Part shown: positions 1 to 64,000 of the stretch, in pieces | Numbering within the stretch: the first letter of the stretch is position 1 | Layout: the number at the start of each line of letters is the position of its first letter | Assembly (NCBI GenBank): GCA_045562535.1 | Contig: JBJKVP010000008.1 | Span: 21,180 to 85,179 of the forward strand | Origin: Dehalococcoidia bacterium | GTDB lineage: Bacteria > Chloroflexota > Dehalococcoidia > UBA6926 | Reading direction: 5' to 3' | Length of the DNA stretch: 64,000 nt | Notes under the pieces: generated by a model | The model's database searches: none | Told to the model about the DNA's origin: nothing | The model's input: the letters and a program-made list of their open reading frames with translations, nothing else | Position numbers and translations under genes: made by a program

Positions 1-872
1 GATCGTTACATCATCTATCACCTGAGACTGCTATAAAAATTCAAGAAGATTTAGGTTCCGATATTATCATGGCATTTGACCAACCTATTTCTTACGGAGC
101 TAACAAAACTGAAGTAACTACAGCAATGAGACGAACCCACTCTTGGCTAACTAGATCCGTGAATGCTCACAGGGGAGGTTCCTTATTGTACGGAATTATC
201 CAAGGGGGAACATACCAGGATTTAAGGGCCGAATCGTCAAAATTTGTAAGTTCATCTCAAGGTATCCAAGGAATTGCGATCGGTGGACTGAGTTTGGGAG
301 AACCAAAGTCAGTGCTATGGGAAATGGTCGACATTTCTAAAGACTTAGTATCTCCTAATATGCCTAAACATTTACTTGGGGTAGGGTCACCCGAAGATTT
401 AGTAGAAGGAGTGGGGAGAGGAATCGATACTTTCGATTGTGTGTTACCGACTCGGATCGCTAGGAAAGGTAGCTTATACACTTCAGAAGGGAGAATAAAC
501 GTTACAAATTCTAAATTCCGTATATCAACCGATCCGATTTCAAATGACTGTGACTGTTACACCTGTAAAAACTATAGCCTGGGGTACCTCAATCATCTTT
601 TTAAATCCAGTGAATTGTTAGCGTACAGATTAGGAACAATACATAATTTACGATTTATTTTTCAATTAATGGAAACCCTGAGAGAATCAATCGCTACTGG
701 AAAATACTTAGAGTTCAAGCGGGATTTCATGAATTCATATGAGCCAGTTCAAGAATCAGTTAGAAGGGAGCAAAAGAGGTTATGGGCTATAAGCCAGGAA
801 CGTAAACAGGAAGATATCGAACGCTCAATTGAATCTGCTTCCAGTGAAGTTAACAATCAACTCCATGAATAA
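1..872 (+). CDS. tgt: queuine tRNA-ribosyltransferase (tRNA-guanine transglycosylase), 5' end outside window
   Basis: The frame is open from base 3 (SLHHLSPETAIKIQEDLGSDIIMAFD precedes the listed Met). Has the GGLSLGE motif and the Zn motif CDCYTC..H typical of Tgt. Confidence 0.9.
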   Translation, partial: SLHHLSPETAIKIQEDLGSDIIMAFDQPISYGANKTEVTTAMRRTHSWLTRSVNAHRGGSLLYGIIQGGTYQDLRAESSKFVSSSQGIQGIAIGGLSLGEPKSVLWEMVDISKDLVSPNMPKHLLGVGSPEDLVEGVGRGIDTFDCVLPTRIARKGSLYTSEGRINVTNSKFRISTDPISNDCDCYTCKNYSLGYLNHLFKSSELLAYRLGTIHNLRFIFQLMETLRESIATGKYLEFKRDFMNSYEPVQESVRREQKRLWAISQERKQEDIERSIESASSEVNNQLHE

Positions 873-884
873 TTTCGAGCTTAC

Positions 885-1160
885 TTAGCCGCCAGCAACT
901 GCTGGAACAATACTTACTTCGTCTCCTGGTGAAAGTTTGGTATCCAAACCATCTAAAAACCGTACATCTTCTCCATTAACATAGATATTCACAAATCTAT
1001 GGAGTTCACCAGAATCATTGAACAGCCTTTCTTTTATCCCTGGGAATCGCTCGTTCAATAGTGCCAGCGCTCCTGACAGAACATCGCTGTCTGCTTCAAA
1101 TACATCTACACCATCGGTAACTTTTCGCAACGGTGTCGGTATCTTCAATTCAATTGCCAT
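885..1160 (-). CDS. MoaD/ThiS-family sulfur-carrier protein
   Basis: 91 aa, ubiquitin-like size, ends in VPAVAGG (C-terminal Gly-Gly). Last gene of the thrC-like/NIL cluster. Confidence 0.8.
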   Translation of the reverse strand: MAIELKIPTPLRKVTDGVDVFEADSDVLSGALALLNERFPGIKERLFNDSGELHRFVNIYVNGEDVRFLDGLDTKLSPGDEVSIVPAVAGG

Positions 1161-1258
1161 GTAATAATGCCCCCCTGGTATATTTTTATCATTAAGAAAC
1201 TATAAACAGTCCAAACTTTTCACGCAAATACAAATTCGTGATTTACTGTCTTTTTATA

Positions 1259-1504
1259 CTAACCTTCAATTACGTCGCCTTCAACGGTATCAACCCGAAC
1301 ACCTTTACTTTTAATCCATGAAATACCGCGGTCGATTTCATCTTTATCACCGTTGAGTTCTAATATTACCCACCCTTGGTCTTCTACTACATTAGCACGT
1401 CGTATGTTGGTGGTAATCTCAAATTCTCTACCTAAAGACCATATTAGTGGGTCCTTGATCAAATCAGGTTTGAACGTGAACCTTACCTTAACGTTAGCCA
1501 TCAC
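1259..1504 (-). CDS. stand-alone NIL-domain protein
   Basis: 81 aa. The pattern VKVRFTF..DPLIWSL..EF.ITTNIRRA.V....GWVILELNGD..EIDRGISWIKSKGVRV matches the NIL fold at the MetN C-terminus. Confidence 0.7.
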   Translation of the reverse strand: MMANVKVRFTFKPDLIKDPLIWSLGREFEITTNIRRANVVEDQGWVILELNGDKDEIDRGISWIKSKGVRVDTVEGDVIEG

Positions 1505-1529
1505 ATCTCCTAACTATATATGCACAATA

Positions 1530-2753
1530 TCATAAGGCCTTAAGTGCATCTTCGAAAGCAGCAAAGTCAGGTTCTATTGTTATGGGATTTACAACCGACT
1601 CAACTACTTCCTGTGTTTTTAGCCCATTTCCTGTTATATACGCTACAGTTAGTTCATCAGGTTTAATCGTTCCTTCTTGAGCCAAAGCTCTTAGAACTCC
1701 TATAGTCACGCCTCCTGCGGTCTCAGTAAATATTCCTTCGGTTTCAGCCAACATTTGCATCGACTCAATAATAATCTCATCCGGAACAGCGTGAGCTGTC
1801 CCTCCTGTTTCTTCTATAACGTTTAATCCATAATATCCGTCTGCTGGGTTACCGATGGCCAGAGATTTAGCAATAGTCTGTGGGCGGATTGGTCGAATTT
1901 CTTTAGTTCCTTCATCATAAGCCGTAACAATAGGGGATGAACCAACCGGTTGAGCCATATGCATCTTAGTTGTAGGTTTATCGATTAACCCCACCCTATG
2001 AAATTCATTATAGCCTTTCCAAATTTTTGTAAACATAGACCCCGAAGCAGATGGAATAACAGCATGGTCCGGAGTACGCCATCCTAATTGCTCTGCAACT
2101 TCATAACCTAGCGTCTTAGATCCTTCTGAATAAAAGGGTCTCACATTAATGTTTACAAATGCCCACCGGTACTGATCGGCTATTTCAGAACAAAGACGAT
2201 TCACATCATCATAGTTCCCTTTAACGGCAACCATTGTCGGTCCGTAAATTGCAGCTCCTATAACTTTACCGATCTCTAGGTCGGCAGGAATGAAAACAAA
2301 TCCCTTCATACCAGCTTTCGCAGCATGGGCTGCCACTGATCCTGCTAGATTACCTGTAGAGGCACAAGCTATAGTGTCAAAACCAAAATCTCTTGCTGCG
2401 GTTGAAGCTACAGCAACCACTCTATCTTTAAAGGAAAAAGTGGGATTAACACTATCATTTTTCAAATAGAGATTATTTAAGCCCAGAAGTTTACCCAGTC
2501 GATCTGCTTTAACTAAAGGGGTAAATCCAGCATTAAGGTCTACAGGATTCGATCCATCAACAGGTAAGAATTCTGCATACCTCCACATCGAATGTGGACC
2601 AGCTTGAATAGACTCTCGCGTCACAGCTTTCTCTATTGCATCATAATCGTACTGGACTTCGACAGGGCCGAAGCAAAAATCACATACATTCATTGGAGAG
2701 AGCGGGTATTCTCTAGAACACTCTTTACATTTATGAACGGTTGTATTCGCCAT
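1530..2753 (-). CDS. thrC: threonine synthase-like PLP enzyme with N-terminal zinc ribbon (ThrC, or a carrier-dependent MetM/CysM-like enzyme)
   Basis: 407 aa. N-terminal CKEC..CDFC ribbon, PLP-lysine motif SFKDR, fold-type II PLP architecture. Confidence 0.8.
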   Translation of the reverse strand: MANTTVHKCKECSREYPLSPMNVCDFCFGPVEVQYDYDAIEKAVTRESIQAGPHSMWRYAEFLPVDGSNPVDLNAGFTPLVKADRLGKLLGLNNLYLKNDSVNPTFSFKDRVVAVASTAARDFGFDTIACASTGNLAGSVAAHAAKAGMKGFVFIPADLEIGKVIGAAIYGPTMVAVKGNYDDVNRLCSEIADQYRWAFVNINVRPFYSEGSKTLGYEVAEQLGWRTPDHAVIPSASGSMFTKIWKGYNEFHRVGLIDKPTTKMHMAQPVGSSPIVTAYDEGTKEIRPIRPQTIAKSLAIGNPADGYYGLNVIEETGGTAHAVPDEIIIESMQMLAETEGIFTETAGGVTIGVLRALAQEGTIKPDELTVAYITGNGLKTQEVVESVVNPITIEPDFAAFEDALKAL

Positions 2754-2877
2754 TTACCACTTTCCTCAAACCATTTTATTAAAAACTCACATCAATATGC
2801 GCTTCTTGGAATTCTATCAGAGGTATCAGTAGGTCACACGTGCATAATTTTAATATTAATGAGTTATTGACATACCA

Positions 2878-2907
2878 AGAGGGCCTCCTATTTTTGGAAG
2901 GCCCTCT
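2878..2907. terminator. hairpin downstream of the crotonase gene
   Basis: AGAGGGCCT (2878-2886) pairs with AGGCCCTCT (2899-2907). The T-run follows on the + strand; the hairpin lies 25 nt past the minus-strand stop at 2932. Confidence 0.5.
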
Positions 2908-2931
2908 TTTATTGACTTTTTTATACAAAAA

Positions 2932-3780
2932 CTATTTGTTTTGCCAGTTCGGCGCCCGCTTTTCAGCAAAGGCAAGAGGCCCTTCTTTAGAATCTTCAGA
3001 ACCACCAACTTGCTTATTCACCCAATCGCTAAGTTGATAATGTTCGTTAATTTGTAGGTTCCTCCAGTAGTTAGCTACCGCCTTAACTCCTTGAACCGCT
3101 ATAGGTGCATTTTCACAGATCATCTTTGCGATCTCGATCGCCCGAGGTAGAAGATCATCGGGTTCAACTACTTCGTGGACCAATCCCATTCGAAGAGCGA
3201 CCTCCGGTGTAATCCTATCACCTGTGAGTCCAACGTACATTGCTTCACCAAAAGCGACCAGACGTGGGAGAATATGCATTCCCGAGCCAGGCATAATCCC
3301 TCTCTTTACTTCAAAAAGGCCCATGTAGGCTTCTGTGGAAATAATTCTAATATCGGCATCGATTGCTCGTTCAGTTCCGCCTCCAACTGCTAAACCATTT
3401 ATAGCCGCTATTATCGGCTTAGGAGACCTAGAAAAAGAAAACAACGATCCAATTGGGCCGCCTTGCTGGCCGCCTGTAATTCTGTAGAGTTCTTTTGCTC
3501 TCTCATCTCCATCAATTTCGCCTTTGCTAAATTTTTCATTAACCTCGGCGATTTGAGTGTTCCGTCCACTCATCTCTCGAAGATCTGCTCCGGCAGAAAA
3601 AGCGCGACCATTTCCGGTCACAATCCCAGCCCACATTTCTCGATCGTTATTGAAATCATGTAAAGCAACATTGAGTTCTTCGTTCATACTGCCGCCCATA
3701 GCATTTAGCGCCTGAGGACGATTCATCGTGAAAACCGCGTAATGTTCTTCTTCGTTTTTCTCATAAAGTAAGTCAGCCAT
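2932..3780 (-). CDS. enoyl-CoA hydratase/isomerase (crotonase) family protein
   Basis: 282 aa. Crotonase motifs FSAGADLREM and AAINGLAVGGG. Confidence 0.85.
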   Translation of the reverse strand: MADLLYEKNEEEHYAVFTMNRPQALNAMGGSMNEELNVALHDFNNDREMWAGIVTGNGRAFSAGADLREMSGRNTQIAEVNEKFSKGEIDGDERAKELYRITGGQQGGPIGSLFSFSRSPKPIIAAINGLAVGGGTERAIDADIRIISTEAYMGLFEVKRGIMPGSGMHILPRLVAFGEAMYVGLTGDRITPEVALRMGLVHEVVEPDDLLPRAIEIAKMICENAPIAVQGVKAVANYWRNLQINEHYQLSDWVNKQVGGSEDSKEGPLAFAEKRAPNWQNK

Positions 3781-3899
3781 AATCCCCCCAAATTGTTTTA
3801 TGTTAGAAGCCTTAGATTAGGTTGCAACCATGGTTCTGTCAAGGTGCACGCCGTAAACTTTGGCTATATATCATTAATCTACAGCCAACTGCCTCAAAC

Positions 3900-3977
3900 T
3901 TAATGTCTTTTCTCTGTGATTAATATTTTTTTTAGTAAATTTACTGAGTATTATGGCTATTACACAAAAGACATTAA
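3900..3977. repeat. nested inverted repeat in the crotonase/fbp divergent intergenic region
   Basis: TTAATGTCTTTT (3900-3911) is the exact reverse complement of AAAAGACATTAA (3966-3977). A central perfect palindrome AGTAAATTTACT lies at 3934-3945. Confidence 0.6.
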
Positions 3978-4075
3978 TTAGATGATTGACTTAACCAATA
4001 TTAAGCATTGTCGCCATGGCATATCAGAGGTATGATTCATGGGTTAGTTAAATTTTTGGGGGAGGATCTTATAAC

Positions 4076-5209
4076 ATGCGATTAACAATCTCAGGGATAA
4101 AAGCCGATGTTGGTTCTATTGGAGGGCATACTGAACCTACCATAGAAATGCTGGATAAAGTAAAAAGTAATGTCGCTCAAGCTATTTCCAGTGGACTTAT
4201 AATTGATGGTTTCGTGTTTCACGTAGGAGACGATATTGCGATTGTGATGACCCATACGAAAGGGAAAGACAACGAGGAAATCCATCAATTTGCTTGGGAT
4301 AGCTTTCTTGATGCTACAGCAATAGCTCAAGAATTCGGGCTTTATGGGGCAGGGCAAGATCTACTGGTCGACGCTCCTTCTGGAAATGTTAGGGGTGCTG
4401 GACCTGGAGTAGCAGAAATTGAGTTCGAGCATGATCCCCAGAAGGGCAACGACACAAGACCCGCCGAGTCTTTTAACGTATTCGCAGCGGATAAGTGTGG
4501 CCCCGGTGCATACAACTTACCGATATTCTTAGGTTTCGCGGATCCTATGTATTGTGGCGGCTTAATGCTTCCTAAAATGATCAATGGTTTCAAATTCCGA
4601 ATTATTGACATGAATAATACAGATGGCGACAGCATAATAGAGCTAAACGCACCAGAGGATTACTATAAATTAACAGTCCTCTTGAGAGACAACGAACGAT
4701 TTGGAATAGAGAGAATATCATCCCGTACCTATGAAGACCAAGACTCTGTTGCTATTTCAGCACAGAGACTTCATAACATAGCCGGGACATATACTGGTAA
4801 AGATGATCCAATAGCAATAGTCCGAAATCAAGGCATTTTCCCAGCTCCCGAAGAGCTAGTATCTCCGTTTGCCAAGGCTCACTATATTGGTGGAGATGCT
4901 CGAGGTTCTCACGTTATGCCTTTAATGCCCGTACCAATGAATACACCGGTTACAGGAATCTACTGCTTACCAATTGTTGAGTGTTTAGGTTTCTCGATCA
5001 GTGCAGAAGGCAAATTCTCAAATCATTACGTTGACTTTTTTGATAACCCTGCTTGGGACCTTACGAGGATGAAAGCACAGGAGAAAGCAATGCATATGAG
5101 AGATCAAGGTTGGTCAGGGCCCGCTATGTTACCGTACTCCGAATTGGAATACAGTGGCTTTAGAAACATTGTTGAGGGACTCGAGGCACAATTCGAAATT
5201 TCAGATTGA
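4076..5209 (+). CDS. fbp: fructose-1,6-bisphosphate aldolase/phosphatase (class V FBPase)
   Basis: 377 aa. The N-terminus MRLTISGIKADVGSIGGHT is diagnostic of the bifunctional FBP aldolase/phosphatase family. GGGGGAGGA SD upstream. Confidence 0.9.
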   Translation: MRLTISGIKADVGSIGGHTEPTIEMLDKVKSNVAQAISSGLIIDGFVFHVGDDIAIVMTHTKGKDNEEIHQFAWDSFLDATAIAQEFGLYGAGQDLLVDAPSGNVRGAGPGVAEIEFEHDPQKGNDTRPAESFNVFAADKCGPGAYNLPIFLGFADPMYCGGLMLPKMINGFKFRIIDMNNTDGDSIIELNAPEDYYKLTVLLRDNERFGIERISSRTYEDQDSVAISAQRLHNIAGTYTGKDDPIAIVRNQGIFPAPEELVSPFAKAHYIGGDARGSHVMPLMPVPMNTPVTGIYCLPIVECLGFSISAEGKFSNHYVDFFDNPAWDLTRMKAQEKAMHMRDQGWSGPAMLPYSELEYSGFRNIVEGLEAQFEISD

Positions 5210-5296
5210 TTCTGGAGGTGCACCGTAGAAAATCAACAGCTTAAACTTCTAATTGCAACTAATAACAATGGGAAACTGGCAGAGTTAACCTCGCTT

Positions 5297-5839
5297 TTGA
5301 AAGACTCACATATCCAAGTTACCAGCCCTGGGTTAGAGAATATTGATATAGAAGTCGAAGAAAATGGATTTTCACTTAAAGAGAATGCATCGTTAAAAGC
5401 TAAGGAGTTTAACCGTGTTTCAGGACTGCCTTGTTTATCCGACGATTCCGGCCTATTTGTAAACTACCTTGATGGAAGACCAGGAATACATAGTGCCAGA
5501 TATGCTGGTATTAATGCTTCGGACCAAGATCTGGTAAATAAATTACTAAATGAACTTGACGGGGTAGAAGAATCAAAAAGAAACGCTTACTTTGAATGCG
5601 TAATTGCTATCATAGATAATAAAGGGGAAGAGTATTTTTTTTCTGGGAGATCTGAAGGTAAAATAACAAAACAACCGAAAGGAAATAATGGATTTGGGTA
5701 TGACCCAATATTCTTTGTTCCGAAATTTGATAAAACTATGGCTGAGTTGACAAAACCAGAAAAGAACGAGGTCAGTCACAGAAGCAAGGCGATGAAACAA
5801 GCCATTGAGTTTATAAACTCAATGGGTATCAATAGATAA
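5297..5839 (+). CDS. rdgB: non-canonical purine NTP pyrophosphatase (RdgB/HAM1 family); the true start is probably upstream of the listed TTG
   Basis: FGYDPIF and SHR motifs. The conserved N-terminal strand and phosphate-binding motif LKLLIATNNNGKLAEL is encoded in frame at 5240-5296, with no ATG/GTG/TTG before it. Confidence 0.85.
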   Translation: MKDSHIQVTSPGLENIDIEVEENGFSLKENASLKAKEFNRVSGLPCLSDDSGLFVNYLDGRPGIHSARYAGINASDQDLVNKLLNELDGVEESKRNAYFECVIAIIDNKGEEYFFSGRSEGKITKQPKGNNGFGYDPIFFVPKFDKTMAELTKPEKNEVSHRSKAMKQAIEFINSMGINR

Positions 5840-5885
5840 ACCAAATAAGTTAATATAAAGACCAACAATCTAAAGGAAATATAAA

Positions 5886-6926
5886 TTGTCGACACAAACA
5901 ACAGGGTTAAGGGATCTTCTTGGTAGACTACTACAAGACGTTCGAATCTCGGTAACCGACCGATGCAATTTTAGATGCCCTTATTGCATGCCTGCAGAGA
6001 TATTTGGCGAACGATATCAATTCCTACCCCAGAGTGAAATACTTAGTTTTGAGGAAATAACCAGGCTCGCACGTGTTTTTGTAGGCCTTGGGGTTACAAA
6101 GATCCGTGTAACTGGTGGCGAGCCTCTACTCCGATCAAATTTACCTGACTTAATCCGAATGATGTCAAATATTGATGGATTAGAAGATTTATCTCTAACT
6201 ACAAATGGATACTTACTTCCACAAATGGCGCATGATTTAAAAGAAGCAGGCCTTAACCGAGTCACCATAAGCTTAGATAGTTTAGACGACGATGTTTTTG
6301 GCGAAATGAATGGAAGAGGTTTCGGGGTAGCCAAGATTCTAGAGGCGATTGAAGTTGCAGAGAAGGAAGGCCTGACACCAATCAAAATAAATACTGTGGT
6401 TAAAAAAGGAGTTAACGATCATACTCTTCTGGATTTAATCGAACATTTCAAAGGATCTAATCAAATCTTGAGATTAATAGAATATATGGACGTTGGTACC
6501 CTAAACGGTTGGCAAATGGATGAAGTCCTACCATCAAAAACTATAGTCGAATCCATCAATGCAAAGTACCCAATATCACCGAAACAGAAAACAAAAAATA
6601 GTGAGACAGCTGATCGCTACGAATATACAGATGGTACAGGTGAACTTGGTTTCATATCATCAGTATCAGAACCATTTTGTGCATCCTGTACAAGAGCAAG
6701 AGTATCCACAGATGGAAAATTGTTCACTTGCTTATTTGCTTCCGAGGGTATGGATCTTATGTCATTGGTTAGAGATAGCTCGGTATCTGACAACGATATA
6801 GAAAAGGCTATCACCGGTGTCTGGGAGAACCGTTCCGACCAATACTCTGAAGAAAGAACAGCACAAACGAACGAAAACTCTCCATCGAACAAGTCTAAAG
6901 TTGAGATGTACCAAATCGGTGGCTAA
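5886..6926 (+). CDS. moaA: GTP 3',8-cyclase (molybdenum cofactor biosynthesis protein A)
   Basis: Radical-SAM CNFRCPYC motif, C-terminal CASC..R cluster motif, ends in GG. Confidence 0.9.
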   Translation: MSTQTTGLRDLLGRLLQDVRISVTDRCNFRCPYCMPAEIFGERYQFLPQSEILSFEEITRLARVFVGLGVTKIRVTGGEPLLRSNLPDLIRMMSNIDGLEDLSLTTNGYLLPQMAHDLKEAGLNRVTISLDSLDDDVFGEMNGRGFGVAKILEAIEVAEKEGLTPIKINTVVKKGVNDHTLLDLIEHFKGSNQILRLIEYMDVGTLNGWQMDEVLPSKTIVESINAKYPISPKQKTKNSETADRYEYTDGTGELGFISSVSEPFCASCTRARVSTDGKLFTCLFASEGMDLMSLVRDSSVSDNDIEKAITGVWENRSDQYSEERTAQTNENSPSNKSKVEMYQIGG

Positions 6927-6944
6927 CAGTATGGGAGTAGAATA

Positions 6945-7433
6945 ATGAATGACAAACTAAGTCATATGGACCCTAAAACTGGAGCTAAAATGGTAGATGT
7001 TAGTACTAAAGAAACTAGTGCGAGAGAAGCAGTTGCCAGAGGCAAAGTAATCGTTAACCAGAAGGTCATAAATGCCATAATGGAATCCAACAATCCCAAA
7101 GGCGACGTGCTTTCAACGGCCAAAATTGCTGGAATTATGTCCGCCAAAAATACTTCTTCCTTAATTCCGCTTTGTCATCCCATCAATTTATCGTTTATTG
7201 ATACACAGTTAAATATTAATAGCGATGAAAATTGGATCGAAATAGAGTCAACTGTGAGAACTACTGAAAAAACAGGTGTTGAAATGGAGGCTCTCACTGC
7301 AGTAAGTATTGCTGCGCTAACCGTATACGATATGTGCAAAGCCTTAGATAAAACCATGGTCATTGATGAAATTAGACTAATTAAAAAAACTGGCGGTGCT
7401 AGCGGAAACTACGAACGAAATAGTTCCAGCTGA
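6945..7433 (+). CDS. moaC: cyclic pyranopterin monophosphate synthase MoaC
   Basis: 162 aa. LIPLCHPI and TGVEMEALTA motifs. Follows moaA. Confidence 0.9.
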   Translation: MNDKLSHMDPKTGAKMVDVSTKETSAREAVARGKVIVNQKVINAIMESNNPKGDVLSTAKIAGIMSAKNTSSLIPLCHPINLSFIDTQLNINSDENWIEIESTVRTTEKTGVEMEALTAVSIAALTVYDMCKALDKTMVIDEIRLIKKTGGASGNYERNSSS

Positions 7434-7441
7434 AGTTATCA

Positions 7442-8299
7442 CTAATTGATCATCTTAATAGTCTCAGTTGCCACTAAATCTGGATCTTCCATGTAAATCG
7501 CATGACCTAGATTTTCATAAACAGACAAATTGGCTTTCGGTAATGTTTTTGAAAATGGTATCAGGTGACTTTCTAAAATTGAATTGCCTCCCGCAACCAT
7601 GATAGAAACCGGAGTGTCGATATCTGATGCCTTGTCCATCAACGAAAATTCATCCTTTTTCATTTCACCGATGTTGTAGGAATTCAAATGCCACATTGCT
7701 TCTGCTTTTCCATCTTCATGAATTATTGTCTCTAGGTCTAAAACATCTTGAAGAACTTCTTCTGTCCACACTTTAGTCATAGAATTGGTCATTAATCGCT
7801 TTTCGAGTTCTTCTAAATTATCCCAGGTATTTCGTCGTCCTCTACCTTGGATTTCATTTAATTCGTCGTCTAAAATACCTACCCGAACATAGTGTTCGGG
7901 TCCTTGCATAACAGGTTCTATTAATATCATTCCTAATATGTTCTGAGAGTTTTTTGCTGCATAAAGGCCTGTTGAAGCCCCTCCCAAAGAATGAGCCATG
8001 AGGTAATGCTTCTCGTCTCCTATGATTTCTTTGATCATGTACTCAGTGTCTAAAGCTTTATCTTTGGTCATATAACCTGTTTTAGGTGCGTCGCTTCTAC
8101 CATGTCCTAACATATCTAATGCCAAAACTCTAAATTTACTTCTTATTCTTCTTGAAACCGCATTCCAGCTTTGGGCAGTTCGTCTTGAACCATGGATCAA
8201 AAATATCGGGGGACCGCTCCCACCCCAATCCAAAGCATGTAAATTTACGCCATTTCTATCAATATATATGCTTTGAGTATTGTCTTGGTTTTGTCTCAT
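7442..8299 (-). CDS. alpha/beta-fold hydrolase
   Basis: 285 aa. HGS oxyanion region and nucleophile elbow AHSLGG. Confidence 0.75.
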   Translation of the reverse strand: MRQNQDNTQSIYIDRNGVNLHALDWGGSGPPIFLIHGSRRTAQSWNAVSRRIRSKFRVLALDMLGHGRSDAPKTGYMTKDKALDTEYMIKEIIGDEKHYLMAHSLGGASTGLYAAKNSQNILGMILIEPVMQGPEHYVRVGILDDELNEIQGRGRRNTWDNLEELEKRLMTNSMTKVWTEEVLQDVLDLETIIHEDGKAEAMWHLNSYNIGEMKKDEFSLMDKASDIDTPVSIMVAGGNSILESHLIPFSKTLPKANLSVYENLGHAIYMEDPDLVATETIKMIN

Positions 8300-8306
8300 T
8301 CTGTCG

Positions 8307-9092
8307 TTAAATCTTTTCGAATTGAGACTTAAACCAGGGTAGTCCGTTTACCATTTCGACCTCATAATCCCCAAAAAGAACCTGGTATTTTTCCATAAGA
8401 AGTTCGCCCACTTTACCGAAGACTAGTCTTATCTCTTCTTCAGCTGAAGGCTCTGTTCTGGCTTCAATAACGTGACGTAAAGTCCTTATATTAGCGCTCC
8501 ACCCCACACTGGTTGCGACTCCTATTGGAGCGATCCTTCTCATAGCACTAGTTATTTCTTTCTTTTTCGAAAATGCCTTGCCATCTTCGTCCAATTCATA
8601 GTGCTCGGCCATAAGACGCTGTAATTCTTCCAGTTGAGAAAAGGTTTTTACAAATACTTCCATCATTTCATCATCTTCTTTAACAGAAGTAGGAGCCCAC
8701 ATCCCCAGATCATCTAACCTAACAAACCTCAAGCTTTCTTGTGATACCGCTGTACCCGCTCTATGTCTCACCAATTCATGTGTGAAAACTCTGCTAACGT
8801 CGGAAAAGACAAAATTTAAGACGCTATGCTCCAAAACAGAACCATGCCCTGTCCTGATTATGTTCTCCAAATGGGATTTGTTATCCGGTCGAACCCTTGT
8901 AACATTTGGATTCAACCCCGGTTCAAAGCTCCGGTAACATAGTCGGCCCATAAATTCAGATAAAGCCTCTGAATCCGTGTTCGCGTCAGTAGACCAGTCA
9001 GGTACACCAACGTGATCCAGATAAGCATTTAATCCTTCAGGTAATAATTTAGTTTCGCCAATCAAAAAGACTTTAGGTTCAACATCGTGCAT
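8307..9092 (-). CDS. thyX: FAD-dependent thymidylate synthase
   Basis: ThyX signature RHRAGTAVSQESLRF (RHR..S....S.R). Confidence 0.9.
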   Translation of the reverse strand: MHDVEPKVFLIGETKLLPEGLNAYLDHVGVPDWSTDANTDSEALSEFMGRLCYRSFEPGLNPNVTRVRPDNKSHLENIIRTGHGSVLEHSVLNFVFSDVSRVFTHELVRHRAGTAVSQESLRFVRLDDLGMWAPTSVKEDDEMMEVFVKTFSQLEELQRLMAEHYELDEDGKAFSKKKEITSAMRRIAPIGVATSVGWSANIRTLRHVIEARTEPSAEEEIRLVFGKVGELLMEKYQVLFGDYEVEMVNGLPWFKSQFEKI

Positions 9093-9199
9093 ATCATTCC
9101 CCTATCCACTAGCGACACAAACCGTTCCATCAGTTGTCGTTCACTTAAAGTGTCTCAACCCGTTCAAATATTTTCCATTTAATATCTTACTTTATACCA

Positions 9200-9276
9200 T
9201 GGTGGGCGGCGAGGGACTCGAACCCCCGACTTTCTGCGTGTAAAGCAGACGCTCTAACCAACTGAGCTAGCCGCCC
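9200..9276 (-). tRNA. tRNA-Val (anticodon TAC), CCA encoded
   Basis: Hand fold: acceptor GGGCGGC/GCCGCCC, anticodon stem TCTGC/GCAGA, loop TTTACAC, T-arm GGGGGTTCGAGTCCCTC. Confidence 0.9.
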
Positions 9277-9294
9277 TTATACCATAACCCAAAA

Positions 9295-9371
9295 TGGCGC
9301 GCTTGGCGGGATTCGAACCCACGACCTCAGCTTCCGCAAAGCTGCGCTCTATCCAGCTGAGCTACAAGCGC
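9295..9371 (-). tRNA. tRNA-Arg (anticodon GCG), CCA encoded
   Basis: Hand fold: acceptor GCGCTTG/CAAGCGC, D-arm GCTCAGCTGGATAGAGC, anticodon stem CAGCT/AGCTG, loop TTGCGGA. Confidence 0.85.
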
Positions 9372-9383
9372 ACGTTTATCCGG

Positions 9384-9465
9384 TGCCGAGGGGGAGATTT
9401 GAACTCCCACGCCCAAAGGGCACTGCGTCCTGAACGCAGCGCGTCTGCCGTTCCGCCACCTCGGC
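9384..9465 (-). tRNA. tRNA-Leu (anticodon CAG), long variable arm, CCA not fully encoded
   Basis: GCCGAGGTGGCGGAA... with anticodon stem CTGCG/CGCAG, loop TTCAGGA, a variable stem-loop and T-arm GGGAGTTCAAATCTCCC. Confidence 0.9.
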
Positions 9466-9541
9466 AGTATGTTACCAGAAAATTGTACGATTTCTTACGC
9501 TTAATTAGAAGGGTCAATCGTTAATCTCATAAAAACATACT

Positions 9542-10849
9542 TTATTCCGCTGTTTGAATGATTTCAACGACTTTTTGAACAACTAAATCTAATTCCGAAC
9601 TCACAAAAACTGCTTCCAGTTTTTTGTACAAGTTGGAAGCGGTGCCATTAGTTAAATCCCGATTCCCTAGTTCCGATTCCCCATAAACGATCAGTTGCTT
9701 TGCAAGTTTAGCTACTTCAAGATTATTAAGGTTATTAGCCCCAATAGGCATATCACACAGAATAACCAGTTCAGCTGCATTTACCATTTCAGTATGATCA
9801 CGAACTAGATCCATATTAATCGGAGCAAACGCCATAGTAGGAATATAATTTACACCCAGAATGTCCATAACCATTCTATCAGTATCACCAGATCCTAGAG
9901 GTCCAGCGGTAACCTTAATTCCAGCATCTATTAACGAATGAATTAATCGGCCGCCCGTACCTCCACCACATATAACATGAACAAGCGATTTGGATTGAAC
10001 ATCAACAGACACTTGAGATTCATCATTGGTGCTTAAAGTTGTTTTACCCGTAAGAGGGTCATTATAAACAAGCGCTGATATACCGTAAGAGGTTTTGATG
10101 TTTTCTGAAATTAAAACCTCTTCAGGAAGGCCTGCTGATATAACTTTTCCATCGTTTAACAGGATCAGTTTATCGGCATAACGAGAAGCAAGCGAAAGGT
10201 CATGGATTGCCGTAACCACGCAAATTCCTTTCTTTGTATATTCTCGCATCAATTTTAATATTTTGAGTTGGTACTGAATATCCAAGTTTGCTGTAGGTTC
10301 ATCCATTACAATAATAGAAGTGTTTTGCGCAAGAGCTCGCGCTATAAACACTCTTTGACGTTCCCCTCCTGATAATTCTGATACTTTACTATGCCGTAAA
10401 TCTAAAACATCTGTTGCTTCCATAGCAGATTCTATAAATTCTTCGTCATTAGAAGAGTCAATTTGAAATCGACCTGTGTGGGGATATCTACCCATTGATA
10501 CAATATCGGAAGTTGTAAAGTTATGGGTTTCAGGGGGAGTTTGTGGCACAAACGCTATTTTTGTTCCTATCAAACGACGGTCTATCGAAGCAATATCAAC
10601 TCCATCAATAAATACGGATCCTGTGTGATTATCTAATAATCCACCGATAGCCCGCAGCAACGTGGTTTTTCCTGATCCATTGGGCCCTATCACAGCTATC
10701 AAATCCCCATGATCTGCTGAAAACGATACATCATCCAAAATCAATTTTCCTGATAGGTGGACGGTAAGGTTAAATGTTTGAGTAGCTGGTATTGACTCCG
10801 ACACAATGTTCACCTTTAAAAGCAATTTGGACCACAACCGTAGATCCAT
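9542..10849 (-). CDS. FepC/FecE-type ABC transporter ATP-binding protein fused to an uncharacterised ~170-aa C-terminal domain
   Basis: Walker A GPNGSGKTT, signature LSGGERQR, Walker B IIVMDEPT, H-loop AIHDL. The C-terminal part starts VHVICGGGTGG. The real start may be GTG 10804 or 10813. Confidence 0.8.
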   Translation of the reverse strand: MDLRLWSKLLLKVNIVSESIPATQTFNLTVHLSGKLILDDVSFSADHGDLIAVIGPNGSGKTTLLRAIGGLLDNHTGSVFIDGVDIASIDRRLIGTKIAFVPQTPPETHNFTTSDIVSMGRYPHTGRFQIDSSNDEEFIESAMEATDVLDLRHSKVSELSGGERQRVFIARALAQNTSIIVMDEPTANLDIQYQLKILKLMREYTKKGICVVTAIHDLSLASRYADKLILLNDGKVISAGLPEEVLISENIKTSYGISALVYNDPLTGKTTLSTNDESQVSVDVQSKSLVHVICGGGTGGRLIHSLIDAGIKVTAGPLGSGDTDRMVMDILGVNYIPTMAFAPINMDLVRDHTEMVNAAELVILCDMPIGANNLNNLEVAKLAKQLIVYGESELGNRDLTNGTASNLYKKLEAVFVSSELDLVVQKVVEIIQTAE

Positions 10850-10964
10850 CTACAAGAATAAATCGGTTAATATTTCTTGCGTTCTATTATTTTAATACAT
10901 CTTGTGAATAATTATATTGAGACAATTGATGATACTATATATCTACAAAAAGGAGATTGTGTTT

Positions 10965-11717
10965 ATGTTTAGAAAAGGACCGAACCAGCATATGATGTTC
11001 AGATCTGGAAATCCGGCTTTAGGGCCAAAAACTTTCGCTGGTTTTGATGCCACTTCCGGGCCCGTTATGTCTGTCGAAGGGGCAGTCAATCGAGTGGGGG
11101 TATCCTTACTGATTCTGCTAATTTTTGGGGCTCTTTCGTTCAATGCAGCTTCTGCTATATTTTTGATACCAGCTCTTATCCTCTCTTTAGTTCTGGGTTT
11201 GGTAACGGTTTTCAAAAAACATTTATCCTTCTATACGGTCCCTGCTTATGCAGCAGCGCAAGGAGTTGTATTAGGAGGGATCTCCTATTTTTTCAACGAA
11301 ATGTTTGAAGGTATAGTTTTTCAAGCCGTAAGTTTAACGGTGGCTATACTAGCTGCACTATTGTTTGCCTATAAATCAAGACTTATTAAGGTCACTGAGA
11401 ACTTTAAATTGGGAGTTGCAGCTGCAACAGGTGGCATATTTCTTTTATATTTTGTCCAATTTATTGGTGGGTTTTTTGGCTTGAGAATTGCAGTTTTAGA
11501 TATAGCAAACTCTTCATTGATGAGCATAGGTTTCAGTCTTCTGGTCATCGTCATTGCATCGCTAAACTTAGTACTTGATTTTGATTTTATTGAAGAAGGG
11601 GCTGAGAAAGGGGTACCCAAATACATGGAGTGGTATGCAGCATTTGGCTTACTAACCACTCTCGTTTGGTTATACCTTGAAATACTCAGATTACTAGCAA
11701 AGATGCGCTCTAGATAA
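10965..11717 (+). CDS. Bax-inhibitor-1/YccA-family membrane protein
   Basis: AGGAG SD 9 nt before ATG 10965. N-terminal FRSGNPAL motif and about 7 hydrophobic segments. Confidence 0.7.
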   Translation: MFRKGPNQHMMFRSGNPALGPKTFAGFDATSGPVMSVEGAVNRVGVSLLILLIFGALSFNAASAIFLIPALILSLVLGLVTVFKKHLSFYTVPAYAAAQGVVLGGISYFFNEMFEGIVFQAVSLTVAILAALLFAYKSRLIKVTENFKLGVAAATGGIFLLYFVQFIGGFFGLRIAVLDIANSSLMSIGFSLLVIVIASLNLVLDFDFIEEGAEKGVPKYMEWYAAFGLLTTLVWLYLEILRLLAKMRSR

Positions 11718-11762
11718 ATACAATAATCCAGCCTTGTGGTTCCAATCCTTGAATATAAATAG

Positions 11763-11999
11763 TCATTCTGTAGGTAGTATATTTATTGAGAAAATTGATC
11801 CTTCTTGATTCGGAATAACTCGGCACCTAACACCTTTTTTTAATGCATTAGGAAGAGAATATGTAGCAACAATCCTCGCATTTGTTATTGCCGTAGTTGC
11901 AACACCTTGCGTTGCTTTTATGATAGCTTGATCAATAAACTCCAGTTGCTCTTGCACAGGCCGTTCATTTATATCAACTCCGTGTTCATTTGCTTCCAT
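11763..11999 (-). CDS. hypothetical small protein translationally coupled to yeeE (possibly a small S/Se-relay accessory)
   Basis: 78 aa. Its ATG starts 1 nt after the yeeE TAA. No motif I can assign with confidence. Confidence 0.4.
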   Translation of the reverse strand: MEANEHGVDINERPVQEQLEFIDQAIIKATQGVATTAITNARIVATYSLPNALKKGVRCRVIPNQEGSIFSINILPTE

Positions 12000-12000
12000 T

Positions 12001-13248
12001 TTATGGAAACCTCTTTATCCACTGGACACTTATATATGATCCGACGGCAAGTCCTAGGGCGTATACCCACCCATTCAATGCCAACGACGGAACGGCCGAG
12101 AAAAATGCCCCCAGTGTACATCCAAGGCCTAAGCCGGCCCCATAACCCATAATGGTCCCACCCACTATAGATTGTAGATATCTAACGGGTGATCTCGGTA
12201 TACGCAATTTAAATTCTCGAGCAAAAATTGCTGATGCAGCTGCACCAGCTACTATTCCTACATTTAAAAAGAACGTTTCAGTAAACCAACTACCGCCTTC
12301 TACTACTACGGCTGCACACGCACCTAAGCCATCCATACCTTTTAGATCAACTGGAGGGACGCCAAAAAGATTAACGAACGAAGTTGACCATCTTGATATT
12401 TCTCCAACAACTCCAAGAGGGTGGAACCTTATGAACAAAACGATATTAACAACAGCCAATATAATCCCGCCGACTATAGGGCTCCATTCTGTTCTAAAAA
12501 TGCTCTTCAAATTACCAGTTATTTCACCAATAGTACTCGTTGGAGTTTCTTCAACAGTTAACTTTTTTATCTCTGGCATGACAAAACCGGCAGTTACTCG
12601 TCTCTCTCTTGCTAAAGCAACGTAGAAGATCACTAAAAGTCCTACTGCCGTTACAAGCAATGCCCCTGAATATGTAATTTCCGCGGGAATCCATACTGCG
12701 ATTTCTTGGGAGATTAAATTATCCCACCACCAGTTCCATGTATTGTTAAGAAAGAATAACCCTACCATAACGCCCAATATGGCCACCCAGGAACCAACGT
12801 AGCCCTCGCCCATCCTGTAGAGTGAGCCAGAAACACAACCACCGGCTAAAACCATTCCAATACCAAATAAAATACCCGCGATTAATGTTGATAACCCTAC
12901 AGGAAGCACATGGGCATCACTCGGGAATGCACCAAACCCAGGGTTTGGCGACACCGTGCTCATTATCATTACAAATCCAACTGAAGATACGGCTAGCCCC
13001 ACCAATATGCCTTTTATCATTCTAGTCTGACCCAAAAGGAAAAAATCTCTAAACGCGGAAGTAAAACAAAACCTGCTGCGTTGTACTGTAACTCCAAATA
13101 CGACACCAACAACCCAATATATCGCTGCTATAGGTTGATCGGTCACAGATAGTATGACTACCAAGCCAGTTATAAAAATAATGGTTGTCCATACCCAAAA
13201 GGAGTAGTTATTGATTTTAAACCGATTTATATCAGTGATATTTTGCAT
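12001..13248 (-). CDS. yeeE: YeeE/YedE-family thiosulfate (sulfur/selenium compound) transporter
   Basis: 415 aa polytopic protein with duplicated halves carrying the conserved Cys motifs SRFCFTSAF, GGCVSGSLYR and LGLGCTLGAF. Confidence 0.85.
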   Translation of the reverse strand: MQNITDINRFKINNYSFWVWTTIIFITGLVVILSVTDQPIAAIYWVVGVVFGVTVQRSRFCFTSAFRDFFLLGQTRMIKGILVGLAVSSVGFVMIMSTVSPNPGFGAFPSDAHVLPVGLSTLIAGILFGIGMVLAGGCVSGSLYRMGEGYVGSWVAILGVMVGLFFLNNTWNWWWDNLISQEIAVWIPAEITYSGALLVTAVGLLVIFYVALARERRVTAGFVMPEIKKLTVEETPTSTIGEITGNLKSIFRTEWSPIVGGIILAVVNIVLFIRFHPLGVVGEISRWSTSFVNLFGVPPVDLKGMDGLGACAAVVVEGGSWFTETFFLNVGIVAGAAASAIFAREFKLRIPRSPVRYLQSIVGGTIMGYGAGLGLGCTLGAFFSAVPSLALNGWVYALGLAVGSYISVQWIKRFP

Positions 13249-13294
13249 GATCTTTCTTCTTTATTACACTCTGTCGCATCACAATTCATGTGTT

Positions 13295-13330
13295 AAAAAG
13301 GTACGCCCCCTAGCATAACATAGGGGGCGT
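13295..13330 (-). terminator. intra-operon intrinsic terminator between rhodanese and yeeE
   Basis: On the minus strand, a 10-bp stem ACGCCCCCTA/TAGGGGGCGT (13330-13321 / 13312-13303) is followed by ACCUUUUUAA. Confidence 0.6.
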
Positions 13331-13378
13331 AACCAGTTACCTAATATAAGGTAACTCTAGTGTGGCTAGCAATTTGAT

Positions 13379-14320
13379 TTAGGAATCAATAGGAGTATCT
13401 TCTCGATTTCCCCACTCAGTCCATGATCCATCGTACACAACGACGTTGTCATAACCTAAGAGGTCGCTCAGGACGAACCAACTATCTGTCGCTCTCACTG
13501 CTGTCTGACACAAAGTATAAATGTCTTGGTCAGTTCCTACCGCTGCAGCAGTATAAATCTTAGATAGCTCTTCAGCGCTCAAGAATGTCCCGTCTTCAGC
13601 ATGGTTGTTAGTCCACTCAACATGAACTGATTCAGGGATATGACCGCCTCTTTCTGCTCTGACATCACGGCCCGCATATTCATCGGCGCTTCTAGTATCT
13701 ACTACCAATTTAGTTGGATCTCCAATAGTTGCAAGGGTATCTTCCAAGGAAGCTACGAGACCAGGATTTGGCTCACCAGTAAATTCATATGAACTTGCCG
13801 ATATATTAGGTACATCGGTAGTAATTTCTTTACCTTCAGATTCCCAAAGAGCTATAGCACCATCCATCATTCTCGCATCTTCGTGACCATATACGTCAAG
13901 CGTCCATAGGAACCTTGTTGACCATAAATTTTTGATATGATCATATATGATAATAGTATCTGTAGACGATACACCCAAAGCGCTCAATTTAGCGGCTATA
14001 TCTCCCTCAGAAGGAATCACTCCTTTAACGCCATCTCTTTCTACTTGTAGTTCGGATTTATCATAGTTAATTGCCCCGGGAAGATGCCCTGCGGCATAGT
14101 CTTCACCTTTACGAATATCAATGATGACAACATTTTCATTATCCAAATTTTCATTAACCCAATCTGTGGAAACAAGTCGGGCAGTCGAAGCATATCCTCT
14201 ATCCTCAAGAGAAGCATCGGAAGCTACCTCGTTCCCTGCACATGCTCCAGTAATTAGCAATCCTAAAATTGCCAACCCGCCAAGGCTAATTTTTAAAACT
14301 TTACTCGAAAAAACCTTCAT
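13379..14320 (-). CDS. exported tandem-domain rhodanese (thiosulfate sulfurtransferase), lipoprotein
   Basis: Signal peptide with lipobox LITGAC, two rhodanese domains, catalytic loop CQTAVRA. Confidence 0.85.
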   Translation of the reverse strand: MKVFSSKVLKISLGGLAILGLLITGACAGNEVASDASLEDRGYASTARLVSTDWVNENLDNENVVIIDIRKGEDYAAGHLPGAINYDKSELQVERDGVKGVIPSEGDIAAKLSALGVSSTDTIIIYDHIKNLWSTRFLWTLDVYGHEDARMMDGAIALWESEGKEITTDVPNISASSYEFTGEPNPGLVASLEDTLATIGDPTKLVVDTRSADEYAGRDVRAERGGHIPESVHVEWTNNHAEDGTFLSAEELSKIYTAAAVGTDQDIYTLCQTAVRATDSWFVLSDLLGYDNVVVYDGSWTEWGNREDTPIDS

Positions 14321-14351
14321 TTTCTATGAACTCCCTCTATTTGTATTTTGT

Positions 14352-14588
14352 TTACTTAAATAAGTGAATTTTCCATTCCCCAGCTGCAACTTCTTCTATT
14401 TCACAACCATATCCACGTTTCATCGCTTCAGGCGGAATAGTTGACAGGGCAGGGGGATGATCCGTAAGAACATCAAGCGTTTGAGGCGCAGGATCTCTTC
14501 CATCAAGTTCTTTATTTGTGCGAATCATTGGATACGGGCATATTTCACCTCTGACATCCAGTAATTCAACGGTTAGTTCATCTGACAT
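14352..14588 (-). CDS. tusA: TusA/YedF-like sulfurtransferase
   Basis: 78 aa with the CPYP (CPxP) active-site motif. GAGGAGAG SD. Confidence 0.85.
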   Translation of the reverse strand: MSDELTVELLDVRGEICPYPMIRTNKELDGRDPAPQTLDVLTDHPPALSTIPPEAMKRGYGCEIEEVAAGEWKIHLFK

Positions 14589-14616
14589 TCCACTCTCCTC
14601 ATAAAATATTTTTTAC

Positions 14617-14653
14617 AAAAAAAAACCCCGCCTTGTTAATTCAAGGCGGGGCT
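14617..14653 (-). terminator. strong intrinsic terminator upstream of tusA (candidate attenuator terminator)
   Basis: Minus strand: CCCCGCCUUG-AAUUAA-CAAGGCGGGG (10 bp) followed by nine U. It ends about 12 nt before the tusA SD. Confidence 0.8.
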
Positions 14654-14673
14654 AAATCCAAATTTAAAGAATA

Positions 14674-14772
14674 TTATTCCCGCGACAACATCATACAGCA
14701 GCAAGCCTCGACCGAATTCTCTATTCGGTCCTGGCGTACAACCTTTATAATATTTGTACTAGGTTTAGTCAT
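14674..14772 (-). CDS. candidate leader peptide MTKPSTNIIKVVRQDRIENSVEACCCMMLSRE
   Basis: 32-codon ORF absent from the ORF track. AGGAAG SD 6 nt upstream of the ATG. Codons 24-28 are UGC UGC UGU AUG AUG. The stop lies 20 nt before the terminator. Confidence 0.55.
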   Translation of the reverse strand: MTKPSTNIIKVVRQDRIENSVEACCCMMLSRE

Positions 14773-14823
14773 CTTCTACTTCCTAGACCATAACTGTGTT
14801 TCGTACGATCTAACTTGTTCAGA

Positions 14824-14852
14824 ATTCTACTGGGTATACTAAATTATTGCAA
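14824..14852 (-). promoter_or_regulatory. sigma70-type promoter for the leader and tusA operon
   Basis: Minus strand: TTGCAA (14852-14847), 17-nt spacer, TAGAAT (14829-14824). Confidence 0.6.
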
Positions 14853-14926
14853 GCGGATTGAAAATTATTGCTCTTACACACATTAGTTTATAATAGTAAT
14901 ATTATTGGGAAAAGGCCACTCATATC

Positions 14927-16123
14927 ATGCCACTCTATCGTATATTTATAATTTGTTTTGCGTTACTAATAACCAGTTGCTCAACCACTTCATCCTCTAT
15001 AACCACCAGCCTTCCTGAGGAAGGAATTCATTTAGAACCGGTTTTCCAAGAGTTATCTAAAACCAATATTGTTTATATGGAACCCGCTCCAGGAATACCC
15101 AATAAATTATTCCTAGCCGTCAAAACCGGAGAAATCGTTATTATCGATACTGCTACTACAAGCGTTCCAGAAACTGAGTTTCTAGATATATCTGAAAAAG
15201 TGAATTCAACAGGTAACGAAGAAGGTTTACTAGGGTTTACTTTCGACAATCACTATATGGATAATCGTTTTTTCTACGTATATTATTCTGCCAGCAAACC
15301 CCGAAGAAGTGTAATATCAAGATTTACCGCGGAAACAGATAACCTTCTTAAAGCCATACCTGGAAGTGAAAAAATCCTGCTCGAAGTTGAACAACCTTAT
15401 TCAAATCATAACGGCGGTCACTTGCAATTTGGTTTGGATGGATTCTTGTACATAGGTTTAGGAGATGGCGGCTCGGCCGGTGACCCATTAAACAACGGCC
15501 AAGACCTTTCAACATTGCTCGGCTCTATATTAAGAATTAACGTGCATACGGAAAATACACAAACTAGATACACAGTCCCTATGGATAATCCTTTTGCAAA
15601 CAACGTTGAGGGGTTTAGAGGCGAAATATGGGCCTATGGATTGAGAAACCCCTGGAAATTTAGTTTCGATACAAATTCAGGTACATTGTGGGCCGCCGAC
15701 GTTGGTCAAAACAAGTATGAAGAAATAAATTTAATAGTCAGGGGCGGGAATTATGGCTGGAATGAGATGGAAGGAAGCAGTTGCTACAATAATTTTTGGG
15801 AGATCTCCCAAAATGAAGACTGCCTAAAAGAGGAGTTTGTAGAGCCTATTTTTACCTATCCTCATGATGCTGGTAATTGCTCCGTTACCGGGGGATATAT
15901 TTATAGAGGATCACAAATAGAATATCTAAGAGGTTTATATATATATGCTGACTTCTGCAGTGGCAGAATATGGGCACTTGAACATGATTCAAAAGGCAAC
16001 GCTGTGAACACTCTTTTGATCGATTCAAACCTCGCGATTTCTAGCTTTGCAAAAGACAGCAAAAATGAACTCTACGTCATTTCTTACGACGGTGCTATAT
16101 ATAGAATGACTTCGAAAAGTTGA
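14927..16123 (+). CDS. PQQ-dependent sugar (glucose/sorbosone) dehydrogenase, lipoprotein
   Basis: Lipobox LLITSC. Beta-propeller motifs NHNGGHLQFG.DG.LYIGLGDGG and GLRNPW. Confidence 0.8.
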   Translation: MPLYRIFIICFALLITSCSTTSSSITTSLPEEGIHLEPVFQELSKTNIVYMEPAPGIPNKLFLAVKTGEIVIIDTATTSVPETEFLDISEKVNSTGNEEGLLGFTFDNHYMDNRFFYVYYSASKPRRSVISRFTAETDNLLKAIPGSEKILLEVEQPYSNHNGGHLQFGLDGFLYIGLGDGGSAGDPLNNGQDLSTLLGSILRINVHTENTQTRYTVPMDNPFANNVEGFRGEIWAYGLRNPWKFSFDTNSGTLWAADVGQNKYEEINLIVRGGNYGWNEMEGSSCYNNFWEISQNEDCLKEEFVEPIFTYPHDAGNCSVTGGYIYRGSQIEYLRGLYIYADFCSGRIWALEHDSKGNAVNTLLIDSNLAISSFAKDSKNELYVISYDGAIYRMTSKS

Positions 16124-16191
16124 ACGAAATTTTATTTTTGTTAGGATGAATCCATAGTTCAAGCTGATGTAAAAACCCAAAGGAGGTTATC

Positions 16192-16842
16192 ATGGGAACT
16201 ATGACATCAAATAAATTGGGAGGACTAGCACTGACTTTTGGCCCGTTATTAGCAGTACTAGCCTACCTAGCATCACCAGGCCAAGGCTTAATAGGTGGCC
16301 AGGTAGATTTTGCCGACCCTCAAGCAGGGATTGGAGTTCTATTGGCTAATGGAGGAATCGCTTCTATCACGAGCGCCCTTGCACCGATTGGACTAATAAT
16401 TTTGCTTCACGGTATAAATACATTAGTGGAGCAACTACGAACTGGTGAAGGCGGTAGCATAGCAGCACTAGGAAGAGTATTTCTTGTATTTGGAATAGTC
16501 GCATGGCTGGTAGGAAGTAGCTTTCAAGCAGCCATAGCTGGAGGCAATACAGGCGCAGCGGCCGGAGCCTTATACGCCGGATCGTTCGGTCTGAACGTCA
16601 CCGGAGGAATACTTTCAGGAGTGGCGTTCTTGCTCATCGGACTAGGTGTCTCCGCAAATGCAAATTTCAATAGAAATTTTGCCCTGGTGGCAGCCGCTGT
16701 TTCCGCAGTACTACTGGTTGTAAATATCGTTGTTGCAAACGATACCTCGATGCAACTAACACTTGCACCGGTCGTAGGGATTGGATTTATAGTTTTCACC
16801 GTTTGGTCGATTACACTCGGTCAAAAATTAGGCAAACTGTAG
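16192..16842 (+). CDS. hypothetical Gly/Ala-rich integral membrane protein
   Basis: 216 aa with about 6 hydrophobic segments. AAGGAGG SD. Confidence 0.5.
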   Translation: MGTMTSNKLGGLALTFGPLLAVLAYLASPGQGLIGGQVDFADPQAGIGVLLANGGIASITSALAPIGLIILLHGINTLVEQLRTGEGGSIAALGRVFLVFGIVAWLVGSSFQAAIAGGNTGAAAGALYAGSFGLNVTGGILSGVAFLLIGLGVSANANFNRNFALVAAAVSAVLLVVNIVVANDTSMQLTLAPVVGIGFIVFTVWSITLGQKLGKL

Positions 16843-16872
16843 TAGCTCCTTAGCATTGCAATGTTAAATAGT

Positions 16873-16912
16873 TAGAGGCCCTTAGTCGCATAAATAAGAT
16901 TTAGGGCCTCTA
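16873..16912 (+). terminator. hairpin after the membrane-protein gene
   Basis: TAGAGGCCCT (16873-16882) pairs with AGGGCCTCTA (16903-16912). Long loop, weak T tract. Confidence 0.45.
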
Positions 16913-16963
16913 ATATATTTTGACCCACTAAACTTTAAATAAAAAGTAAGTTGAGGTGTTCAA

Positions 16964-17797
16964 TTGGAAATAATACCTGTAGAACAAAGAGGCTACGCTC
17001 ATCCTGAACTCATCGCAGAAACAAGCTGGCTTGCGACTCATATTTCTGACGAAGATATTCGAATAATAGATGCTCGCTCTTCCGAAGATTACGTCGAGTC
17101 TCATATACCCGGAGCCGTAAATCTTAGCGGTTTTCGAGGTATTCCAAGAACGGAGTCAGGAGAACTTGGAGATCCAGAAATATTTTCAGAAAAAGTAAGT
17201 AACTTGGGAATAGGTAACAACACAACCGTTATTGTGTATGACACTCCAAGCCAAATGATGGGGACAGTCGCTTGGGCCTTCCTGTACTACGGCCACACTA
17301 AGACCAAAATTCTGGACGGCGGCATAAACAAGTGGATATCAGAGGGTAACGCGATCTCAAAAACCGTTCCGGAATATCCGAAAGCATCATTTAAGGCAGA
17401 GTTAATAAGTTCAATTTACTGTTCTTTAAACGATGCTAAAAAGGGAGCAACAGATACCAACACCGTTTTTTGGGATACGCGCAGTCTGGGAGAGTATGAA
17501 GGTTCTACTTCAATAGGGGAAACACCTCCCGGTCGGATCCCTGGGGCAATCCATTTAGAATGGGTCGAATTATTTGATAAAGAAACAAAAACATTAAAGA
17601 GTGCCGACGAATTAAATCATTTGCTACTTTCTAATGGTATTACTCCAGAAAAAATAGTGAACAGTTATTGACAGGGTGGTGCGCGGGCGGCGCTCGCGAC
17701 GATAGTGCTAAAAATCTTGGGTTATGAAAATGCTAGAACATATGCGGGTTCATATGGTCAGTGGGCCAAACAACCTGACACACAAATAGAAACGTAA
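16964..17797 (+). CDS. tandem-domain rhodanese with in-frame TGA (17669-17671) at the catalytic Cys position; candidate selenocysteine rhodanese
   Basis: The frame continues 42 codons past the TGA to TAA 17795-17797. SY-[TGA]-QGGARAA aligns with LCQTAVRAT of the paralogue, and the downstream LGYEN..Y.GS..W..DT.I is conserved. Confidence 0.7.
17680..17701 (+). promoter_or_regulatory. candidate bacterial SECIS hairpin
   Basis: Stem 17682-17688 / 17692-17698 (6 Watson-Crick pairs plus 1 G-U) with a G-rich apical loop, starting 9-10 nt after the TGA. 21 of 24 nt are G/C in an AT-rich gene. Confidence 0.5.
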
Positions 17798-17820
17798 GAT
17801 TTGGTTCCGTGTCAGATACA

Positions 17821-17897
17821 TGGTGGGCGATACTGGGCTCAAACCAGTGACCTCTTGCATGTGAAGCAAGCGCTCTAACCGTCTGAGCTAACCACCC
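17821..17897 (-). tRNA. tRNA-Val (anticodon CAC), CCA encoded
   Basis: GGGTGGTTAGCTCAGACGGTTAGAGC..., anticodon stem CTTGC/GCAAG, loop TTCACAT. Confidence 0.9.
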
Positions 17898-17904
17898 TTG
17901 GGTT

Positions 17905-17980
17905 TGGTGGCAACGATAGGATTTGAACCTACGACCTAGCGCTTATGAAGCGCCCGCTCTAACCACTGAGCTACGTTGCC
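17905..17980 (-). tRNA. tRNA with CAT anticodon (elongator Met or Ile2), CCA encoded
   Basis: GGCAACGTAGCTCAGTGGTTAGAGC..., loop TTCATAA. G1-C72 pair and no GGG/CCC anticodon stem, so it is not an initiator. Confidence 0.85.
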
Positions 17981-18098
17981 CTGAAAATGCTTCGAACCGC
18001 CGGAGTATAGCATTACTCTTACTCAAGGGTCAAAAAAACAATCTGCTAGATATTTTCAGCTATAATATAGTCAATTTGTAGTTTATACAGTTAAAGGT

Positions 18099-18500
18099 AT
18101 GTTAATAATGGAACAAAATTTTGGAATAGACCCTTTTACACTTAGGGTCAAATCAGATTCTATATTGGAAAGGGACGTAGGAGAACTTAGGGCACTTCTT
18201 TCCTCTGCTATCTCACAAATAGATTCCTTTCCTCCAATATTCCCTGATTCCCCTTTAGAGGCAATTGAAGTAGAACCAAGAGAAATGGAGTCTCCGGAAA
18301 GAGGACCGATCGTTGTATGCCCTGATGCCGAGTTATATGAAATGGTTGTAAGGGCAACATTTGAAACCATAGGAGCACAAGACTATGCTGATCGGCGTGA
18401 AGAGATCAAACCACTTGAACTGCCCCTACACGAATATGTTGCATATTTGTACGCCGCTATTGTTGCTATAAGTGAATTCCTCGCTCAAGAAACAGGCTAG
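18099..18500 (+). CDS. hypothetical acidic protein
   Basis: 133-aa ORF with protein-like composition. No recognisable motif. The start is possibly ATG 18108. Confidence 0.4.
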   Translation: MLIMEQNFGIDPFTLRVKSDSILERDVGELRALLSSAISQIDSFPPIFPDSPLEAIEVEPREMESPERGPIVVCPDAELYEMVVRATFETIGAQDYADRREEIKPLELPLHEYVAYLYAAIVAISEFLAQETG

Positions 18501-18512
18501 CTAACATATATG

Positions 18513-19604
18513 TTAAATAAATCGCCTCAAAGTCTGGGTTATAGGTCGTTCAACTAAAACAAAGAAAATATACCCGACCAAAAGAGTAAGCGACGTGGAT
18601 ACCACTAACATCGTTATAAAGCCTAGCTCAACCGATGGTTCAATATATTTAAATACTAGAGAGAACGCTGGTAGGGTAAATACTTGAATAAGGTATATGG
18701 AATATGATGCATTGCCCAGTGCAACTAGCACCTTTAATGGTTTTATCATCGGCTCTCTCAACACATGCAACATTGAAAATAATATAAGTGCACTCGCAGG
18801 ACCCCATAACAAAAACCTAAGTAATTCCGTTTCTGGTCTCAGGAAGACTATCACAGGGATTAGAATAGAAAACCCCAAAACTCCTGTGAATCTTGATATA
18901 TATCTATCTGTCGAATTGCCTTTTAAATAATAATAGGCAAGAAAAACACCGAGTAAAAATTCCAGTAAAATAGGGTTCGTAACCTGGATCAAAAGCGGTA
19001 GATTAGGGGCGTGAATCAAAGAAACACATACGGATAACAAGAAAAATAATGCCATGAACCGAAGAGCGTTCTGTCTGTTCATAAACATCGAAACCGCAAA
19101 AATGACATAGAAATACATTTCAAAATTCAACGTCCAACCTAAACCAATAACTGGGGAGTCAACTAGATCGACGCTAGTCCATGGGATGAATAGGTAGGAT
19201 GCTACAATCCAGCTGACATCTAAAGTCTGTCTATACGTAAATAGGTCAGGCCTGATTGCTAATATAAAGACAGATAGAGTAGTTAGAATCCAATAAATAG
19301 GTACAATTCTGATAAGGCGTTTCACAAAAAAAGTCTTTTGAGCTTTCGTTTGCGCAAATTGATTCGAAGCAGAATACAGCATAATAAATCCACTGATTAA
19401 AAAGAAAATGTGTACACCCACTTGAACTGCATCTCCCCAATTGGGCAACAGCTTAGGATCTAAGGGCTGCAAGATATCGTTTACTTGGGGAAAAGTTCTT
19501 GCTATACGACTTTCTGCATGAGCAAGTACAACCAATAACCCAGCAAAAAACCGCATGAGTTGAACCGAATCTAACCTATTAGTAGTATTAGTTTCTATCA
19601 CCAT
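18513..19604 (-). CDS. acyltransferase family 3 membrane protein
   Basis: 363 aa with about 10 TM segments. N-terminal LD.VQL.RF.A.L.VV..H motif of O-acyltransferases. Confidence 0.75.
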   Translation of the reverse strand: MVIETNTTNRLDSVQLMRFFAGLLVVLAHAESRIARTFPQVNDILQPLDPKLLPNWGDAVQVGVHIFFLISGFIMLYSASNQFAQTKAQKTFFVKRLIRIVPIYWILTTLSVFILAIRPDLFTYRQTLDVSWIVASYLFIPWTSVDLVDSPVIGLGWTLNFEMYFYVIFAVSMFMNRQNALRFMALFFLLSVCVSLIHAPNLPLLIQVTNPILLEFLLGVFLAYYYLKGNSTDRYISRFTGVLGFSILIPVIVFLRPETELLRFLLWGPASALILFSMLHVLREPMIKPLKVLVALGNASYSIYLIQVFTLPAFSLVFKYIEPSVELGFITMLVVSTSLTLLVGYIFFVLVERPITQTLRRFI

Positions 19605-19620
19605 ATTCTAGGTTAATTGA

Positions 19621-20145
19621 TTAAATTTCTTTAAAAGAATCACCTTTGTATGTCTCCCTGCTGTTTAGATAAGCTTTCAGAGGCCCTTGCTGAACTTGTC
19701 TTAAACGTTCATCTACTTCTCTCACGGGTTTTGCAGGGAATCCCATCATTACTGTGTTTGGTTCTACATTAGTACCAGCAGTTACCAAAGCACCTGCTCC
19801 AATAATAGATCCTTCACCGATGTTAACCTGAGCGCCTGCAGCGCCGACTACCTTCGCACCATTTGCTATAAGCACGTTGTTACCGGTCTCTACACAGTGA
19901 ACTAGAGTTTGATGCGCAATTACACAATCTTTTCCTATAGTGGTTTCTTCATGAATGACTGCTCCATCCTGAACATTTGAATTTTCACCAATTGTTATTT
20001 TGCCACTGTCACCACGTAGCGTAGCGTTAAACCAAATGCTCACATTAGCTTCAATAACCACATCTCCGATTATTGAAGCAGACGGTGCTATAAACGCTGT
20101 CGGATGAATCTTTGGTGTTTTACCATTCACTGAATATACTGGCAT
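19621..20145 (-). CDS. gamma-carbonic-anhydrase-like left-handed beta-helix protein (YrdA/PaaY family)
   Basis: Hexapeptide repeats and an N-terminal P.I...AFIAP.A.IIGDV motif. A GGAGGGG SD favours ATG 20145 over 20157. Confidence 0.8.
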   Translation of the reverse strand: MPVYSVNGKTPKIHPTAFIAPSASIIGDVVIEANVSIWFNATLRGDSGKITIGENSNVQDGAVIHEETTIGKDCVIAHQTLVHCVETGNNVLIANGAKVVGAAGAQVNIGEGSIIGAGALVTAGTNVEPNTVMMGFPAKPVREVDERLRQVQQGPLKAYLNSRETYKGDSFKEI

Positions 20146-20172
20146 ATTCCCCTCCATATATTATTTTATACT

Positions 20173-20646
20173 CTAATTTAAACCAATCTCTACGATAGCT
20201 GTTCCTCCTTGAGGTCTTTGTCCATCATCTCTTATTATATATAAATCAAGTTCAAGAACGACTTTATCTTGTTCCTCTATTCTATCGGTGACAACACCAC
20301 CAACCTGAACTCTATCTCCTTGCATTAGCGGCTGTCTAAAAACGCAATCCATTTTCTTAATAATGGAATCAGGGATCCATTTTTTTACCGCTGATTCCAT
20401 AGCCATCATGCCATAATTACCAGGGACTATAAGGCCTTTAAATCCTTCCTCTTTAGCCGAACCTATGTCAGTAAACCTATTTGGACCAGACATTGGAGAG
20501 TTAGTAGAATTATAGGTTTCCTCAGGTTCTTGTTCAGAATTGGATAACCAACCGGATAACGACATCAAACTTGAAACCATATCTTTATCAGGTACCCAAT
20601 CCATCAAATCAAGTTCATCGCCGACATCTATAGAATTATCATCCAT
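20173..20646 (-). CDS. MaoC-like hotdog-fold dehydratase subunit
   Basis: 157 aa with a hotdog-fold C-terminal half. Paired with the upstream hotdog gene. Confidence 0.6.
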   Translation of the reverse strand: MDDNSIDVGDELDLMDWVPDKDMVSSLMSLSGWLSNSEQEPEETYNSTNSPMSGPNRFTDIGSAKEEGFKGLIVPGNYGMMAMESAVKKWIPDSIIKKMDCVFRQPLMQGDRVQVGGVVTDRIEEQDKVVLELDLYIIRDDGQRPQGGTAIVEIGLN

Positions 20647-20651
20647 GTAAC

Positions 20652-21104
20652 TTACTTTCCAGGCTTTCCGGGAGCCCTATAAACCATTGAATCAGTAGCT
20701 CTAGCAACCAATTCACCTTTAGGATTTCGGAACAAAATTTCCCACACTTCGAACGCCATTGTTCCTGATCTACCGGTTTTTGTATAAACCTCTTTAAATA
20801 TTGCGCTACGCTCGAGAGTATCACCTTCGAAAACTGTGTCAAAAACTTCAATCGATCGCCCAGCATTGAGGCCTACTGAGGCACCTTTTAATTTCACGTT
20901 AGAGCCAATTTGCACAGATCTATTGAAAAATACATTCAACATATTTACTGGTACTTCAATTTTCCCAGATTCGTCCTTAGATATTGGATGTCCAGTAGCT
21001 TCACAATATGTCTCAATAAGATCATCAGTTATAGTTATAGATCCGTTAGGCTGCTCAACGTTGAGCATCTCTTGATTGTATGTTAGATCACCTGAATCAG
21101 GCAT
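20652..21104 (-). CDS. MaoC N-terminal-like (FAS1 dehydratase-type) hotdog-fold protein
   Basis: 150 aa, adjacent to and co-directional with 20173-20646, consistent with a two-subunit hydratase arrangement. Confidence 0.55.
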   Translation of the reverse strand: MPDSGDLTYNQEMLNVEQPNGSITITDDLIETYCEATGHPISKDESGKIEVPVNMLNVFFNRSVQIGSNVKLKGASVGLNAGRSIEVFDTVFEGDTLERSAIFKEVYTKTGRSGTMAFEVWEILFRNPKGELVARATDSMVYRAPGKPGK

Positions 21105-21120
21105 GCACTTAACTCCTTAG

Positions 21121-21774
21121 TTAATTCATTATAGCTTCTTCTAAAACAACTGCATCAAAAGTACCGGACAATAATTGTTGGACAAGCATAGATTCGTCCA
21201 AAATCTCATTTTCAAAAGCTGTCATGCATTTAGCAATAGCACTAACAAAGTGGGCATCGCTTCCTCCTGTACCTCTGTAGCCCATTTTTATAGCAAGATC
21301 CTGGGCTATATCCGCTTCTTCCGGTCTATTACCACCATTCAATTGTTCCACCGTATCTATCGTTGGGAACTCGATCCCTTGTCTCATCCATTCAGATAAA
21401 CCGATACCAGATCGCCCGGGGTGAGCAGGTATAGCGATCGCACCAGTCTGTTTAGCAATTTCCATAAGGAAAAAAGAGTCTATGTTCACATCGCTGAAAT
21501 CAATTATTTCGGTCATTTGCTTGCTAACGCCATAGACCAAAAAGTGCCCGTGTTTTGTGTCAAGTTCTGCTCCTTTCAGTACAACAGTTTGGTAATTTTC
21601 TGAAAGTTCACTGTAATCGACAGAAAAATCGAACTGGCGATGCTCGGTTAAAACAATACCATCGATTTTAGATCCTTTTTCTCTAAGTCTTTTTATCCAT
21701 TTCAAATACTGCTCCACGGAAGCCCGTGAGTCATCAGACGCTATCGAGTGGCAATGCAAGTCAAAATAGAACAT
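21121..21774 (-). CDS. PHP-domain phosphoesterase
   Basis: N-terminal FDLHCHSIASDD plus downstream His/Asp metal ligands (TEH, AHP, GSDAH). Confidence 0.8.
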   Translation of the reverse strand: MFYFDLHCHSIASDDSRASVEQYLKWIKRLREKGSKIDGIVLTEHRQFDFSVDYSELSENYQTVVLKGAELDTKHGHFLVYGVSKQMTEIIDFSDVNIDSFFLMEIAKQTGAIAIPAHPGRSGIGLSEWMRQGIEFPTIDTVEQLNGGNRPEEADIAQDLAIKMGYRGTGGSDAHFVSAIAKCMTAFENEILDESMLVQQLLSGTFDAVVLEEAIMN

Positions 21775-21835
21775 ACGGTTGGATATGCTAGCATGAGAAA
21801 ACCGTAAGATACAAGTATTTTCTGCAGAACTTCGT

Positions 21836-22960
21836 CTAATATTGCACTTGAGACCCTACAAAAGTCCGAGCCCATTCATCTGCAATGAATATATCATCAA
21901 TTGTTTCAACGCTAGTTGCCCTATGATTGCCTAAGGTCATTTCAATAATTCCCGGTATTTCTGTAAACCCTATCTGTTGAGATAAAAAGAGATCAACGGC
22001 AGCATCATTAGCAGCTGCAACCACGGCGGGGTATGTTTCCCCTAATTTAATAGCCTCCAAAGCCAGTCGGTAACTGGAAAATAGTTCTTCTTCTAAAGAC
22101 TCAAAAGAAACTTTCCCAAGTTCAAGTAAATTCACTCGGGTAACCTGGGCGTTTGCCCAGCGATCTGGATAAGCTAGTGCTAATTGCACAGGAACCCTCA
22201 TATCGGGATTAGATAATACGGCCTTAACAGAACCATCCTGAAACTCTGTCAAAGCTCTTACTACACTTTCCGGGTGGTATACAACTCTAATATTTTCAAC
22301 AGGTATATCATAGAGGTGATGGATAGCACTCAATTGGGTTGCCTTTGTGATCAAAGTAGATGAATCAATGCTTCTTCGCTGGCCTACTTTTCTTGAAGGG
22401 CGAACAAGAGCATTAAGGCCATGACTTCTTAAGCGCCTAGCATTGATTGTCCCCCAAGTTGATGTAATTGTTACTTGATCAACCGTTTCACGATCTTCTC
22501 CCCACAAGGTTTGCCAAACCCCTGCTGGTTCATCATCCAATGGGAAAATAGAAGCTCCTGTTTCTTGTGCAGTTTTTTTGAGTAAGGATCCCATAACAAA
22601 CAACAGATCAATGTTACCCAAAGCAACTCTTTTTCCAGCTCGGACAGCATCCCAGGTAGCCCTTAAGCTAGATTTCCCCACATGCGAAATGAAAACCATG
22701 TCTACTTCTTCAGATGTTACTAGTTCAGATGCTGATACAACTCGTACATCTCCTACAGAGGAATCCCATTCACCATGAGCTAGTGAGATCATATTAGGCC
22801 GATATTTTAAGACTTGCTCTTGTAATCTATCAACATTAGATCCCGTGCCTAAAGCTACGATATTGATTTCCTCTTCTAGAGAATCAATAACATCCAATAT
22901 TGTTCTTCCGAGTGAACCTGTAGAACCAATAATGGCGATGTTTAAAGGATCGGTTTTCAT
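21836..22960 (-). CDS. divergent DXR-family protein (paralogue of 1-deoxy-D-xylulose-5-phosphate reductoisomerase with an altered active site)
   Basis: Keeps IIGSTGSLG (NADPH) and HPES, but reads LDDEPAG for LDSEHSA, TSTWGTI for TASGGPF and ITKATQLSAI for MNKAFEVIEA, relative to the dxr at 50507-51676. Confidence 0.7.
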   Translation of the reverse strand: MKTDPLNIAIIGSTGSLGRTILDVIDSLEEEINIVALGTGSNVDRLQEQVLKYRPNMISLAHGEWDSSVGDVRVVSASELVTSEEVDMVFISHVGKSSLRATWDAVRAGKRVALGNIDLLFVMGSLLKKTAQETGASIFPLDDEPAGVWQTLWGEDRETVDQVTITSTWGTINARRLRSHGLNALVRPSRKVGQRRSIDSSTLITKATQLSAIHHLYDIPVENIRVVYHPESVVRALTEFQDGSVKAVLSNPDMRVPVQLALAYPDRWANAQVTRVNLLELGKVSFESLEEELFSSYRLALEAIKLGETYPAVVAAANDAAVDLFLSQQIGFTEIPGIIEMTLGNHRATSVETIDDIFIADEWARTFVGSQVQY

Positions 22961-22985
22961 ATTGTAAAACTTATCCTATCTATAT

Positions 22986-24341
22986 CTAAAGATTATCTAG
23001 TTTGTTTTCAACCACGTATTGGAGATATTCCTTGAGAGTATCATTTTCAACAGTATCAATAACTTCAGCAACAAACGCTCTAATTAATATTCGTTTAGCC
23101 TGTTCTTCTGTAACGCCTCGACTCATTAGGTAGAAAATTGCATCTTCGTCGATTTGACCACACGCTGCTCCGTGACCACATCTGACATCATCACAATAAA
23201 CCCAAAAAGCTGGCTTGGTATCTGCTTCAGCCGTATTAGAAAGAAGTAAATTTTTATCTACTTGATTAGCGTTTACACCGGCGGCTTTTTCACGAACAAT
23301 GATACTTCCATGAAATACAGACCTTGAATGACCATCAAGTATACCCTTATATATTTCGTTACTATCATTATTTCCAACGACATGATCAATGACCACCTGA
23401 TTATCGATGTGTTGGGATCTGCTCACCACATAGGCTCCATTGATTCTAGCAAAACCACCTTCTCCAAGCATTTTTATATTTAAATTATTTCTTGCTAATC
23501 GTGATCCTATATCAAGATTCATCGAGCTAAACCGTGCGTTCGCTTGGACTTCGACATCGGTGGTAGAAACGTGATACGTATTTTCGTTGTAATCCTGAGT
23601 TTTAGTGTAATTTAAAATTGATCCTTGTCCAACAATAATCTCAGTCACCGCATTAGAGAAATGTTTAGTATTTCCAACTGATGCATAACTTTCAATTACA
23701 TTAGATACGCTGTCGTTACCAGCAACAATCAGCACTCTAGGTATAGAGAAGCTCTGGCTAACTAAATCAGTGGACACAAATATGACCTGTATCAGCTGAT
23801 CTGATCTTTGTTTTGGCAATATATGTATAAATGCTCCTTGATCAAGAAACGCCGTGTTCATTGCAGTAAATCCACTCACATCAGTGGTAGATCTCGTACT
23901 AATATACTCATCAATAACTGAACTGTATGATTTATTTCTTGCATCCACCAAATTACTAATTTCAACAGAGGATTGCTCTTCAGGGATATTTGAAAGATCT
24001 GGTTTGTATATACCATCCACAAAAATTAGCGATGTTGTAGTGTTTTCTTTGTCAATTAGCACCGATTCAATAGCATCTTTAATACGGTTATCTTCTCCTG
24101 AATTCACAACTTGCTTAGCCTCATAAGGCGATTCGAAGCTGTCGTTCATTATGGGTCTAATATCTGTGTACTTCCACTCCTCGTTACCTTTCCTTTTTGC
24201 AGGAAAACCTAAACTCAGAAAATCTTTCAATCCTGTGGATCGTACTTTGGATGTAGTATCTGATTGATCTTGGAAAAGCTTCTCGCTCACAAGGCGATCA
24301 TATGCTTCTTGGTAATCATGTTCTTTAATTTTATTAGTCAC
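22986..24341 (-). CDS. sufD: Fe-S cluster assembly protein SufD
   Basis: 451 aa. C-terminal beta-helix region with the motifs shared with SufB (KP.F.VY.DDV.C.HGA..G..DE...FYL..RG). Confidence 0.85.
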   Translation of the reverse strand: MTNKIKEHDYQEAYDRLVSEKLFQDQSDTTSKVRSTGLKDFLSLGFPAKRKGNEEWKYTDIRPIMNDSFESPYEAKQVVNSGEDNRIKDAIESVLIDKENTTTSLIFVDGIYKPDLSNIPEEQSSVEISNLVDARNKSYSSVIDEYISTRSTTDVSGFTAMNTAFLDQGAFIHILPKQRSDQLIQVIFVSTDLVSQSFSIPRVLIVAGNDSVSNVIESYASVGNTKHFSNAVTEIIVGQGSILNYTKTQDYNENTYHVSTTDVEVQANARFSSMNLDIGSRLARNNLNIKMLGEGGFARINGAYVVSRSQHIDNQVVIDHVVGNNDSNEIYKGILDGHSRSVFHGSIIVREKAAGVNANQVDKNLLLSNTAEADTKPAFWVYCDDVRCGHGAACGQIDEDAIFYLMSRGVTEEQAKRILIRAFVAEVIDTVENDTLKEYLQYVVENKLDNL

Positions 24342-24396
24342 AATTAATCACCATACGCAACTGATAAATAGTTTTATGAGGGATAGTTAACATGGA

Positions 24397-25875
24397 TTAG
24401 CCAACGGCTCCTTCTAAATTCATCTCCAAAAGACGTGTTGCTTCAACAGAAAATTCAAACGGTAGATTCCTAAATACTTGTTCACAAAAGCCATTTATTA
24501 TCATTGAATGTGCTTTTTCAACAGATATACCTCTTGAGTTGCAGTAAAAAAGTTGGTCTTCACTGACTTTAGAAGTATAAGCCTCGTGCTCTAAAAACGC
24601 GCTTTTATTTTTTACTTCAACATAAGGGGTAGTATGAGCCCCACATTCATCACCGATTAACAAAGAATCACATTGAGTGAAATTTGAAGCGTTTTCTGCG
24701 CCAGGGTTGATTCTCACAAGCCCACGATATGTATTTTCGGCTTTACCTGCAGAAATACCTTTAGATATTATCGTACTTTTTGTGTTCTTACCGATATGAG
24801 TCATTTTACTTCCGGTATCTGCCTGCTGATGACCTTTGGCAAGAGCTACTGAATAGAACTCTCCAATAGAATCGTCTCCTTGGAGTATTACACTCGGATA
24901 TTTCCATGTAATTGCTGATCCAGTTTCAACTTGGGTCCAAGATATTTTCGACCTTTTACCCAAACATTTACCCCTTTTAGTAACAAAGTTAAAAACTCCA
25001 CCTTTTCCATTTTCATCTCCAGGGTACCAGTTCTGTATAGTCGAGTATTTAATTTCAGCATCATCCATAGTAACTAATTCGACAACGGCAGCATGCAGTT
25101 GGTTCGTATCGCGAACAGGGGCACTACAGCCTTCTAGATAGCTAACATAAGAAGAGTCTTCTGCCACTATCAAAGTTCTTTCGAATTGGCCAGTGTTTTC
25201 AGCGTTAATCCTAAAATAAGTAGTAAGTTCCATAGGGCATCTTACTCCCTTGGGTACGTAACAAAAAGATCCATCCGAAAAGACTGCAGAGTTAAGGGCA
25301 GCATAAAAGTTATCAGAATAGGGAACCACGCTCCCTAAATATTTTTTTACTAGTTCAGGATGATTTACAACGGCTTCTGAAAACGAAGAAAATATAATAC
25401 CTTCCTCGGCGAGTTTCTCTTTGAAAGTAGTAGCTACCGAGACACTATCAAAAACTGCATCAACCGCGACACCAGCAAGCATTTTTTGTTCTTCCAACGG
25501 AATTCCCAGCTTTTCAAACGTAGCCAGTATGTCTGGATCAACCTCATCAAGACTTTCTAGAAGTTCTTTAGTTTTCGGTGCCGAATAATATATTATGTCT
25601 TGGAAATCAATTGGGTCGTGCTTGATATGAGCCCATTCTGGAACATCGCCCCCATCAACCAGTGATTCCCAATGTCTAAATGCTTTTAGACGCCATTCTA
25701 AAAGCCATTCTGGTTCTTCTTTTTTAGCCGATATCCATCTTACCGTATCCTCAGTAAGACCTGGGGGAGCCGTTTCTGACTCAATATCTGTAACAAAACC
25801 ATATTTATAGTCTTGCGCGATATTTTCTTTAACTATTTGATTCTTTTCCGCTGAATCTAATTCATCTGTTGTCAT
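24397..25875 (-). CDS. sufB: Fe-S cluster assembly scaffold SufB
   Basis: 492 aa. Typical SufB motifs ([25 protein letters not shown]). Confidence 0.9.
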
Positions 25876-25949
25876 TCACATGTTCCTATCAATCAAACTT
25901 GGAAAACTGCTTTTATTTCTACAAAAATTATGCACTACAAACACGGGAA

Positions 25950-25979
25950 AGTATATCTGTTTTTCTATCTGAATGTCAA
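25950..25979 (-). promoter_or_regulatory. sigma70-type promoter for sufB
   Basis: Minus strand: TTGACA (25979-25974), 18-nt spacer, TATACT (25955-25950). Confidence 0.5.
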
Positions 25980-26140
25980 TGTAACACGTATATATTGCCG
26001 TAAAATCCAGTATATCTCAAAAGAGGCCTACAAATTATTCCGATTAAAGAGTATATTCCGTATATAACAATTAATACTGATCTAATAATAGAAGTCTAGG
26101 CTTGAAGCCAACAAGGCTTGTAGTAGAAAGTAGGAAGATA

Positions 26141-26755
26141 TTGACGAATAAAATTAAACTTCCAGTAACAGTTTGGTACGATTATATTTGACCTTGGTGT
26201 TATATCGGCCAGGATCGGGTCGAACAACTAAAAAATGACTTTGATGTGGAAATCGATTATAGAGCCTTTTTCCTCAGGCCTGACCTACCACCAGAAGGTA
26301 TGCCTAGACCTGAAAAATACAACAATCCTAACAGCCCCGTTCAAAGGGCAGCCGAAGAAGCAGGTATATTGATGAACCGACCTGCAATAGTTCCATACAC
26401 TCGTCTTGCGCTTGAGGCAACTGAGGCGGCTAAATCTCTTGGACAAGGAGAGAAGTTTCATGAACTAGCCTACGCTTCCTACTGGGAGGATGGTACGGAC
26501 TTAGGAAAAATTGATAACCTAAAACCCATTGTAGAAGCCGCTGAATTAGACTGGGACACTGTAAAACAACATATAGAACAGCGAACCTTCAAAGAAGATG
26601 TTGAAAAGCAATATGAAGAGGCACTCAAAGTAGGAGTGACAGGCATTCCAGCTTATGTCATAGGAAACTATTTCTTTATGGGAGCTCAGCCTTATGAGGT
26701 ATTCAAACAAGTTGCTGAAAAAGCCCTAAAACACATGGAAGAGAATCAAGATTAG
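26141..26755 (+). CDS. DsbA/FrnE-like dithiol oxidoreductase with in-frame TGA (26189-26191) at the first Cys of CPWC; candidate selenoprotein
   Basis: TTG 26141 follows an AGGAAG SD. Translation reads MTNKIKLPVTVWYDYI-[TGA]-PWCYIGQDRVEQL, continuous with the listed ORF 26246-26755. FrnE-type motif W.D..CPWCYIG. Confidence 0.65.
26205..26223 (+). promoter_or_regulatory. candidate SECIS hairpin of the FrnE-like gene
   Basis: UCGGCC (26205-26210) pairs with GGUCGA (26218-26223); 7-nt loop AGGAUCG. The stem starts 14 nt after the TGA. Confidence 0.35.
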
Positions 26756-26848
26756 ATTGATGGAGTTTTTGATGAATAGAATTACGTTTTTATCTAATAA
26801 TCGGGAAGTAAGGCACGTTTTCGTTTCTTACCGGTAAAAGGAATTTGG

Positions 26849-28270
26849 ATGGAGGATTATAGAAGAAGGCCGTTCGAAAAAGTAGTACGTCACCAAATTG
26901 GACGTAAACAACGAACCCTTAAAGTTCGCCGTAGGCCCAATTTGGTACCACACTGGAAAACGCCCTTATCGGGTCTTGGCCTAGCGTTCATCATCAGTAT
27001 CTTAATCGGTACGTTAGCGCTAATGTTACCTGCTTCATCTTCCTCAGGTGTATCGACAAATTTTCTAGACTCCCTTTTTACATCAACTTCTGCAACTTTA
27101 GTTACAGGCCTAATAGTTGTAGAAACATCGCAGCATTGGTCCACCCTAGGTCAATTTATAATATTGCTGCTTATTCAAATAGGTGGCCTAGGATATATGA
27201 CGGGATTAGCTTTCATCCTGATCGCATCGGGCCGCAAGATTTCTCTAAACCAAAGGAAATCTTTACGCCTGGTTTTTGGTGGAGGCAGATTAGGTAATAT
27301 CGATCTAGAAGCAAAAAATATTTTGTTATATTCCTTGGGAATTCAGTTAATAGGAGCTGTGCTTCTTGCCATTTATTTCATACTAAATGGGAGCAATTTT
27401 ACCGAATCTTCTTGGCATGGGATATTCCACGCCGTATCAGCTTTTCAGAACGCAGGATTCGACATCACTATGGGGAATTCTATATCTGCCTATAGATTTG
27501 ATAGTTTTATTGTGACCGTAATAACCGCGCTATCATTATTGGGAGCAACGGGATTCAATGTCCTCTTTGCTATAATCATCATTCGCAAATGGCGCCCAAT
27601 GAACCTAGATCTAAAACTAGTTATTCTCGGTTCATTTATTATCATAATTATTGGTTTTATTGGCATCCTTATTTCCGAATGGAACAATACCTCAACATTA
27701 GCTAACGTACCTCTGAGCCAAAAATTAATAGACTCTTTTTCTTTAGCTATAGGTGGCAGAACTTCAGGGTTTACTACAATGCCGATATCAGATCTACGTG
27801 ACTACACCCTTTTCCTATTGGCTTGCCTAATGGCTATTGGGGGTGCCGCTGGTTCCATGACCGGAGGAATTAAAATAGGCGTTTTCATGATTATGATTTT
27901 TACACTTTGGTCGACGCTGCGAGGTAGGATTAGGACAGTAGCCTTTCGTAAAGAAATACCTGATGCTCAAGTTCGCAGGGCATTCTCAATAGTAGCTTTA
28001 GCATTCATTTACGTTAATTTAAGCTCTCTATTCCTTAGCTTAATTGAAACCCAACCTTTCATTGAAATATTGTTCGAAATAGTTTCTGCTTTTGGGTTAG
28101 TTGGTTTATCCACGGGAATAACCTCCGAATTCTCAGTTTTAGGTAAACTAGTGTTGATATTATCAATGTTTATTGGAAGGCTTTTACCTATATATATTGC
28201 TTTAGAATTGGCTTACCGAGAGAGGAAACCACTATATCGGTTCCCTCAAGAAGAGGTTAGGATAGGATAG
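26849..28270 (+). CDS. trkH: Trk/Ktr-type potassium uptake membrane subunit
   Basis: 473 aa polytopic protein with repeated pore-loop-like GxG segments (TGL, GGLG, NAGF, TSGF, STGI). Confidence 0.8.
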   Translation: MEDYRRRPFEKVVRHQIGRKQRTLKVRRRPNLVPHWKTPLSGLGLAFIISILIGTLALMLPASSSSGVSTNFLDSLFTSTSATLVTGLIVVETSQHWSTLGQFIILLLIQIGGLGYMTGLAFILIASGRKISLNQRKSLRLVFGGGRLGNIDLEAKNILLYSLGIQLIGAVLLAIYFILNGSNFTESSWHGIFHAVSAFQNAGFDITMGNSISAYRFDSFIVTVITALSLLGATGFNVLFAIIIIRKWRPMNLDLKLVILGSFIIIIIGFIGILISEWNNTSTLANVPLSQKLIDSFSLAIGGRTSGFTTMPISDLRDYTLFLLACLMAIGGAAGSMTGGIKIGVFMIMIFTLWSTLRGRIRTVAFRKEIPDAQVRRAFSIVALAFIYVNLSSLFLSLIETQPFIEILFEIVSAFGLVGLSTGITSEFSVLGKLVLILSMFIGRLLPIYIALELAYRERKPLYRFPQEEVRIG

Positions 28271-28315
28271 TGACCAAAATTTCTTCACAGAATAAAAACG
28301 GAGTTTAGGAGGTAT

Positions 28316-28984
28316 TTGATGACAAATCAACAAGTTGTGGTAATCGGTCTTGGACTTTTTGGAGGAACTGTAGCAAAGAGATTGTTTGACCAAAATCATC
28401 AAGTGCTTGGTATAGACCAAAACGAGAGAGTCGTTAACGAAATCGCACCCTATATTACTGAGGCGGTTCAAGCTGACGCAACCGACGAAACAGCTTTAAA
28501 AGACCTGGGCGTAGGAGATTATGATATTGCGATTGTTGGTTTTGGACGAGATGTGCCGACAAGCCTTATGGTCACAGTTTTATTAAAAAATCTGCAACTT
28601 CCATACATTGTAGCTCGATCGCATGATCCTCTTCACGCTGCCACACTTGAACGTATTGGAGCCGATAAAATAATATCCCCGGAGGAAGAAACAGGCGAAA
28701 GACTTGCACATAGCCTGGGTTACCCTAAAGTTGTCGATTATCTAGGTGTTTCTCGAAATTTTGGCATCAGTAAATTTGTACCAAGCGAAACTCACGTCGG
28801 TAAAACCCTTGAAGACATAGGTTTCAGCGATGGAACAGATGCGGAAAAAGCAAGGGTAGTTCTAATGCGACGTGGGCAAAACGAGATCATTTACTCACCT
28901 GATAGATTTGAGAAATTAGCGGTAGGCGATGAGTTAGTAATCGCTAGCCTTGATGAAGCCCTAGATGACTTAATGTCTATATAA
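28316..28984 (+). CDS. trkA: TrkA/KtrA potassium uptake regulatory protein (RCK N+C domains)
   Basis: VVVIGLGLFGG Rossmann motif plus a C-terminal TrkA-C domain. Follows trkH. Confidence 0.85.
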   Translation: MMTNQQVVVIGLGLFGGTVAKRLFDQNHQVLGIDQNERVVNEIAPYITEAVQADATDETALKDLGVGDYDIAIVGFGRDVPTSLMVTVLLKNLQLPYIVARSHDPLHAATLERIGADKIISPEEETGERLAHSLGYPKVVDYLGVSRNFGISKFVPSETHVGKTLEDIGFSDGTDAEKARVVLMRRGQNEIIYSPDRFEKLAVGDELVIASLDEALDDLMSI

Positions 28985-29020
28985 AGGTTTACCTCTTTGC
29001 AAACCCCAAACTAGATATAC
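28984..29020 (+). repeat. copy A of a ~37-nt repeated hairpin element
   Basis: AAGGTTTACCTCTTTGCAAACCCCAAACTAGATATAC. Stem GGTTT/AAACC. The 15-mer CCAAACTAGATATAC is identical to copy B. Confidence 0.7.
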
Positions 29021-29056
29021 CAGAAAGACTGAATAAATTAGATGGGAGGCCCCATA

Positions 29057-30835
29057 ATGGAAGACTCTAAATCTAGCGGCTTTGCACCACAGGAATATGG
29101 CTCTGATGTCATTGTTGATACGTTGCATGGCCTTGGAATTGACTACATCGCTATGAATCCTGGAGCAACGTTCCGGGGAATCCATGACTCCATTGTAAAC
29201 CACCTCGGGAACCAGCAACCCGAGCTTATTCTATGCAACCACGAGGTGATCGCCGTTTCGTTAGCCCAGGGGTATGGTCGAGCAGCAGGAAAACCGATGG
29301 CGGCATTCGTTCATGATATTGTAGGTCTACTAAACGGTTCTATGGCAATATTTGATGCCTGGATGGGCCGCTCTGGGGTGCTGGTGTTGGGTGCAACAGG
29401 GCCCGTAGACACTACTCATCGCCGACCTTGGATCGATTGGATCCACACTGCCAATGTTCAAGGGGAAGCTGTGAGGAATTTTGTGAAATGGGACGACCAA
29501 CCCGCGAGCATCGAAGCCTCCGTTGAATCACTAATTCGGGGGTACAACCTAGTAACATCAGAACCACTAGGACCAGTATATATATGTTTCGATGCCGACG
29601 TTCAAGAGCAAAAACTGGAAACCCCCTACAAGCTCCCAGATTTTTCACAATACCCAAAACCAACGAGGCTTCAGGCTGATACAAGTGCGCTCGAAAAGGT
29701 GGCAAGTCTACTTATCGACGCTGAAAACCCCGTTGTGCTAGCAAACTTCCTTGGGAGATCAGATGAAGCTGTCCAAGGCTTAATCAAGCTAGCAGAAAGT
29801 CTCTCTATACCAGTAATAAATGGAGGCGATTTCTTCAACTTCCCTACGCGCCATCCCCTATATGCTGCTGATTCCAAGGACACTCTTTTGGCAGAAGCTG
29901 ACGTTGTTTTAGCTTTGGACGTTTATGATCTCCAGCAAGAACTCACGGTCGTTAATAGGGATACACGCACGACCCAGAATATCCTAGGATCAGATACCAA
30001 ATTGATCGACATATCACTTAGACAACTGTTAACAAAAAGTTGGGCAGATGATCATGGTCACCTTTATCCGACAGAAATGTCTGTTGCCGCGGAAACATCA
30101 CTAGCATTACCAGCCTTAGCGGAAATTGTTCAACATAAACTAGATGATGAGACCGTTTCACTCGCGAAAATTATAGAACGGAACCAGCGTATCAAAGACC
30201 TTCATGAAACCAGCTTGGCGAAAAACCAGGATATCGCCAAATACCAGTCTGGCGAGCACCCTTTAGCTCTCTCGACGATTGCACAAGAATTGTGGGATAT
30301 CGTACAGGAAGATGACTGGGTAATCGGTAATGGCAATCTGCGTGGCTGGGTTCAGAAGCTATGGGATATCAAGCATCCCTACCAAGACATGCGGGCGCGC
30401 GGGGGAGGAGGACTTGGAGAAGGTCTAGGTCATGCCATTGGAGTTGCACTCGCTAATCGTGACAAAGGAAGGTTAACAATCAATATTCAATCTGACGGAG
30501 ACATGCTTTTCACTCCAGCTGCATTATGGACCGCCGTTCATCACCGTATACCCTTACTAATTATCATGTACAACAACCGCAGCTATGGAAACGACCTAGG
30601 GCACCAAGGTTCTATGGCAAATGTCCGCTCTCGACCAATGGAGCGCAGGACAATCGGGATTGACATTGATGATCCTAACGTGGATTTCGCAGCTTTGGCA
30701 CGTTCCTTCGGTGCATGGGCAGAAGGGCCTATAGAGACAATTGAAGACTTGGGGCCCGCCATCAAACGTGCAAAAGACGAGGTTATGATAAACGGTCGAG
30801 TAGCTTTAGTAGATGTTTACACTCAAACTTTATAG
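29057..30835 (+). CDS. thiamine-diphosphate-dependent enzyme (acetolactate-synthase-like superfamily, unknown specificity)
   Basis: N-terminal Pyr domain (GID.I..NPG, LNG) and C-terminal ThDP motif GGGLGEG..N-SDGD...NN. A GGGAGG SD favours ATG 29057. Confidence 0.8.
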   Translation: MEDSKSSGFAPQEYGSDVIVDTLHGLGIDYIAMNPGATFRGIHDSIVNHLGNQQPELILCNHEVIAVSLAQGYGRAAGKPMAAFVHDIVGLLNGSMAIFDAWMGRSGVLVLGATGPVDTTHRRPWIDWIHTANVQGEAVRNFVKWDDQPASIEASVESLIRGYNLVTSEPLGPVYICFDADVQEQKLETPYKLPDFSQYPKPTRLQADTSALEKVASLLIDAENPVVLANFLGRSDEAVQGLIKLAESLSIPVINGGDFFNFPTRHPLYAADSKDTLLAEADVVLALDVYDLQQELTVVNRDTRTTQNILGSDTKLIDISLRQLLTKSWADDHGHLYPTEMSVAAETSLALPALAEIVQHKLDDETVSLAKIIERNQRIKDLHETSLAKNQDIAKYQSGEHPLALSTIAQELWDIVQEDDWVIGNGNLRGWVQKLWDIKHPYQDMRARGGGGLGEGLGHAIGVALANRDKGRLTINIQSDGDMLFTPAALWTAVHHRIPLLIIMYNNRSYGNDLGHQGSMANVRSRPMERRTIGIDIDDPNVDFAALARSFGAWAEGPIETIEDLGPAIKRAKDEVMINGRVALVDVYTQTL

Positions 30836-30869
30836 TTCAGCTCTAAACATTAACACTCCCCGATGTTTG

Positions 30870-30907
30870 AAGGATTTACCCTTTGCATGAATCCAAACTA
30901 GATATAC
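30870..30907 (+). repeat. copy B of the repeated hairpin element
   Basis: AAGGATTTACCCTTTGCATGAATCCAAACTAGATATAC. Stem GGATTT/GAATCC. Confidence 0.7.
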
Positions 30908-30969
30908 ACTTATCGTGCGATACCATAAAATTAACGTTACTAATAACGTACTAATAGGAGATTTGTCTT

Positions 30970-31803
30970 ATGACACAGGTTAGCCCTCACGTCTATCAAT
31001 GCCATATCCCTGATAAACACTACATGCATCCGGGAGGAACCAATATATATTTTATTGGAGATCCCAAAAAAACTATGCTTATGCTTGATACTGGCGAACA
31101 TGATCGCTCTTGGACGAAGCAGATTTTAGACTATTGGAAAGACGAACTAGGAAGCCCCAAAATATCCTCTATTTTAATTTCTCACGGACACGGAGATCAC
31201 ACAGGGGGAGTAGATAGAATACAAGAAGCAACAGGCGCAATCGTAAGGTGCCACCCTAAGTTAGTAAAAGAGCTTAGACGAGTGCTATCAGATGACGATA
31301 AAGTAGTTCCGTTAAAATCTGGTGAGATGTTGAGATTAGGTGAAGATGTAGCTTTAAAAGCAATTTTTACGCCCGGACACGCAGTCGACCACGTCTGTTA
31401 TAACTTATCAAAAGAACGAGTCCTGTTTACAGGGGATACCATTCTTGGGGCTTCTTCTTCTTCAGTAATGGACCTTAAAGATTATATGAAAACTCTGGAG
31501 AAATTAGCAAAACTGAGAGTAAATACTATATGCCCTGCTCATGGACCAGTAGTTCCGTCTCCGAAAGGGCCTGTATTAGCAAAATCTTATATAGACCACC
31601 GAAACATGCGTGAAAAACAAGTTCTGGAGACACTCGAGAACGGAATAGACAGTATAGAATCAATCCGGAAAACCGTTTACCCTAAAAACCTAAAGAAAGA
31701 TTTGCGGAAACCTGCTGAAAGAAATATTAAAACTCATCTTGATAAATTAATTAAAGACAAGGTTGTCGAAGAGGTTGAGATCACCTATAAACTTGTAAAT
31801 TAG
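30970..31803 (+). CDS. MBL-fold metallo-hydrolase (LACTB2/glyoxalase-II-like)
   Basis: HGHGDH metal motif, downstream GH and D/H ligands, C-terminal helical domain. Confidence 0.8.
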   Translation: MTQVSPHVYQCHIPDKHYMHPGGTNIYFIGDPKKTMLMLDTGEHDRSWTKQILDYWKDELGSPKISSILISHGHGDHTGGVDRIQEATGAIVRCHPKLVKELRRVLSDDDKVVPLKSGEMLRLGEDVALKAIFTPGHAVDHVCYNLSKERVLFTGDTILGASSSSVMDLKDYMKTLEKLAKLRVNTICPAHGPVVPSPKGPVLAKSYIDHRNMREKQVLETLENGIDSIESIRKTVYPKNLKKDLRKPAERNIKTHLDKLIKDKVVEEVEITYKLVN

Positions 31804-31818
31804 AAACGGAGACTCCAA

Positions 31819-32166
31819 ATGGATGGCGGACCTTGCATCTTCTGTGATCTGCAAGAGTCACAGGATCAAAGCCAATTTTTATTTAACAACGAATTGGTTT
31901 ACGCGATCAGGGATATTAATCCTAGAGCCCCGGTCCATATATTAATAATCCCCAAGAAACATATCTCGGATGCATCGGAAATAATGTTTGAAGATGCTGA
32001 TATTCTTTCACAAATGTTTGTTGCGAGTACAACAATTTCAAAGAAAGAAGGGGTAAATAAAAGCGGCTATAGATTAGCAATAAACAAAGGGAAAGATGCG
32101 AATATGACCGTCAATCATCTACATATGCACCTCCTAGGAGGCAGAACACTCGAAAAAGAAGGCTAA
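31819..32166 (+). CDS. HIT-family nucleotide hydrolase (HinT-like)
   Basis: 115 aa. CIFC Zn motif and histidine triad HLHMHLLGG. Confidence 0.85.
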   Translation: MDGGPCIFCDLQESQDQSQFLFNNELVYAIRDINPRAPVHILIIPKKHISDASEIMFEDADILSQMFVASTTISKKEGVNKSGYRLAINKGKDANMTVNHLHMHLLGGRTLEKEG

Positions 32167-32225
32167 GTCGTTAGTGATCATAAATTTCAGCCAACCCAAA
32201 TACGTGATAGTATTGCAGTAATTTA

Positions 32226-32726
32226 ATGAATAATCTTATAAATAAGATAAAAAATATGGTTGGGGTCGCAGGTAACACCGACATATCAAGGCCTATATCA
32301 CGCGTCCTTGTACCAGTCGCCGGATTTCCCATTGATACAGAAGCGTTAGAAGTTGCCCTAAAAGTAACCTCTGCATCCCATGGGCAAGTTTTTGCTGTGT
32401 ATGTTGCCGAAATACCTCTTTCACTTCCATTAAATTCTCTTCCTCCTGAAGATCTAGAAAAAGGTGAGAAAATACTTTCGGAACTAACTGAATACGCTAA
32501 AACCAACAATCGCTCTATTGAAACTGAGTTACTGCTAACAAGGTCAAGGGGCGATACACTTATAAATGAATCCATTGAAAGGGAAGTAGATTTGATAATT
32601 ATGGGAATACAATATACTAAAAACCATGGGGAGTTCGAACTCGACGAAGCCGTGAATAATCTTCTGCAACATTCTCCCAAATCCGTGTGGATTCTACGGG
32701 AATCTACGGAGGCAACACAATCATGA
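32226..32726 (+). CDS. universal stress protein (UspA family)
   Basis: 166 aa with an RVLVPV.G start and C-terminal G...G(9)..S-like region. Its stop overlaps the next gene's start (ATGA). Confidence 0.7.
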   Translation: MNNLINKIKNMVGVAGNTDISRPISRVLVPVAGFPIDTEALEVALKVTSASHGQVFAVYVAEIPLSLPLNSLPPEDLEKGEKILSELTEYAKTNNRSIETELLLTRSRGDTLINESIEREVDLIIMGIQYTKNHGEFELDEAVNNLLQHSPKSVWILRESTEATQS

Positions 32727-33124
32727 ATATCATTATAATGGGCTGCGGAAGAGTAGGTTCATCTTTAGCGTCTAAACTGGACAATGAAAACCATTCAGTG
32801 ACTATTCTAGATCTTGATTCAAATTCATTTAGAAGGCTACCAGAACATTTTAAGGGTACAGCAATGGTAGGTAGTGGAACGGATCAAGGCACTTTAAATA
32901 GAGCAGGGGCTAACGATGCTGATATTTTTATAGCTCTAACACAAGGCGATAACCGTAACTTAACTGCGGTTCAAATAGCCAAACATATATATGGGGTGGC
33001 AAGAGTCATATCGCGTGTTTATGACGATAGCCGTGCACAAATTTTTAAGAACTTAGGTATAGAGACTTTTAGCTCTACAGGAATAATTTCAAATATGATG
33101 CATGATATTATTAGGAATAAATAG
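32723..33124 (+). CDS. TrkA-N (RCK N-terminal, NAD-binding) domain protein
   Basis: MNIIIMGCGRVGSSLA Rossmann motif. Only the N domain is present (134 aa). Confidence 0.75.
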   Translation: MNIIIMGCGRVGSSLASKLDNENHSVTILDLDSNSFRRLPEHFKGTAMVGSGTDQGTLNRAGANDADIFIALTQGDNRNLTAVQIAKHIYGVARVISRVYDDSRAQIFKNLGIETFSSTGIISNMMHDIIRNK

Positions 33125-33164
33125 ATATGAAATGCAATTCATAGTAAGTGAGAGGGAAGTTTAG

Positions 33165-33830
33165 TTGTATATTATTGTTGTTGGCGGCGGAAAAATAGGT
33201 TTTTCGTTAACACAGTCACTATTAAGAAATGGTGACGAAGTACTTTGCATAGAACGGAACGCCGAAAGACACAGTTTCATATCCCAAGAGCTTGGGAGTG
33301 CTTCATATCTTGGAGATGGTTGTGAAGTTAAAGTCCTCCAGGAAATAGGAGCACAAAGAGCGGATGCTTTTATTGCAACAACAGGTGACGATGAAGACAA
33401 CTTAATAGCTTGCCAAGTGGCAAAACATGAATTCAATGTTTCAAGAACCATCGCGCAAATTAATAACCCTCAAAATCGAGACCTTTTCCGAATTCTTGGT
33501 GTAGACGCAACGGTGAACACAACTGAAGTAATTATGTCTCAAATCGCTCAAGAAATGCCAACACACCCACTAATACCTGTATTGAGTTTAAAAGGGACAG
33601 GCCAAGAACTATGTCATGTTGAAATTACTGATGATTCTACTGTCATAGGTAAGAGAGTAGAAGAAATTGATTTGCCAGAGATGAGTAGCGTTTTATTAAT
33701 AATTGATCAGGATAGGGCAGTTAGAACTCCATCCCAGGATGTTATCTTACGATCTGGTGACGAAGTAATCGCTGTTATAAGACCAGAGGACGAAGAACAC
33801 TTAAGACGCCTTCTAACAGGTACATCCTAG
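33165..33830 (+). CDS. trkA: TrkA-family potassium uptake regulatory protein (RCK N+C)
   Basis: YIIVVGGGKIGFSL Rossmann motif plus a TrkA-C domain. Confidence 0.8.
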   Translation: MYIIVVGGGKIGFSLTQSLLRNGDEVLCIERNAERHSFISQELGSASYLGDGCEVKVLQEIGAQRADAFIATTGDDEDNLIACQVAKHEFNVSRTIAQINNPQNRDLFRILGVDATVNTTEVIMSQIAQEMPTHPLIPVLSLKGTGQELCHVEITDDSTVIGKRVEEIDLPEMSSVLLIIDQDRAVRTPSQDVILRSGDEVIAVIRPEDEEHLRRLLTGTS

Positions 33831-33835
33831 ATAAA

Positions 33836-34138
33836 TTATTTATCAGAGCCGTCTCCATTATTTACCCTAGCTTGCTCAACCCACTCTTCCATGTCTTTGC
33901 GAGCTCTGACCGCGGCCTCTCGGCCCTCTGATATAGCATCTCGGAGAGATTCTTGGCCAGTATGCCCTAAGTCTCTAGCGTTACTACGCAATTTTGAGCT
34001 TTTCTGTTTCAATTCAGCTCGAACATCTTCACCTGCCTGCGGAGCAAACAACACCCCCAATATGCCGCCAAATATGGTTCCAGCTATAAACCCAACAAGA
34101 AAGGGTAGGGAACTTCCGTTATCATCTTCGTTAGACAT
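33836..34138 (-). CDS. YtxH-domain protein
   Basis: 100 aa. Single Gly-zipper TM (GFIAGTIFGGILGVLFAPQAG) followed by a charged helix. Confidence 0.7.
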   Translation of the reverse strand: MSNEDDNGSSLPFLVGFIAGTIFGGILGVLFAPQAGEDVRAELKQKSSKLRSNARDLGHTGQESLRDAISEGREAAVRARKDMEEWVEQARVNNGDGSDK

Positions 34139-34233
34139 ACATATTCTCCAAATTCAATACCGTATTTATATATTATGACGCTCAACCACGAGATTCAATA
34201 CCTAAAGTTCTTTAGACAAGTATACAACTATAT

Positions 34234-34518
34234 TTAAGAATTTCGTTTCAAATATTTATTTATCGCTCGATAAAATGCCTTAGCCCCTGAATAAAAGGTG
34301 AATGTTGGGATAAGTGGCTTCACTAGTGCATCAAGAATTAATTTAAGTATAGATTCTAAATTTTTAGAACTCCTTGTTAGTGATCCTATTGATCCATCTA
34401 ATACTCTATTTAATTTAAGAAGCACCCTGACCACTAAAAATAGTATACCAATAGCTAAAATACCGATAAGTATTAGTACTAAATCCCTAGTTACACTTAA
34501 TATTTCTAAAATGTTCAT
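34234..34518 (-). CDS. small membrane-anchored protein (DUF948-like)
   Basis: 94 aa. N-terminal TM plus a helical tail. Sits next to a YtxH gene, as is usual for this pair. Confidence 0.45.
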   Translation of the reverse strand: MNILEILSVTRDLVLILIGILAIGILFLVVRVLLKLNRVLDGSIGSLTRSSKNLESILKLILDALVKPLIPTFTFYSGAKAFYRAINKYLKRNS

Positions 34519-34629
34519 AATAGTATCAGAAAATTCGGTTCACGAAATCAAAATCCTATCCTCAATTAAACCTGCTTCCGTCAAGGAAAGCTCACTTACC
34601 TCTTCAATATTTATGGACTGTAGGTTAGT

Positions 34630-35643
34630 TTAAATGCCTTTGTTTCCAACAAAAACAACTAGATCAGCAACACGGCAGCTATATCCCCACTCATTGTCAT
34701 ACCACGCAACTACTTTAACCATATTATCTTCGATCACCATCGTGGACAAGGAGTCCAAAATCGCGCTATGCGGATCACCTCGGTAATCAGAACTTACCAA
34801 AGGTTCATCACTGTAATCCAATATGCCATTTAAATGGTTCGATGCCGCGTCTAAAAAGGCTTGATTAATCTCCTCAACTGAGGTGGATCCTGAAATTTCT
34901 GCAGTAAAATCAACTATCGATACGGTTGTTGTCGGGACTCGATAGGCCATACCATGGATCCTACCTTTCAGCTCTGGAAGAGCAAGCCCTACTGCTCTTG
35001 CCGCTCCCGTAGAGGTCGGTACGATATTTGCAGCGGCGGTACGAGCCCTTCGTAGATCACCATGTACTTGATCCAAGATATTTTGATCGTTGGTGTACGC
35101 ATGGATCGTTGACATTAACCCTTTTTTAATTTCAAATCGATCATTTATAACTTTTGCGACAGGAGCTATACAGTTAGTAGTGCATGATGCATTAGAAATA
35201 ATATTATGGTTTATTGGATCATACGTATCATCATTTACACCTAAAACTATCGTTTTATCTTCTCCGGAGGCAGGTGCCGATATAATAACCTTTTTCGCCC
35301 CTCCTTTTAGATGGCCAGCTGCTTTGCTCGCATCAGTGAATATCCCTGTTGATTCCACCACAATATCGACTCCCATATCACCCCAAGGGATTTTCGCTGG
35401 ATCTCGCTCTGATACTACTTTAACTTTTTTCCCATTAACTATAAGCCCATCACTATCGGAATCTACTTCTCCAGGAAACCTTCCGTAAGTGCTATCAAAT
35501 TTTAATAAATGTGCATTAGTCTCTGGGCTAGTTAGATCATTAACCGCTACTACCTCAAGATCATCGGGATATCTATCCAAAATCGCTTTGAATACTTGCC
35601 TACCGATTCTACCAAAACCATTAATTCCTACCGTAAAAGTCAT
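34630..35643 (-). CDS. gap: glyceraldehyde-3-phosphate dehydrogenase
   Basis: INGFGRIGR and active site SNASCTTNC. Confidence 0.95.
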   Translation of the reverse strand: MTFTVGINGFGRIGRQVFKAILDRYPDDLEVVAVNDLTSPETNAHLLKFDSTYGRFPGEVDSDSDGLIVNGKKVKVVSERDPAKIPWGDMGVDIVVESTGIFTDASKAAGHLKGGAKKVIISAPASGEDKTIVLGVNDDTYDPINHNIISNASCTTNCIAPVAKVINDRFEIKKGLMSTIHAYTNDQNILDQVHGDLRRARTAAANIVPTSTGAARAVGLALPELKGRIHGMAYRVPTTTVSIVDFTAEISGSTSVEEINQAFLDAASNHLNGILDYSDEPLVSSDYRGDPHSAILDSLSTMVIEDNMVKVVAWYDNEWGYSCRVADLVVFVGNKGI

Positions 35644-35730
35644 TACTCACATCCCCCTATTATTAATAATATTGATTCTAACAAAATTCTGAATAAAATA
35701 TGAAACCTTCTTAATAATTACAGACCTTAA

Positions 35731-36414
35731 CTAATGGAACCATTTTAATGGATTGAGCTCTCTCATGTTAGAGTAATCTTTCAATAAATTACTGACTCTA
35801 TCGCTAATATTGGCCCATTCTTCGCCTTGGTAAATGTTTTGTGTGGCTATTTTCCTGTGCTCTTCGTCATCAAAAGATCGAAACCAGACAAATGTATTGT
35901 CGTCCTCTATTGTTCGAAATAAACCGCCAACATGAACATGATTGTCATAATGTAATTTCAGGATCTTCTCCTGGAAAATCGTTACCCAATCGTCCATTTG
36001 GCCTTCATTTATTTCGTAAACTCTGATTTCATTAATTTGATTCTTATTATCAGTTCGAAACAATTGGTCTCCTGGAGACCATAAGCCTATTGGATATAGT
36101 AATTGTTCTGTACGAGTATCAAGCATACCTCTGATTCTATCTTGTATGTTCAACCAGTCACTACCACCGTATATTCGCGATCGAATCACTTCCCTAGACT
36201 CCAAACCGGGAAAGGATCTTATCCAAATAAATTCATTTTTTTTATTATTATTGAATCCTTCACCCATAATTTCGGCTCCATTAGATTCATTAATAACACG
36301 GACTTCGCTATCAAACGCTCGTACCCAATCGCTTATCACCGAATCATTTATTTCATATATCCTTAACTCCAAAATACTGGAATTGTTGGAATCCATTCTA
36401 CTATCCATATTCAA
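35731..36414 (-). CDS. tandem NIPSNAP-domain protein
   Basis: Two repeats, each starting LELRIYEIN / IRVYEINEG. Overlaps the eno stop by 4 nt. Confidence 0.6.
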   Translation of the reverse strand: MNMDSRMDSNNSSILELRIYEINDSVISDWVRAFDSEVRVINESNGAEIMGEGFNNNKKNEFIWIRSFPGLESREVIRSRIYGGSDWLNIQDRIRGMLDTRTEQLLYPIGLWSPGDQLFRTDNKNQINEIRVYEINEGQMDDWVTIFQEKILKLHYDNHVHVGGLFRTIEDDNTFVWFRSFDDEEHRKIATQNIYQGEEWANISDRVSNLLKDYSNMRELNPLKWFH

Positions 36415-37697
36415 TTAATTCTTCCGATAAGATTACCTGCATACTTTGCACGAGCTCCAAGTATTTCTTCAATGACTAATAGCCTATTATATTTGGCTGT
36501 TCTTTCACCTCGTGCCGGAGCACCTGCCTTTATCTGTCCTGAATTTACCGCGACAGCCAAGTCAGCAATTGTAGTATCCTCTGTTTCTCCAGATCTATGG
36601 CTAATCATTGTCGAATATGAGTTGTCTTTGGCAATTTTAATCACGTCTAAGGTTTCCGTTAATGTACCGACTTGATTGAATTTAACTAAGATAGAATTTG
36701 CGACTTGATTCGCTATTCCTCGTTCCAGCCTAGATTTGGTAGTTACAAATAAATCATCACCAACGAGCTGTACTTTAGAACCAAGTCTACTAGTCAAATT
36801 CATCCACCCTTCCCAGTCGTCTTCAGCCAAAGCATCTTCAATACTTAACAATGGAAAATTTTGGACAAGGTTTTCTAGATTATTAATCATTTGATCTGCT
36901 GAATATTTCTGTTTCTCGCGGGGAAGCAAATAAGAATTATCTTTTCGATCCCATAACTCTGTAGCAGCCACATCTATCGCTAGTTTGCAATCGATTGCAG
37001 GATCTAAACCTATTGACTCAATCGACGTTACTATTAACTCCAAAGCTTCTTGATTAGACTTTAATTCTGGTGCAAACCCTCCTTCGTCCCCAACATTTGT
37101 GGATAGATTGTTTTGGTTGAGTAAGCTCCGTAAAGAGTAATATATTTCATTACCCATCCTTAGTGCCTCAGAGAACGACGGCGCTCCTACGGGAGCAACC
37201 ATGAATTCTTGATAATCAGTTGATTCTGTAGCATGTGCTCCTCCATTTAGAATATTGAAGAATGGCACAGGAAGAGTATTCGATTCTCCAAAACTCAAAT
37301 ATTCGAAGAGCGGTACTCTCCGTGAAGATGCTTCCGCTCGGGCAACAGCAAGAGAGACGCCTAATATTGCATTTGCTCCAAGATAATTTTTATTATCTGT
37401 CCCATCTAGCTCTATCATTCTTTCATCAATGAGTGTTTGATCGCTGGAATCCATATTCAACATATTCTCTTTAATAACGGTACGAATATTATTTACGGCT
37501 TGTCTTACACCCATACCTCGATATCGTGTTGAATCGGTATCCCTGAGTTCTACCGCTTCATGCTTACCTGTACTTGCTCCAGAAGGTACCGTTCCAAGTC
37601 CAGTTGAACCATCCGCTAAGAACACTTCTACCTGAACAGTAGGATTACCTCTTGAATCCAATATTTCTCTTGCCTTTATATCTGTGATATTACTCAT
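36411..37697 (-). CDS. eno: enolase
   Basis: ILDSRGNPTVEV-type N-terminus and the SHRSGETED motif. Confidence 0.95.
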   Translation of the reverse strand: MSNITDIKAREILDSRGNPTVQVEVFLADGSTGLGTVPSGASTGKHEAVELRDTDSTRYRGMGVRQAVNNIRTVIKENMLNMDSSDQTLIDERMIELDGTDNKNYLGANAILGVSLAVARAEASSRRVPLFEYLSFGESNTLPVPFFNILNGGAHATESTDYQEFMVAPVGAPSFSEALRMGNEIYYSLRSLLNQNNLSTNVGDEGGFAPELKSNQEALELIVTSIESIGLDPAIDCKLAIDVAATELWDRKDNSYLLPREKQKYSADQMINNLENLVQNFPLLSIEDALAEDDWEGWMNLTSRLGSKVQLVGDDLFVTTKSRLERGIANQVANSILVKFNQVGTLTETLDVIKIAKDNSYSTMISHRSGETEDTTIADLAVAVNSGQIKAGAPARGERTAKYNRLLVIEEILGARAKYAGNLIGRIN

Positions 37698-37726
37698 TAC
37701 AAATCTCTATACTCTTTTAAGCCTCG

Positions 37727-38305
37727 TCAGTTAAATTTGTTCATTGCCTTTTCAATCCCTGATTTTATGTACATCTCTATACAATCACCAGCCTTGACCA
37801 GCGTGCTCGCAAGGATTTCTTCTTCGTCCGTGTCAAACCTTCCCAAAACATAATTAATAACATCTTCATCTTGTTTACCTACAGAACTTCCTATCCCGAT
37901 TCTTAATCTGGGAAATTCTTCAGTTCCAAGAGCATCTATTATTGACCTGACACCATTATGACCTCCGGCACTACCGTTAGGTCTAAGGCGTATTTTCCCT
38001 AAGGGTAAATCTTTATCATCATATACTATTAATAAATTGTTATTCCCTTTGGCTTGATCATCCATAAATTCAATGACCGCGCTTCCACTATCATTCATAT
38101 ATGTTTTTGGGAGTATCAAGCTAATTGTCATTTCGCCGATTGAACCTTTGCCAACTATGCTAGATACATTTTGAATATTTATCGGTATGTTAAATCGGGC
38201 ACTCAATTCGCTAACTACCATGGCGCCAGCATTGTGCCTAGATTTGGTGTATTTCTTTCCTGGATTTCCCAAGCCAATAATATTGATTATTTCACTCCCA
38301 ATCAT
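37727..38305 (-). CDS. pth: peptidyl-tRNA hydrolase
   Basis: GLGNPG..Y..SRHN and GHNG motifs. Confidence 0.9.
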   Translation of the reverse strand: MIGSEIINIIGLGNPGKKYTKSRHNAGAMVVSELSARFNIPINIQNVSSIVGKGSIGEMTISLILPKTYMNDSGSAVIEFMDDQAKGNNNLLIVYDDKDLPLGKIRLRPNGSAGGHNGVRSIIDALGTEEFPRLRIGIGSSVGKQDEDVINYVLGRFDTDEEEILASTLVKAGDCIEMYIKSGIEKAMNKFN

Positions 38306-38336
38306 TTATGTATGGTTTTACCAAATTGTTATACCG

Positions 38337-40364
<2,028 letters not shown>

Positions 40365-40412
40365 TCAAAATCAATTGGCGCTAAACATTAGTTAATCCAT
40401 GTACTATACCTA

Positions 40413-41993
40413 CTATATGTGAGCGACCCGAACACGGTTAACATCATCAATGCTTTCTATCGCTTTAAGTTGTTCCGTATCCACCTCTTCATCAAGTCCT
40501 AGAACTGTTAATGCCGGGCCTCGAGCGTTCTCTCTGCTAACTTGCATAGAGGCAATATTAATATCGTTTTCCCCTGTAACTGTTCCTATATGCCCAATCA
40601 TACCTGGTCGATCCGTGTGATCGATCATAATCCAAGGTTTCCCCGATGGAACAATATCGACTCGGTGAGAACCTAATTTTACAATATGAACTTCACCATT
40701 AATAAGTGCACCTGAAAGAAGGGAGGATCCTGTAGTGGATTTAGCTTCAATTGTTACAAGATTTCCATAAAATTCTTCTAAGTCCTCATTTTTGCGTTCA
40801 GTAACATGTATCCCTCGCCTTTGAGCGGTCATGGTAGCATTTACAATACTTACTCTTTCTTCTGAGCTTCTTTCCATGAAACCACTTATAGCACTTGCCC
40901 TTAATACTGCAGTATCATATTTGGCAATGTCTCCGTGGAAGATTATCTCCAGAGACTCTGGTTGCCCATCCAAAAGTTGCGAAATGAACTGGCCTACAGA
41001 TACGCAAACAGGAATGAATGGAGTGATCTCTTTGACCGTCTCCGCGGGAGCCAACGGTGCGTTAACGGCATACGACGGAGTTCGTCCTTCCATCACGTCA
41101 AGCATTTGCTCGACCACCTCGTTAGCAACGCCATCTTGTGCTTCTGAAGTTGATGCTCCCAAATGAGGAGTTAACACCAATCTTGGATGGTTATAAGATT
41201 CTGATTTGTTAAGAGGCTCTTCTGAGTATACGTCCAATGCAGCCCCTCCTATATCACCAGCGTGCAACGCATCCAACAAGGCACCTTCATCGATTAAGCC
41301 TCCTCGGGCACAATTTATCAAAAGTGCTGTATTTTTCATATTGGCTATTTGTTCTTTACCAACCAAAAATTTTGAATCTTTAGCGAGTGGTGTATGAAGC
41401 GAGATAATATCTGCAGTTTTGATCAAATATTCAAAATCAACTAACTCAACTCCAGCGTTGACAGCATAATCTACAGATACAAAAGGATCATAGGCGATTA
41501 GTTTTACATCGAATGGTGCCGCTTTTCTTGCAACTTCACTACCTATACGACCTAAACCAACCAAGCCTAAAGTTTTACCGCGAAGTTCAGTCCCCATAAA
41601 GTTTTTACGATCCCATCGACCAGATACCATAGACGAATGCGCTTGTGGTACATGACGAACTAAGGACAAAATCAATGCGATTGTATGTTCCGCTGCTGCT
41701 ACTGTATTAGAAGATGGTGCATTGACAACTACAATCCCTTTCTCGGTAGCTACTGGGATGTCAATATTATCCACACCGACACCAGCACGTCCAACCACCT
41801 GTAAATTTATTCCAGCATCAAGTATCTCTTTAGTAACTTGTGTATCGCTTCTAACTACCAGTCCGTCATAATCACCTATGATTTCAATTAATTCTGACTG
41901 GTTAAGTCCTAATTTTTCATCCACTTCGACCGAATGCGACCTGAACAACTCAATTCCTGATTGAGCGATTCTGTCTGATACTAACACTCGCAT
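40413..41993 (-). CDS. serA: D-3-phosphoglycerate dehydrogenase (long form with ACT domain)
   Basis: GLVGLGRIG NAD motif, 526 aa with a C-terminal ASB/ACT region. Confidence 0.9.
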   Translation of the reverse strand: MRVLVSDRIAQSGIELFRSHSVEVDEKLGLNQSELIEIIGDYDGLVVRSDTQVTKEILDAGINLQVVGRAGVGVDNIDIPVATEKGIVVVNAPSSNTVAAAEHTIALILSLVRHVPQAHSSMVSGRWDRKNFMGTELRGKTLGLVGLGRIGSEVARKAAPFDVKLIAYDPFVSVDYAVNAGVELVDFEYLIKTADIISLHTPLAKDSKFLVGKEQIANMKNTALLINCARGGLIDEGALLDALHAGDIGGAALDVYSEEPLNKSESYNHPRLVLTPHLGASTSEAQDGVANEVVEQMLDVMEGRTPSYAVNAPLAPAETVKEITPFIPVCVSVGQFISQLLDGQPESLEIIFHGDIAKYDTAVLRASAISGFMERSSEERVSIVNATMTAQRRGIHVTERKNEDLEEFYGNLVTIEAKSTTGSSLLSGALINGEVHIVKLGSHRVDIVPSGKPWIMIDHTDRPGMIGHIGTVTGENDINIASMQVSRENARGPALTVLGLDEEVDTEQLKAIESIDDVNRVRVAHI

Positions 41994-42020
41994 GCTTTAC
42001 CTCTAGTCCACACTTGGCTC

Positions 42021-43088
42021 TTATTTTAATATTTTTCTTAACACTTGAAGGGCTTCATCTATCTCTGCATCTGGAATATAACCCAAATGACCTATACGAA
42101 ATATTGATCCGGATAGTTTTCCTTGGCCTCCAGCAAAAACCACTCCTTCAGATCGAGCTTGAGATCTGAATTCTGCTATATCCATACCATCTCCCGCATT
42201 GACAGCTGTAACAGTATTTGAGCAATAAAGTTCATCTTTAGGAAATAAGGAAAGCCCTGCTGATCTGACTTCTGCTCGAACCTTATCGGCAACTCGCTTG
42301 TGTCTCGCATGGATATTTTCAAGCCCTTCGTCAATCATCAATTCTAATGACTTATTTAGTGCGTTAAATAATGACAAAGCAGGAGTCCATGGAGTTTGTC
42401 CCCGTTTTGCATATTCACGGGCTGCAGCTAAATCAAAATAGGCCCTAGGCATTTTCGCTGTCGAATTCGCTTGCCATGCTCTATCACTCATGCTGACCAT
42501 AGCTAATCCAGGAGGAACCATCCATCCTTTCTGTGATCCAGTTACAACAACATCTAAATCCCAATCATCTATCGCGCAGGGTAGAGACCCAAGACTACTC
42601 ACGGCATCAACTATAAGTAATTTATCTCTACTTTTTACCTCTTTTGCAATTTCTTGAAGCGGGTTAGTAACTCCTGTTGAGGTTTCATTATGCGTTATCA
42701 GTACCGATGTAATCTCTGGATCTCGATCTATATATGATGCGACTTCATTAGCTAATACAGGAAGACCCCAGTCTTTCCTGAGCCATATAACTTCCGCACC
42801 ATAAATTTCTGCAATCTTCCCAAATCTATCTCCGAAAGAGCCTATAGAAACCGCTAAAATTTTTTCTCCAGGAGAAAGAACGTTAACAATTGCCGCTTCA
42901 AGGCCTCCTGAACCAGATGCAGTCAAAACTAAAACATCGTTGTCAGTCAAAAATAGTGTTTTTAGATTATCTGTTATCCTTGGTAACATTTTCGCGAATT
43001 CAGGTCCACGATGATCCACCATAGGGCTCATCATAGTTTCCATAATATCGTCTGGAATGGGAGTAGGTCCTGGTGTCCTTAAGTTCAC
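42021..43088 (-). CDS. class V aminotransferase (serine-glyoxylate/alanine-glyoxylate or phosphoserine aminotransferase type)
   Basis: PLP-lysine motif GSQKG. Immediately upstream of serA in the same operon. Confidence 0.8.
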   Translation of the reverse strand: MNLRTPGPTPIPDDIMETMMSPMVDHRGPEFAKMLPRITDNLKTLFLTDNDVLVLTASGSGGLEAAIVNVLSPGEKILAVSIGSFGDRFGKIAEIYGAEVIWLRKDWGLPVLANEVASYIDRDPEITSVLITHNETSTGVTNPLQEIAKEVKSRDKLLIVDAVSSLGSLPCAIDDWDLDVVVTGSQKGWMVPPGLAMVSMSDRAWQANSTAKMPRAYFDLAAAREYAKRGQTPWTPALSLFNALNKSLELMIDEGLENIHARHKRVADKVRAEVRSAGLSLFPKDELYCSNTVTAVNAGDGMDIAEFRSQARSEGVVFAGGQGKLSGSIFRIGHLGYIPDAEIDEALQVLRKILK

Positions 43089-43207
43089 TAATTTAAACTC
43101 CTAATCGATCAATAATTGCTATACAAGACTATCAATCCAATAGCATCATTGTAATTATATGTCAGTAACATGACTTGAGGCTACCTGCAATAAAGAGATT
43201 TACACAC

Positions 43208-44140
43208 TCAGTGTTTAGAAAAATATTCCCTAGTGATCTCGACATCTGCTGCAATTTGTTCAGTGAGTTTATCTACACTTTCAAATTTAATCTCGCCTCG
43301 AACTCTGTGCAAGAATTCTACTTTTATCGTCTCATCATAGATCATTTGGTCAAAATCTAAAATGTATGTTTCCACTGATGTCATTTTGTCCCCGAATGTA
43401 GGATTATCACCTATGTTGGTCACAGATCTATAAATATTTTCTCCTAGTGTTGTAGACGTTACATAAACGCCATCTAAAGGGATAATCCGATTGCTTGGAA
43501 CATCTAAGTTAGCGGTTCTATAACCAATGGTCTGGCCTCTCTGGTGCCCTTTTTTTACCACTGATTCAATAGAATAAGGGCGTCCTAGAAGCTCATTCGC
43601 GGATGCGACATCCCCTATTTCACTCAATAGTTCTCTCAGACGGGTACTGCTCACTCGACCATCGGAAATATTAGTAGAACTAATAGATTCTACTGTGAAA
43701 CCTCTATCTTGACCGATTTTTTTTATGACTTCAATCGTCCCTTTGCGCTTGTACCCCAATGCAAAATCAGGGCCAACAATCAGATGTTTTAGATTTAAGT
43801 TATCCACTAGGTAGCCTATAAAACGTTCAGCTTCTACTGAAGCAAGATCTGTATCGAAAGTTAGAGGTAAAACCACATCTAAACCCAAACCTGCAAGAAC
43901 ATCAATTCTTTCTTGCAGAGCCATTAAATAATAAAACGGGGTTCCAGGCCTCAAGGTCTGTCTAGGGCTATCTTTAAACGTGATACACCCTGAAAGAAGT
44001 CCTTCTTTCTTAGCTCTATTAACTACAGCACTTATGATGGCTTGATGGCCTCTATGAACACCATCAAAAGTTCCAATAGTAAGGATTGTACCTCGAGGAA
44101 CATTCAAGCTTTGAATTTCCTGTAGCGCTGCTAAAGACAC
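43208..44140 (-). CDS. ribF: bifunctional riboflavin kinase / FMN adenylyltransferase
   Basis: GTFDGVHRGH N-terminal motif and the riboflavin kinase C-terminal half (PTAN-like RTANL, E.YI.DF). Confidence 0.9.
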   Translation of the reverse strand: MSLAALQEIQSLNVPRGTILTIGTFDGVHRGHQAIISAVVNRAKKEGLLSGCITFKDSPRQTLRPGTPFYYLMALQERIDVLAGLGLDVVLPLTFDTDLASVEAERFIGYLVDNLNLKHLIVGPDFALGYKRKGTIEVIKKIGQDRGFTVESISSTNISDGRVSSTRLRELLSEIGDVASANELLGRPYSIESVVKKGHQRGQTIGYRTANLDVPSNRIIPLDGVYVTSTTLGENIYRSVTNIGDNPTFGDKMTSVETYILDFDQMIYDETIKVEFLHRVRGEIKFESVDKLTEQIAADVEITREYFSKH

Positions 44141-44161
44141 TGGTCGATCATCTCCTATAAA

Positions 44162-44536
44162 TTATTTTTCATCTAGGCCACGTTTTCTAAGTTCCGACGC
44201 TCGTTTCAGATAAACGTGATGAATATCGCTTTTCGGTTTGTGGGTATTTACTAGTAATAACACTCTAATACATTTGGTAGGTGCCCCGGGAACAGGACTT
44301 TCTTGTGCGGATATGAAGGCGCCGTCGGTCCAATTTAAGCGGACTCTTGCTGCTTCAGCCGGAAAAGCGGCTACTATATCGGGTGTAACGGTAAAAATCG
44401 CAGTTGCGATATCATCTAATGACAACTCGTTTTCGCTAATTAATTGTTTCAATAGATCTTCCGTAGAGTCTAATATTTCTTCACGAATATCATTCTCGAC
44501 AGTCGTGGCTCCTCTGATACCCCTCAACTGTGTCAT
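44162..44536 (-). CDS. aroH: chorismate mutase, AroH class
   Basis: 124 aa, N-terminal LRGIRGATTVE. Confidence 0.85.
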   Translation of the reverse strand: MTQLRGIRGATTVENDIREEILDSTEDLLKQLISENELSLDDIATAIFTVTPDIVAAFPAEAARVRLNWTDGAFISAQESPVPGAPTKCIRVLLLVNTHKPKSDIHHVYLKRASELRKRGLDEK

Positions 44537-44584
44537 ATGTATTAACCCTCACAATCTTAGAATTAGATTCTGCCAATAATAACT

Positions 44585-45376
44585 TTAAAGGCCTTCCTTC
44601 AAATCAGAAACGTACGCCTTTATTGCCTCAGCAAGATCTCCTTCTAGATTTTTATTAATTTTATCGACAAAAGCACTGCCTATAATAACTGCATCTGCAA
44701 CTCCTGAAACTTCCCTAACATGTAGGGGAGTGGAAATGCCAAATCCTAGTGCAACTGGCATATCGGTTTCCTGTTTAACTTTCTTCACAAGCTCTATCCC
44801 TTGCATATCTAGCGTGGATCGCGCCCCAGTGACACCAGCAACGCTAACACAGTAAATAAAAGATTTCGTATGTTTTATAACCTGCGTAATCCGATCTGAA
44901 CCGCTTGTGGGAGCTAACAAATAAATTAGATTAATACCGTAATCGTTCAGAGCATTCTCTAACAGATTAGATTCTTCTGGTGGCAAGTCAGGTACAATTA
45001 AACCATCAACTCCACATGATTTACATGTTTTTGCTAGATCTTGGATACCGTATTGTAGAAAGGGGTTGTAATAACCCATTAGTATTATCGGAGTATCTGG
45101 AGCATACGTTCTCAGGGAAACCGATAGATCAAGACAATCCTGCAATGTCACTCCTTGAGACAAAGCCGCAGTCGAAGCATTTTGAATGGTTGTTCCATCA
45201 GCTAAAGGATCGCTATAAGGTACCCCGATTTCTATCATGTCAGCTCCAGCATCGATGGCTGATTTAATAATCACAGAAGTCGCTTCTAAATCAGGGTATC
45301 CGGCAGTAATATACAAAGATAAAGCTGCCCGGTTAGTTTCCCTCGTCATTTTGAATAGATTTTTTACACGATTCAT
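44585..45376 (-). CDS. trpA: tryptophan synthase alpha chain
   Basis: IEIGVPYSDPLADG, GFGIS motifs. No trpB in the window. Confidence 0.9.
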   Translation of the reverse strand: MNRVKNLFKMTRETNRAALSLYITAGYPDLEATSVIIKSAIDAGADMIEIGVPYSDPLADGTTIQNASTAALSQGVTLQDCLDLSVSLRTYAPDTPIILMGYYNPFLQYGIQDLAKTCKSCGVDGLIVPDLPPEESNLLENALNDYGINLIYLLAPTSGSDRITQVIKHTKSFIYCVSVAGVTGARSTLDMQGIELVKKVKQETDMPVALGFGISTPLHVREVSGVADAVIIGSAFVDKINKNLEGDLAEAIKAYVSDLKEGL

Positions 45377-46095
45377 ACACTTACCATTATTATAATCACA
45401 CTAATAAGATTAAAAGCTGAATGAACCAAAATTGGTGTCATCAGATTAGTAGTCTGATGATACACATAAACGAGTATCAAACCAATAAAAAATGCGATAA
45501 TGGCGTTCGCAGCAACAATATGAGCTAAACCAAATAATAAAGAAGTGGCAATTGCAGATATAATGACTCCGTAACGGTTTGCAATAGAGGGATAAACAAA
45601 ACCACGAAAAAATATCTCTTCTACGACCGGAGCTATAAATATAGCCATGAATCCAAACACCAACAATGATTCTTGGTTTTGGGTGATCACTTCCGGTAAT
45701 GTTGATGGTTGTAAATATTCAACGTCAAAAATAGCTCTGATCACAGCGTAAACTACTGGAACTAAAAAGGTTAATAATATTCCCAAAGGAACGAACTTTA
45801 ACAAAAGGGACATTTCTGGTTTCTTAATACCTAAGCTGCTAATCTTGGACTGTTTTCCACGAATTGCAATAACCCACACCGATATAAGCATAGCTATCTG
45901 AGTAATAAAACTCATAATCAAAACATAAACTTGCGCAATCTGATAATCTGGCAGGAAAGCAGTAAATTTGCTTAGTATATAAGCAAGGCCTATCGAAGCA
46001 ATTATGGGAATTAATAAACTTATTAAGACGGATAATAGCGTTGCTTTAATTCCCCAAGAAATTTCAGGGAAAATTAATTTGCTATTCTGCACCAT
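45373..46095 (-). CDS. CPBP-family intramembrane glutamic endopeptidase
   Basis: EEIFFRG and FGLAH motifs, multi-TM. Confidence 0.8.
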   Translation of the reverse strand: MVQNSKLIFPEISWGIKATLLSVLISLLIPIIASIGLAYILSKFTAFLPDYQIAQVYVLIMSFITQIAMLISVWVIAIRGKQSKISSLGIKKPEMSLLLKFVPLGILLTFLVPVVYAVIRAIFDVEYLQPSTLPEVITQNQESLLVFGFMAIFIAPVVEEIFFRGFVYPSIANRYGVIISAIATSLLFGLAHIVAANAIIAFFIGLILVYVYHQTTNLMTPILVHSAFNLISVIIIMVSV

Positions 46096-46142
46096 AATTG
46101 TAAATCCAAACTTTTAGAAGAATAAATTTTCTATTACTTGAG

Positions 46143-46535
46143 TCAAAAGATTCTTTTGAATTCTGATAAAAACAGTTCGATAAATTTAGCCCGATTTGCT
46201 AGATTAAGAGCTTCTTCAAAAATGGCATCTCTTCCTCGCGGTGTAATTTCATAAATCCGTCTCCGCGGCCCTTTACCTTCGAAATGGATCCATCGAGAAC
46301 TAATCTTCCCTTCAGATTCCATCCTCCTTAATCCTCTGTAAACATTTCCTCCATCAGCAGAATTAGGAATAAAACCTCTGCTCTTTAATTCTTCGAGTAA
46401 AGCGTAACCATGCCTAGGTTGTTCCATAATAAGTAGCAATACTGCAGGCTGTACTAATCCCCATGAAGAAAGTTTATGGGATTGTTCTTCTTCGTTTTGA
46501 TTTGACATCATATTATCTTTAGACGATGGCCTCAA
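46143..46535 (-). CDS. PadR-family transcriptional regulator
   Basis: Winged-helix core LLLIMEQPRHGYALLEELK. An ATG at 46511 would avoid overlap with proS. Confidence 0.75.
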   Translation of the reverse strand: MRPSSKDNMMSNQNEEEQSHKLSSWGLVQPAVLLLIMEQPRHGYALLEELKSRGFIPNSADGGNVYRGLRRMESEGKISSRWIHFEGKGPRRRIYEITPRGRDAIFEEALNLANRAKFIELFLSEFKRIF

Positions 46536-48219
46536 TTATTTTTTCAACATCGTCTAAAGGAATGTTAATTGATTCGGTGTTTGCATCTCTTCTGTTTTTT
46601 ATTTCAACAGTATTACCATTTTTTAAAGATCTAGCGCTCACCGTTGCTCTTACAGGAATTCCTATTAAATCTGCATCGGCAAATTTAACCCCTGGTGACT
46701 CGTCTCGATCATCTAAAATAGTTTCGATCCCTCGTTCTACAAGCGTGTCATATAGCTGATTTGCAGCATCACGAACGGCAACATTATCACTGTTTAAAGA
46801 GATTATTATTATCTGAGCAGGAGATATCGCTTTTGGGAAAACAATCCCATTCTCATCATGGTTACTTTCAACAGCGGCTCCCAATATTCTTCCGACCCCA
46901 ATCCCATAACACCCCATAATCAAAGATTTTTCTATACCGTCACGATCCAAGAATGTGGCTCCAAATGTGTCACTGAAATTTGTTCCTAACTTGAACACAT
47001 GGCCAACTTCTATACCTCTCTTGATCTTCAGCTTTCCATCGCACTCGGTGCATAGTTGATTTTCTTGCACTCTGTTTAAATCAACAAATTCGTCGATTGA
47101 AAAATCAATTCGATGGCGAGCACCTGTGTAGTGATAATCAACTTTATTAGCACCGACAATAAAATCAACATCATTATCTACAGAAGGGTCTGCAATAATG
47201 CGCATACCTTGTAAACCTATTGGGGATATAAAACCCGGTTCTAGACCTTGATCTTTAACTTCAGCATCAGAAGCAATACGTAAATCTTGTGCGTTTAAAT
47301 AATTAGATAGCTTTGTTTCATTAACGTCTAAATCGCCCCGAATCATCACTATCACAATGTTACCATCAGAAATATATACAACACTCTTCAATATTTTTGC
47401 TTTTGAAACTCCAAACGTTTTGCTCAATTCTTCAATGGTCTTAACACTTGGTGTTTCTATTTCCTTTAAACCGTCTTTACTATTGTCTAAAATATTACCA
47501 ATTTTAGATTCAGCTTTTTCCATATTGGCGGCATAATCACAACTGTCGCACAAAACAATTTCATCCTCTCCAGTATCTGTGAGTAATATAAATTCTTGAG
47601 AATCCTTGCCTCCAATAGCTCCACTATCTGCTTCAACGGCTCTAACATCTAGACCACATCGCTCAAAAATACTTCGATAAGCTCCAACCATTCTGTCATA
47701 TGTTTTATCAAGATCATTTTGACTAGCATGGAAAGAGTACGCATCTTTCATAGCAAATTCCCTAACTCTAATTAACCCAGCTCTAGGTCGAGCTTCGTCA
47801 CGGAGTTTTGTCTGAATTTGATAAAGATTTACCGGAAGATCTCTGTAACTTTGTATATGTCCTGTGACAAGTTTGGTTACTACTTCTTCATGGGTAGGGC
47901 CTAATACAAGATCTCGATCTTTTCTATCTTTTAAGCGAAAAAGTGTATCACCAAAAGCACCCAACCTACCGCTTTTTTCCCAAATATCTTCAGGTTGAAG
48001 TGTAGGTAATAGAACTTCTTGCGCTCCGGCTAAATCCATTTCTTCCCTGATGATATTTTCGATCTTTTTTAGTGAACGGAAAGCTAAGGGTAAGTAACTA
48101 TACACTCCTGCAACCAACTGGTTAATAAAACCGGCTTTAATCAGAAGCCGATGACTATTTGTATCTGCATCGGCAGGGTTTTCCCTTGATGTTTTTCCAA
48201 ATAATTGAGAGAGCCTCAT
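46519..48219 (-). CDS. proS: proline--tRNA ligase (bacterial type with editing insertion)
   Basis: 566 aa. Class II motifs (FRDE.RPR, GIEVGHVF.LG, GCYGIGV). Confidence 0.95.
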   Translation of the reverse strand: MRLSQLFGKTSRENPADADTNSHRLLIKAGFINQLVAGVYSYLPLAFRSLKKIENIIREEMDLAGAQEVLLPTLQPEDIWEKSGRLGAFGDTLFRLKDRKDRDLVLGPTHEEVVTKLVTGHIQSYRDLPVNLYQIQTKLRDEARPRAGLIRVREFAMKDAYSFHASQNDLDKTYDRMVGAYRSIFERCGLDVRAVEADSGAIGGKDSQEFILLTDTGEDEIVLCDSCDYAANMEKAESKIGNILDNSKDGLKEIETPSVKTIEELSKTFGVSKAKILKSVVYISDGNIVIVMIRGDLDVNETKLSNYLNAQDLRIASDAEVKDQGLEPGFISPIGLQGMRIIADPSVDNDVDFIVGANKVDYHYTGARHRIDFSIDEFVDLNRVQENQLCTECDGKLKIKRGIEVGHVFKLGTNFSDTFGATFLDRDGIEKSLIMGCYGIGVGRILGAAVESNHDENGIVFPKAISPAQIIIISLNSDNVAVRDAANQLYDTLVERGIETILDDRDESPGVKFADADLIGIPVRATVSARSLKNGNTVEIKNRRDANTESINIPLDDVEKIIEAIV

Positions 48220-48250
48220 AATTTTTCACTGACAACTGAACTATTCATTT

Positions 48251-49381
48251 TTATTCAGGGTCAATTTTCTCCATCTCTTCAATCAACGCTGTAAGAAACT
48301 CGGACTCTGGAACCACTTTTACCTTTTGGCCTTTTCTAAATATGATGCCTCGACCAACTCCTGCAGCTATACCGATATCAGCATCTTTAGCTTCACCTGG
48401 CCCATTAACCTCGCACCCCATAACAGCTACTTTAATTGGTTTATCAAATTTTTTCAGGGCTTCATCGACCATATTTGCATACTTAACAATATCCACATCG
48501 GCCCTCCCACATGAGGGGCATGCAACTAGAGTCACTCCTTTATTACGTAGATTCAGTGATTTAAGTATCTCGTAACCCGCTTCTACTTCTAAAACTGGAT
48601 CACCTGCCAAAGACACCCTAATAGTATCCCCAATTCCCATGGCCAGCAAAGTACCAAGACCTACTGCGCTTCTTATAGAGCCATTTAACGGGGTACCAGC
48701 CTCCGTTATGCCCAAATGCAATGGATAATCAACTGCATCGGATAATCTCGTATAAGCGTCCACAGTCATCGGAACATCAAATCCTTTGACTGATATTTTT
48801 ATCTGGTCAAAATCCATGTCTTCTAATATGGCAATTTCCCAAAGAGCTGTGTTGACCATATGATCTACAACACTATAATCAACATCGGTTTGTTTACTAT
48901 CTTTTGCAAGTTTATTAACTCCATCTGCAAGTCTATGGAAGTCGCCTGTTTTTCCTATTCCGCCAATGGGTGGTAAACTTCCAAAATTAACACCAATCCT
49001 TATAGGTATTGATCGTAACTTTGCAGCTGCCACTACCTCGCGAACTTTATCTGCATCTCTAATATTTCCTGGATTTAAACGTAACCCATCAACACCACTT
49101 TCAATTGATTTTAGCGCCAAATTATGGTGAAAGTGGATATCCGCAACAAGAGGTATATTGATTTTTTTCTTTATCTCAGCTAATGCCTCTGCTGCTGCTA
49201 GGTCTGGAACAGCACAACGAATAATCTCGCAGCCAGCGTCTTGCAATTCTTTTATTTGTAAAACTGTACTGTCGACGTCTCTGGTATCAGTCTTAGTCAT
49301 CGACTGAACTGAAACAGGCGCGTCACCGCCAATAACGGTACCGCCCATTGTGATCTGTTTCGTTAATCTTCGCTCGAACAT
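48251..49381 (-). CDS. ispG: 4-hydroxy-3-methylbut-2-en-1-yl diphosphate synthase
   Basis: VQSMT, RINPGN-like LNPGN and CPSCGR / GCEVNGPGE cluster motifs. Confidence 0.95.
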   Translation of the reverse strand: MFERRLTKQITMGGTVIGGDAPVSVQSMTKTDTRDVDSTVLQIKELQDAGCEIIRCAVPDLAAAEALAEIKKKINIPLVADIHFHHNLALKSIESGVDGLRLNPGNIRDADKVREVVAAAKLRSIPIRIGVNFGSLPPIGGIGKTGDFHRLADGVNKLAKDSKQTDVDYSVVDHMVNTALWEIAILEDMDFDQIKISVKGFDVPMTVDAYTRLSDAVDYPLHLGITEAGTPLNGSIRSAVGLGTLLAMGIGDTIRVSLAGDPVLEVEAGYEILKSLNLRNKGVTLVACPSCGRADVDIVKYANMVDEALKKFDKPIKVAVMGCEVNGPGEAKDADIGIAAGVGRGIIFRKGQKVKVVPESEFLTALIEEMEKIDPE

Positions 49382-49465
49382 ATTCTATTGCTATATTCTA
49401 CTAGTAAACGTAGCGATTTTACCAGCATTTAGATCTTAAAATGATTTTAGAAACCAAAGTACAAG

Positions 49466-50506
49466 TCAATCTAGTAAACGTGGAATATCGTTCCCTAGCG
49501 TTACTATAATAATCAAACTTATTAAGAAACCAAAACCTATAGCGTGCACAAGTCTTTCTCGATTCGCTGGCAAACGTTTGCCACCTCGAACAAATTCAAT
49601 AACCAAAAATGGAATCCTTCCACCATCTAATGCAGGTATAGGCAATAAATTCAATATACCCAAATTCAGGCTTAACATAGCAACCAAATAAACTAACGGT
49701 ATGAAACCCGCTTGCGCAGCTTCACCAGTAATCTGTGCGATGCCCACGGGACCTGCAATCTCAGGCGTTTTAGATCCCGATATCCAATTACCTATTTCAC
49801 GATATATCAACATAGTATTATCCCAAGCAAGCATAATTCCATAATAGGGTGACTTCCAAACATTAACCTCCTCATAGACGACGTTAAGCAGTTTAAGTTC
49901 AATCCCAATAGGGCCTTCCCCTGCAGGAGGCTCTGACCTTGGAATAACTGAAAAAGCTTTGGTTTCTAAATTTCTACTTACAACAACTATAGTGGCTTCA
50001 TCAGGTTCTAAATCAAATGCTCTCGAAAAATCATTGGGCTCGTTTAAATTCACCCCTCCTATCGAAGTTAAAATATCCCCAGGTCTCATTCCAGCGGATT
50101 CAGCAGGTGAATCAGCAGAAATAGCTTCAATAACGATTTCTGCTGATTGAATACGCTCAGTTACTGTAGCCAAAAATGAAAAAAGAATAATTGCCAAAAC
50201 AAAATTCATAGCTGGGCCTGAAAAAATCACAAGAAATCTCTGCAAAATACTTCTAGAAGCAAAACCATCCTGAATAGTCTCATCTGATTCGCCTTTTAGA
50301 CGCACGAATCCCCCAAGCGGTAGATAGTTTAATGAATAGATGATCCCTTTACTTCTTATCGCTTTCAATCTAGGAGGGAACCCTAAACCCAGTTCTTCAA
50401 CTCTAATGCCCAATATTCGAGCACAAAAATAGTGTCCTAACTCATGAACTAAAACAAGCACCGTCAACACAGATAAGAATATAACTATTGTTGGAATAAA
50501 CGACAT
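49466..50506 (-). CDS. rseP: RIP zinc metalloprotease (site-2 protease, M50 family)
   Basis: HELGH motif, PDZ domain, LNLLPIPALDGG motif. Confidence 0.9.
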   Translation of the reverse strand: MSFIPTIVIFLSVLTVLVLVHELGHYFCARILGIRVEELGLGFPPRLKAIRSKGIIYSLNYLPLGGFVRLKGESDETIQDGFASRSILQRFLVIFSGPAMNFVLAIILFSFLATVTERIQSAEIVIEAISADSPAESAGMRPGDILTSIGGVNLNEPNDFSRAFDLEPDEATIVVVSRNLETKAFSVIPRSEPPAGEGPIGIELKLLNVVYEEVNVWKSPYYGIMLAWDNTMLIYREIGNWISGSKTPEIAGPVGIAQITGEAAQAGFIPLVYLVAMLSLNLGILNLLPIPALDGGRIPFLVIEFVRGGKRLPANRERLVHAIGFGFLISLIIIVTLGNDIPRLLD

Positions 50507-51676
50507 TTATTTGTTGTTCCTTACATAATTTTTTCTAATTTCGTTTCTAGCCCAGGCATCAGCTTCTAAAATATCTTCAAGAGATGGTTTAGAAATTGGA
50601 CGATGTTTTTCCAGAGTCGCTCTGATTAGATCCGGTATGCCAGAAAATGGGACGTCTCCTCCCAAAAAGAGTCTGACAGCTTCTTCATCGGCTGCGTTAA
50701 GAACCGCAGGGTAGGTTTGTTTCGCCTTTCCGGCTTCTAACCCAATGTTAAAACAGGGAAAAACCTCTTCATCCAAAGCCTCAAAAGTAAGCGAAGGCAT
50801 CTCATGAATTTCTTTTGAAGGGAAGCTAGGGGATCGAGGAATCCTATTGGGGTACCCCAACGCATATTGGATCGGCAGGCGCATATCTGGCATGGATAAC
50901 TGGGCTTTAAGGGTACCATCGATAAATTCCACCATCGAATGAATAATACTTTCTGGATGCACTAGGACGTCTATATCTGAATATTCGATACCAAAAAGCC
51001 AATGAGCTTCGATTACTTCAAAAGCTTTGTTCATAAGAGTAGCAGAATCTATCGTCACTTTAGAGCCCATTTTCCATGTCGGATGATTCAACGCAAGTTC
51101 AGGCGTAACACCTAAAATCGATGAAGCATTCATTCCTCTAAAAGGTCCTCCAGACGCTGTAAGAATGAGCTTGCTTAACCTTTTACCGAGTGGATCCTCA
51201 CCGCGAAGACTTTGCCATATAGCACTATGCTCGCTATCAAGGGGGAGTAGTCTATCAAATGGAAAACTTATTGGGGGTTTAATAATATCTCCTGCTACAA
51301 CCAATACCTCTTTGCTAGCCAGTGCAACTGTTTTATTATGATGTAGGGCAGTTAATGTCGGTTGTAAAGCTGCTAAACCTGGGATCGCTATTACAACAAT
51401 ATCAACATCGGAATCAGAAACAATTGAATCTATATCAACCATTTCTAGTTCAAAATCATAATTTGAAAGTCCAATAGATCCTTGGGATAGGCTCACGCTG
51501 CGTGGTCGGAATTCATGCACTTGAGAAATGAAAAGTTCCGACATCTTCCTAGCAGCAAGACCGGTTATTGAAAACATCTCTGGATTATCTCTAACTATAG
51601 CTAAAGTTTGGGTCCCTATCGATCCAGTTGAACCGAGTATGGCGATATTTTTTTTTATACCCACAATAGTACCCAA
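50507..51676 (-). CDS. dxr: 1-deoxy-D-xylulose-5-phosphate reductoisomerase (canonical copy)
   Basis: GSTGSIG, LDSEHSAIWQ, ASGGPF, HPTWKMG, NKAFEVIEA and HPES motifs are all intact. Confidence 0.95.
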   Translation of the reverse strand: MGTIVGIKKNIAILGSTGSIGTQTLAIVRDNPEMFSITGLAARKMSELFISQVHEFRPRSVSLSQGSIGLSNYDFELEMVDIDSIVSDSDVDIVVIAIPGLAALQPTLTALHHNKTVALASKEVLVVAGDIIKPPISFPFDRLLPLDSEHSAIWQSLRGEDPLGKRLSKLILTASGGPFRGMNASSILGVTPELALNHPTWKMGSKVTIDSATLMNKAFEVIEAHWLFGIEYSDIDVLVHPESIIHSMVEFIDGTLKAQLSMPDMRLPIQYALGYPNRIPRSPSFPSKEIHEMPSLTFEALDEEVFPCFNIGLEAGKAKQTYPAVLNAADEEAVRLFLGGDVPFSGIPDLIRATLEKHRPISKPSLEDILEADAWARNEIRKNYVRNNK

Positions 51677-52476
51677 TAATAAACAGTGGGAAGAACAATA
51701 ACAATTGAATCAATTCGATCTAAAAACCCTCCATGTCCCGGTAATAACTTACTCGAGTCTTTTGATTTCATTCTCCGCTTAAAGTAAGATTCAGCAAAAT
51801 CTCCTATTTGGCCAAAAACAGTGATTATACAAGCCATCACTATTACAACAAATATATCAATGTTTAGATCGAAAATCATATCTAAAATACCAACAGTGAT
51901 AAAACAGATAATGGTACCAAAAAAAGCTCCTTCCCATGTTTTATTTGGGCTTATTACTGGAGCCATTTTATTTTTCCCCAAAAGATTTCCAAAAATATAG
52001 GCTCCAGTATCGAACGAGAAAACTCCGAATATTATTGTGGCCAGTAACAGTGCCCCTTGAGGTAATTGATAAATCAAAATTGCAAAAGATAGTGGTACTG
52101 AGATTAGTATTGTAGCTATAACCGTAATACTAATATTTTTGAGAAATTTATTTAGATGTACTGAATAAAAATAAATAATCAATATAGTAGTTATTAAGAC
52201 AATCACGGTCCCAAATAAAACAAAGCTTTGGATAAATGGTTGAACCTGAGACACCAAATAAATTATCGATATATTAAGCGGAACAAATAACGTCGGGAAT
52301 AATCGTGCATTCGCATGGCTAAGCATTTTACTAATCTCAAATAACGAGACGATAGCTAATAAACTTATGAATAAAAATAAAGGCAACGACCCAACAACTA
52401 GAATAACCCCAATGATCGGGATTCCTACACCAGCTACTTGAAGTCGTCGGAAAAAATTGGTATTAAACAGTTTCAT
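51655..52476 (-). CDS. cdsA: phosphatidate cytidylyltransferase
   Basis: C-terminal signature S.FKR....KDS..L.PGHGG.LDR.DS. Confidence 0.9.
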   Translation of the reverse strand: MKLFNTNFFRRLQVAGVGIPIIGVILVVGSLPLFLFISLLAIVSLFEISKMLSHANARLFPTLFVPLNISIIYLVSQVQPFIQSFVLFGTVIVLITTILIIYFYSVHLNKFLKNISITVIATILISVPLSFAILIYQLPQGALLLATIIFGVFSFDTGAYIFGNLLGKNKMAPVISPNKTWEGAFFGTIICFITVGILDMIFDLNIDIFVVIVMACIITVFGQIGDFAESYFKRRMKSKDSSKLLPGHGGFLDRIDSIVIVLPTVYYWVLLWV

Positions 52477-52497
52477 TATCCTTACTGATAAGTTTAT

Positions 52498-53202
52498 CTA
52501 TATTCTACCAAACCTTCTATCTCTAGCTTTATACTCTGAAATAGCTAGATCAACTTCATATGGGCCAAAATCTGGCCATAAAATAGGGGTGGTATAAAAT
52601 TCAGCGTAGGCCGCTTGCCATATCAAAAAATTGCTTAATCGCATTTCTCCACCTGTCCTTATTATTAGATCCGGGTCAGGCAATTCACTAGTATACAAAT
52701 TTGAACTAAACACCTCTTCTGTGATCTCTTCCGGCGACAATCCTTTTTGTATCAATAGTTGAACAGCCCGCAAAATTTCATATCTCCCACCATAGTCAAA
52801 AGCTATAGAAACGGTAATCCCATCATTATTCTTGGTTGATTGCATTGTTTCATCTATCAATTTAACAACATGAATTGGCAAATTCTCAGTTCTTCCCAAA
52901 TGGATTAATCGTATACCCTCTTCTGTCAAAAATTTAATATTCTTTGTAAGAGAGTCATATAATAATTCTATGAGTCCTTCTACTTCTTCTTCAGGGCGTG
53001 ACCAATTCTCAGTAGAAAACGTGTAGAACGTAGCATATTTTATTCCAGCATCTCTGAAGGAGATAATCACGCGCTCTATATTGTCCAAACCAGCTCTGTG
53101 GCCCTGAATACGGGGAAGCCCATTATTGGAAGCCCACCGACCATTACCATCCATAATAACTGCGACATGGGCAGGTGCTTTAGAGTTCGCCATTAACCAC
53201 AT
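52498..53202 (-). CDS. uppS: isoprenyl (undecaprenyl) diphosphate synthase
   Basis: HVAVIMDGNGRWA and RTGGE.RLSNFL.WQ motifs. Confidence 0.95.
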   Translation of the reverse strand: MWLMANSKAPAHVAVIMDGNGRWASNNGLPRIQGHRAGLDNIERVIISFRDAGIKYATFYTFSTENWSRPEEEVEGLIELLYDSLTKNIKFLTEEGIRLIHLGRTENLPIHVVKLIDETMQSTKNNDGITVSIAFDYGGRYEILRAVQLLIQKGLSPEEITEEVFSSNLYTSELPDPDLIIRTGGEMRLSNFLIWQAAYAEFYTTPILWPDFGPYEVDLAISEYKARDRRFGRI

Positions 53203-53249
53203 CTCTTAATCTATAGCTGGTTGAAATCTCGCTCTGAATAACTAGGTAA

Positions 53250-53807
53250 CTATACTTCCATTACTTCTGATTCTTTTGCAGCGCTCATACTATCAATTTC
53301 ACTAGAATACTTATCGGTTAATTTCTGAATGACGTCACCAGCTCTCTTAGCTTCATCTTCTGATATATCTTTGCCTTTAACCAACTTCTTCATCTGGTCT
53401 AACACATCTCGCCTAACATTTCTTAGTGAAACTTTTTCAGATTCCGTCTTAGATCTAACAATTTTAGCGATTTCTTTTCTACGATCCGAAGTCAAACTCG
53501 GTATAGGAAGACGAATAATATCACCATCCACTGCTGGGGATATACCTAAATCGGACTGCAAAATGGATTTTTCAATTGCCTGCACCATTGCTTTATCCCA
53601 AGGCTGGATTGTTATCAATCGTGCCTCGGGAACATTTATTGTTGCTACTTGTATAATTGGGGTAGGGGTACCGTAGTAGTCAACAGTAAGACTATCAACA
53701 AAGGAAGCATTTGCTCGACCGGTTCTAATTGAACTTAATTCTTTTTCAAGAACTGTACGGGTCTTTTGCATCCTCTTATCAGCATCATCAATTAGTAACT
53801 GTGTCAT
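53250..53807 (-). CDS. frr: ribosome recycling factor
   Basis: 185 aa, typical Frr sequence (RTGRAN, PPLTEERRKE-like PSLTSDRRKE). Confidence 0.95.
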   Translation of the reverse strand: MTQLLIDDADKRMQKTRTVLEKELSSIRTGRANASFVDSLTVDYYGTPTPIIQVATINVPEARLITIQPWDKAMVQAIEKSILQSDLGISPAVDGDIIRLPIPSLTSDRRKEIAKIVRSKTESEKVSLRNVRRDVLDQMKKLVKGKDISEDEAKRAGDVIQKLTDKYSSEIDSMSAAKESEVMEV

Positions 53808-53830
53808 AAAATATCCTTCTCATCGCTAAC

Positions 53831-54553
53831 CTACGAAACTGCTTCTCCTATATACGTACCTTGGGAGTCACCTTCAAGAATTCTATCTAAACTTCCTTCA
53901 GCAAAAAGATCGAATACAATTATAGGTAGATCATTCTCCATGCATAGCGATAGAGCTGTACTATCCATTATCCCCAATCTTTGGTTCAAGGCCTCCATAT
54001 AATTTAGTTTTTCGTATTTATTAGCGTCGTCAACAGTATTAGGATCAGCATCATATACTCCATCAACCTGGTTCTTTGCCATAAGTAAAATATCTGCTCC
54101 AACTTCTATAGCTCTGAGAGCAGATGCTGTATCGGTAGTCACATATGGATTACCTGTACCGGCCACAAATATTACAACTCGACCTTTTTCCATATGTCTA
54201 ATTGCTCTCCGCCTAATATATGGTTCCGCTACAGCTTGAATCGTAATCGCGGTTTGGATTCTGGTAGTAACATCAGCGTTTTCTAAACCATCTTGTAAAG
54301 CCAACCCATTTATAACCGTTGCCAACATCCCTGCGTAGTCTGCGGTAGCTCTATCCATTCCTGCTTCTTCAGCGGTTTTCCCTCTCCAGATATTCCCGCC
54401 ACCTACAACAACAGCGACTTCTATTTCTCTATCTCGTAGACTCCTAATTTTATTTGCAATACTTGAGACAACATCAACATCAATACCAAAGGGCCTAGAT
54501 CCCATCAAGGATTCGCCACTTATTTTGAGTAGAACTCTTTTATAAGCTAAGAT
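53831..54553 (-). CDS. pyrH: UMP kinase; start proposed at non-canonical ATC 54553
   Basis: The conserved [13 protein letters not shown] lies upstream of the listed TTG (54508). There is no ATG/GTG/TTG between the in-frame stop (54580-54578) and that motif. An AAAGGAGA SD lies 7 nt before the ATC. Confidence 0.85.
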
Positions 54554-54570
54554 GTCCCGGTCTCCTTTCG

Positions 54571-55077
54571 TTAGGATTTACCTAGTTCATATCTGGTAAA
54601 GCGTCTAACTAAAATATTCTCTCCTATCCGAGATACAGCTTCGGTTATCAAATCACTAATAGTTTGACTAGGGTCTTTAACGAAATCTTGATGCATTAGC
54701 CTGGTCTCTCCATCAAAGTCTTCACTACTACTATCTGTATTTTCATCATCAATAGATTGCGGGTCCATACTCGCGATCTGAAGGGCTAAGTCATGGGCAA
54801 GGCTGAGAAACTCAGGTGTTCTTGCAACGAAGTCAGTCTCGCAATTCAACTCTAATATAACTCCAATACGCCCACCGGCATGGACGTAGGTTTCTACAAC
54901 CCCTTGATTAGCACTACGAGAGGATTTTTTTTGAACTGCTGAAATACCCCATTCTTTAAGAAGAGATATAGCTCCATTCATATCACCATTAGATTCCTCG
55001 AGAGCCTTCTTGCAATCCATAACTCCCGCACCCGTTTTTGCTCTTAAATCTCTAATAATCTCAGTTGTAACAACCAC
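54571..55077 (-). CDS. tsf: translation elongation factor Ts (short form)
   Basis: N-terminal UBA-like [19 protein letters not shown]. 168 aa. Confidence 0.9.
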
Positions 55078-55093
55078 TTATATTTATCTCCTT

Positions 55094-56035
55094 TTATTGA
55101 TCAGCTTTCTCTAAATCAGCGATTTCTGCTTCAAGTTGGGATTCAGCTGCATCTTGTTCTGTAAGGTTCGCTCCAACCAACGATGCCAATCGATTCCTCT
55201 CTTCTTCGGCATCTCTTTTCCCTTGAATAACGGACTGTGAAATAGTTTCTGTCATAAGTTTAATAGCCCTTATCGCATCGTCGTTACCTGGAATTGGGTA
55301 ATCTATCAAATCAACATTGCAGTCAGTATCAGCTATAGCAACAATGGGTATACCAAGTTTCCTAGCTTCAGCAATAGCTATTCCTTCGCGAGCCGCGTCT
55401 ATTACATACATAGCACCTGGTAATTCCTGCATATCCTTTATGCCTCCCAGTTGCCTATTTAATTTTATTATTTGCTCTTCAATTTTTCCGGACTCTTTTT
55501 TCGGTAAGTAAGCAAATTCACCACGTTCTTTACGGTCTTCCTGAAGAATAAGATACGCAATACGCTGCCTAATAGTGGAGAAATTAGTCAGAGTGCCACC
55601 CAACCATCGATGGGTCACATAGGGCATTTCTGATCGCTCAGCTTCTGATTTTATAGTGTCTTGCGCTTGCTTTTTCGTACCGACAAATAGTATTGTCTTG
55701 CCTTCTTTGCTAATAGTTTCAATAAATTCTGCTGCACGCTCTAACCGTTTTAGAGTCTTTTGCAAATCTATTATGTGAATTCCATTACGCTCAGTGAAGA
55801 CAAATGGTTTCATTTTAGGATGCCACCGCTTTGTCTGGTGTCCGAAATGTACACCCGCTTCAAGCAAAAGTTTCATAGTAACTTTTGCGGGTTCTGAAGG
55901 CTCCGGATCAGCTACTTCCTCTACAGTTGTATCTGTATTTTCTATATTCGTATCTGTATTTTCTACATTCGTATCTGCATTTTCTACAACTGCATCTACG
56001 TTTTCTTCCGTGTTTGCCTTGTTATCCTCCACCAT
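55094..56035 (-). CDS. rpsB: 30S ribosomal protein S2 with acidic N- and C-terminal extensions
   Basis: Core LLEAGVHFGHQTKRW. ATG 56035 follows AGGAAGGTG and a TGCTATAAT promoter. An alternative canonical-length start is ATG 55876. Confidence 0.9.
   Translation of the reverse strand: MVEDNKANTEENVDAVVENADTNVENTDTNIENTDTTVEEVADPEPSEPAKVTMKLLLEAGVHFGHQTKRWHPKMKPFVFTERNGIHIIDLQKTLKRLERAAEFIETISKEGKTILFVGTKKQAQDTIKSEAERSEMPYVTHRWLGGTLTNFSTIRQRIAYLILQEDRKERGEFAYLPKKESGKIEEQIIKLNRQLGGIKDMQELPGAMYVIDAAREGIAIAEARKLGIPIVAIADTDCNVDLIDYPIPGNDDAIRAIKLMTETISQSVIQGKRDAEEERNRLASLVGANLTEQDAAESQLEAEIADLEKADQ
55929..55991 (-). repeat. three tandem 21-nt repeats in the rpsB 5' region
   Basis: GTATCTGTATTTTCTA(T/C)ATTC x2, a third diverged copy and a degenerate fourth extending to about 56012. 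Encodes (E-N-x-D-T-N-V/I)n. Confidence 0.8.
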
Positions 56036-56071
56036 ATATAAGTTACACCTTCCTGAATAGTTCTTATAATT

Positions 56072-56080
56072 AATATCCGA
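56072..56080 (-). promoter_or_regulatory. extended -10 promoter element for rpsB-tsf
   Basis: Minus strand TGCTATAAT, about 40 nt upstream of ATG 56035. Confidence 0.45.
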
Positions 56081-56247
56081 TATTATAGCACGGAGAATTT
56101 GATCAGACATCGAATTTTCTATTTAAGTAACCTAAATCAACTAATACACTAATATCGGTTTGGCGCTTGACCGAGTTGATTTCCATATCTAAACTATTCA
56201 CCAGTGCAGTTAGAAAACAGATTACTTATTGGGTTTAGGAGACACTC

Positions 56248-56535
56248 TTGCCAATATACGATTACCAGTGCTCTGAATGTGAAAACCGATTTACCCTCAG
56301 ACAAGGTTTCGATGCCAGTACGATTTCTGAATGCACTAAATGTGGTGCAGATAGTACTCGTGTAATACACGCACCTCAGATAGTTTACAAAGCTGACGGA
56401 TTTTATAGCACGGAAAAAACCCGCAATGGTTTTGGAAGTTACTGGTACGACAAAGCCAAACAAGAAGATGAAGGTATCCCGCAAGAACAAAATGTGGCGG
56501 ATATGGGAGACAGCCCAACTGTTACTGACGAATAA
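56248..56535 (+). CDS. FmdB-family zinc-ribbon putative regulatory protein
   Basis: MPIYDYQCSEC...CTKCG (CxxC x2) N-terminal ribbon. Confidence 0.8.
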   Translation: MPIYDYQCSECENRFTLRQGFDASTISECTKCGADSTRVIHAPQIVYKADGFYSTEKTRNGFGSYWYDKAKQEDEGIPQEQNVADMGDSPTVTDE

Positions 56536-56567
56536 GAATATACTTAAGTAAAAGCTGAGAATAAATT

Positions 56568-56858
56568 ATGCCTTTTTATGACTACCAATGTAACGAGTGT
56601 GATCATAGGTTCACAGTACGACAGTCGTTTAACGATAAACATGAAGCGACATGCCCAAAATGTGATCGTGAAGCTCAACGAAGATTCAGTACGCCAGCGA
56701 TCGTATTCAAAGGGAGCGGCTTTTATGTCAACGATTATGGTGGCAAGTCAGCTTCTTCAAGTCGAGAAAGTGAACCCATCCCAGAAAATACACCGGACGA
56801 ATCTTCACCAGATAGTACTAAATCTGATGGCGGGCACAAGCACCCCCACGAATTCTAG
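56568..56858 (+). CDS. FmdB-family zinc-ribbon putative regulatory protein (tandem paralogue)
   Basis: MPFYDYQCNEC...CPKCD followed by FKGSGFYVNDY. Confidence 0.8.
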   Translation: MPFYDYQCNECDHRFTVRQSFNDKHEATCPKCDREAQRRFSTPAIVFKGSGFYVNDYGGKSASSSRESEPIPENTPDESSPDSTKSDGGHKHPHEF

Positions 56859-56873
56859 TTCCTTAGAGATCGT

Positions 56874-57323
56874 ATGATGCGGTTAGTTATTCAAAGAGTC
56901 ACAAAAGCTAGTGTATCCGTTAATAATGAGATAGTGAGTCAAATCGGTACCGGGATTTTAGTATTGGCTGGAATTGATCAGAATGATACTGAAGCGGACA
57001 TACTTTACGCTGCTAAGAAAGTTTCTAACTTAAAGATATTTCCAAATGAAAAGGAAGATTTTTTCAGCTCTATAATCGATTCAGGAAAGCTAGTATTAGT
57101 AATTAGTCAGTTCACATTATTAGCTAAAACATCTAAAGGCTCAAAACCTTCCTTCTCGAGGGCTGCAGATAGAGTCAAAGCAAAAAAATTATTCAGTTAC
57201 TTCCTGGAAGAGTTGGCCTCCCTGGGTATCAAAGTCGAAACTGGCGTTTTTGGGGCTCATATGCAGGTTAATTCAATCAATGATGGGCCCGTAACCTTAT
57301 TAATCGATAGTAAGAGTAAATAG
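56874..57323 (+). CDS. dtd: D-aminoacyl-tRNA deacylase
   Basis: MRLVIQRV..ASV start and SQFTL, GPVT motifs. Confidence 0.9.
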   Translation: MMRLVIQRVTKASVSVNNEIVSQIGTGILVLAGIDQNDTEADILYAAKKVSNLKIFPNEKEDFFSSIIDSGKLVLVISQFTLLAKTSKGSKPSFSRAADRVKAKKLFSYFLEELASLGIKVETGVFGAHMQVNSINDGPVTLLIDSKSK

Positions 57324-57324
57324 G

Positions 57325-57855
57325 TCAGTTTGGAACTTGCACAAAAGACATGCCAACTGAAACAAGGACCAAAGCCGCAAATATTATGATGATTAACGAT
57401 ATACCAACAAACCAAGGTATGTAGCGTTCAAACGGCAAAGGTTTATCAGGCCCATCAGAAGGACCATACATTTGCTGGACTCTCATAATTCCTCTCGCTT
57501 CCATGTCCGGGTAGTCCACAATACTAATATCTAGTTTTTCCGCTGATGTTTTTACCTTTTCCTCGATTATATAATCTGTGTAAACGTATGAGCTATTTAC
57601 CTTCAAAACTTGCATACTATCGCGAAGTTTTTTTATTTCGTTGGTGCCAAAAGTTCCATCTTTCGACCAGAAAAATACAAGCATAAAAGGGGTCCCATGT
57701 TTATCAGTGATAATCATGGTATTGCTGGCAGAGGGTGAGGCGATGTCCTGGCCAATATTATAATCTTGTTGCCGGTATAGACCAATGATTCTTGCCTGTA
57801 AAGTAAGAACAGGTACTTGGTTAAACATCGAAGTCATAATAACGGTTATCTCCAA
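57325..57855 (-). CDS. hypothetical protein: degenerate Mrr-like restriction-endonuclease fold with C-terminal TM anchor
   Basis: The pattern ..IITDKHG..FMLVFFWSK....G..EIKKLRDSM....SSYVYTD..I....K..AEKLDISIVD resembles Mrr_cat topology. Terminal hydrophobic helix. Confidence 0.3.
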   Translation of the reverse strand: MEITVIMTSMFNQVPVLTLQARIIGLYRQQDYNIGQDIASPSASNTMIITDKHGTPFMLVFFWSKDGTFGTNEIKKLRDSMQVLKVNSSYVYTDYIIEEKVKTSAEKLDISIVDYPDMEARGIMRVQQMYGPSDGPDKPLPFERYIPWFVGISLIIIIFAALVLVSVGMSFVQVPN

Positions 57856-57870
57856 TACTAGATGTACATT

Positions 57871-58239
57871 TTATCGGTTCCTGCGCTTGGGATTACGTTT
57901 GTTCTTAGGTCTCTTTTTTCCACCACCAGGGCCAATATAACTCTCTCCGACTGAGTTCTCAATTTTCTGTTTAGTTTGCGTTTTTCTTCGCCTGGTCCAA
58001 ATCCAATAATAAATCGGCATCATTACGGCTGTGAAATAAATCGTGCTAAAAATCAGTACGTTCTGTTCGTTCCCATCCAACAAATTAGCTACAGGATGAT
58101 CCAATTTCGCAACATAGGGTAAGGTCCAACCCAAATGGATAGGATTAAATAAAACAAAACCAATAAAAACGAGGAGGATAACTAGGCGTTTAAACGTCAT
58201 TGTAATTATATGGTCCTTCCGTACAAATAAATTATACAA
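57871..58239 (-). CDS. hypothetical two-TM protein with a highly basic tail
   Basis: 122 aa. The tail is GGGKKRPKNKRNPKRRNR. The start is possibly the internal Met (MTFKRL). Confidence 0.4.
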   Translation of the reverse strand: MYNLFVRKDHIITMTFKRLVILLVFIGFVLFNPIHLGWTLPYVAKLDHPVANLLDGNEQNVLIFSTIYFTAVMMPIYYWIWTRRRKTQTKQKIENSVGESYIGPGGGKKRPKNKRNPKRRNR

Positions 58240-58275
58240 TCTAATATTGATAATTATAACTTCAACATTCTAGCT

Positions 58276-59583
58276 TTAATTCAAATTATTATGGGTTTCC
58301 ATCGAATTCAGATGACTTAAGGCAAGATTCATAATATCGATTCTGCCGCCCTCCGTCGTCGGCTGAGCTAACTTTGTAATGTCGAGATCGGGAGTTAAAC
58401 CTTTTTTGTCTACAGACCGTAATTTAGGTGTGTACCATAGAGCTGAGGTAAGATAGAGCGCGCTATCACCTGCAATCGGTTTCAGCGTTGTTATCGCACC
58501 CTTTCCGTAAGTGTTAGTACCAATCAGTGGGTACCTACCAGTATCTTGAAGTGCGCCGGCTACGATCTCTCCTGCGGAGGCTGTTCTTTGATTAACTAAT
58601 ACAACCATCTTTACATCATTAGGTATTATTAAATTTTTTGTTGCCGTAACAGACTGCCGATCTTGTAATCTGTTCTCGCTAAAAAACACCACAGATGGTC
58701 CAATAAATACGCTTGCCACATCAGTTGCAGTTTCAACATATCCTCCTGAATTATTACGTAAGTCCAGTATTAAACTGTAAGGTAATTTTGAAGAATCTTT
58801 TTCTATTATAGGATTAAGAATCTCGGTCAATTCAACGTAAGTTCTATCGGTAAATCGGGGGACTGATATGTGGTAAACTCTTTTCTCGATTTCATCTAAA
58901 TATACGCTTGGCATTTCAACCAGTTTTCGAATAATCTCGTAATCCAATATTCCATCTTGACCAGAACGTTCTATTCCAACAATAACTTTTGAGCCAGGTA
59001 TGCCTCTAATTAGGCTAGCTATATCTGAAAGTTGCATATCGATTACATCTATACCATCGACAGCCCGAATGACATCGTTTTGTTGCAAGCCCTCATCCTC
59101 GGCTGGACCTCCAGGAAACACTTCCCCAATAATCGTATCCCCTGTATCAGAAACGAAAACACTAATCCCTATGCCAACAAGAGTTCCATCAAGTTTAGAT
59201 ATTTGGTCGTCGTAACCAGATTGGATGTACCTTGTGTAGCGGTCTTCTAGTCCAGAAATCATTCCAATAATGGCAAGGTCTTGTAAAATGTCGTCATTCA
59301 ATCTTTCAACATAAACATATTCTTCATCTAAAGCACTCTTCACTTCGATCAAACGATTAATACCTATGTTGTTAGTCGATTGATCAATAAGGGTATATTC
59401 AAAGGCTTTGCGTTGGGCATTTGTATCATCGTCCGTGTATCTAACAAGTTCGAACGATCCAAGCAATCCGGAAAACAATAACAACGCAGCAATCAAAAAT
59501 GAAAAAAGGAAACCTAAGACAAAATTATTTATTATTAGACCTATCAGCTTATTCGGTAAATTCATTTGCCACACAAAATACAT
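58276..59583 (-). CDS. ctpA: S41-family C-terminal processing peptidase
   Basis: PDZ domain, catalytic TASAGE serine motif and TYGKG lysine motif, N-terminal TM. Confidence 0.85.
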   Translation of the reverse strand: MYFVWQMNLPNKLIGLIINNFVLGFLFSFLIAALLLFSGLLGSFELVRYTDDDTNAQRKAFEYTLIDQSTNNIGINRLIEVKSALDEEYVYVERLNDDILQDLAIIGMISGLEDRYTRYIQSGYDDQISKLDGTLVGIGISVFVSDTGDTIIGEVFPGGPAEDEGLQQNDVIRAVDGIDVIDMQLSDIASLIRGIPGSKVIVGIERSGQDGILDYEIIRKLVEMPSVYLDEIEKRVYHISVPRFTDRTYVELTEILNPIIEKDSSKLPYSLILDLRNNSGGYVETATDVASVFIGPSVVFFSENRLQDRQSVTATKNLIIPNDVKMVVLVNQRTASAGEIVAGALQDTGRYPLIGTNTYGKGAITTLKPIAGDSALYLTSALWYTPKLRSVDKKGLTPDLDITKLAQPTTEGGRIDIMNLALSHLNSMETHNNLN

Positions 59584-59779
59584 CTTTTAAATCTATCGAC
59601 AATAGCATTGTATCTCATTCCTGATATATTTAACTTTACATAATATCTATTGTGCGAAGTTAAATAAGTATGCCCCACTACTCTCTTTGACTCCAATTCC
59701 TTCACTCAAACATCCATTTACGATAGAATATTTTAGTAAAGCACGATGAGAATTTCCACAAAATTATAAGGAGAATCAA

Positions 59780-60517
59780 ATGGATGAACAATCCAAAAAA
59801 GTTTACGCCTCGATGAAGGACCGCTTCACTAACATGACTGAAGATAAAATAGGTACACTGATCATCGACCGGCCCTCACGAGAAGTGGTAAGGGATATTA
59901 GGTCACTAGAAAGCCCTGCAGCTGATTGTGCAGACGCTCTTAATCGCTTAGGTTTCAATGATTACGGTATACCAGCAACAATATTAAAACCGGTAGTGGA
60001 TAGAAAAGTAGCTATAGGACCTGCTTTAACAATATTGAATGCTCCAGGACATTCAGATCTCTGGCCATATGAATTCACGGATATTTTCCTGATATCAAAA
60101 CCCGGCGATTTCGTCGCCATAAGTGGAGAAGGATACGAACACACTGGATCTTGGGGAGGCACAACAACAGGTATAGCTTCCGAATTACAGCTTGCCGGAA
60201 CAGTATCAAAATGGCCTTGTAGAGATAGGAATGTAATACTTAAACACGGATATCCTGTATGGGTCCCAGGGCACACTCCACTGCCAACTATTCAGCTAAT
60301 CACAAAAGCGATTATGGTCCCAATCGAATTACACGGCGTCACAATAAATCCAGGGGATTTAATAGTAGCGGATTCCACCGGACTTGTAGTAATACCCACG
60401 GCAGCAGTCCTTGACGTCCACAACGAAATAAAAGGTACCGCAGAATCGGTACAAATGTCCCATCTAGGGTCTATCCCAGATGAACACATTGATGCGGTGC
60501 ATAAAGGGTTGGAGTAA
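59780..60517 (+). CDS. RraA-family protein (RNase E regulator-like / 4-hydroxy-4-methyl-2-oxoglutarate aldolase-like)
   Basis: 245 aa with an RraA-like core (GD.V.I......G.WGG......A...G..G.V..G..RD). Confidence 0.6.
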   Translation: MDEQSKKVYASMKDRFTNMTEDKIGTLIIDRPSREVVRDIRSLESPAADCADALNRLGFNDYGIPATILKPVVDRKVAIGPALTILNAPGHSDLWPYEFTDIFLISKPGDFVAISGEGYEHTGSWGGTTTGIASELQLAGTVSKWPCRDRNVILKHGYPVWVPGHTPLPTIQLITKAIMVPIELHGVTINPGDLIVADSTGLVVIPTAAVLDVHNEIKGTAESVQMSHLGSIPDEHIDAVHKGLE

Positions 60518-60554
60518 TTTTAATCATAAAGAATTTATAGCGGGAGCAACCCAC

Positions 60555-61709
60555 TTATTTAGCACTAACCTTACTACAGATTAGTGCTGAAAGATCTGGT
60601 AAATTCAATTGAGATGCAGCTGATATAGATACAGATTCGAAAGACTCATAATATTCATTAGCTACTTCCTTAATTGTAAGTTCGTAACTACTTACCTGTG
60701 ACGGGGGCACTAAATCCACTTTATTCAAAACGTGTATGGTTGGCTTATTAACGAGATCTAAATCCTTAAGCAGTTCAACAACAGACCTGTATTGAGCAAG
60801 CACATTTTTATTGCTAATGTCAATTACATGTAACAATAGATCAGCATCCCGAAGCTCTTCCAAAGTTGCGCGGAAAGCAGCTACTAAAGAAGTCGGCAAC
60901 TTATTTATAAAACCTACTGTGTCAGATATAAGGGAGGTACCTCCATCAGGCAAAACCATCTTTCGCGTAACAGGATCTAGCGTCGCAAATAACTTATTAG
61001 CAGCAACCACGTCGGCCCTAGTCAAAGCATTCATAAGTGTGCTTTTCCCCGAATTTGTATAACCCACTAACGAAACAACTGCTAATCCTTTATCAAATCT
61101 ATTTTGCCTCGCTTGCCCACGTCTACGACGAACATTTTCTAGTTCAGATTGAATTTTATCCACTCGTTTTCGTACTAAGCGTCGATCAGTTTCCAACTGA
61201 CTTTCACCTGGGCCTCTAGTTCCTATACCCCCACCAAGTCTCTCTAAATGACTCCATTGACCCACCAGTCTGGGTAACAAATACTCAAGTTGAGCAAGCT
61301 CGACCTGCAATCTACCTTCTCTACTTTGGGCTCTCTGAGCGAATATATCTAATATTAGAGCCGTGCGGTCAACTACCTTGATTCCAAGTAAGTTCTCTAG
61401 GTTCCTTTGCTGTGCTGGAGAGAGTTCGTCATCCAAAACGATAGTAGTTATTTTTTCGGATTGGATAACATGTTTAAGTTCTTCAATTTTACCTTTCCCA
61501 AGATAACTTGGGCTACGTTTTTGAACTCTTTGGCTTTTAACCGCCACAACTTTCGCACCTGCACTGCTCGCTAACAGTGCAAGCTCAGTCAACGACGCTT
61601 TTACATTCCACGGTTTTTGCAGCCGAGATTTCACTTCCACCCCAGCTAATAGGGCTCTTTCTTTCCGAGGATTCACATCTACAGTTTTGGTTTTCCGTTT
61701 AGAATTCAT
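60555..61709 (-). CDS. hflX: GTPase HflX
   Basis: HflX N-domain, then G1 GYTNSGKST, DTVGF and NKVD motifs. Confidence 0.9.
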   Translation of the reverse strand: MNSKRKTKTVDVNPRKERALLAGVEVKSRLQKPWNVKASLTELALLASSAGAKVVAVKSQRVQKRSPSYLGKGKIEELKHVIQSEKITTIVLDDELSPAQQRNLENLLGIKVVDRTALILDIFAQRAQSREGRLQVELAQLEYLLPRLVGQWSHLERLGGGIGTRGPGESQLETDRRLVRKRVDKIQSELENVRRRRGQARQNRFDKGLAVVSLVGYTNSGKSTLMNALTRADVVAANKLFATLDPVTRKMVLPDGGTSLISDTVGFINKLPTSLVAAFRATLEELRDADLLLHVIDISNKNVLAQYRSVVELLKDLDLVNKPTIHVLNKVDLVPPSQVSSYELTIKEVANEYYESFESVSISAASQLNLPDLSALICSKVSAK

Positions 61710-61763
61710 AAAAATAGTAATCCTAAATTCTCACCTGGGTTAACTCATATAAACTTTGCTCGT

Positions 61764-61946
61764 TCATTCTCCCCCAAGGTAGGCATCAGGATTACCAATA
61801 AATTTTTGCCTCTCCGACAAACTTCTAAAATAGAACCATTTACCTTCATGGCGGTACTTTGTGCCGACGCGCGCATTACCTTCATCAATCTGCGTCACCT
61901 CATCATCAGAAAAATCGTACCCGGTAACAGGATCTTTCTCACTCAT
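61764..61946 (-). CDS. YHS-like small protein (Cys-less)
   Basis: 60 aa. DPVTGY......G.WFYF.S...RQKF..NPD.Y resembles the YHS domain but lacks its Cys. Confidence 0.45.
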   Translation of the reverse strand: MSEKDPVTGYDFSDDEVTQIDEGNARVGTKYRHEGKWFYFRSLSERQKFIGNPDAYLGGE

Positions 61947-62098
61947 TTCATTCCTCCCATATTCTGGCGTTCACAAATGAACAAAATGCCTTACGCCAAT
62001 TAATGCCGAGACTACGCTGTGGCGAGATGTTCTGTCAAGGATAGGTTTGTGATTTCCGTCATGTTGTAAGAGAATTCAATAAACGGGTACATGTTATT

Positions 62099-63277
62099 TT
62101 GGGATCAAGGATAGGTTTTATTTTGAAGACTGCTATTGTTCGCTACCATGAGATAGCTCTCAAAGGCCGCAACAGATCATGGTTTATTAATACTTTGGTA
62201 GAAAATATTAGGCGGAACTTTTATGGGCTTAAAGTTCAAGTTTCTAGAGTTGACTCTGGAATAGCTGTTAAATACCCGGAATCTCTGACAGATAGTGAAT
62301 TCGTAGATCGCCTATCGGGCATATTTGGTATAGCAAAATTCAAACTAGTAGAACCCAGTACAACCGATATGCCAACTTTGATGAAAACAGTAAAACAAGT
62401 TATCTCAAAAAATACTAGCCCTTTCAATTCCTTTAAAGTTGAAAGCAAAAGAGGTAACAAAGATTATCCTTACACATCAATGCAATTGAATGAACAAATT
62501 GGAGCTTACGTCCAAGAATTTACTAAAAAGAGAGTCGATCTTTCTTCACCAGATTTAACTGTAACTGTGGACGTGCGCGATAAGATCGCTTACATTTCCA
62601 TCCAAGATTATAAAGGTCCAGGAGGACTCCCCGTAGGAGTCTCAGCCCATGTGGCCACATTATTGTCTGGAGGGATCGATTCCCCAGTAGCCGCATTCAA
62701 CATGTTTAAAAGAGGGTGCTCAAATTCCTTTATCCATTTTCATAGTTTCCCTATGGTTGATGCGTCTTCTAGAGATAAAGCTATAAAGCTCGCGAACTCT
62801 CTAAGCAAAAATCAAAAAACATCGCTTCTATATTTAGTACCCTTCGCCAACATTCAAATGGAAATAATAGCAAAAGTGCAAGCTTCCTACAGGGTAATAG
62901 CATACCGAAGATTTATGTTAAGAGTAGCAGAAGCGATAGCCAAGATCGATGGAGCATCTGCTCTAGTAACAGGCGAGAGTGTGGGTCAAGTAGCAAGTCA
63001 AACAATTGAAAATATCGCGACAATAGGCTCTGTAGCAAAAATACCGATTTTTAGGCCTCTAATAGCATCGAATAAATCAGATATTATTGATCAAGCAAAA
63101 CTTATCGGCACTTACGAGGTCTCAATTCTTCCAGACCAAGACTGCTGTTCGTTATTCGTTCCACCCAACCCTGCGACAAAATCAACAATTCGAAAAGCAG
63201 AAAAATATGAAGAAGAACTGGATGCGGAAGATTTAGTAAATCAGACTATGAAAAATCTTGAGATTATAGAATTTTGA
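62099..63277 (+). CDS. thiI: tRNA 4-thiouridine synthase / thiazole sulfur transfer protein ThiI (no rhodanese domain)
   Basis: YHEIALKGRNR N-terminus, THUMP region, PP-loop SGGIDSPVA. The true start may be TTG 62123. Confidence 0.85.
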   Translation: MGSRIGFILKTAIVRYHEIALKGRNRSWFINTLVENIRRNFYGLKVQVSRVDSGIAVKYPESLTDSEFVDRLSGIFGIAKFKLVEPSTTDMPTLMKTVKQVISKNTSPFNSFKVESKRGNKDYPYTSMQLNEQIGAYVQEFTKKRVDLSSPDLTVTVDVRDKIAYISIQDYKGPGGLPVGVSAHVATLLSGGIDSPVAAFNMFKRGCSNSFIHFHSFPMVDASSRDKAIKLANSLSKNQKTSLLYLVPFANIQMEIIAKVQASYRVIAYRRFMLRVAEAIAKIDGASALVTGESVGQVASQTIENIATIGSVAKIPIFRPLIASNKSDIIDQAKLIGTYEVSILPDQDCCSLFVPPNPATKSTIRKAEKYEEELDAEDLVNQTMKNLEIIEF

Positions 63278-63391
63278 TCAATTATTTTATTTATATTCAA
63301 CTTTTTCTGGGACTTTTTGCGAAATTGGACCTTAGACCCCTATTTCGAATGAATTATTAAGCGTATACTACACACTTATAAAAAGGGGGGT

Positions 63392-64000
63392 ATGGCAACT
63401 ATGGCAGTGGAATATCCGGGGGCAGGATACACCGTTTCAATTCGACTTTCTTATGACAACGGCAGACGGAAACTCGCAAATATAACTACTAATATCGCAG
63501 ATGCAGACGGAGATATCACTTCAGTAGAGTTAGTAAGAACCCATAAAGGGAGAATAACCAGAGACATTACTTTAAACGCGTATAACGAAGAGCACGCAAT
63601 AACTCTTACCAAACGACTTAGAAAACTCAAAGGAGTACGTGTTGTAGCCGTATCTGATCCGAATTTTGCAGTTCATCTAGGGGGAAAAATAGCTCTTAGA
63701 AGTAGAACGCCGGTAAAAAATCACAGAGATCTAGCACAGGTATACACACCTGGCGTGGGTAGAGTTTCTTCTTATATTGCAAAAAACAAAGAGTCCGTCT
63801 GGTCTCTAACATCTAAAGCGAATACTGTTGCAGTAGTATCAGATGGTACAGCTGTTCTTGGATTAGGTGATATAGGGCCCGAAGCCGCTATGCCAGTTAT
63901 GGAAGGAAAAGCAATCCTTTTTAAAGAGTTGGGTCAAGTGGATGCGTGGCCTATATGTCTTGACACAAAAGATCCGGATGAGATAGTTAATACCGTTAAA
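63392..64000 (+). CDS. NAD(P)-dependent malic enzyme with N-terminal ACT-like domain, 3' end outside window
   Basis: GGGGGG SD then ATG 63392. Open to the window end. [32 protein letters not shown] is the malic enzyme signature. Confidence 0.85.

Follow-up and report, generated by a model that had tools for sequence, protein, structure and literature searches.

A candidate cysteine-codon attenuator upstream of a tusA-rhodanese-yeeE operon in an uncultured marine Dehalococcoidia bacterium

Introduction

What controls a tusA-rhodanese-yeeE operon that is preceded, in the same orientation, by a small open reading frame (ORF) with three successive cysteine codons and an intrinsic terminator? This arrangement occurs in a stretch of 64,000 nt from an uncultured marine Dehalococcoidia bacterium (GCA_045562535.1, contig JBJKVP010000008.1, positions 21,180-85,179, forward strand). 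The whole stretch is referred to as the window. Positions are counted within it, and all features described below lie on its minus strand.

Terminator-based classical attenuators are established for Trp, His, Leu, Thr, Phe and Ile/Val. The cysteine cases known to us are limited to a mycobacterial translational system and uncharacterised predictions upstream of cysS. A conserved family of terminator-based attenuators with Cys codons would fill this gap. Judging from sequence comparison and folding, the window element is, with a probability of roughly 0.8, a classical leader-peptide attenuator that monitors Cys-tRNA supply and regulates transcription of tusA-rhodanese-yeeE, and the operon is most likely turned on when cysteine is short. 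A ribosome-mediated Cys attenuator had been proposed in an initial annotation of this DNA, and that interpretation is supported by the recurrence of the element and by its pairing geometry in silico.

Genes of the operon

The first regulated gene, tusA (14588-14352, ATG at 14588), encodes a YeeD/TsuB-like sulfurtransferase (Pfam PF01206). The second gene (14320-13379) encodes a two-domain rhodanese (PF00581) with an N-terminal lipoprotein-type signal (LITGAC) read from the sequence, and its product is named 'MAG: sulfurtransferase [Dehalococcoidia bacterium]' at NCBI. The third gene (13248-12001) encodes a yeeE/tsuA-type sulfur (thiosulfate) transporter (PF04143; YeeE/YedE family protein at NCBI). 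An ORF of 78 amino acids (11999-11763) abuts yeeE and is kept after yeeE in loci L001-L009 and L091-L095. It gave no match in a Pfam search and is probably the last gene of the operon.

YeeE and YeeD constitute a thiosulfate uptake system serving sulfur assimilation (PMC11073785). The view that the regulated genes import and mobilise sulfur, and that their control by a cysteine signal is coherent, agrees with the Pfam assignments to TusA, rhodanese and YeeE. If the operon answers to Cys-tRNA charging, tusA-rhodanese-yeeE would serve sulfur assimilation through thiosulfate-type import and not energy metabolism. Such a role, if true, bears on the reduced-sulfur supply of streamlined marine heterotrophs.

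Leader region

A predicted -35 hexamer (TTGCAA, 14852-14847) is separated by a 17-nt spacer from a predicted -10 hexamer (TAGAAT, 14829-14824). A transcript start near 14817 would follow from them, and with it a 5' untranslated region of approximately 45 nt containing a Shine-Dalgarno (SD) sequence. The two hexamers had been described as near-consensus. They are present, but only nine of 12 consensus positions are matched, and the predicted promoter is not evidence by itself because such matches are equally frequent in shuffled sequence (12 found, 13.5 expected). The -35 hexamer is kept in sister strains and in locus L154, whereas a 3-nt deletion in the L001-type sister strains changes the -10 hexamer to TAGTCT. 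In loci L106, L154 and L031, a -10-like hexamer precedes the ATG by 6-9 nt, a spacing that would fit leaderless starts.

The leader ORF (14772-14674) contains 32 codons from an ATG start to a UAA stop and encodes MTKPSTNIIKVVRQDRIENSVEACCCMMLSRE. Its SD sequence (AGGAAG, 14784-14779; AGAAAG in the L001-type strains) lies 6 nt 5' of the AUG. The putative regulatory codons UGC UGC UGU (14703-14695) are followed directly by AUG AUG (14694-14689), the role of which is uncertain. The G-run GCGGG (14683-14679), the predicted 5' strand of an antiterminator, lies within codons 30-32. The terminator is composed of a 5' arm, AGCCCCGCCUUG (14653-14642), which contains the CCCGC (14650-14646) shared with the antiterminator, a loop (AAUUAA, between 14642 and 14635) and a 3' arm, CAAGGCGGGG (14635-14626). 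Its stem has 12 pairs, eight of which are G-C, and the hairpin alone is worth about -23 kcal/mol. A tract of nine U (14625-14617), the predicted termination site of the attenuated transcript, follows, and stem and U9 end 29 nt before the tusA ATG. The ORF with its SD sequence, the codon run UGC UGC UGU AUG AUG (14703-14689) and the hairpin with nine U (14653-14617) are all confirmed as initially annotated.

Could the ORF, the Cys run and the terminator stand together by chance? The motif TGYTGYTGY alone is not rare, with eight occurrences in the window against 3.0 +/- 1.7 expected, and the promoter match does not exceed chance. Seven of the eight TGYTGYTGY sites were rejected as candidates, as all seven are inside genes and out of frame. 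Cysteine makes up 0.65% of the residues encoded by the 44 long ORFs of the window, none of which contains CCC. The terminator is the strongest of the terminator-like sites between 11.5 and 17 kb (10 found, 4.5 expected). The joint event, defined as an ATG-initiated ORF of at most 60 codons with CCC no more than 15 codons from its stop and a hairpin with T6 within 90 nt, was counted once in the window and not at all in 200 windows simulated with a Markov-1 model. Furthermore, the same architecture recurs at many diverged loci, and coincidence is effectively refuted by these comparative data.

Occurrence in relatives

At least five other leader types were found before tusA or the rhodanese gene in several diverged marine Dehalococcoidia lineages. 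All have a Cys cluster near the C-terminus and an intrinsic terminator, while length (14-32 codons) and sequence vary. Type A2 leaders end in ...DACCCMDSVRE, type B leaders (M..SSN..T(C)CCCMR) have only 15 codons, type C leaders are about 30 amino acids long and end in ...CSCM[NS], type D leaders (MK.[HY]SFHICCCTGR) are present in one or two tandem copies, and type G leaders end in ...STCCCMY. Locus L154 has a 32-codon counterpart of the window leader with an unrelated N-terminal part and an identical ACCCM..RE end. Clusters of CCC, CCCC or CSC occur in types A, A2, B, B2, C, C', D, G and H in unrelated flanking peptide, and the Cys cluster is the sole peptide feature common to all types. Met comes after the Cys run in types A, B and C, all identified independently of the pattern scan described below, but not in type D.

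The Cys codons vary synonymously (UGU UGC UGU, UGU UGU UGU and UGC UGU UGU), and all indels in an alignment of 12 type C sequences are multiples of three. None of the 27 distinct related leaders has its frame interrupted, whereas the other two frames of the same nucleotides contain 66-78 stops. Compensatory changes are found in the terminator stems of relatives.

An open frame in 27 of 27 leaders would also be expected of a functional Cys-rich micropeptide (metal- or sulfur-binding, or membrane-located) that is co-expressed with the operon, in which case the hairpin would be a partial terminator or an RNA stabiliser. Leader peptides with functions in trans exist (peTrpL, PMC7298713), and positions other than Cys recur within type C, for example K-Y at residues 6-7. 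The codons for K-Y coincide, however, with an RNA helix against the G-run region (nine pairs, 94% paired). The peptides vary in length between 14 and 32 residues, with nothing outside the Cys cluster common to the types, and near-identical strains of the window leader differ by four nonsynonymous and two synonymous changes, all outside the Cys run. A micropeptide would also leave the constant spacing between Cys codons and G-run, described below, unexplained, and it is considered improbable.

The distribution of the leader is patchy, and the closest relatives are without it. It is absent, with short intergenic regions, from loci whose TusA is 91% (cluster P0002) and 83% (P0003) identical to that of the window, and no leader was found in TusA clusters P0002, P0003, P0045 and P0076. 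Clusters P0006 and P0089 were set aside as phage-borne copies, likewise with no leader. When GTDB species representatives were searched via the rhodanese, the nearest locus (L011, 64% identity) had a short intergenic region without a leader; most of the 80 loci in that search belong to distant phyla and are uninformative. The attenuator nevertheless passes the test of conservation named in the initial annotation: a Cys-run ORF with a terminator recurs in diverged relatives, with synonymous changes in the Cys codons and peptides that are otherwise unrelated.

A blind pattern scan of metagenomes, with a pattern that held no tusA information, gave 79 hits, of which 18 have a TusA homologue (74-84% identical) no more than 35 nt downstream. 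The pattern itself forced [C/S]-C-M and CCCCG..CGGGG, so neither feature is independent evidence in these hits. In viral contigs, a similar pattern of CCC plus terminator gave 38 hits, none before a TusA homologue. As the viral hits mark the 3' termini of phage structural genes and the like, they serve as a negative control only.

Pairing and spacing in the leader RNA

When RNAduplex was run on the window leader without a positional prior, no segment paired better with the terminator 5' arm than GCGGG (-10.9 kcal/mol). This is exactly the segment that had been proposed to pair with CCCGC. Counted from the first base of the last Cys codon, the window G-run begins at nt 15. Nine leaders (types A, A2, B, B2, C, C', D, G and H) were analysed with the whole leader of 77-135 nt as the search space. 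In every one, the segment that pairs best with the 5' arm starts 11-14 nt after the same base; across the types, the G-run is placed 13-16 nt from it. The spacing holds with the stop codon before or after the G-run segment. On a ribosome-footprint model, the G-run lies just beyond the 3' edge of a ribosome stalled at the last Cys codon but would be covered by one that has arrived at the stop, which is the geometry predicted for classical trp-type attenuation. Two further loci, L031 (Aggregatilineales) and L076 (Cellvibrionaceae), have a Cys/Met-rich small ORF and a terminator before a rhodanese gene; neither conforms to the spacing rule, and both are regarded as unconfirmed candidates.

In folds of partial transcripts that end before the 3' arm, the G-run pairs with the C-run (GCGGG with CCCGC in the window). 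The antiterminator helix has 5-9 bp across the leaders and 5 bp in the window. When the full-length leader was folded with a ribosome simulated on it, the terminator won in every case (about -23 kcal/mol against -10.9 kcal/mol for the antiterminator). The comparison of energies suggested in the initial annotation gives the antiterminator no equilibrium advantage. The switch must accordingly be kinetic, and only the partial-transcript folds are informative, as equilibrium folding cannot tell the two states apart. Covariation in the antiterminator is absent from type C, in which all pairs are invariant. The one compensatory change, GCGAGGAAU:AUUCCCCGC in type B against GCGAGGAUU:AAUCCCCGC in L169, is a single event and not significant, since 188 of 500 shuffles were as good.

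The window leader is far more stable than its shuffles (z = -5.9). High structure and an alternative pairing of G-run and C-run that is independent of translation could also point to a metabolite- or protein-controlled switch between terminator and antiterminator (a riboswitch or an RNA-binding protein), in which the small ORF would not be the sensor. Sulfur genes elsewhere are under riboswitches, and SAM aptamers are present in loci L196 and L210. Nevertheless, neither the window leader nor any of nine related loci gave an Rfam match at threshold, the one exception being the unrelated SAM aptamer of L196. No aptamer-like fold is common to the types, the 5' parts of which differ wholly in sequence and length (15 codons in type B). 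Such a switch is given very little credence.

A search of the whole window against Rfam 15 at gathering scores detected only tRNAs. With the window leader alone and E values up to 10, only sub-threshold, terminator-driven matches were obtained (GcvB, trpB motif, L10 and Trp leaders). The match to GcvB (RF00022; 25.9 bits, E = 0.0014) is driven by UGUAUGAUGUUGU and the terminator. It raises the question of whether the unit from promoter to terminator, about 200 nt long, might be a small RNA in its own right that works in trans via its GU-rich stretch, as GcvB does, the ORF being incidental. The unit has its own predicted promoter, a strong terminator and the stable fold described above, and terminated attenuator RNAs can act in trans in other bacteria, as described for rnTrpL (bioRxiv 10.1101/606483). 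The GcvB score nevertheless falls short of the gathering score of 42, gcvA context is lacking and the bacterium belongs to another phylum. Cys coding and reading frame are conserved between types but the nucleotide sequence of the GU-rich stretch is not, and the element always stands in sense orientation immediately upstream of sulfur genes. An independent small RNA is therefore regarded as very unlikely, although the terminated leader may have a secondary role in trans.

Proposed mechanism of attenuation

With these alternatives weighed, the Cys-tRNA-reading attenuator is the preferred explanation, and its operation may be envisaged as follows. Transcription would start upstream of 14784, at the predicted start site, and a ribosome would translate the 32-codon leader. 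When Cys-tRNA is plentiful, the ribosome would pass UGC UGC UGU and cover GCGGG on its way to the UAA. The segment 14653-14642 would then be free to pair with 14635-14626, the polymerase would stop at U9 and the operon would be off. When Cys-tRNA is scarce, the ribosome would stall with a Cys codon in the A site and its 3' edge about 12 nt downstream, so that the G-run, which begins at nt 15, would remain exposed. The exposed G-run could pair with CCCGC (14650-14646) as soon as this is transcribed, which would block the terminator stem and allow the polymerase to enter the operon. If the leader is not translated, termination is probably favoured by a long hairpin in which the 5' half of the ORF pairs with the Cys/G-run region. 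A sensing role for AUG AUG is doubtful because an AUG in the A site would put the edge of the ribosome over the start of the G-run.

On somewhat better than even odds, the window element belongs to a widespread and undescribed class of Cys-sensing, terminator-based attenuators with a common G-run spacing. In abundant uncultured marine Dehalococcoidia, this class would control the acquisition of reduced sulfur (tusA/rhodanese/yeeE and an XRE-type regulator gene). In Cytophagales (Bacteroidota), it would control a sulfite-reductase operon and be stacked behind a SAM riboswitch, integrating methionine/SAM and cysteine status. The latter leaders, with SAM riboswitch plus polyCys, suggest composite sensing of both sulfur amino acids. 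The constant spacing from Cys codon to G-run is a simple searchable signature for further attenuators in metagenomes.

Comparison with known systems

Leaders with Cys codons had been thought to be described only in mycobacteria. This does not hold, as they have also been predicted in Actinobacteria (PMC1262725), Rhodobacterales (PMC8632094) and Deinococcus (PMC4007540). Literature searches for a Cys leader of tusA/yeeE, or in Chloroflexi or Bacteroidetes, found nothing.

The mycobacterial polycysteine leaderless small ORFs (Ms5788A/Rv0815A) are cysteine-responsive (Canestrari et al. 2020, bioRxiv 10.1101/834739). A small upstream ORF with a Cys run towards its 3' end is common to them and the window leader, as is the proposed logic of attenuation. 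In addition, the Ms5788A operon includes the rhodanese-type thiosulfate sulfurtransferase gene cysA2, whose product belongs to the same enzyme family as that of the second gene of the window operon; actinobacterial rhodaneses are about 39% identical to the window rhodanese. The Ms5788A system is translational, however, with a Cys tract that pairs with the SD sequence of the next gene and no terminator (bioRxiv 10.1101/834739). The window leader, in contrast, has a strong terminator and a predicted 5' untranslated region with an SD sequence in place of a leaderless start. In its minimum free energy fold, the partners of the Cys codons are codons 7-13, in the 5' half of the ORF itself, and the tusA SD sequence lies past the terminator.

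In Rhodobacterales, cysS is preceded by uORFC-8-2, a predicted attenuator with tandem Cys codons and an intrinsic terminator (Brewer et al. 2021, PMC8632094), and a 10-amino-acid leader with two Cys residues is the predicted attenuator of cysS in Deinococcus deserti (PMC4007540). Like the window element, both are computational predictions only. They differ from it in having two Cys codons, in preceding a gene for cysteinyl-tRNA synthetase and in belonging to other phyla, and there is no sequence relationship. In Actinobacteria, the candidate leaders of the cys/cbs operons are short ORFs with successive Cys codons close to their stop. No terminator hairpin was detected in them, and a Rho-dependent mechanism was suggested (Seliverstov et al. 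2005, PMC1262725). These leaders and the window leader both precede sulfur-assimilation genes, whereas the terminator is the most conspicuous part of the latter.

A close mechanistic parallel is provided by the classical amino-acid attenuators of Proteobacteria (trp, his, leu, thr and pheA; Yanofsky model). These likewise have a short ORF with a run of the sensed codon near its end and an intrinsic terminator before the first structural gene. A ribosome that stalls leaves their antiterminator strand free and one that terminates hides it, as is predicted for the window leader. The full 1:2 / 2:3 / 3:4 layout of these attenuators is found in the type D leaders. Sequence similarity to these attenuators is lacking, and that to the Rfam Trp_leader family remains below threshold (18 bits for the window leader, gathering score 41). 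The mechanism is textbook, and the value of the locus therefore lies elsewhere: use of the mechanism for cysteine, in this phylum and for these genes is so far undescribed. In comparison with the proteobacterial systems, the proposed attenuator would sense cysteine in a Chloroflexota host, act through a very short antiterminator (5-9 bp) and control genes of sulfur import and transfer instead of biosynthetic enzymes.

Leader of the tusA-rhodanese-yeeE operon

Pfam searches of the window genes confirmed TusA, a two-domain rhodanese, a YeeE-type Sulf_transp protein and the divergent GSDH dehydrogenase, and the window proteins carry Dehalococcoidia MAG names at NCBI. The elements listed in the initial annotation for a candidate Cys-codon attenuator of the operon were all found on the minus strand at 14852-14588. 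A predicted promoter (TTGCAA, 17 nt, TAGAAT; 14852-14824) is followed by an AGGAAG Shine-Dalgarno (SD) sequence (14784-14779), 6 nt ahead of the ATG of a 32-codon leader ORF (MTKPSTNIIKVVRQDRIENSVEACCCMMLSRE; 14772-14674), which contains UGC UGC UGU AUG AUG (14703-14689). A 12-pair G-C-rich hairpin with nine U (14653-14617) constitutes the terminator, and the tusA SD and ATG (14588) follow. The element is read, with a probability of about 0.8, as classical Cys-tRNA-sensing attenuation.

The promoter, which had been called near-consensus, matches at 9/12 positions and does no better than shuffled sequences. The motif TGYTGYTGY alone occurs eight times in the window (about three expected), and the other seven sites are out of frame within genes. 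The joint occurrence of a small ATG-initiated ORF, CCC near its stop and a hairpin with T-run was found once in the window and in none of 200 simulated windows. In the window's long ORFs, Cys makes up 0.65% of all residues. The leader fold has a z-score of -5.9. No Rfam family matched the window leader at its gathering score; the best match (GcvB, 25.9 bits against 42) is attributable to a GU-rich stretch plus the terminator. Apart from a SAM aptamer in one locus (L196), no leader RNA family matched the leaders of nine related loci.

Identical TusA is encoded on ten contigs, all with the same leader. The leader ORFs of two strain groups differ by two synonymous substitutions and by D15G, S20L and S30P, with P4T as a further difference in some; thus, no purifying selection on the peptide is visible outside the Cys run. 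An internal hairpin is maintained between close strains through G-U wobbles. The -35 hexamer is kept, and the -10 carries a 3-nt deletion in one strain group. The predicted 5' UTR of the window lineage (14773-14817, minus strand) has its own stem-loop (UUAGAUCGUAC.../...GUUAUGGUCUAG). Between the rhodanese gene and yeeE (13302-13331, minus strand) there is a G+C-rich hairpin of 11 pairs with a weak T-run (CCTTTTT), which may terminate transcription in part, or act as a processing or stability element, and so set the ratio of tusA-rhodanese to yeeE.

Leaders in diverged relatives

Contigs encoding TusA homologues of 65-91% identity were retrieved and their intergenic regions inspected. Leaders were typed by peptide and RNA, the window leader being type A. 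Type B leaders (L106-110, L115; TusA 74-81%) contain ORFs of 15-17 codons (MNNISSNLTTRGCCCMR, MIKFSSNLMTCCCMR, MIKLSSNQMTCCCCMR), followed after about 35 nt by a CCCCGCC...GCGGGG-U8 terminator and tusA. Type C leaders (L111-114; TusA 77%) contain a 30-codon ORF with the C-terminus FRCSCMS. Type D (L012, L124-127; TusA 65%) encodes MK[IT][HY]SFHICCCTGR and is located between tusA and the rhodanese gene in one or two tandem units. The type D unit is trp-like with three pairings, namely 1:2 (ACCGGUCGC/GCGGGGCGGU, then U8), 2:3 (GCGGGG/CCCUGC) and 3:4, the terminator. Each unit of about 137 nt comprises the CCC ORF and two hairpin/U8 elements; it is single in L124 and tandemly duplicated in L125-L127 and L012.

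The Cys leader is patchy: it is missing from the short intergenic regions of loci whose TusA shares 91% and 83% identity with that of the window, and from that of the nearest GTDB representative. TusA homologues were also found on phage-like contigs (L101-L105, cluster P0006, 83%; L120-L123, cluster P0089, 67%), where neighbouring genes include prohead protease S78, Sipho_Gp157, SNF2 helicase, Cpn10 and NadA; the Cys leader is absent at these loci. P0006 falls in one 90% cluster with the cellular TusA of L154, which suggests that phage-like TusA is an auxiliary sulfur-transfer gene acquired from these hosts.

Metagenome contigs were scanned with a pattern consisting only of [C/S]-C-M, a gap and a CCCCG..CGGGG-T6 terminator. 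There were 79 matches, and in 18 of them the gene of a TusA homologue begins 0-33 nt downstream. The scan yielded type A2 (L154; MKEQQIKFIKIISVMPSVTTKDACCCMDSVRE, as long as the window leader at 32 codons and ending in ACCCM..RE like it, but unrelated at the N-terminus), type B2 (L169), type G (L188; MILNIDCTYIVLSTCCCMY), many type C variants, and type H (L196), upstream of a ferredoxin-sulfite reductase gene in a Cyclobacteriaceae-like bacterium. In the pattern matches, a Met following Cys and the core of the terminator were imposed by the search itself; types A, B and C, which did not come from the scan, are the only ones in which these two features carry independent weight. Type C' (L134, L144, L152 and probably L198) has RNA homologous to type C, with ...NCSCM[KE] and the same G-run (proposed antiterminator 5' strand), middle hairpin and terminator. 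In the three loci with a readable downstream gene (L134, L144, L152) it precedes an XRE HTH_3 gene (about 285 aa), not tusA, which hints at a small Cys-attenuator regulon. Among viral contigs, a CCC-plus-terminator pattern gave 38 matches, none with Cys-leader architecture or tusA.

A -10-like hexamer lies only 6-9 nt from the ATG in L154, L106 and L031, and the relatives' leaders may therefore be leaderless mRNAs.

Geometry of the proposed antiterminator and probable mechanism

When leaders were aligned on the last Cys codon, the G-run (GCGGG, GCGAGG, GGGG or GCGGGG) lay 10-12 nt after it in all types. This spacing is independent of the stop codon, which comes after the G-run (types A, H) or ahead of it (types B, C, D, G). 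Whole leaders (77-135 nt) were searched with RNAduplex, without positional prior, for the segment that pairs best with the terminator 5' arm; measured from the first base of the last Cys codon, this segment starts at a distance of 11-14 nt in 9/9 leaders, with duplex energies of -8.4 to -11.5 kcal/mol. The window's best partner is exactly the proposed pairing of GCGGG (14683-14679) with CCCGC (14650-14646). The chance of this positional coincidence is about 1e-5 to 1e-8 under uniform placement and independent types, a rough estimate given that the range of offsets was set post hoc and that common descent of types A, B and G is possible. Ribosome profiling has established that a bacterial ribosome covers roughly 12 nt, counted from where its A-site codon begins; the helix would thus begin just outside a ribosome stalled on a Cys codon, and the model places the G-run within the footprint of one advanced to the stop codon. 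In folds of transcripts ending before the 3' arm, the G-run pairs with the C-rich part of the terminator 5' arm. With the full terminator, the terminator is always favoured, so the decision must be kinetic, as in other attenuators.

The leader could instead encode a functional micropeptide, form a ligand- or protein-controlled switch, or act as a trans-acting sRNA, the last of which could also be a secondary function of the terminated leader. Each fails to account for the combination of Cys-only codon-level conservation, a reading frame that stays open, with indels in multiples of three, and constant Cys-to-G-run spacing. Cys/Met-rich small ORFs of L031 (2744-2890, Aggregatilineales; MSEKTSSQKFMCCMCAIF...) and L076 (2108-2235, Cellvibrionaceae; MMIIMICYCCCKN), followed by terminators and rhodanese homologues, do not fit the spacing rule.

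The case for Cys-tRNA-sensing attenuation has its main gap in the covariation of the antiterminator. Compensatory changes are present in terminator stems. The type C antiterminator is invariant and so shows no covariation; in type B a single A-U pair is replaced by U-A (in L169), a compensatory change without statistical significance. In type C, codons 5-8 and the G-run region form a 9-pair helix (94% paired, one-sided changes only), which accounts for the recurrent K-Y residues.

Composite leaders in Cytophagales

The ferredoxin-sulfite reductase operons of Marinoscillum sp. (L210) and the Cyclobacteriaceae-like bacterium (L196) have a composite leader, located at 1069-1500 in L210 and at about 3460-3851, minus strand, in L196, in the order SAM aptamer, two poly-Cys ORFs, single intrinsic terminator and sir-cobA-cysG-cysH. 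The SAM riboswitch aptamer (RF00162) scores 70 bits in L210 (1069-1179) and 68 bits in L196. In L210 the poly-Cys ORFs encode MKKQNILKLEDKHHLIGAVCCCCCCR, with 6 Cys, and MSTRPNFQILITTICCACCMCCACCICTIQSRIQL, with 9; those of L196 are MKSNRYKLLQVNISFSLKERCCCYC and MSSIQLTLTILLTNTCICCRAMMCCMLSRG. The second L210 ORF fits the same spacing rule. One such leader may sense both SAM and Cys-tRNA. A literature search found no paper on a leader combining a SAM riboswitch with poly-Cys ORFs.

Comparison with known systems

Cys-codon leaders have been shown experimentally in mycobacteria, where they act translationally by SD sequestration with no terminator, and one controls an operon with the rhodanese gene cysA2 (bioRxiv 10.1101/834739). 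The candidate Cys leaders predicted for Actinobacteria have no terminators (PMC1262725). Leaders with two Cys codons have been predicted ahead of cysS, both in Rhodobacterales, where a terminator is present (PMC8632094), and in Deinococcus (PMC4007540). The earlier statement that such leaders were described only in mycobacteria was therefore somewhat overstated; the literature search found no Cys leader reported for tusA/yeeE, Chloroflexota or Bacteroidota. The window element, which has the same architecture as the trp, his and leu attenuators, would thus be a variation on an established mechanism.

Follow-up and report, generated by a model that had tools for sequence, protein, structure and literature searches.

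An in-frame TGA codon at the position of the catalytic cysteine raises the question of whether a rhodanese gene of a Dehalococcoidia bacterium ends there or continues through a selenocysteine (Sec). The gene lies in a stretch of 64,000 nucleotides, the whole of which was analyzed and is termed the window. Its listed open reading frame (ORF), 16964-17671, begins with TTG and terminates at the TGA after 235 codons. The GenBank entry MFL2640696.1 ("MAG: sulfurtransferase [Dehalococcoidia bacterium]") likewise annotates only 235 amino acids, a product from which the active site is removed. The initial annotation, made from the letters of the window, had proposed a candidate selenocysteine rhodanese, and comparison with related sequences supports that interpretation. 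In all likelihood, 16964-17797 encodes a cytoplasmic two-domain rhodanese whose catalytic Cys is replaced by Sec by means of the UGA codon at 17669-17671.

The reading frame indeed stays open past the TGA, as had been noted, and provides 41 sense codons, or 42 when the stop is counted. These codons encode the remainder of the catalytic loop and the C-terminal portion of the catalytic rhodanese domain. Orthologues stop at the identical place or one to four codons later and use TAA, TAG, or TGA to do so. At the other end of the gene, the TTG start codon occupies the same codon position as the ATG of a close relative, L001 (MQIIPVEQ). Every other TGA form that was recovered as a called protein had also been ended at 235 amino acids by the gene callers of the respective collections. 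The coordinates of the features are collected in Table 1.

Table 1. Features of the Sec-rhodanese gene, its hairpin, and other genes of the window. Hairpin positions are numbered from the U of UGA, and the stem sites given are those that the search pattern left free.
Feature	Position	Strand	Remarks
YeeE/YedE-type transporter	12001-13248		near the rhodanese in the low-GC clade
Lipoprotein-like Cys rhodanese (paralogue)	13379-14320		TLCQTAVRAT motif
TusA	14352-14588		near the rhodanese in the low-GC clade
Shine-Dalgarno-like GAGGTG	16953-16958	+	5 nt 5' of the TTG start; read from sequence
Full coding sequence, two-domain rhodanese-type sulfurtransferase, predicted Sec at residue 236	16964-17797	+	277 amino acids plus TAA
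In-frame TGA, predicted Sec codon (U236)	17669-17671	+	loop U-Q-G-G-A-R-A, catalytic Cys column
Post-TGA tail, 41 codons, QGGARAALATIVLKILGYENARTYAGSYGQWAKQPDTQIET	17672-17794	+	conserved in all Sec and Cys forms
Core SECIS-like hairpin, 7 bp, CGCGGGC / GCUCGCG, loop GGC	17682-17698	+	fold; stem begins 10 nt after the TGA
True stop TAA	17795-17797	+	read from sequence
DsbA/FrnE-like gene	26141 (TTG) to 26755		in-frame TGA 26189-26191 at the first Cys of CPWC
Hairpin stem	position 15		G in 26 of 27 distinct sequences
Hairpin stem	position 18		A or G in 27 of 27, pairs with U26
Hairpin, first loop base	position 21		G in 26 of 27
Hairpin stem	position 24		G in 27 of 27
Hairpin stem	position 27		C in 27 of 27
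Hairpin stem	position 30		G in 25 of 27

The read-through product of 277 amino acids is matched by the Pfam Rhodanese model (PF00581) in two stretches, with E = 1.6e-34. Residues 10-269 align with the solved two-domain rhodanese 1uar and residues 12-276 with RhdA (1e0c), and an end-to-end alignment is also obtained with 1urh; across the solved rhodaneses, E values range from 1e-34 to 1e-17. In these alignments the TGA falls on the catalytic Cys of Thermus thermophilus 1uar (CRIAERS) and of Azotobacter vinelandii RhdA (CQTHHRS). The same column is Cys in the homologues P0002, P0003, and others, and in the paralogue at 13379-14320 the TGA aligns with the Cys of TLCQTAVRAT. The placement of the TGA at the active-site Cys, its likeness to the paralogue, and the TGA/Cys column expected from Cys-containing orthologues are all borne out. 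A homologue search with the protein gave 799 matches, of which the best 120 consist of 118 full-length Cys forms of ~280 amino acids and two clusters that end at residue 235. Weak matches of residues 220-251 to TALE repeats in the PDB were judged to be compositional chance.

The six-residue loop of the C-terminal domain would ordinarily start with the nucleophilic Cys. In the window gene this column is TGA, and the QGGARA that follows is intact. Reading the TGA as Sec would conserve the chemistry of a rhodanese, so that the protein is to be regarded as a Sec variant of the two-domain TST/MST class (COG2897) and not as a non-member. A signal peptide is absent from the window rhodanese. We infer a cytoplasmic thiosulfate-type sulfurtransferase that would carry sulfur on selenium, with the substrate suggested by the type of loop.

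The TGA is invariant at the catalytic column, with the downstream frame intact, in 27 distinct sequences of 57-91% protein identity from loci of 40-65% GC; 18 of them came from a pattern that fixes the non-synonymous hairpin bases and would miss Sec forms with another SECIS. Searches with the protein take no account of RNA structure; they yielded 10 distinct TGA forms at 57-91% identity. The DNA of a 91%-identical cluster (L001-L008) has this TGA too, with the 41-codon frame behind it, and a 71%-identical cluster (L022-L025) likewise has the TGA and the conserved frame. Seven further loci, at 57-89% identity, were found by scanning metagenome contigs with the protein, and all of them carry the TGA on the Cys column and the conserved tail. 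The pattern was applied to the DNA of 185,579 species genomes, one per species, where it gave 21 matches, 18 of which are genuine Sec-form rhodaneses. These are from Dehalococcoidia or Chloroflexi metagenome-assembled genomes (MAGs) in 16 cases, several with closed chromosomes, and from Ca. Binatia in two, with locus GC contents of 40-65%. Complete genomes with the TGA form include OZ252229.1, OZ250155.1, and OZ242166.1; OZ250138.1, OZ244780.1, and OZ242283.1 are further closed chromosomes, and the gene is also carried by the assemblies GCA_964403715.1 and GCA_036122255.1.

The tail behaves as coding sequence. Relative to L001, the closest relative, it has 17 synonymous and 6 non-synonymous codon differences, 21 of 29 substitutions lie in third positions, and the similarity ends at the stop codon TAA. 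Change that is mostly synonymous, together with similarity that ends at the stop, indicates that the tail is translated and under purifying selection. The initial annotation had counted truncated or frameshifted orthologues, as marks of a pseudogene, and an unconserved tail against its own reading; the orthologues have neither truncation nor frameshift, and the codons after the TGA are conserved.

A predicted Sec nucleophile means that expression requires UGA recoding and a hairpin in the coding region. The bacterial SECIS is recognized as a stem-loop that follows directly on the TGA and whose apical loop is small and contains G (PMC1088965). The hairpin that had been drawn after the TGA of the window gene is recovered pair for pair: 17682-17698, 17683-17697, 17684-17696, 17685-17695, 17686-17694 (G.U), 17687-17693, and 17688-17692. 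Two extra pairs around a bulged A17699 lengthen it to 17680-17701. The structure is embedded in codons for A-R-A-A-L-A, and its high GC content is as reported, with 21 of 24 nucleotides at 17678-17701 being G or C, whereas the gene as a whole has 43% GC and the window 40%.

Folding energy was set aside as evidence because it is uninformative for a short GC-rich coding hairpin. The z-score against dinucleotide shuffles is 0.43, and synonymous resampling from the codon usage of the window gives p = 0.07, neither of which is significant. Codon choice is more telling: GC3 is 9 of 14 versus 4.1 expected (p = 0.004), and the stem uses codons that are rare in the window, namely GCG (15% of Ala), CGG (7% of Arg), and CTC (6% of Leu). 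The block GCGCG(A/G)GCG(G/T)CGCTCGCGAC is present in all ten distinct sequences from the protein-based searches. Across the 27 sequences, the stem sites that were free to vary hardly do so (Table 1), whereas synonymous sites flanking the hairpin use all four bases. In the hairpin codons, third positions have an entropy of 0.37 bit, compared with 1.63 bit for 20 conserved multi-codon columns elsewhere (Mann-Whitney p = 4e-4).

The constraint is tied to the TGA. Folded in the fixed register, 24 Sec forms have dG values of -7.8 to -10.7 kcal/mol, versus -0.6 to -0.7 kcal/mol for three Cys forms. Among the Cys forms, P0002 and P0003 are the nearest, at 62-63% identity, and come from marine assemblies, Tara included. 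Both specify the identical peptide, CQGGARASLAT, but with the codons GCC AGG GC(G/T) TCA CTC GCG, which abolish the 5' arm of the hairpin. On these sequence comparisons, the hairpin is under RNA-level constraint that is specific to the TGA forms. In a rough neighbor-joining tree, drawn without support values, P0002 and P0003 fall inside the Sec clade, a position consistent with a secondary switch from Sec to Cys, after which the 5' arm would have decayed. Sequences of the Dehalococcoidia-type clade alone show a change from G.U to A-U but no true covariation, because the stem hardly varies. A scan of the window at the Rfam gathering thresholds reported five tRNAs and no SECIS family.

More distant sequences supply the missing variation and connect the gene to a published selenoprotein family. 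The 2005 study of the Sargasso Sea by Zhang, Fomenko, and Gladyshev described "Rhodanese-related sulfurtransferase" (COG2897), with three sequences and a predicted SECIS, as a new selenoprotein family (PMC1088965). The later GOS analysis (Zhang and Gladyshev, 2008) lists further ones in its cd01449 and COG2897 rows (PMC2398784), and a 2026 review has "Rhodanese-like form 4, UxxG" among the families that are predicted and not experimentally verified (PMC13188914). The statement in the initial annotation that Sec-containing rhodaneses had been predicted from marine metagenomes, with none experimentally characterized, is thus correct. The window gene has the same hallmarks, which are a Sec/Cys pair, homology with the predicted Sec in the same column, and a SECIS-like stem-loop with a G-containing loop. 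In a BLASTP comparison in which Cys stood in for U in both proteins, it matches the Sargasso sequence AACY01110644 with E = 3e-31 and ~33% identity over the region that both cover, and the two placeholders are aligned to each other.

The DNA of the three Sargasso genes, taken from the supplement of PMC1088965, shares the Sec column as TY-u-Q-[AG]-G-[VI]-R-A-A-H (UxxG). Their hairpins form in the same register as that of the window, nucleotides 14-20 with nucleotides 24-30 counted from the U of UGA, and the loop is again GGC. The stems differ from that of the window by compensatory changes, in which 14:30 goes from C-G to U-A, 15:29 from G-C to A-U, and 18:26 from G.U to U-A. With the Sargasso genes added to the alignment, 98% of cells pair and three of the seven pairs show double compensatory changes, although these represent few independent events because they come from only three sequences. 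The covariation score, again with the Sargasso genes included, is 0.194 versus 0.105 for shuffles, and 0 of 500 shuffles match it. Hairpin registers that are slid along the alignment pair at 21-65%. The comparative evidence, and not the folding energy, is what decisively lifts the hairpin above chance.

The homology to the Sargasso family is clear but distant. Judged from sequence, the window gene belongs to a distinct subfamily within the known predicted family, one that is found mainly in Dehalococcoidia and also in Ca. Binatia and whose hairpin has a sequence of its own.

A second gene of the window, 8.5 kb from the rhodanese, has a TGA at a catalytic Cys. Its product is DsbA/FrnE-like and reads VWYDYI-U-PWCYIGQDRVE at the motif, compared with IWSDIACPWCYIGKRRFE in Deinococcus FrnE (5cnw). 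L001 and L022 retain this TGA, and the U-P-W-C matches the DsbA-like selenoproteins of the Sargasso Sea, "DYIuPWCY". The call for this gene is likewise cut off at its TGA. Further selenoprotein genes were sought throughout the 64-kb window by TGA read-through with both flanks open, at TGA codons just upstream of called ORFs, and in intergenic gaps; apart from the rhodanese and the DsbA-like gene, no credible candidate emerged. The TGA of fbp was discarded as a recoding site, since the in-frame sequence after it belongs to a separate gene. Two genes of this kind in one window imply that the genome recodes TGA at two or more loci.

The machinery for Sec insertion was sought in the neighborhood of the gene. 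With ARAGORN, neither the window nor any of 29 related loci yielded a tRNA-Sec, and selA, selB, and selD were not found in the 64-kb window, in ~10 kb beyond it on the ThiI side, or in the related loci fetched up to that point. Among 20 window ORFs of a size compatible with SelA, SelB, or SelD, an NCBIfam scan returned only housekeeping genes, and the YeeE/YedE-like transporter scored below the cut-offs of the selenium-specific NCBIfam models. A tblastn search of the same related loci with E. coli SelD and SelB queries gave one match, in L046, which proved to be TypA/BipA and not SelB. At the level of the class, the BSepDB survey admits only species with at least two Sec-pathway genes, and its ten richest bacteria include two Dehalococcoidia MAGs, one with 46 and the other with 49 selenoprotein genes (PMC13326102). 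The second candidate, the use of TGA as a stop, and this literature argue for Sec machinery in the host genome.

Several other readings of the TGA have to be weighed. An in-frame TGA on its own could point to a variant genetic code that reads UGA as sense, as code 4 (Trp) and code 25 (Gly) do. However, TGA is a normal stop elsewhere, as the initial annotation had held from fbp (5207-5209) and moaC (7431-7433), and it ends 10 of the 51 window ORFs, these two included. In five orthologues it is both the internal codon and the final stop of the Sec-containing ORF, and conserved in-frame TGA codons are confined to two genes of the 64 kb, in each case at a catalytic Cys position. This stop-codon usage excludes a reassigned code, which we give practically no chance, and the earlier view of local recoding stands. 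Taking the TGA as a genuine stop, with the gene a pseudogene or the source of a truncated 235-amino-acid protein and the 41 codons a decaying remnant, agrees with what gene callers and GenBank report and with the normal role of TGA in this genome. A decaying remnant is nonetheless hard to reconcile with the same TGA in 27 distinct sequences, down to 57% identity, with a tail that keeps its frame through 17 synonymous versus 6 non-synonymous changes, and with similarity that ends exactly at the second stop. The truncated product would also be without its nucleophile and the whole active-site loop. The comparative data effectively refute this reading, and we consider it highly improbable.

It is less easy to dismiss a UGA that is recoded but accommodates a residue other than Sec. 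This could be Cys, inserted in a hairpin-dependent manner via a tRNA-Sec-like tRNA(Cys) and a SelB-type factor, or Trp, Cys, or Arg through near-cognate read-through. The literature contains proposals of SECIS-dependent recoding to Cys. Most homologues have a fully functional Cys at the catalytic position, and no Sec machinery was seen in the window and the related loci searched. Trp or Arg as the nucleophile, on the other hand, would inactivate a rhodanese, and near-cognate read-through has no need of a conserved hairpin with a conserved G-containing loop. By homology, the window gene shares its family, Sec column, and hairpin with selenoprotein genes found by Sec/Cys-pair criteria, and a second classic selenoprotein family (DsbA-like, UxxC) is present in the same window. 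Dehalococcoidia MAGs are also documented Sec users (PMC13326102). Recoding to a residue other than Sec is accordingly rated as improbable.

Sec insertion at U236 would follow the standard bacterial route, as suggested by the anatomy of the gene. The hairpin 10 nt after the UGA would recruit SelB with GTP and Sec-tRNA(Sec), the binding of SelB would allow Sec insertion to outcompete release factor 2, and translation would then run on to the TAA at 17795. On the resulting enzyme, sulfur in transfer would be bound to U236 in a Se-S adduct, where a Cys enzyme forms a persulfide. Sec at this residue may confer a catalytic advantage.

In the low-GC clade, the Sec-rhodanese lies ~2.4-5 kb from the YeeE/YedE transporter, the lipoprotein-like rhodanese, and TusA. 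This linkage was rejected as a family-wide feature, being limited to the low-GC clade and not seen in the more distant Sec forms. A bolder proposal, to which we assign only a slim chance, is that the Sec-rhodanese is more than a faster sulfurtransferase and acts as a dedicated chalcogen carrier, with sulfur bound in a Se-S adduct or selenium in a Se-Se adduct, that feeds a selenium or sulfur relay in Dehalococcoidia of the oxic ocean. If so, the relay of the low-GC clade would be tied to the YeeE/YedE-type transporter, TusA, and the lipoprotein rhodanese, and the near-invariance of the hairpin at 40-65% GC would reflect a family-specific SelB recognition module or a regulatory part in the sensing of selenium supply.

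As a predicted Sec-containing rhodanese, the window gene represents no new kind of gene. It belongs, under an incorrect annotation, to a selenoprotein family that was predicted in 2005 and is still uncharacterized. Nothing is overturned, and a specialist in selenoproteomes would expect such a gene. What changes is the footing of the prediction, which was made from three short reads and now extends to a coherent subfamily in 18 species-level genomes, several with closed chromosomes. The anchoring in genomes and an unusually well-defined predicted SECIS make the family experimentally tractable. Correcting the truncated calls also alters the sulfur and redox metabolism that is inferred for abundant marine Dehalococcoidia.

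In its protein architecture, the window enzyme has the same layout of an inactive N-terminal and a catalytic C-terminal domain as 1e0c, 1uar, E. coli SseA (1urh), and bovine rhodanese (1rhd). The six-residue active-site loop followed by a helix is common to it and the Cys-type sulfurtransferases, and its loop, U-Q-G-G-A-R-A, is closer to the RhdA/TST type (CQTHHRS, CRxGxR) than to the MST type (CGSGVTA). It differs from the Cys-type two-domain sulfurtransferases in the nucleophile, which is predicted to be Sec where theirs is Cys. The hairpin resembles those of E. coli fdhF and fdnG in lying in the coding region directly 3' of the UGA, with a spacer of ~10-11 nt and a small G-containing apical loop. 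It has no sequence similarity to the fdhF/fdnG SECIS, and nothing in it clearly corresponds to the bulged U of the fdhF element. The window-type stem is short and GC-rich, with 7 bp. Its loop has 3 nt (GGC or GUC) and would widen to 5 nt on opening of the closing C-G pair. Also among the closest known systems is the Sargasso family, which shares with the window gene a marine habitat and many Cys homologues and in which the loop and helix read GG(I/V)RAAH(A/V), compared with GGARAALA in the window.

The neighbourhood of the predicted selenocysteine rhodanese (Sec-rhodanese, 16964-17797) is a mosaic when 14927-17797 and its flanking genes are compared with L022 and L001, two related loci carrying the TGA form. 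A GSDH-like dehydrogenase (14927-16123), a 216-aa membrane protein, and Sec-rhodanese itself are 68-71% identical to L022, whereas the flanking YeeE, TusA, hyp133, acyltransferase, SufB, and DsbA-like products reach 90-96%. Comparison with L001 gives a different picture, with the acyltransferase 75% identical and the rest 89-98%. Judged from sequence, this divergence suggests that members of the population have recombined or exchanged cassettes. Within the rhodanese gene, the tail that follows the TGA (in 17669-17797) differs from L001 at 29 of 126 nucleotides (23%) versus 58 of 705 (8%) before the TGA. The excess lies mostly at synonymous sites and may mark a recombination breakpoint near the TGA.

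Features around Sec-rhodanese and elsewhere in the window
Feature	Position	Strand	Remark
Sulfur or selenium trafficking cluster	12001-14588	-	upstream of Sec-rhodanese
216-aa Gly/Ala-rich predicted membrane protein	16192-16842	+	unannotated ORF
Inverted repeat AGAGGCCC...GGGCCTCT	about 16874-16911		between membrane protein gene and Sec-rhodanese
tRNA-Val(CAC) and tRNA-Met(CAT)	17821-17980	-	convergent with Sec-rhodanese 3' end
DsbA/FrnE-like thiol oxidoreductase, selenoprotein candidate	26141-26755	+	TGA 26189-26191 at first Cys of CPWC

A YeeE/YedE-type transporter and a TusA-family protein make up the trafficking cluster together with a Cys rhodanese that has two domains and a signal peptide resembling those of lipoproteins. 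In NCBIfam the transporter scores best, below cut-off in both cases, against “selenium metabolism membrane protein YedE/FdhT” and the thiosulfate transporter TsuA. Synteny of the cluster is kept partly in L001 and fully in L022, the two close relatives with long enough contigs, and was not seen in distant Sec-form loci. In loci of the low-GC clade (L001-L004, L010, L011, L022-L025), the gene directly 5' of Sec-rhodanese is always that of the 216-aa membrane protein, which has no match in Pfam or NCBIfam. On the other side, the tRNA pair lies 24 nt past the rhodanese TAA. The tRNA-Met is found at the same site in all close relatives scanned (L001, L011, L022, L023, L041); among these, ARAGORN detects the tRNA-Val only in the L022/L023/L041 cluster.

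The Cys forms P0002/P0003 (loci L019-L021) retain the 3' arm of the SECIS-like hairpin, CTCGCGAC, and have lost the 5' arm. A rough neighbour-joining tree places them within the Sec clade, and they look like recent Sec-to-Cys conversions in which the SECIS is decaying.

The fbp ORF stops at the TGA at 5207-5209 (region 4076-5839, + strand). Its frame stays open through a 180-aa ORF (5297-5839) with a TTG start codon, and the two are probably separate genes sharing one frame, not a case of read-through.

The DsbA/FrnE-like gene is, by its sequence, a candidate second selenoprotein in the window. The residues around its TGA read VWYDYI-U-PWCYIGQDRVE, and the TGA is kept in L001 (12403) and L022 (about 15306). 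A mechanical ORF listing starts the gene downstream of the TGA, at GTG 26246 (169 aa), and the called genes of relatives likewise start 3' of it. In a possible SECIS, nt 17-22, counted from the U of UGA, would pair with nt 30-35 and enclose the 7-nt loop AGGAUCG. The Sargasso Sea DsbA-like selenoproteins, with the motif DYIuPWCY, match this gene.

Follow-up and report, generated by a model that had tools for sequence, protein, structure and literature searches.

A DsbA-like gene of a marine SAR202-related Dehalococcoidia bacterium, annotated as a 169-residue fragment, very probably encodes a UxxC selenoprotein

Introduction

DsbA-like proteins of COG2761 with a UxxC motif were among the 15 new selenoprotein families described from the Sargasso Sea in 2005 (Zhang, Fomenko & Gladyshev, PMC1088965); that study reported nine such sequences, figured their SECIS elements and found Cys homologues to be widespread. 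A survey in 2016 counted the DsbA-like selenoprotein in 41 organisms (PMC5029168), and a review of 2026 carries it as 'DsbA-like protein form 1, PF01323, UxxC' (PMC13188914). The rhodanese-related sulfurtransferases of COG2897, with a UxxG motif, stand on the same selenoprotein lists (PMC1088965, PMC13188914).

In this study, we analysed a 64-kb stretch of DNA, referred to throughout as the window, which has about 40% GC and holds housekeeping genes including sufBD, trkHA, dxr, eno, gap, ligA, proS, rpsB and tsf. We conclude that the frame at 26141-26755 is very probably a DsbA-family thiol-disulfide oxidoreductase of the FrnE/COG2761 type, belonging to a marine SAR202-related Dehalococcoidia bacterium, in which the UGA at codon 17 is decoded as selenocysteine (Sec).

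Results

The reading frame extends upstream through an in-frame TGA

An earlier sequence-only reading of this DNA had noticed that the ORF listed from the GTG at 26246 (26246-26755, 169 aa) stays open in the same frame upstream to a TTG at 26141, interrupted by a single TGA, and that the TTG is preceded by an AGGAAG Shine-Dalgarno sequence. Each of these points was borne out. Upstream of 26246 the frame reads TTG(26141) TNKIKLPVTVWYDYI - TGA(26189-26191) - PWCYIGQDRVEQLKNDFD and is continuous with the listed ORF; the whole frame has 204 codons, running from the TTG start to a TAG stop at 26753-26755, with the presumptive Sec at codon 17. The features of the gene are as follows.

26141-26755, forward strand: full gene of the putative DsbA/FrnE-like selenoprotein (translation; Pfam DSBA match at residues 9-190; start matching that of homologues)
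26246-26755, forward strand: 169-residue ORF of the public gene calls, with a GTG start and without the active site (ORF listing)
26189-26191, forward strand: in-frame TGA, read as Sec at residue 17 (homologue codons; alignment with Cys22 of the FrnE CPWC motif; six assemblies)
26189-26200, forward strand: redox motif U-P-W-C, TGA CCT TGG TGT (translation; alignments with FrnE and homologues)
26132-26137, forward strand: Shine-Dalgarno-like AGGAAG, 3 nt before the TTG (sequence reading; putative function)
26633-26650, forward strand: GVTGIP segment, residues 165-170 (conserved in homologue alignment A1; aligned with GITGVP of FrnE)

The spacing between AGGAAG and the TTG is short, at only 3 nt, and the position of the TTG coincides with a TTG in the closest relative (L007) and with the ATG starts of other homologues. 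Cys20, the second residue of the redox pair, is the sole cysteine of the 204-residue protein, which ends in …KHMEENQD. Residues G165 and P170 of GVTGIP are invariant, and G168 is nearly so; by comparison with DsbA-family structures in general, this segment would be the cis-proline loop that lies opposite the redox motif in the thioredoxin fold. By inspection there is no signal peptide, the N-terminus MTNKIKLPVTVWYDY leading directly into the first beta-strand without a hydrophobic leader. A periplasmic DsbA of the E. coli type was rejected on the same inspection, as the N-terminal export signal peptide is absent.

The read-through protein is a complete DsbA-family domain

With the TGA read as Cys in the domain and structure searches, residues 9-190 of the read-through protein match Pfam DSBA (PF01323) with E = 1.4e-33 and 116.7 bits against a cut-off of 25.6, and the match spans profile positions 2-188 of 191. 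Since it begins at residue 9, the part upstream of the TGA belongs to the domain. The best solved relative is FrnE (5cnw_A, E = 2.6e-16, residues 3-187), and the TGA falls on the first Cys of CPWCYIG in that structure, as it does on the CPWC of the database entries P0010, P0011, P0022, P0038 and P0039. The proposal of the sequence-only reading that the TGA takes the place of the nucleophilic Cys of a FrnE-type CPWC motif is thus upheld by the alignments both with 5cnw and with Cys homologues. A second candidate family, the Rcas_1661 (seleno)lipoprotein (NF041057), was discarded: the match reaches 34 bits against a cut-off of 190 and covers residues 90-194 only, and the protein has no lipoprotein signal.

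The TGA is conserved across homologues and alternates with Cys codons

All 79 loci obtained by scanning species-representative genomes carry the label Dehalococcoidia, Chloroflexota or SAR202; 78 of them contain the motif, and overall identity to the window protein is 41-90%. The motif codon is TGA in 76 of these 78 species-level genomes and TGC in the other two. Its flanks are strongly conserved across the 78 loci, as (I/V)PVTVWYDY(I/V)-U-PWCY(I/V)G, and homologues do not begin downstream of the motif: in nearly all 78 genomes a start codon, mostly ATG, lies 16-22 codons upstream of the TGA. In metagenomes, a scan seeded with Cys forms recovered 28 TGA, 32 TGC and 19 TGT loci, that is, 28 TGA against 51 TGC/TGT, with the TGA pairing with the first Cys of CPWC. 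Such a split is what is classically seen between Sec and Cys homologues.

TGA is only one base away from TGC or TGT, and a sequencing or assembly error could in principle have created it. That explanation has next to no chance of being correct, given that the codon is common to six independent assemblies of the same strain (from ENA, NCBI and Logan) and to the 76 genomes.

A pseudogene or a truncated gene would be the more conventional interpretation, the TGA being a true stop and the locus yielding either nothing functional or just the 169-residue C-terminal fragment from the GTG at 26246. Every public gene call does treat the gene as the 169-residue product, which public data carry in identical form on six contigs, derived from marine metagenomes and one MAG (GCA_964403715.1), and TGA is an ordinary stop elsewhere in the window, where it ends 12 of 56 long ORFs. 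The latter count rules out a genome-wide reassignment of TGA. The fragment, however, would lack the whole active site, as the sequence-only reading had argued, and also strand beta-1 of the Pfam domain; the TGA has been kept in 76 of 78 species at 41-90% protein identity, together with the start and 16-20 upstream codons; and a selected structured element, found in TGA forms only, lies directly downstream (see below). Because the TGA, its flanks and the starts are conserved and TGA is a normal stop elsewhere, we regard the pseudogene and short-protein readings as effectively refuted, and give them hardly any probability. Most database homologues are trimmed at the same end, beginning just past the motif, and the few full-length ones carry CPWC; the presence of TGA in most homologue loci explains this division into short and full-length proteins.

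One database protein, P0014, shows Trp at the Sec site (WYDYIWPWC). The DNA of the corresponding ENA contig, c_000001179853 (L166), has TGA at 161-163, and translation of L166 under table 11 does not yield the entry; evidently table 4 had been applied to this short contig during gene calling, and the Trp was dismissed as an artefact. Such a table 4 artefact can hide selenoproteins as seemingly full-length Trp variants.

A hairpin downstream of the TGA is under selection in TGA forms

The sequence-only reading had also reported a 6-bp hairpin with the loop AGGAUCG shortly after the TGA, and this is present.

26205-26223, forward strand: SECIS-like hairpin, 6-bp stem UCGGCC/GGUCGA, loop AGGAUCG at 26211-26217 (covariation; codon resampling)

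The hairpin starts 13 nt past the TGA, and the distance from the UGA to the apical loop is 19 nt. For this distance the bSECISearch model allows 16-37 nt.

Covariation was assessed in an ungapped alignment (A2) of 60 distinct TGA-containing homologues. RNAalifold, applied to these 60, returned a 3-bp alternative in place of the hairpin, owing to a clade whose pairing is shifted in register; the helix was therefore named explicitly and its pairs counted. In the named helix, 78.7% of cells are standard pairs, and helices slid to other registers give far fewer. Column pair 24/34 is compensatory (CG 27, UA 8, AU 6), its changes combining the wobble base of a Gly codon with the first base of a Val, Ile or Leu codon, and column pair 19/39 varies between AU (15) and GC (8). 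The 17 unpaired cells at 24/34 arise because one clade (GGC CUG GCC AGG CUC) needs the shifted register. None of 500 column shuffles reached the observed covariation score.

Codon choice in the hairpin points the same way. At 26212 the loop G occupies a synonymous site, the wobble base of a CAG codon, and is invariant in 60 of 60 homologues, and 73% of Gln codons in this genome are CAA. The stem likewise consists of codons that this genome seldom uses (ATC 0.19, GGC 0.16, CGG 0.07, GTC 0.13). We resampled synonymous codons at positions +4 to +13 after the UGA, holding the protein fixed and drawing codons from each locus's own usage. The window sequence gave z = -4.9, and 51 distinct TGA sequences from genomes gave a mean z of -2.2, with p <= 0.05 individually in 63%, whereas z was +1.25 and -0.08 for the two TGC genomes. 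In the independent metagenome set, the TGA forms (n = 20 distinct) had a mean z of -2.67, with 85% at p <= 0.05, against means of -0.25 for TGT (n = 16) and -0.06 for TGC forms (n = 28). The excess stability of the hairpin is under selection in TGA forms only, and not in Cys forms as a group. Covariation and codon resampling together describe a hairpin that is conserved in register, SECIS-like and specific to TGA forms. TGA members of a distant clade (…SDYIUPWCYVGQGVVEKL…) have the same UCGGCC…GGUCGA stem at an equal distance from the UGA, with a GGGUG loop.

The signal emerges only when the protein is held fixed and codons are resampled: single-sequence folds of the 62-101 nt downstream of each TGA did not surpass shuffles that preserve dinucleotides (z = 0.2 to 0.6). 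Rfam returned neither a SECIS family nor tRNA-Sec, whether for the window at gathering thresholds or for the two TGA regions at E <= 10. The contrast in stability between Sec and Cys forms, with z near -2.5 against z near 0, offers a simple and reusable test for bacterial SECIS elements that lie within ORFs.

Among the Cys forms, one metagenome contig (Ga0209039_10001258, L115) has TGT as its motif codon. The full hairpin is kept (z = -4.0) and matches that of its TGA relatives exactly, which suggests a recent conversion from Sec to Cys with a fossil SECIS.

A second gene in the window pairs TGA with a catalytic Cys

The sequence-only reading had drawn attention to another TGA at a redox Cys in the same window and had argued that two such cases strengthen the case for Sec usage. 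The second case is a rhodanese, which pairs with Cys homologues.

16964-17797, forward strand: rhodanese-type sulfurtransferase with TGA at 17669-17671 in the place of the catalytic Cys, Y-U-QGGAR (homologue comparison)
about 17680-17701, forward strand: GC-rich hairpin after the rhodanese TGA, a 7-bp GC stem with a GGC loop (fold)

The TGA lies in the context NSY-U-QGGARAA, and the frame reads NSY-U-QGGARAALATIV…. Among the matches listed, the two closest homologues (91% and 71% identity) end at residue 235, the position of the TGA, and the sole contig with the 71%-identical homologue itself stops at its TGA. Of the 120 listed matches, many are full-length (about 280 aa) and cover 97-100% of the read-through rhodanese; all six of the full-length homologues that were read have YC[QN]GGAR, and the 41 residues past the TGA closely resemble the C-terminus of one Cys form, P0122. 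In the codons that follow the TGA, GC reaches 75%, where codon usage predicts 57% (p = 0.0007) and the genome has 40%, and the hairpin is absent from the one Cys-form homologue whose DNA was read. By its motif and homologues, the rhodanese fits the known selenoprotein family COG2897, UxxG. That two independent Sec/Cys pairs occur within 64 kb strengthens the case that this organism decodes UGA as Sec.

A membrane protein of the YeeE/YedE-like 'Sulphur transport' type (PF04143; 12001-13248, reverse strand) adjoins a second, tandem rhodanese of the Cys type (13379-14320, reverse strand), some 3 kb away from the TGA-containing rhodanese. The YeeE-like gene and the rhodaneses may form a cluster for sulfur or selenium handling.

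Sec machinery

Searches of the 64-kb window, of the 10 kb beyond each of its ends and of the homologue loci examined turned up no selA, selB, selD or tRNA-Sec; ARAGORN detected no tRNA-Sec in the window and loci L001-L085, and Pfam annotation of about 40 window ORFs gave no SelA, SelB or SelD. The sel genes and tRNA-Sec are thus absent from the stretch searched. Sec decoding in this particular genome is inferred, and its machinery is presumed to be present by analogy with related MAGs in the literature. Indirect support comes from BSepDB, which covers species with SelA, SelB and SelD; two Dehalococcoidia MAGs rank in its top ten by number of selenoprotein genes, with 49 and 46 (PMC13326102).

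These searches bear on the possibility that the UGA is translated as a residue other than Sec, whether Cys, Trp or Gly, through a suppressor, a SelB-like system or near-cognate read-through. The lack of Sec machinery in the regions searched speaks for such an explanation, and the Trp of P0014 could be taken to favour it. Against this, the Trp is a gene-caller artefact and the underlying DNA is TGA; the codon stands for the nucleophilic Cys of CxxC, where Sec is typically found; the hairpin resembles bacterial SECIS elements in its position and its G-containing loop (PMC1088965); and the catalogued Sec users include related Dehalococcoidia MAGs, with up to 49 selenoproteins. We consider translation as another residue very unlikely.

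Gene neighbourhood

The order sufB (divergent)-dsbA-trkH occurs in the close clade only, at 24 of 78 loci, and is kept in all 24 close-clade genomes; around the 54 distant loci no neighbouring gene recurs in more than 18. The neighbourhood gives no clue to function. The intergenic region between sufB and dsbA contains a near-consensus sigma-70-like promoter (TTGACA, 18 nt, TATACT; 11 of 12 matches) at 25950-25979 on the reverse strand, facing sufB; nothing comparable was detected for the selenoprotein gene.

Two further observations concern other genes. DXP reductoisomerase domains occur in two genes of the window (21836-22960 and 50507-51676, both on the reverse strand), one beside sufBD and the other within a classical uppS-cdsA-dxr-rseP-ispG cluster. 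About 1.2-2 kb past the right end of the window, on one contig (CAYOHH010000008.1, L167), an ornithine cyclodeaminase/mu-crystallin gene (13076-14026, reverse strand) contains one in-frame TGA at 13718-13720, in the context GALRT-TGA-AASAVASKY. Homologues presumably have Gly or Ala at this position, and the TGA is one base from GGA; Sec is less likely here than an error or nonsense mutation.

Discussion

The selenoprotein interpretation put forward from the sequence alone gains support from the Sec/Cys pattern, the conserved flanks, the hairpin specific to TGA forms and the second Sec/Cys pair. Our model proposes that, when the ribosome reaches the UGA at codon 17, the hairpin at 26205-26223, 13 nt downstream and with a G in its apical loop, would act as a bacterial SECIS, recruiting SelB-GTP-Sec-tRNA(Sec) so that Sec would be inserted in place of termination. 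The resulting U17-P-W-C20 centre, at the position of CPWC in FrnE, could then cycle U17 and C20 between a selenenylsulfide and a selenol/thiol couple, which would face the conserved GVTGIP loop. The enzyme might, as FrnE does, reduce, oxidise or isomerise disulfides in substrate proteins, and its N-terminus, which has no hydrophobic segment, suggests that it does so in the cytoplasm.

Two variants of this model can be envisaged. The UGA and hairpin might together insert a residue other than Sec (for example Cys, through a SelB-like factor), or a Sec-containing FrnE might belong to a dedicated sulfur/selenium trafficking module in which it would serve Fe-S assembly together with the divergent sufBD, the rhodanese selenoprotein and the YeeE-like gene. 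Even taken jointly, we judge these variants very unlikely, and favour a Sec-containing oxidoreductase of the FrnE/COG2761 type.

The main value of this finding lies in annotation, given that the gene is public as a 169-residue fragment without its active site and that most of its relatives are shortened in the same way. The corrected reading would restore a functional redox enzyme, to judge from the encoded motif and domain, and marks the organism as a selenium user, in keeping with the selenoproteomes reported for marine Dehalococcoidia, some of which are among the largest in bacteria. The gene opens no new biological question.

Comparison with known systems places the protein near several families. 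It shares with FrnE of Deinococcus radiodurans (5cnw), a DsbA-family disulfide oxidoreductase of the cytoplasm, the (C/U)PWCYIG motif, the GxTG(I/V)P loop and the lack of a signal peptide, but FrnE has Cys where the window protein has Sec. The solved FrnE chain has 260 aa and a C-terminal tail, whereas the window protein, at 204 aa, ends soon after the domain and contains one Cys. The FrnE tail reportedly carries a second CxxxxC motif, which is absent from the window protein with its single C20. Lacking this longer tail, the protein would be classed as FrnE-like and strictly not as a FrnE orthologue. With Rcas_1661 (NF041057) it has in common a thioredoxin-fold (seleno)protein associated with Chloroflexota, and the match is weak and partial. 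The COG2897 UxxG rhodaneses, to which the Y-U-QGGAR of the window rhodanese relates, are a family separate from the DsbA-like protein, and the rhodanese is relevant here only as independent evidence that the organism reads UGA as Sec.

The closest system is the DsbA-like COG2761 UxxC selenoprotein family, and the gene carries every testable defining feature of it. The two share the Pfam domain, UxxC with Sec at the first Cys, a marine metagenomic origin, an adjacent downstream SECIS with a G in the apical loop, and widespread Cys homologues. Nothing substantive differs; with 76 of 78 species carrying it, the Sec form has come close to fixation in the lineage of the window. The 2005 description already covered the family together with its UxxC motif and SECIS, and the window gene is a mis-annotated member of this known selenoprotein family.
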